Translations under genes and position numbers: made by a program
Origin: Candidatus Latescibacterota bacterium
GTDB taxonomy: Bacteria > Latescibacterota > UBA2968
Assembly (NCBI GenBank): GCA_038279365.1
Contig: JAYODI010000018.1
Coordinates: forward strand, 1-15,283
Length of the DNA stretch: 15,283 nucleotides
Direction: 5' to 3'
Notes under the pieces: model-generated
The model's input: the letters and a program-made list of their open reading frames with translations, nothing else
Databases searched by the model: none
What the model was told of the DNA's origin: nothing
Shown here: positions 1 to 15,283 of the stretch, in pieces
How positions within the stretch are numbered: position 1 is the stretch's first letter
Layout of the letters: each line of letters begins with the position of its first letter

Positions 1-80
1 TGCCGTCTGCCGTCTGCCGTCTGCCGTCTGCCGTTTGCCATTTGCCGTCTGCTGACCGCTGACCGCCGATCGCTGACCAC
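1..80. repeat. Heptamer tandem-repeat array: (TGCCGTC)-type units followed by (TGACCGC)-type units, truncated by the window start
   Basis: 1-49 reads TGCCGTC x4, TGCCGTT, TGCCATT, TGCCGTC; 53-80 reads TGACCGC, TGACCGC, CGATCGC, TGACCAC. No unique spacers. Confidence 0.95.
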
Positions 81-100
81 TATTTTTTAAAAATAGAAGC

Positions 101-129
101 TTGACACCTGTTTTTTAACATGTTACTTT
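101..129 (+). promoter_or_regulatory. Sigma70-type promoter for the 243..1367 gene
   Basis: TTGACA (101-106), 17-nt spacer, TACTTT (124-129), with an extended -10 TG at 121-122. Confidence 0.7.
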
Positions 130-161
130 TATAAGCAAGGATAGTAAGACGTTATAAGTCA

Positions 162-228
162 GTTTCACCACGCGGGTATGGGCACCCTGTGTGAAACACC
201 GGGTTTTTGAAACTCCGAGCAAAAACCT
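162..228 (+). promoter_or_regulatory. Two tandem hairpins in the 5' leader of the 243..1367 gene (candidate cis-regulatory RNA)
   Basis: Hairpin 1: GTTTCAC (162-168)/GTGAAAC (191-197), with inner GGGT (174-177)/ACCC (184-187). Hairpin 2: GGTTTTTG (202-209)/CAAAAACC (220-227), ending just before AAGGA (229-233). Confidence 0.45.
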
Positions 229-242
229 AAGGACGAGTAGCG

Positions 243-1367
243 ATGCCAGTATTTGTATCTCGGTTTTCATCAAATCGGGCGGCAAGTGCGCTTTTACAAC
301 GAATACGCACACAGTCCTCCCAAACAGACACACGTGCAACCACCACAAACACACGTGAACAAAGAGAAGAACAAACTCGCGGGTCCAACAACACGCAACA
401 AACAACGCGTGCCAATGAGACCCTTTTGGCGCGTACCCAATTTGGCCAACAAATAGCCGATCGTTTGCAAGAGGCCCGTACAGCACAAACAAACAATGCC
501 AGATCAACCCGCGATACAAACACAGAACAGCAAACACGCACAACACAATCACAAACAGAGCCACAAACCGTTCGGGGCAATGGCAACACCACTCGCGAAA
601 ACAACCGCACAGAAACACAATCCAGGCTACAAACACCTCCCGGTGTGGGAACCACACGCTCCCAAGCAGACAACAACATCGAACGTTCTGGCCGTTTAGA
701 TCGGGCCCCAGCAAACCCCATACGCGAACAAATACTCAACGGTTTTGCACGGTTGCGCGCAATTGCCAGTGGCACCCTATCAGACAGAAACAACACACGC
801 ACCCAATCATCTGCCAACGCCAACGGGCCAGTTGCCAATCGAACCGATGATCGAATACGCTTTTTGGCCAACAATGCCTCGCAGTCACAAGGTCGTGCAA
901 CAGGCCAACAAGCCATAGAACGCCAAACACCCACCCTTGCGATTCAAACACCCGTTGCCATCCAAGCGTCAAGACTGGCACAGCCCACAGAAACACCCAC
1001 AGCCGAAGACATTAGCCGAGCAAATACCACCGAAGAAATTCGCAACAACCTACAGCAAGATGCCAGTGAAATTGCACGTGGACTCACACGAGACGGAACC
1101 CGGCAACTGCAACAAACCACACAACAAACAGCACAAAATGCCGAACGTGCAGCCGAAAGCCAAAGAACAGAAACACAAAACGAAAGCCGCCAAGAAATTC
1201 GCGAGCTCCAAACACAAGAACGCGACCTATCACGCGAGCTTCAGCAAACCCAACAAGATCTGCGCCAAGAACGTCTTCGTGTTCAGCGTTCTCAAAGTGC
1301 AGCATCTCAAAGCACCACTTCTTCAGCCGCAGCCATTGGCACCAATGTCAATATTCTTGCGGGATAA
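243..1367 (+). CDS. Hypothetical low-complexity Q/T/R/N-rich protein (374 aa) with a C-terminal coiled coil and a GTNVNILAG terminus
   Basis: Long ORF bracketed by a good promoter and a terminator; purine-rich AAGGACGAG upstream of the ATG; heptad-like QEIRELQTQERDLSRELQQTQQDL near the C-terminus. Confidence 0.85.
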   Translation: MPVFVSRFSSNRAASALLQRIRTQSSQTDTRATTTNTREQREEQTRGSNNTQQTTRANETLLARTQFGQQIADRLQEARTAQTNNARSTRDTNTEQQTRTTQSQTEPQTVRGNGNTTRENNRTETQSRLQTPPGVGTTRSQADNNIERSGRLDRAPANPIREQILNGFARLRAIASGTLSDRNNTRTQSSANANGPVANRTDDRIRFLANNASQSQGRATGQQAIERQTPTLAIQTPVAIQASRLAQPTETPTAEDISRANTTEEIRNNLQQDASEIARGLTRDGTRQLQQTTQQTAQNAERAAESQRTETQNESRQEIRELQTQERDLSRELQQTQQDLRQERLRVQRSQSAASQSTTSSAAAIGTNVNILAG

Positions 1368-1380
1368 AAAACAAACCATA

Positions 1381-1419
1381 AAAAAAGCGACTTACGTATT
1401 AAACGTAAGTCGCTTTTTT
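1381..1419. terminator. Bidirectional intrinsic terminator between the convergent orphan gene and dxs
   Basis: Perfect inverted repeat AAAAAAGCGACTTACGT-attaa-ACGTAAGTCGCTTTTTT, giving a U-tract on both strands. Confidence 0.92.
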
Positions 1420-1460
1420 ATTTTCCAAACACATTCAGCAATTGATTTTGACTTTCAATT

Positions 1461-1481
1461 TGCCATTTGCCGTCTGCCGTT
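1461..1481. repeat. Three heptamer units of the same family as 1-49
   Basis: TGCCATT TGCCGTC TGCCGTT, 10 nt beyond the dxs stop codon. Confidence 0.8.
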
Positions 1482-1491
1482 TCACACTCTT

Positions 1492-3432
1492 TTAATGCCC
1501 CGCAGGTTGTTCTTTCAAAACGCGTTTTGCAGTGGCCACAATCGCCTCAGGAGAAAGCCCCGCTTCATCACGCAACCCCCCCTGTGAACCATGAGTAAAG
1601 AACCGATCGGGAATGCCCAGCGTATAAACCCGCTGCCCAGCACGCATACGATCGCTCAGGTGACGTGTCACCGCAGAACCAAAACCGCCTTCCACCGTGT
1701 TTTCTTCTAATGTAATCACGATACGATGGCGAGAGGCCACATCATTTAGCATTTCCAAATCCATCGGCTTCACAAATCGACAATTGATCACTTCAGCAGA
1801 AATGCCTTCTTCGGCCAACTTTTTACGTGCCTCCAACGCATGATCCACCATCGTGCCCACGGCCAAAAAGGCCACGTCTTCACCCGATTCCAATGCTTCC
1901 CAAGAACCAATCTTCAACACCTCGGGATCACGCGATGCCAAAGGGTTGCTCACATTGCCACGAGGGTAACGAATCGAAAAGGGATGGTCCACTTGTTGCA
2001 CCGCAGTATAGAGCAAATCGCGCAATTCATCACCATCTTTGGGCACACTCACCACCATGTTGGGCACACACAACAAATAGGAAATATCAAAATTACCGTG
2101 GTGTGTAGGGCCATCAGCGCCCACCAACCCAGCACGATCCATACAAAAAATGACAGGTGCCGATTGTAATGCCACGTCGTGAATAATTTGATCGTACGCC
2201 CGCTGCAAAAATGTCGAATAAATGGCCACCACAGGTCGGCCACCTTCTAAGGCCATCCCCGCCGCAAAAGTCACAGCATGTTGTTCGGCAATGCCCACAT
2301 CAAAAAACCGATCGGGGTGTGCCACCTGAAACTTATCCAAACTGGTGCCTTCAGACATGGCAGCCGTAATACCCACCACGCGACTGTCGTGGTTGGCCAA
2401 TTCAATCATCGTTTGTCCAAACACTTCCTGATACTTAGGCAAATTCACCTTCGGTGTGCTCGACTGAGGCGACGGCGGGCTAATGGCATGATATTTGGTC
2501 GAGTCTGCGCTATAAGGATCTTCTTCCCCTTCAGGAATGGCACCTTTACCCTTAATGGTATGCACATGCAACAACACAGGCCCTTTAAGGTCGCGAATAT
2601 TTTTCAGCGTTTGTACCACCTCGCGAATGTCGTTGCCATTAATGGGGCCAAAATATCGAAAACCCAATTCTTCAAACAAAACCCCAGGCACCAACATGCC
2701 TTTCAAACCTTCTTCAAACCCCCCAACCGCACGGCGCAAGTTGTCACCCACCACCGGTATTTTACCCGTCAAATCCCACGCTTCTTGTTTAATCTTTTTA
2801 TACAAAGGATCATTGGTAATCCGATCCTTTACCCGGTTGTAAATGGGGTCTGTAATAATGCGTGTCAAATAATGAGATATGGCACCCACATTGGGCGAAA
2901 TAGACATGCGATTGTCATTCAAAATGACCAACAAATCTTTGTTTGCAGCACCCGAGTTGTTTAGCCCTTCTAAAGCCAAACCACTTGTTAATGCCCCATC
3001 GCCAATTACAGCAATCACTTTGTGATCTTCGCCCATCATATCGCGCTGAGCAGCAAAACCCAAAGCCGCCGATATGGATGTGCCCGCATGGCCTACTGCA
3101 AATGTATCATAAGGGCTTTCTGAACGCAGAGGGAACCCACTGATGCCACCCGGTTGACGAATGGTCTTTAATGCATCCCGTCGGCCCGTTAACACCTTGT
3201 GCCCATAGGCCTGATGCCCCACATCCCACACCAGCTTATCTTTGGGCGTATCGTAAATGTGATGCAAAGCCACAGTCAACTCAGTGGCACCCAAACTGGA
3301 ACCAAAATGCCCCCCAATTTCCGTCACCACATCAATAATATATTGCCGAAGTTCCTTACAAACCTGCTCCAACTCATCAACAGACAAATGTCTCAAAGCC
3401 GCAGGTGTATTAATATTTTCAAGCAAAGACAT
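1492..3432 (-). CDS. dxs: 1-deoxy-D-xylulose-5-phosphate synthase (646 aa)
   Basis: DXS motifs GHFGSSLG, WDVGHQAYGHK, GHAGTSIS, TPP-binding GDGA...LNDN, IAEQH, DRAGLVGADGPTHHG, IRYPRG. Start moved from 3519 to ATG 3432 (MSLLENINTP), which has a GGAG RBS and the usual DXS N-terminus. Confidence 0.97.
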   Translation of the reverse strand: MSLLENINTPAALRHLSVDELEQVCKELRQYIIDVVTEIGGHFGSSLGATELTVALHHIYDTPKDKLVWDVGHQAYGHKVLTGRRDALKTIRQPGGISGFPLRSESPYDTFAVGHAGTSISAALGFAAQRDMMGEDHKVIAVIGDGALTSGLALEGLNNSGAANKDLLVILNDNRMSISPNVGAISHYLTRIITDPIYNRVKDRITNDPLYKKIKQEAWDLTGKIPVVGDNLRRAVGGFEEGLKGMLVPGVLFEELGFRYFGPINGNDIREVVQTLKNIRDLKGPVLLHVHTIKGKGAIPEGEEDPYSADSTKYHAISPPSPQSSTPKVNLPKYQEVFGQTMIELANHDSRVVGITAAMSEGTSLDKFQVAHPDRFFDVGIAEQHAVTFAAGMALEGGRPVVAIYSTFLQRAYDQIIHDVALQSAPVIFCMDRAGLVGADGPTHHGNFDISYLLCVPNMVVSVPKDGDELRDLLYTAVQQVDHPFSIRYPRGNVSNPLASRDPEVLKIGSWEALESGEDVAFLAVGTMVDHALEARKKLAEEGISAEVINCRFVKPMDLEMLNDVASRHRIVITLEENTVEGGFGSAVTRHLSDRMRAGQRVYTLGIPDRFFTHGSQGGLRDEAGLSPEAIVATAKRVLKEQPAGH

Positions 3433-3475
3433 AGACGTCTCCAACATAAAGTTTCTGGTGACGATAAGTCCTGTG

Positions 3476-3504
3476 AATATAAACAACCAAATAGAACTAT
3501 GCAA
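3476..3504 (-). promoter_or_regulatory. Candidate sigma70 promoter for dxs
   Basis: Minus strand TTGCAT (3504-3499), 17-nt spacer, TATATT (3481-3476), about 44 nt upstream of the ATG. Confidence 0.5.
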
Positions 3505-3570
3505 CCAAGATATAATCACAGACAGTTTTACTAATAGGACAAATCAGAAGCAAAAACGTTCAAAAGTTCA

Positions 3571-3658
3571 GTCCCAAGTCCCAAGCCTGCAAGTCTCAAG
3601 TCAAAACCCAAACCACTCACAGCATCACAATCCTGACCAGTGACCTGCAACCTGCAAC
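3571..3658. repeat. Degenerate heptamer repeats downstream of the ZIP gene
   Basis: GTCCCAA GTCCCAA GCCTGCAA GTCTCAA GTCAAAA (3571-3606) and ACCTGCA ACCTGCA AC (3643-3658). Confidence 0.6.
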
Positions 3659-3663
3659 TCATT

Positions 3664-4449
3664 CTACAACGCTGCCTGAATCAATATCATCAGAGCAAAA
3701 CCTGCAATAAAAGACCATGCCGTCTGCGTCGGCGAGCGCGTTTCCAATGCATCGGGAATCATCTCTCGCACCACCAAAAAAATCATCGCCCCAGCAGCCA
3801 CGCCCAACAATGGAATCATAAGTGGTTCAAAAAACCACACCAACAAAGCCGCCGGAACCGCCGCAAGCGGTTGGGGCAAACTGGTCAAAAAAGCCGCCCA
3901 AAAGCATTTTTGGATACTGGCACCGCCCGCACGAAGCGGAATGGCCACTGCCAAACCCTCGGGAATATTGTGAATCCCAATGGCCAAGGCAATATAAGAA
4001 CCCAGTCCTTCGGCCTCCGGTAAATATTGCGCAGAAGCATATCCCACCCCCACCGCGACCCCTTCAGGAATACTGTGAAAAGACATGGCCAAAAAAATCA
4101 ACAACTCACGCCGAGACCCCAAACGCTTAAAAAATGAGTTTTCCAAACGCTCTGGGGTCAAAAAATTGTCCATTAACGACAAAAAAAAGGCCCCAACAAG
4201 CAACCCCGACAAGATCAATACCACTTGCCGCAGTCCAGGCACATGCTCATCTAAGGTTAACCCTGGCAACAACAAATTATAAACCGATGCTGAAAACATC
4301 AGCCCACCCGCCAAACCATATCCCAACCCCATACGCTTTTCCACATCAAGCTGAGGAAAAAGCAAAGGCAATGCACCCAAACCACACGCCAAACTTGCCA
4401 AAATGCCAGCAATAAAGCTATAAATTAAAAAATCGTACTGTGCCATCAT
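3664..4449 (-). CDS. zupT: ZIP family (ZupT/GufA-like) divalent metal transporter
   Basis: Multi-TM protein with the ZIP signatures MSFHSIPEGVAVG and IGIHNIPEGLAVA, plus AAGAMIFLVVREMIP. Confidence 0.92.
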   Translation of the reverse strand: MMAQYDFLIYSFIAGILASLACGLGALPLLFPQLDVEKRMGLGYGLAGGLMFSASVYNLLLPGLTLDEHVPGLRQVVLILSGLLVGAFFLSLMDNFLTPERLENSFFKRLGSRRELLIFLAMSFHSIPEGVAVGVGYASAQYLPEAEGLGSYIALAIGIHNIPEGLAVAIPLRAGGASIQKCFWAAFLTSLPQPLAAVPAALLVWFFEPLMIPLLGVAAGAMIFLVVREMIPDALETRSPTQTAWSFIAGFALMILIQAAL

Positions 4450-4493
4450 CCAACCCTTTCACAATAATTGAAAATGCCAGACACACTACTTTT

Positions 4494-4522
4494 AGCGTAC
4501 TTCAAAAAAACATCATTGTCAA
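4494..4522 (-). promoter_or_regulatory. Sigma70-type promoter for the ZIP gene
   Basis: Minus strand TTGACA (4522-4517), 17-nt spacer, TACGCT (4499-4494). Confidence 0.65.
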
Positions 4523-4531
4523 CATAACATG

Positions 4532-4560
4532 TTGAAAAATTTATATTTATGTATTACCTT
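4532..4560 (+). promoter_or_regulatory. Candidate sigma70 promoter for the selenoprotein gene, back-to-back with the ZIP promoter
   Basis: TTGAAA (4532-4537), 17-nt spacer, TACCTT (4555-4560). Confidence 0.5.
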
Positions 4561-4740
4561 TACAACATTTGTATCAATGCTCAATCATATGATTTTAAAC
4601 ACCAACACCAACATATCATCTATCACCCGTTATGAGATACGGGAACCCATTCTTTTTATTGGTCAAACAGAACGGGTTTCTCTATATTTTACAAGGCGTT
4701 TCAATCATACCAACTGGCTTTCTCTTATTTGGAGGTACCA

Positions 4741-5217
4741 ATGAAATTATGGGCCACTCTGTTATTCACCTGCTTGCTGGTGAGTAACACCATGGCAGAA
4801 AACAAAGAAGAAACATTTACTTGGCGCAAATTGGGCCCAGCAATGGTCGAAGCCCAAAAAACCAACAAAATGATCCTGGTCGATATATATACCGATTGGT
4901 GAGGCTGGTGCAAAAAACTGGACCGTGATGTCCTGTCAAAAACCGATGTACAAGCTTATCTTGCCAAAAACTTCATTCCCGTAAAACTCAATGCCGAAAA
5001 CAAAAAAGACCGCGTCAAAATTCTTGAACACGATCTCAGTTATGCCGAAGCGGTTTCAGCTTATGGTGTAAAAGGCTTTCCCGCAACTTTGTTTCTCGAA
5101 CCCAACGGTCAACTCATTTACAACCTCTCGGGTTATCACCCAAAAGACAAATACCTCGAAATTCTCAAATTTATGGCCGAACGAAAGTTTGAAGCTGAGC
5201 AAGGTGAAGGAGAATAG
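4741..5217 (+). CDS. Exported thioredoxin-fold protein with a UxxC active site (probable selenoprotein, Sec at codon 54; 158 aa); absent from the ORF track
   Basis: RBS GGAGG (4731-4735) and ATG 4741. Manual translation: MKLWATLLFTCLLVSNTMAENKEETFTWRKLGPAMVEAQKTNKMILVDIYTDW*GWCKKLDRDVLSKTDVQAYLAKNFIPVKLNAENKKDRVKILEHDLSYAEAVSAYGVKGFPATLFLEPNGQLIYNLSGYHPKDKYLEILKFMAERKFEAEQGEGE-TAG. The only internal stop is TGA 4900-4902, at the first Cys position of WCxxC. The cis-Pro motif GVKGFPATLF is intact and a terminator follows. Confidence 0.9.
4906..4945 (+). promoter_or_regulatory. Candidate bacterial SECIS element
   Basis: Apical stem GGAC (4920-4923)/GTCC (4930-4933) with loop CGTGAT (G then U at loop positions 2-3). 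The loop starts 21 nt after the UGA. The stem extends by AC/GT across a U-U mismatch; lower stem TGGT (4906-4909)/ACCG (4942-4945). Confidence 0.6.
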
Positions 5218-5230
5218 CGTCGACTTCAAT

Positions 5231-5265
5231 TAAAAAAGGCGATCCACAATGGATCGCCTTTTTTA
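5231..5265. terminator. Bidirectional intrinsic terminator between the selenoprotein gene and the convergent metal-efflux operon
   Basis: TAAAAAAGGCGATCCA-caa-TGGATCGCCTTTTTTA, a perfect inverted repeat with A/T tracts. Confidence 0.92.
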
Positions 5266-5392
5266 TGACTCAAATTTAAAATTCACAACCATTTGCTTCG
5301 CTGTGCCCCCCCAAAAACCAGACCACCCCCACCACAGACGATTTTGATACGGCTCAAAGCCGCTTAAAATTTCGATACGCCTTATAAAATGT

Positions 5393-6208
5393 CTAATGAT
5401 GGTGAAACAAGACCACACCAATACCCAACAAAATAAGCACCCCACCCAAGATCATATTTTCATATCGCTCCAACCACGGCATTTCCAAGTGCTGCACACC
5501 TAAAAATGTCAGCCCAGTAAACACCAACATCCCCGCCAACGTACCCACAGCCAACACCACCGACAGCAATATAAAAACAGTCCACCCATGCGGCCAAGCC
5601 GTCAGGTATATTGGCAAAAAACCTTCACAAGGTGAAAAAGTCAGCAATGCAATTAATGAAACCACCGCCACCTTATCAGGCGAAAAACGAGCCTCATCTA
5701 CATGATGATCGTGCCCATGATCGCCGTGGTCATGCGCGTGTGTATGACCATCATGCGAATGGTCATGATCACCGTGATCATGATTATGATGATCGTGTGT
5801 ATGATCCCCATGTTCGTGGTGGTGATGATCATGAGAATGATCGCCATGAGCATGCCCATGATGGTCGTGTCCAAAACCGGGAATATGTAAATGACTATGA
5901 CCCACCCCACGAAAATGTTGCACAATGTAAAAAAGCCCCAACAAAATCAACACACCCGCAGCCAATGGTTCTGCCCAAGCTTCTACATAATCAGTAATTG
6001 CAACGCCCATCCACACAATCAACACACCCAACAAGGTGGTAATTAACACATGCCCACCACCTGCCAATGTCACCACCGACAGCGTTTTGCCAATAGACCA
6101 CTTTTGAGCCCGTCCAGCCAACACAAATGGCAACCAGTGATTGGGCAAAATCGCGTGTAAAAAAGACACCGACAAACCCGCAACAATAAAACCCGTATAA
6201 ACGTCCAA
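5393..6208 (-). CDS. His-rich NiCoT/RcnA/UreH-like Ni/Co membrane transporter (271 aa)
   Basis: TM1 motif FLHAILPNHW, GGGHV in TM2, a long His-rich loop, LTFSPCEG after the loop, about 6 TMs. Start placed at TTG 6208 with AGAGG (6220-6216) 7 nt upstream; the track start 6241 overlaps the ATPase. Confidence 0.8.
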   Translation of the reverse strand: MDVYTGFIVAGLSVSFLHAILPNHWLPFVLAGRAQKWSIGKTLSVVTLAGGGHVLITTLLGVLIVWMGVAITDYVEAWAEPLAAGVLILLGLFYIVQHFRGVGHSHLHIPGFGHDHHGHAHGDHSHDHHHHEHGDHTHDHHNHDHGDHDHSHDGHTHAHDHGDHGHDHHVDEARFSPDKVAVVSLIALLTFSPCEGFLPIYLTAWPHGWTVFILLSVVLAVGTLAGMLVFTGLTFLGVQHLEMPWLERYENMILGGVLILLGIGVVLFHHH

Positions 6209-6221
6209 ATCATAACCTCTT

Positions 6222-8357
6222 TCAATCAGAAGCACGCACACGTGCCAAGCGCAATGCGTTTCCAGTCACCCCAAGCGTCGTCCCCATGTCGCCCACCAAA
6301 ACAGCAACGACCAAAGAAACAACACCAGGAACAATACCTACAGCCAAAAGCAATTTTACCAAAATGGCAAACCCAATATTTTGCCGAATAACATGTCGGG
6401 CTTGATGAGACAAGTCAAACAAATATGGCAACTTAGACAAATCATCGGCCATCAATGCCACATCGGCTGTTTCCAACGCCGTATCTGTACCGGCCACACC
6501 CATCGCAATACCAACCGTCGCAAAAGCCAATGCAGGCGCATCATTTACCCCATCACCCACCATCGCCACAGCACCATGTTGCCCCAACAAATCTTTTAAT
6601 GCCGTCAATTTTTCTTCGGGCAACAACTCAGCTTGCCAAGATCCCACCCCCACACGTTCGGCAATTGCTTGAGCCGTTTTGGGGTTATCGCCCGTCAACA
6701 TCACCGTCTTCATGCCACGCTGATGCAATGCACGAACAATGGCTTGCGCTTCTGGTCGCACTGTATCGGCAACAGCAATCACACCCAAGATCTCGGCCTG
6801 AGTGCCCACCAAAACCGCCGTTTTACCCGCCTTTTGAAAATCATCAACCCACGCTTTGCCATCAGCAGAAAACAAACTGGGTGACCCAACTTGATACATC
6901 ACCCCATCTACTCGGCCACACACACCCTTGCCTGTTATAGACCTAAAATCTGTCACACCAACATCGGCATCTGTCGGCGAAAAGGCACAAATTGCGTGTG
7001 CAACAGGGTGTCCAGATCGCATTTCCAAAGCCGAGGCAATACGCAACACATCGGCTTCGGCCCACCCCTGCACAGCCACCACATCGGTCACAACGGGTTT
7101 ACCATAAGTGAGTGTGCCCGTTTTGTCAAATGCAACAACACGCACGCCCCCTGCGGCTTCGAGATAATTGCCCCCTTTAATCAACACACCCTGCCTTGCT
7201 GCACTGGTAATACCACTCACCACCGCAATAGGCGTCGAAATCACCAATGCACACGGGCACGCAATAACAAGCAAGGTCAACCCCCTGACAAACCACAAGG
7301 AAAATTCACCTCCCAATAACAATGATGGGATCAAAATGACGCCCAAAGCCAACACAGTCACTGCAGGTGTGTAATACCGCGAAAAGGTTTGCACAAATTG
7401 CTCACTCGGGGCACGGTGTTCCTCTGCCTCCTCCACCATTTGAATAATGCGCTGAAACGTACTCTCCGATGCCACACGTGTCGCCCGCACCTCCAAATAC
7501 CCTTCCAGATTAATCGTACCAGCAAAAACGTCGTTGCCCACACCTTTATTGACAGGCATCGACTCACCCGTAATGGGTGACTGGTCCACTGTCGATACCC
7601 CATCCACCACCTCACCATCAACAGGCACCTTTTCACCGGGCCGCACAATCACAATCTGATCACAAATAACCTCTTCAACAGAAACAATACGTTCCCCCAC
7701 CTCCGTCTTCAATGTGGCCACATCAGGTGCCAAATCCATCAAATTTTTCAACGACCGCCGCGCACGATCAATGGCATAATCTTCGAGCAACTCAGCAGTT
7801 GAAAACAAAAAGGCAATCGCCGCCGCCTCCATATATTCACCAATGACCACAGCACCAATAATGGCAATCGTCATCAAAAAATCAATATCCAGCGAAAACG
7901 ATCTTAAAGACCGAAAACCCGCCGCAAAAAAATTACTGCCTCCTAAAATGGCCGCCAACACATAGAACACCTGATACCACTCAAAATGTCCCGTCCAAAC
8001 CGGCTGGGCCTCAACCTGCCCAACAGTCCAAGACAAACCAAGACCCAAAAAGAAAAACAACCCAGCAAACAACGTACACACTTTCTCACGGTTGTACCAA
8101 AACGAGACGTGCTCAGCACCCTCTACATCGGGTGAATACCCTGCATCTCGAATTGCTTTGTTGATCTCTCCAATACCAATCTTTTCAGAAACATAATGTA
8201 CAGTCACTTTTTGACTCATCACATGGGTCGTCACCTCTTCAACACCAGAAAGTCGACGCACCGCCTTTTCAATCGTATCTGCACATCCTGCACATTCCAT
8301 GTCGGGCACTTTAAGTTGATAAAAAGCTTGTTCTTTTATTTGAGCCATTTGTCCCAT
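6222..8357 (-). CDS. zntA: Heavy-metal P1B-2 type ATPase (Zn/Cd/Pb export, ZntA/CadA-like)
   Basis: N-terminal HMA domain DMECAGC, TGES, CPC, DKTGTLT, HP (SGHP), TGDN, GDGVNDAP. The TM7 Lys (ILVKLL) and TM8 Asp-Gly (GDMG) are typical of P1B-2. The start could also be 8348. Confidence 0.93.
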   Translation of the reverse strand: MGQMAQIKEQAFYQLKVPDMECAGCADTIEKAVRRLSGVEEVTTHVMSQKVTVHYVSEKIGIGEINKAIRDAGYSPDVEGAEHVSFWYNREKVCTLFAGLFFFLGLGLSWTVGQVEAQPVWTGHFEWYQVFYVLAAILGGSNFFAAGFRSLRSFSLDIDFLMTIAIIGAVVIGEYMEAAAIAFLFSTAELLEDYAIDRARRSLKNLMDLAPDVATLKTEVGERIVSVEEVICDQIVIVRPGEKVPVDGEVVDGVSTVDQSPITGESMPVNKGVGNDVFAGTINLEGYLEVRATRVASESTFQRIIQMVEEAEEHRAPSEQFVQTFSRYYTPAVTVLALGVILIPSLLLGGEFSLWFVRGLTLLVIACPCALVISTPIAVVSGITSAARQGVLIKGGNYLEAAGGVRVVAFDKTGTLTYGKPVVTDVVAVQGWAEADVLRIASALEMRSGHPVAHAICAFSPTDADVGVTDFRSITGKGVCGRVDGVMYQVGSPSLFSADGKAWVDDFQKAGKTAVLVGTQAEILGVIAVADTVRPEAQAIVRALHQRGMKTVMLTGDNPKTAQAIAERVGVGSWQAELLPEEKLTALKDLLGQHGAVAMVGDGVNDAPALAFATVGIAMGVAGTDTALETADVALMADDLSKLPYLFDLSHQARHVIRQNIGFAILVKLLLAVGIVPGVVSLVVAVLVGDMGTTLGVTGNALRLARVRASD

Positions 8358-8419
8358 ACCTGTGTGATTGAATACCCCAATCCATCGTTGTCATATCGCG
8401 CAAATGATCGCCAGTTTGA

Positions 8420-11400
8420 TTAAGCAGCTTGTGTCACATCAACTTTCCGTTCGGGTTCTACGGCAAACCATTTATAAAGAGCAGGAATCACCAACAAAGT
8501 CAAAATCGTTGACGTAACCAAACCACCGACAACAACCGTGGCCAACGGGCGTTGTACTTCACTACCCGTACCACTGGAAAACAACAACGGCAATAACCCC
8601 AAAGAAGTTGTCACGGCCGTCATCAACACCGCACGCAACCGCAAACATGCCCCATCAACAGACGCATCATCTACATCCATACCATCACGCAACAGTTGAT
8701 TGAGGTATGTAATAAGCACCATACCATTTTCAAGCGCAATACCAAATAACGCAATAAACCCCACAGAAGCAGGCACCGACAAGTTTTGCCCCGTTAGCCA
8801 CAAACCCACAACCCCACCCACCAATGCCAACGGAATATTGAACAAAATAAGCACCGTATTTTTTAACGAATTAAAACTGCTAAACAACAGCAAAAACACC
8901 ACAAACAACGTCACGGGAATCACCACCACCAACCGTTTATTCGCCTCTTGCTGCAACTCAAACTGCCCCCCCCACGTCACCAAATAACCCGGTGGTAAAT
9001 CCACATTTTGTGCAATAGCCGCTTGTGCATCGGCCACAAAAGAACCCATATCACGCCCACGCACATTGCATTGCACAGTAATAAACCGCTGATTGTTCTG
9101 GCGTGTAATTTGGCGAGGCCCCACAATCTCCTCCACAAGTGCCAACTCACCCAAAGACACCTTCACACCCGTTGGTGAAGACACCAAAATATTGGCAATC
9201 ACTTCAGGTGATGATCGTGCCGATTGTGCATACCGCACCAAAATATCGAACCGCGCCACCCCTTCAAAAATTTGCCCAGCCGTTTCACCACCCACCGCTG
9301 TGCGAATCACATCTTGCACATCGGCCACATTCATGCCATACCGTCCTATGGCTTCTCGGTTGATTGTAATGCGCAATTGAGGTGTGCCTGTCACTTGGTC
9401 TTTTTGCACATCTGCAGAACCTTTAACAGAACGAATCACACCCTCAATCTCACCCGCCTTTTGTTCCAATATAGCCATGTCGGCACCAAAAAGCTTAATC
9501 GCAAGTTCGGCCTTTGTGCCCGTTAACAGTTCATCCACAGCCGCTGCAATCGGTTGTGTAAAATTAAATCTCGCGCCAGGAAAGTTTTCAAATGCCTCCC
9601 CCATAATCGCATACAATGCTTCTGGGTTATCGGCTGTTGTCCATTCATCTTGTGGTTTGAGGGCCACAAAAGATTCGGCATTGTTCACAGGATCGGCATG
9701 CGCACCCACCTCACCACGCCCCACCCGGCTCACCACACGTTCCACCTCAGGAAACTGCATCATGCGCTTTTCAAAAATGGTCACCATATCCCGTGCTTCA
9801 TCCAACGAAATAGACGGTGCCATTGTCACACGTACCAACAAATCACCTTCATTCAATTGCGGCACAAACTCAGACCCCAGAAACGGAAAAATCACCAAGC
9901 CCACAACAAGCATCCCCACCGCCAAAATAACTGCCCATTTTCGGTTTTGCACAAACCGAGTCACCAATGGACGATACATCACCATCAATGCATTGAGAAG
10001 GCGATTTTCTTTTTCATCGCGCGTCTTGGGCCGTCGCATCAACAAATTGGAAATCACGGGTGCCATCACAATGGCAAAAATTAAGGATCCCACCATTGCC
10101 AACGCCACCGTATAGGCCAACGGACGAAACGTTTTGCCCTCCACGCCATGCAGGGTAAACAACGGCAAAAACACAATCACAATAATAGAAATGGCAAAAA
10201 CAATCGGTCGCCCCACCTCAACACATGCCCGACTGATTACCTGCAAACGCGATTCATCAGCAGGTGCTTCACGCAACATACGATCTACGTTTTCTACCAT
10301 CACAATCGTACCATCCACCATCATTCCAATGGCAATGGCCACCCCACCCAACGACATCAAATTGGCCGAAATATCAAAGGCATACATCAAAATAAATGCA
10401 AAAAATATCGAAAACGGAATCGACAAGGCCACCACCACACTGGGCCGAAACCCACCCATAAACACAAGCAGTACCAACGCAACCAATACCACACCTTGCA
10501 ACAACGCATGTGTAACGGTCTCTACACATTTTGCGACCAACGTGGCTTGGTCATAATAAGGCACCATCTTAATACCCGGTGGCAACAAAGTATTAATCCG
10601 TTCAATCTGATTTTTCACATCTCCAATCACCTGCGAAGTATTTGTCCCAATCAACTTCAAAATCATCCCCACAACCGCCTCGCCCTCGCCATTCATCGTG
10701 GCAAGCCCTTGGCGCACTTCGCCACCCACCTCAATATCGGCCACCTGCTCCAAATAAAGGGGGCGCCCATCTACAGCCTTGAGCACAATGCGATTCAAGT
10801 CCTCTATTTTTTCGGCCAACCCCACAGAACGCACCACATATTGCTCGGCATTTTTCACAATAAACTGCGCGCCCACATTGGCATTGTTGGCCTTAACCGA
10901 TTCAACAATTTCATGCAACGACAAATCGTATTGCAACAAAGCATCTGGGCGCACCAAAATGTGAAACTGCTTCACTTGCCCACCCAAAGAAAGCACCTCC
11001 GTCACCCCAGGCACCGTCTGCAAATTAAACTTAATGAGCCAATCTTGAATCTGGCGCATCTCTTCACCACTTCGAGCTCCCGACTCATCTTCCACCACAT
11101 AAAACAAGATCTGCCCCAAGCCCGTTGCAATTGGCCCCATATCGGGTTCGCCAAAACCCTCGGGAATTTGACCACGTGCCAGTTGCAACCGTTCATTGAC
11201 CAACTGTCGGGCAAAATAAATATCGGTGCCTTCTTCAAAATAAATATTGATCACCGACAACCCAAAATTTGAAATCGAACGCACCTCTTTCAAATTGGGC
11301 AAACCATTCATTGCCACTTCCACAGGATACGTCACATACTTTTCAACTTCTTCAGGGGCCAAACCTTCCGTTTCAGTAAACACCTGCACCAACGCCGGTG

Positions 11401-11524
11401 TGACATCGGGAAAAGCATCCACTGGCAACTTGAGATAACTCACATAACCTGCCACCAAAACCAACCCCATAAAAACCATCATCAAGAGACGGCTTTTAAG
11501 CACAAATTGAATCAAACCTTGCAT
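8420..11524 (-). CDS. czcA: CusA/CzcA family heavy-metal RND efflux permease
   Basis: LPVDAFPDVT, EVEKYVTYPVEVAMNGLP, ANLMSLGG..IAIGMMVDGTIVMVEN, EGKTFRPLA, GSEVQRPLATVVVGGL; RBS AGGAGG. Confidence 0.95.
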   Translation of the reverse strand: MQGLIQFVLKSRLLMMVFMGLVLVAGYVSYLKLPVDAFPDVTPALVQVFTETEGLAPEEVEKYVTYPVEVAMNGLPNLKEVRSISNFGLSVINIYFEEGTDIYFARQLVNERLQLARGQIPEGFGEPDMGPIATGLGQILFYVVEDESGARSGEEMRQIQDWLIKFNLQTVPGVTEVLSLGGQVKQFHILVRPDALLQYDLSLHEIVESVKANNANVGAQFIVKNAEQYVVRSVGLAEKIEDLNRIVLKAVDGRPLYLEQVADIEVGGEVRQGLATMNGEGEAVVGMILKLIGTNTSQVIGDVKNQIERINTLLPPGIKMVPYYDQATLVAKCVETVTHALLQGVVLVALVLLVFMGGFRPSVVVALSIPFSIFFAFILMYAFDISANLMSLGGVAIAIGMMVDGTIVMVENVDRMLREAPADESRLQVISRACVEVGRPIVFAISIIVIVFLPLFTLHGVEGKTFRPLAYTVALAMVGSLIFAIVMAPVISNLLMRRPKTRDEKENRLLNALMVMYRPLVTRFVQNRKWAVILAVGMLVVGLVIFPFLGSEFVPQLNEGDLLVRVTMAPSISLDEARDMVTIFEKRMMQFPEVERVVSRVGRGEVGAHADPVNNAESFVALKPQDEWTTADNPEALYAIMGEAFENFPGARFNFTQPIAAAVDELLTGTKAELAIKLFGADMAILEQKAGEIEGVIRSVKGSADVQKDQVTGTPQLRITINREAIGRYGMNVADVQDVIRTAVGGETAGQIFEGVARFDILVRYAQSARSSPEVIANILVSSPTGVKVSLGELALVEEIVGPRQITRQNNQRFITVQCNVRGRDMGSFVADAQAAIAQNVDLPPGYLVTWGGQFELQQEANKRLVVVIPVTLFVVFLLLFSSFNSLKNTVLILFNIPLALVGGVVGLWLTGQNLSVPASVGFIALFGIALENGMVLITYLNQLLRDGMDVDDASVDGACLRLRAVLMTAVTTSLGLLPLLFSSGTGSEVQRPLATVVVGGLVTSTILTLLVIPALYKWFAVEPERKVDVTQAA

Positions 11525-11536
11525 TGCTCGCCTCCT

Positions 11537-12769
11537 TTAATGGTTGTGTCCATCGCCAAAAGCACCTTTTTCAAGCTGTGCTTTGAGTGTAAATGCACCT
11601 TGTGTCACATACCGCATCCCAGGTTCTAACCCCTTCACGATCTCTGCTTGGGTAATATTTGTCTCACCAACAACAACAGGCAAAGGTTCAAACCCTTCAT
11701 CGGTTTGAACAAAAACACACAGCCTCTTTTCCACCATTTGCAAAGCCGTTTTGGGCACCAGCAAAGCAACATGTTTGCGATCCACTTCAACAGCCCCCGT
11801 CACAAACAAACCCGGTCGCCAATGACCACTCACATTTGACAAAACAACACGCGCCGTTGCCGTGCGTGTGGCCTCATCAATCATAGGGCTAATGTATGAC
11901 ACCTGCCCGGTAACCACCTCGCCCCCTTCTTTGGCGGAAATATGCACAGGATCACCCATTTTTAAATGTGATAAATCTTTCTGATAAACAGCCAACGCCA
12001 CCCAAACCGTACTCAAATCGGCAATCGAAAAAATAGCCGCATCATCTTTTATATTTTCGCCCAATGTAATATGCTTGGCGACCACCACCCCATCAAAGGG
12101 GGCAACCACCTCATAACGCGTGTAAGACATATCAGGCTGATCAGGCAAGGTTTTGAGATACGCATCTGAAAAACCCAACGCATGCAATTTGTGTTCTGCC
12201 GATTGTGACGCAATACGTACTTCGGCCAACATTTGTTTGCTCGACAAATATTCCCGTTCCGATGAAATCCCATCCTGCCAAAGCCGATCTTCTCTACGAA
12301 ACGTAACATCTGCCAAAGAAAACCGTTCACGTGCCGCCAAAAACTCAGACTTCAAATCAGACAACTCTCGGCTGTCTAACACAGCCAAAACATCACCCGA
12401 GTGAACCTGATCACCTAAGCGCTTATTTACCTTTTGCACCACACCCGAAACGCGAGGAACAATATGAGCAAACCGATCTGGGTTCACCTGCACCTCACCA
12501 GGCAAAGAGACCTGTACTTCCAAATGACCAGATTGGGCGATCTCCGTCTCAATACCAAACATTTTTAATTCCGCATCACTTAGCCGCACAACATCTTCGT
12601 GTGCATCCTCACCATGATCTTCATGGCCTTCTTTATCGTGCTCATCATGAGATGTCGCTTCTGTTTTTTCATGTGCGTGTGTGTGTTCATCTTCAGCATA
12701 TATAGGTATATTCCAATGGGCCACACACAGGCCCATCAAGATCATCATAAATAAAAATCCGTTTTTCAC
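11537..12769 (-). CDS. czcB: CzcB-like RND periplasmic adaptor (membrane fusion protein) with a His/Glu-rich N-terminus
   Basis: N-terminal hydrophobic segment, EDEHTHAHEK...HEDHGEDAHED, HIVPRVSGVV, APFDGVV, IADLSTVWV, WRPGLFV, C-terminal GHNH. The GTG start overlaps the czcC TGA (GTGA). Confidence 0.92.
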   Translation of the reverse strand: MKNGFLFMMILMGLCVAHWNIPIYAEDEHTHAHEKTEATSHDEHDKEGHEDHGEDAHEDVVRLSDAELKMFGIETEIAQSGHLEVQVSLPGEVQVNPDRFAHIVPRVSGVVQKVNKRLGDQVHSGDVLAVLDSRELSDLKSEFLAARERFSLADVTFRREDRLWQDGISSEREYLSSKQMLAEVRIASQSAEHKLHALGFSDAYLKTLPDQPDMSYTRYEVVAPFDGVVVAKHITLGENIKDDAAIFSIADLSTVWVALAVYQKDLSHLKMGDPVHISAKEGGEVVTGQVSYISPMIDEATRTATARVVLSNVSGHWRPGLFVTGAVEVDRKHVALLVPKTALQMVEKRLCVFVQTDEGFEPLPVVVGETNITQAEIVKGLEPGMRYVTQGAFTLKAQLEKGAFGDGHNH

Positions 12770-14037
12770 TGTTCATTCTCCTGTGATTCCAATAAGGTCC
12801 CCGTCGCATGGGCAAGCTGTGCTTTTGCCGCACGGTATTCATAGAGGGCTTCCACATATTCCGTTTGTGTATCAACCCATTCTCGTTGTGCCTCAAGCAA
12901 ATCCAAATAACGCGCTTTCCCTTCATCATAACTTTGACGGGCCATTTCCAAAGCGGCCTTCGATGTGGGTAAAATGCGTGCTTGCATCCATTTGACACGC
13001 TCAGACACCGCTTTAAGATTTGCAATGGCCGTATCAACCTCTTGAGCAATTTTCTGTTTTAAATGATCACGCTCAGCACCCACCTGTAACACGTTTGCAC
13101 GGGCCTCGTCTATTTGGCCCCGCTGTTTGCTAAAGGCCCAAATGGGCAACTCTATAGCAATGCCCGTACGCCAAAACTTTTGCACACCCGTTGGTGCAAC
13201 AGCCGTTTGACGAAAAATGCCAACCGACACATCGGGCAATGTAGAAACGACAGCCAAAGACTTTGCCTTTTGAGCACCCAAATAAGCTTTTTGAGCACCC
13301 AACCATTCAGTACGCTTAAACCACGCCTGATGACGCAAGCCATCATCATCTAAATGTTCAGGCACATAGACCAGTTCATCCGCCAATACCAACAACGTAT
13401 CACCTGGACGGTTCAACAATGCATTTAAAGACACCCGCGACACCTTCAAATTATTTTGCATCATCAGGTGCTGGTTTTTTTGACGCAACAAAGCCACCTC
13501 AGACCGCATCACATCCAACTTGGGTACATCTCCTGCGGCAAAACGCATTTTTGCACGGTTAAACAAACGTTCGGCCAATGCCACATTTTCTTCGGAATAA
13601 CGCACAATTTGTGCATCGGCAAGCACGCGATCATAAGCCAAGTGTACACGCAAAGCCACATCTGCGCGTGTGGTCTCATAAACCCCCAACCGCACTGACT
13701 GAACCTGAAGCCCACTCATTTGACCTCGCAACCACCAACCCGCAGGAAACGGAACGTGCTGAACAATACCCACATCTTTTTGCTCAAACGATCCAAATTG
13801 AAACGCGCCAGACATCCCCTCATATTCCAACGCAAACTCAGGGTCTGGTGGCGACCAAGCTTGGAGCGAACGCGCATGTTCCGCCTTCCACACCTGATAA
13901 GCCACAATCACTTCGGGGTTGTGCAACAGTGCCATTTGAACCGCACCGTCTCGTGTAATAGATTCGGCAAAAACACTGCGTGAAAGCCCCATAAAAACGA
14001 GAGCACTCCACACCATGATAGTGAGATATGAAAACAT
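12766..14037 (-). CDS. czcC: TolC/CzcC family outer-membrane efflux protein
   Basis: Signal peptide, ALLHNPEV, RFAAGDVPKLDVMRSEV, SYDEGKARYLDLLEAQR; first of the RND C-B-A genes; RBS GGAGG at 14046-14042. Confidence 0.9.
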   Translation of the reverse strand: MFSYLTIMVWSALVFMGLSRSVFAESITRDGAVQMALLHNPEVIVAYQVWKAEHARSLQAWSPPDPEFALEYEGMSGAFQFGSFEQKDVGIVQHVPFPAGWWLRGQMSGLQVQSVRLGVYETTRADVALRVHLAYDRVLADAQIVRYSEENVALAERLFNRAKMRFAAGDVPKLDVMRSEVALLRQKNQHLMMQNNLKVSRVSLNALLNRPGDTLLVLADELVYVPEHLDDDGLRHQAWFKRTEWLGAQKAYLGAQKAKSLAVVSTLPDVSVGIFRQTAVAPTGVQKFWRTGIAIELPIWAFSKQRGQIDEARANVLQVGAERDHLKQKIAQEVDTAIANLKAVSERVKWMQARILPTSKAALEMARQSYDEGKARYLDLLEAQREWVDTQTEYVEALYEYRAAKAQLAHATGTLLESQENEQ

Positions 14038-14120
14038 AAATCCTCCAATAGCGTAAATAAATCAATGCCCCATTGACTATGGAACCGTCGATGGGGTATA
14101 AACGCAATATAGGAGGATCT
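14038..14120 (-). promoter_or_regulatory. Long intergenic hairpin sequestering the czcC Shine-Dalgarno
   Basis: On the mRNA, AGAUCCUCC (14120-14112) pairs with GGAGGAUUU (14046-14038), then AUA/UAU, GCGU/ACGC, CCCCAU/AUGGGG and GAC/GUC. The structure spans the whole spacer from the leader stop to the czcC AUG. Confidence 0.75.
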
Positions 14121-14522
14121 TTAGATTTGAAGCACTGTTGTAGGAACTGAGATATGGAGGTGTTTCAACGATAAAACAGGAGGAATTTGTAGCGGATAAG
14201 AAACAGGTAATACAGGAGATATATCAACAACGAGGACATCTTCTAATAAAAGAGAACCATCTTGGCGGGAGATATTGGGTTGATCAAGGCTCGGCAACAA
14301 ATCCAAACATGCGCCACAATGATCAACAGTTAAACAACTTTGATCCAATACATCGCTCAAATGAACTTCGTTATAACAAAGCCCATCTACGCCCGTATTC
14401 TCAAACGCAACATGGCCATCGCCCCCCAAACAAAGCACAGCCTGCCCAAAAGTTGCCTGTGCAAAAGGCATATAGACCAAAAGCCACACAATGAGGCTCA
14501 TATGTTGAATACGATTTTTCAT
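14121..14522 (-). CDS. Small Cys/His-containing leader protein upstream of czcCBA (CzcI/DUF2946-like architecture), 133 aa
   Basis: Signal/TM segment ending AQA, then VLCLGGDGHVAFE and DHCGAC (5 Cys in total), a Pro-rich distal part and a hydrophobic TTVLQI end. First ORF of the operon. Confidence 0.75.
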   Translation of the reverse strand: MKNRIQHMSLIVWLLVYMPFAQATFGQAVLCLGGDGHVAFENTGVDGLCYNEVHLSDVLDQSCLTVDHCGACLDLLPSLDQPNISRQDGSLLLEDVLVVDISPVLPVSYPLQIPPVLSLKHLHISVPTTVLQI

Positions 14523-14559
14523 AATATCCAGTGATCAGGTTTTAATAGATGGCAGTGCA

Positions 14560-14587
14560 ATAATACAAGATTTTTGTAACTCGGCAA
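14560..14587 (-). promoter_or_regulatory. Candidate sigma70 promoter of the efflux operon
   Basis: Minus strand TTGCCG (14587-14582), 16-nt spacer, TATTAT (14565-14560), about 38 nt upstream of the leader ATG. Confidence 0.45.
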
Positions 14588-14595
14588 GAATATTT

Positions 14596-14622
14596 TGCAC
14601 CTTTTTCATATTTCTTCGTCTA
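14596..14622 (+). promoter_or_regulatory. Candidate ECF-type (autoregulatory) promoter of the sigma gene
   Basis: TGCACC-TTTTT (14596-14606) and CGTCTA (14617-14622); a CGTC -10 and a T-tract after the -35 are typical of ECF promoters. Confidence 0.5.
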
Positions 14623-14665
14623 TATTTAGTAGAGACAGTACCCATCAATAGAAATGGACAAAACC

Positions 14666-15217
14666 ATGAACCCCATCGAAACCTTATGGCGCAACACATC
14701 CGATCAGCTCCTTGCATTTATTCGAAGTCGCATCAGTGACCCCATCCAAGCCGAAGATATTTTACAAGATATCTTTCTCAAAATGTATGAACGTGTCCAT
14801 ACCCTGCGCGACAACCAAAAACTCGAATCGTGGATGTATCAAATTGCACGCAATGCCATCATAGATCACTATCGCACGCATAAACCTCTCGAAACACTCA
14901 TAGAAGAAATACCCAATCCCACGTCAAACGACCAACAAACACGGCAAGAAATGGCCAGTTGGCTTTTACCCATCATCACCATTTTGCCAGATACCTATCG
15001 AGAACCCATTCGCCTCTCCGAAATAGAAGGCTGGTCGCATCAAAAAATTGCCGATCACTTAGACCTCTCATTATCGGCCACCAAATCGCGGGTGCGCCGT
15101 GGAAAACGGCTCATCAAAGACGCCCTCACCGACTGTTGCCAATTTGAAATTGATCAACGAGGCCGCGTTGTCGATTACGAACGCCGAGCAGATACACGTT
15201 CGTTTTGTAACTGTTAA
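14666..15217 (+). CDS. sigZ: ECF RNA polymerase sigma factor, SigZ-like, with a Cys-rich C-terminal extension
   Basis: Region 2: AEDILQDIFLK and SWMYQIARNAIIDHYR. Region 4: LPDTYREPIRLSEIEGWSHQKIADHLDLSLSATKSRVRRGK. Tail CCQFEIDQRG...FCNC. Start is 14666 (GGA upstream) or 14654. Confidence 0.9.
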   Translation: MNPIETLWRNTSDQLLAFIRSRISDPIQAEDILQDIFLKMYERVHTLRDNQKLESWMYQIARNAIIDHYRTHKPLETLIEEIPNPTSNDQQTRQEMASWLLPIITILPDTYREPIRLSEIEGWSHQKIADHLDLSLSATKSRVRRGKRLIKDALTDCCQFEIDQRGRVVDYERRADTRSFCNC

Positions 15218-15228
15218 AAGACAGAACA

Positions 15229-15283
15229 GACGAATTGACGAATTGACGAATTGACGAATTGACGAATTGACGAATTGACGAAT
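15229..15283. repeat. Perfect octamer tandem repeat (GACGAATT)n, at least 6.9 copies, truncated by the window end
   Basis: Read directly; it starts 11 nt after the sigma factor stop codon. Confidence 0.97.

Follow-up and report, generated by a model that had tools for sequence, protein, structure and literature searches.

Does the TGA triplet at positions 4900-4902 of the DNA considered here end a gene, or is it read as selenocysteine (Sec), and what would the resulting protein do? The window, by which we mean the whole stretch of 15,283 nucleotides that was analysed, comes from a Candidatus Latescibacterota bacterium (GenBank assembly GCA_038279365.1, contig JAYODI010000018.1). A preliminary description had claimed that a gap in the track of open reading frames (ORFs) holds a complete gene, and each of the elements named there was confirmed: the GGAGG, the ATG at 4741, the signal-peptide-like N-terminus and the terminator. 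The single in-frame TGA falls in the sequence D-W-U-G-W-C, after which the frame continues for 104 codons up to a TAG. The features of the locus are as follows.

4660-4688, + strand: promoter-like site, TGGTCA-17 nt-TATATT, from a consensus scan (9/12 positions matching)
4731-4735, + strand: Shine-Dalgarno sequence GGAGG, by sequence reading, with the ATG (4741) 5 nt downstream
4741-5217, + strand: coding sequence of the predicted selenoprotein, 158 residues (codons) when translated with TGA as U, stop codon TAG at 5215-5217
4741-4797, + strand: putative signal peptide, residues 1-19, presumed cleavage after T-M-A, judged by eye
4900-4902, + strand: predicted Sec codon UGA (U54), first position of U-G-W-C, with TGA at the same aligned codon in four genomes
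4906-4937, + strand: 32-nt stretch without synonymous change in four Sec-form genes, codons +3 to +11
4909-4911, + strand: codon of the putative resolving cysteine C57, an invariant column of alignment A1
4917-4936, + strand: SECIS-like hairpin ACUGGAC[CGUGAU]GUCCUGU, recovered in each of the three predicted folds that span it
5231-5265, + strand: intrinsic terminator, probably bidirectional, between the convergent genes for the selenoprotein and a His-rich membrane protein

The signals that flank the coding sequence have counterparts in relatives. TATATT is identical in all eight aligned upstream regions, ATTGGTCAAA is kept in six of the eight, and a G/A-rich GGAGG or AGAGG/AAGG occurs at the equivalent place in all eight aligned relatives. 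Downstream of the gene, the segment 5228-5268 folds into a 16-bp stem with a U run directly downstream (-22.7 kcal/mol, z = -7.9), a stability equalled by none of 200 shuffles, and nucleotide homology with the loci of relatives stops at 5264-5267 (five loci). A terminator scanner run over 4400-5450 detected no terminator, whereas direct folding did find this one. The selenoprotein gene is a monocistronic module with a promoter-like site and a terminator of its own. At the N-terminus of the predicted protein, MKLWATLLFTCLLVSNTMA, followed beyond the presumed cleavage site by ENKEE, contains a single Lys, a hydrophobic core of 12 residues and, directly before that site, T-M-A (judged by eye). 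Residues 1-22 have low pLDDT in an AlphaFold model, and the N-termini of orthologues are equivalently hydrophobic, with a lipobox-like ...G-C/A-C in two of them. Going by its N-terminal sequence, the gene product is probably exported.

Is the organism equipped to insert Sec? The genes selA (592 bits), selB (379 bits) and selD (367 bits), together with a tRNA-Sec (anticodon tca), all score above curated cut-offs and lie together on another contig of the genome (C34), such that the search for this machinery proposed in the preliminary description found every component named here. selD has one TGA of its own. Both C34 and the contig of the window have a composition typical of the genome, and selA was found in 10 of 10 relatives tested.

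We searched 168 genomes of the phylum for the gene. TGA occupies the same codon in G000, G001 and G002 (80-82% identity) and in G005, from another genus (57% identity), and the frame is shared by these orthologues; the 17 remaining matching genomes have TGY (Cys) at codon 54. Homologues thus have either C or TGA at this position, as had been anticipated. When metagenome contigs were scanned with a DNA pattern, 39 matches were obtained, with 76-263 open codons past the TGA in 32 of them. Because TGA stands at the same aligned codon in four genomes and in further metagenome contigs, a chance origin is excluded. Selection past the TGA is not relaxed: in three within-genus pairs, dN/dS was 0.10-0.14 downstream versus 0.14-0.20 upstream (synonymous sites were saturated in pairs involving G005). 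The TGA is also retained in independent data: two further DNA studies have it unchanged in their contigs, and an RNA-library contig of 421 nt covers 4724-5144 with zero differences. One caveat here is that the RNA-library contig may have originated from contaminating DNA, and it carries no evidence of translation.

The region just past the TGA is constrained at the RNA level. Across the four Sec-form genes, degenerate codons are identical in 9/9 cases within 4906-4937 compared to 18/57 elsewhere, and for four- and six-fold degenerate codons the corresponding counts are 4/4 and 2/28. Within this stretch, the SECIS-like hairpin starts 15 nt past the UGA, with its apical loop (4924-4929) at 21 nt. 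The loop, CGUGAU, comprises 6 nt with G at position 2, then U, and the stem consists of GGAC/GUCC plus two further pairs beyond a U-U mismatch. The limits given for bSECIS elements in a catalogue of selenoprotein families are a loop of 3-9 nt, an upper stem of 4-16 bp, a G in loop positions 1-2, a distance of 16-37 nt from the UGA and an MFE of at most -7.5 kcal/mol (PMC13188914). With respect to loop, stem, loop G and spacing, the hairpin lies within these limits, and its energy is borderline (-5.3 kcal/mol alone, -7.8 kcal/mol over 46 nt from the UGA). A 64-nt fold was no better than shuffles (z = -0.61; 58/200 shuffles equally stable).

The same hairpin is the consensus structure of eight orthologues, with all deviations confined to one locus, L147 (one G-C changed to G-U, two basal pairs broken). 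In the window's orthologue group, RNAalifold showed compensatory (two-sided) change in 0/15 pairs, and hence the case for the hairpin in this group rests on invariance, not covariation. Three other architecture/SECIS groups, found among the metagenome matches, each have their own hairpin, starting 16-18 nt past the TGA, and here compensatory changes are seen (G-C/U-A/C-G at one pair in six sequences; CGCU/AGCG versus CACU/AGUG). A scan of the whole window against Rfam, with E values up to 1, yielded seven weak matches, none of them at the selenoprotein gene; Rfam was not expected to include this SECIS. We also compared the fold energy of mRNA past the codon between 32 Sec-form and 94 Cys-form sequences. 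The medians were -9.9 and -6.85 kcal/mol, respectively (P = 0.003), but the difference was not significant when corrected for composition (median z of -0.48 versus -0.15, P = 0.09), and this thermodynamic contrast was dropped as support.

Public entries of the gene are either shortened to 86-99 residues or show Trp in place of Sec. The window's own DNA is represented in the public collection by a single entry, P0007, a 99-residue C-terminal fragment, which bears out the expectation that standard pipelines would truncate the gene; the proteins of relatives P0003-P0006 and P0012 are translated with W. None of the 120 matches listed has a selenoprotein annotation for the orthologue group, and the protein stays below the cut-off of every curated NCBIfam selenoprotein model. 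By title and abstract, none of the papers found on Sec thioredoxin-like or DsbD periplasmic proteins dealt with this protein, and a search joining selenoprotein with DUF255 found nothing related.

Could the TGA nevertheless be a true stop, because the gene was recently hit by a nonsense mutation, was misassembled, or is split into halves that read-through does not join? Gene callers do treat it as a stop, as the 99-residue fragment illustrates, and the hairpin is thermodynamically weak. However, the occurrence of the same TGA in four genomes from two genera and in further metagenome contigs, its persistence in the contigs of two other DNA studies, the low dN/dS downstream and the frozen synonymous sites past it all argue against termination, and the 53-residue N-terminal piece would contain one quarter of a thioredoxin fold behind a signal peptide. 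We consider a true stop very improbable. A variant genetic code, with TGA specifying Trp or another standard residue, would agree with the W that stands at the codon in pipeline translations of relatives, but is extremely improbable given codon usage in the window. As had been claimed, the P1B-ATPase and czcC genes end regularly in TGA, and 10 of the 11 window genes use TGG for Trp (53 TGG codons); the 374-codon ORF at 243-1367 has zero Trp codons, and in-frame TGA is absent from the other 10 genes. Moreover, W-W-G-W-C would destroy a redox motif that has Cys in all other homologues. The TGA at 4900-4902 is very probably a Sec codon. Its recoding at the nucleophilic residue of a UxxC thioredoxin motif, the central claim of the preliminary description, is supported by all of the proposed tests that were run.

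To which family does the protein belong? The best Pfam match is Thioredoxin_2 (PF13098, 60.8 bits), followed by DUF255/Thioredox_DsbH (PF03190, 58.8 bits) and Thioredoxin_7 (PF13899, 56.5 bits), where the gathering cut-off for these three thioredoxin families is 27. Three alignment columns are invariant: U54, C57 and P114, the last at the putative cis-Pro position. In the AlphaFold model (mean pLDDT 83.6; at least 90 at 117 of the 158 residues), the U-x-x-C motif lies directly before helix 55-65. The best structural matches, all with a probability of 1.0, are 4fyb (a thioredoxin-fold protein of H. pylori), 3f9u, DsbD-gamma (2fwe/1vrs), 7tkv and DsbH (2ju5), and the best sequence match among solved chains is 2kuc (E = 6.6e-22). 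As modelled, the fold is of the DsbD-gamma/DsbH/HP0377-like type. A kinship with SoxW had also been suggested; no sox genes were seen among the window's 11 ORFs scanned.

H. pylori 4fyb/4fyc, which we take to be HP0377, a CcmG-like periplasmic reductase, ranks first among the structural matches (E = 3.6e-8, rmsd 2.2 A across 115 columns) and second among the sequence matches to solved chains (E = 3.9e-16), the latter with the C-terminal helix G-Y-x-P...F-L-x-V-L-x-F included. It differs from the predicted selenoprotein in sequence (23% identity), in its C-S-Y-C site and in a longer N-terminal part; no cytochrome c maturation genes adjoin the window's gene. DsbD-gamma (E. coli, Neisseria; PDB 2fwe, 1vrs, 1uc7, 6dnl) shares the thioredoxin fold and a periplasmic CxxC pair, and its chains match with a Foldseek probability of 1.0, a TM score of 0.65-0.73 on target and profile E values of 1.9e-8 to 2.6e-6. 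However, in DsbD the gamma domain closes a membrane protein of three domains, whereas the window's protein is a free single domain of 158 residues that is predicted to be secreted; Sec replaces the first Cys, and the G-W between the pair is unlike the residues of DsbD. Against the NCBIfam DsbD model (NF001419), the protein scores 43.5 bits, compared to a cut-off of 330, and aligns with model positions 458-569 only.

Likeness to Chlamydia DsbH (2ju5) and to DUF255/Thioredox_DsbH lies in the PF03190 score and in the structural matches to 2ju5 and 7tkv; with 47 bits against a cut-off of 190 for the DsbH equivalog model (NF043050), the protein is not an equivalog. The best NCBIfam match is to TsoB (NF045694, rhodanese/DsbD fusion-like), at 51.6 bits versus a cut-off of 805, and involves only the C-terminal thioredoxin domain of TsoB (439-568 of 572), aligned with residues 6-142. 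TsoB is a multi-domain protein of 572 positions with the Sec motif UxxxxU (PMC13188914), whereas the protein studied here is a thioredoxin with UxxC.

Selenoproteins of this general type have been described before. The catalogue entry for the 'Thiol:disulfide interchange protein' family, with WP_011366075.1 as its representative, gives PF13098, UxxC and one Sec (PMC13188914), and the window's protein resembles it in its best Pfam match, its UxxC, its one Sec and its DsbD-gamma-like fold. This likeness was judged by domain identity, motif and fold. In the GOS survey the family appears as 'Trx-like 2' (cd02953, DsbD-gamma), also with UxxC, and Sec forms number 22 against 2,098 homologues with Cys (PMC2398784). 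Sec forms of DsbD-gamma-type thioredoxin have been catalogued since 2004, by Kryukov and Gladyshev (PMC13188914, PMC2398784, PMC1794560), with members named from Syntrophus and Geobacter (PMC1794560). The family is graded 'predicted with high confidence' in the catalogue, whose entry gives no experimentally characterised member (PMC13188914). Because a PF13098/UxxC Sec family has been on record since 2004, we count the present protein as an addition to a known kind: the selenoprotein itself is new and unannotated, and its kind, a UxxC protein with a DsbD-gamma-type thioredoxin fold, is already known.

Taken on its sequence and predicted structure, 4741-5217 is likely to be a functional monocistronic selenoprotein gene, the product of which would be an exported UxxC thiol-disulfide oxidoreductase that most likely works in the reducing direction. 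The ribosome would read UGA 4900-4902 as Sec, with the hairpin 4917-4936, located within the coding sequence, recruiting SelB carrying Sec-tRNA(Sec). A cleavable Sec-pathway signal peptide would direct export to the periplasm, leaving a mature protein of ~139 residues with one thioredoxin-fold domain of the DsbD-gamma/DsbH/HP0377 type, in which the W-U-G-W-C active site would be followed by a cis-Pro loop (F-P-A). The reducing direction is suggested by the nearest characterised folds. In such a reaction, the U54 selenolate would attack a substrate disulfide and C57 would resolve the selenenylsulfide, after which the oxidised U-C pair would probably be re-reduced via the genome's single DsbD/CcdA-type membrane electron carrier. 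One DsbD_TM gene was found in the genome (116 bits), adjoining a thioredoxin paralogue.

What might the substrates be? The surroundings of the gene offer a lead, in the form of the following neighbours.

3664-4449, - strand: ZIP/ZupT-like metal transporter, divergent; Pfam Zip 68.3 bits, NCBIfam ZupT 107 bits, short of the 252 required
5393-6241, - strand: membrane protein with a His-rich loop, convergent; no Pfam match at threshold
6222-8357, - strand: Zn/Cd-type P1B ATPase, convergent; Pfam E1-E2_ATPase, Hydrolase and HMA, NCBIfam ATPase-IB above its cut-off
8420-11524, - strand: CzcA; Pfam ACR_tran 987 bits
11537-12769, - strand: CzcB; Pfam HlyD_D23 162 bits
12766-14037, - strand: CzcC-like OMF; Pfam OEP 144 bits

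The preliminary description had called one of these neighbours NiCoT-like, an assignment that found no backing in Pfam, where no family matched at threshold. In a protein atlas, the clusters nearest to the His-rich protein are unnamed, with DsbD_2 and NicO on minorities of their members, which we note as a lead only. The pair of His-rich protein and P1B ATPase is kept in G001, with 76% identity for the membrane protein. More broadly, a P1B ATPase adjoins the gene in four genomes (G000, G001, G005, G086) and CzcA does so at two loci (G000, L166); other adjoining metal systems are MerT/MerR/CopZ-type zinc finger genes (L148), ZnuABC (L147) and Feo (G025). In G002/L171, the direct neighbours are a di-haem oxidoreductase and a glutaredoxin-like gene. 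Thus, in most close relatives, the gene sits beside differing metal-transport genes, and never in the same orientation.

We then looked at more distant loci. Cys forms were collected with a peptide pattern that returned Cys forms only because it contained W-C; 598 of 600 stretches were confirmed, and the best 80 of the 598, none from the window's phylum, were used. When these 80 loci were searched by tblastn with the window's metal proteins, within 4 kb at most, a P1B ATPase was found in 2 and a CzcA homologue in 0. With 38 pattern loci added, the counts were 2 for P1B and 1 for CzcA. From these searches of 80 Cys-form and 38 pattern loci, the metal association is not a property of the wider family. 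Of the metal-homeostasis role put forward in the preliminary description, then, the recurrence of metal neighbours stands for close relatives, but they are absent from 78 of the 80 distant Cys-form loci and are never co-oriented. The metal link, drawn from gene neighbourhoods, is suggestive. Since the closest relatives of the gene sit by various metal transporters, its substrates or role may be tied to envelope metal stress, which we regard as possible though short of probable.

Two other functions deserve consideration. The U-x-x-C pair could bind soft metals (Zn, Cd, Hg, Cu(I)), in which case the exported protein would serve the neighbouring transporters as a periplasmic metal buffer or chaperone and would not be an oxidoreductase. 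The differing metal systems beside the gene in close relatives (P1B, CzcA, Mer, Znu, Feo) would be in keeping with this; according to the catalogue, binding of atoms or chemical groups, for the most part metals, is predicted for ~20% of selenoprotein families, and MerT-like, P-type ATPase and CopZ-like proteins are among those listed in Sec form (PMC13188914). On the other hand, conservation falls on the hallmarks of thioredoxin oxidoreductases (the WCxxC-type motif, the invariant Pro114), the nearest folds are all redox enzymes and the gene is not co-oriented with the transporters. The adjoining systems, moreover, serve different metals and both uptake and efflux, so a general redox role fits better than a specific chaperone, and metal binding as the function seems unlikely. 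The protein might alternatively act on the oxidising or isomerising side, like DsbA or DsbC, forming or shuffling envelope disulfides instead of serving as a DsbD-fed reductase. The periplasm is oxidising, DsbA-like and DsbG-like UxxC forms are catalogued (PMC13188914), and the names given by depositors to 2kuc and 4fyb are 'disulphide-isomerase' and 'DsbC'. Yet the model is a single thioredoxin domain lacking a DsbA helical insert or a dimerisation domain, and both DsbD-gamma and DsbH, which act in reducing pathways, are among the closest folds. We therefore hold an oxidising role to be rather improbable and favour an exported reductase.

Collectively, these results add a well-supported, unannotated selenoprotein to an estuarine/marine bacterial lineage and provide a concrete case of how public collections mishandle the gene. 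UxxC selenoproteins of the DsbD-gamma type have been known from genome mining since 2004, and the protein will be unsurprising to specialists. The recurrent metal-transporter neighbourhood is a testable lead on the role of exported Sec-thioredoxins. It is conceivable, if doubtful, that the orthologue group is a selenoprotein devoted to metal stress in the envelope, a self-contained promoter-to-terminator module that has repeatedly landed beside Zn/Cd ATPase, Czc, Mer, Znu and Feo genes, with a U-C pair that holds periplasmic cysteines of metal-handling proteins in a reduced, metal-free state or itself captures thiophilic metals. If this were true, selenium would have a direct part in bacterial metal tolerance.

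Provided that the TGA at 4900–4902 is read through, nucleotides 4741–5217 of the forward strand form a single open frame of 158 codons, in which the TGA stands in the active-site context D-W-U-G-W-C and is followed by 104 further codons. The read-through protein scores above the Pfam cut-offs for Thioredoxin_2, DUF255/Thioredox_DsbH and Thioredoxin_7. Translation and these matches bear out the preliminary description of a complete gene with a single in-frame TGA at its thioredoxin motif. On visual inspection, the N-terminus (MKLWATLLFTCLLVSNTMA|E) resembles a type I signal peptide. The elements associated with the gene are as follows.

4660–4688, forward strand: promoter-like TGGTCA-17-TATATT, from a consensus scan
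4731–4735, forward strand: Shine-Dalgarno GGAGG, 5' of the ATG at 4741
4906–4937, forward strand: stretch frozen at synonymous positions, from the codon alignment of four TGA genes
4917–4936, forward strand: candidate SECIS hairpin ACUGGAC[CGUGAU]GUCCUGU, inside 4906–4937
5231–5265, forward strand: putative terminator, a 16-bp hairpin plus U run (–22.7 kcal/mol, z –7.9, 0 of 200 shuffles equally stable)

The last of these was found by direct folding and was not picked up by the terminator scanner. A variant genetic code had been discounted at the outset, and rightly so: ordinary TGA ends the window's ATPase and czcC genes, and no other gene of the window carries TGA in frame.

We regard six-frame searches of related genomes as the decisive result on TGA as a selenocysteine codon. 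In 41 genomes (40 relatives and the window's own, G000), the best matches were those of G000, G002 and G001, which belong to one genus (80–82% identity), and of G005, from another genus of the family (57%), with one TGA each. Extraction and alignment placed the TGA at the identical codon in all four, giving U-G-W-C in three and U-S-W-C in one. Another relative, G011, was rejected as a Sec form, as its counted TGA falls outside the active site, where W-C-A-Y-C stands. When the search was widened to the whole family (31 genomes) and the phylum (168 genomes), 21 genomes matched at E 1e-18 or better, 4 with TGA and 17 with Cys forms, as predicted for homologues with C or U at position 54. The relaxed selection after the TGA that would mark a recent nonsense mutation was not seen: dN/dS is 0.10–0.14 downstream versus 0.14–0.20 upstream in three within-genus comparisons (in pairs with G005, synonymous sites are saturated).

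The expected Sec machinery is also in place. On contig C34 of G000, selA, selB, selD and a tRNA with anticodon tca (tRNA-Sec), all above curated cut-offs, cluster within 6 kb (31069–36920), and since selD carries an in-frame TGA, SelD is itself a selenoprotein in this genome. Completeness of G000 is 98.5% and contamination 7.4%. C34 and the 68.5-kb contig that carries the window are typical of the genome in GC and tetranucleotide composition: when the 128 contigs are ordered by their distance to the mean, the two rank 15 and 56. All 10 relatives tested have selA, holders of Sec and Cys forms alike, and hence the Cys forms are not accounted for by loss of the Sec trait. Judged from these comparisons, 4741–5217 is very probably a genuine selenoprotein gene.

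Across the four TGA genes, all 9 degenerate codons following U-x-W are identical, compared to 18 of 57 conserved degenerate codons elsewhere in the gene; among four- and six-fold degenerate codons, 4/4 are identical in this stretch versus 2/28 outside it. The candidate hairpin forms in each of the three folds that cover it. Measured against the limits for the bacterial recoding hairpin (bSECIS) in the Fig. 2 legend of a 2026 review (PMC13188914), it lies within range for loop (6 nt), upper stem (4 bp, plus two pairs beyond a U-U mismatch), loop base (G at position 2, then U) and spacing (21 nt), and is borderline in energy (–5.3 kcal/mol for the isolated hairpin, –7.8 when the 46 nt starting at the UGA are folded). 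The 64-nt fold was no better than shuffles (z –0.61), and no two-sided pair changes were found in the hairpin within the window's orthologue group.

Metagenome contigs were then scanned with the degenerate pattern Y-[TA]-x-W-TGA-x-[WY]-C-xxx-[DE]-R, yielding 39 matches in 38 loci, a sample that is not unbiased because the pattern fixed four bases of the hairpin 5' arm. Open frames of 76–263 codons follow the TGA in 32; the 7 with short frames are taken as chance. The 28 distinct sequences form groups, and the hairpin, which begins 16–18 nt past the TGA, differs by group. Within a group of six, the Leu third position covaries with the first base of a Gln/Lys/Glu codon (G-C, U-A, C-G), and in another group CGC to CAC (Arg to His) is compensated on the opposite arm by AGC to AGT. 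This covariation support comes from relatives of other architectures, not from the window's orthologue group. Raw mRNA folding energy differed between 32 Sec-form and 94 Cys-form sequences (P = 0.003), but not significantly after control for composition (P = 0.09), and we give the difference no weight.

A 701-nt stretch around the gene is present in runs of 13 studies of estuary, marine and marsh samples, and assembled contigs from four of those runs were compared with the window. The contig of a marine DNA study (4600–5162) has one difference, at 5058, while a salt-marsh DNA contig (4877–5038) and a 421-nt contig from a metatranscriptome library (4724–5144) have none; given its span, the latter bridges the TGA. 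Contigs of a second RNA library cover 4912–5060 and 5088–5238. The TGA thus persists unchanged in independent marine, salt-marsh and RNA-library data. What these contigs show is presence of the stretch, not transcription or translation, as RNA libraries can contain DNA.

Selenoproteins of this kind are already known; neither the present one nor its relatives have been annotated as such. Table 1 of the review lists, as 'predicted with high confidence', a 'Thiol:disulfide interchange protein' family (PF13098, UxxC, one Sec), which the review credits to Kryukov & Gladyshev 2004 (PMC13188914). In Table 2 of the GOS survey the family goes under 'Trx-like 2' (cd02953), for which 22 Sec forms and 2,098 Cys homologues are counted (PMC2398784), and a 2006 survey reports members from Syntrophus aciditrophicus and from two species of Geobacter (PMC1794560). 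By the catalogue's criteria of domain and motif, the predicted protein would count as a member. Of 149 candidates from a public protein collection, 142 reach E 1e-10 or better, and no named protein among the 120 matches listed is labeled 'selenoprotein'. Thirteen of the collection's sequences were examined. Five (P0003–P0006, P0012) have W at the Sec position, TGA having been read as Trp, which gives Sec-form relatives a false W-W-G-W-C site; four are Cys forms; and four are C-terminal fragments of 89–99 residues. The window's own entry is among these fragments, and truncated entries across the collection run to 86–99 residues, so standard pipelines do truncate the gene, as anticipated.

In a FastTree phylogeny built from 116 distinct thioredoxin domains, the 7 Sec rows of the window's group form a clade with support 99, and the Cys forms from the sister family join it as sister group with support 88. 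Clustering of the Sec rows is partly by design, because their collecting pattern was built from the window's group. The Sec/Cys label requires at least 5 changes, 2 of them forced by well-supported branches. Other architectures were encountered among the metagenome loci. Tandem paralogous thioredoxin-TPR genes mix Sec and Cys forms in L177:556–3400 (U-G-W-C, C-G-W-C, U-H-W-C, U-G-W-C, in order) and L164:6945–9430 (C-G-W-C, U-H-W-C, U-G-W-C). A fusion family of ∼335 residues (L152, L154, L155, L159, L161, L165, L167, L168, L172, L175, L176, L180, L181, L182) combines a signal peptide, an N-terminal domain of ∼220 residues that weakly matches DUF2092 and LolA, and, at the C-terminus, a thioredoxin domain whose motif is U-H-W-C or U-T-Y-C; past the TGA lies a hairpin of 9 bp closed by a GGU loop, and curated selenoprotein models gave no match to this family.

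An AlphaFold model built on a 9-row alignment predicts a thioredoxin fold with confidence: mean pLDDT is 83.6, and low values are confined to residues 1–22 and 151–158. Top Foldseek matches are an H. pylori thioredoxin-fold protein (4fyb/4fyc), the C-terminal domain of a Bacteroides cytochrome c biogenesis-related protein (3f9u), DsbD-gamma (2fwe, 1vrs, 1uc7), a Thioredox_DsbH domain (7tkv) and DsbH (2ju5). Among solved chains, the strongest profile match in sequence is to 2kuc (E 6.6e-22), a 'putative disulphide-isomerase' from Bacteroides, and the top NCBIfam matches, the thioredoxin domains of TsoB, DsbH and DsbD, all fall far under their own cut-offs. G000 has one DsbD_TM gene, adjoining a thioredoxin paralogue. 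From fold, profile matches and this gene we infer an exported enzyme that would reduce or isomerize disulfides, with the U54 selenolate as attacking nucleophile and C57 as resolving residue. The direction of electron flow and the partner of the U54/C57 protein are likewise inferred.

Within the window, a divergent ZIP transporter flanks the gene on one side, and a convergent block of His-rich membrane protein, Zn/Cd-type P1B ATPase and CzcCBA flanks it on the other. Nucleotide homology to the relatives' loci is limited to 4644/4654–5265, from ∼90 nt before the ATG through the terminator end, and the upstream promoter elements are kept, indicating a self-contained monocistronic module. Its neighbors in relatives are as follows.

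G001: same ATPase and His-rich pair, with a PadR gene and a multihaem cytochrome inserted
G005: ATPase, directly adjacent
L166: CzcA-like gene, directly adjacent
L148 (88.6% nucleotide identity to the window): CopZ-type zinc finger, MerT, MerR
L147 (more distant lipoprotein Sec form): ZnuABC
G086 (Cys form): transposase, P1B ATPase, ArsR
G025 (Cys form): Feo and DtxR-type genes
G002 and L171: di-haem oxidoreductase and glutaredoxin-like gene directly; HupE/UreJ and CsoR-type repressor 4–6 kb away

Several genes of these neighborhoods lack a family. The His-rich protein (5393–6241, reverse strand; 282 residues, with a long His/Asp-rich loop, HGHAHGDHSHDHHHHEHGDH...) reached threshold for no Pfam or NCBIfam family; the first 20 nt of its gene lie within the 3' end of the P1B-ATPase gene. 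The gene that follows the ATPase in G001 encodes a protein of 76% identity to it, and in a protein atlas the His-rich protein lies near unnamed clusters, in which some members bear DsbD_2 or NicO. A 374-codon ORF at 243–1367 (forward strand) has no Trp or Cys codon and no Pfam or NCBIfam match, and by BLASTP is unrelated to the 373-residue proteins adjoining the L148 and L185 orthologues. The latter belong to a conserved gene pair (373 and 261 residues; 86% and 75% identity between loci; no Pfam match for either) 0.5–1.6 kb downstream of the selenoprotein gene at L185:3336–5239 and L148:3091–4994. A palindrome, TTTAGC-N4-GCTAAA, lies ∼105 nt upstream of the ATG in five relatives (L185, at ∼2200–2225, L148, L166, L171 and L029) and is absent from the window at ∼4625–4650; it may represent an operator or what is left of an upstream terminator.

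The role in metal homeostasis hinted at by the preliminary description fares less evenly. Diverse metal genes do adjoin the gene in close relatives, and by a rough estimate the variety of metal systems beside one small gene exceeds chance expectation. On the other hand, part of these contexts is inherited synteny, the gene is always convergent or divergent to the adjoining metal systems, never co-oriented, and the link is absent from the wider family (P1B in 2/80 and CzcA in 0/80 distant Cys-form loci). We therefore consider a metal role of the selenoprotein possible yet somewhat doubtful; a functional link of this kind is a lead worth one knockout experiment.
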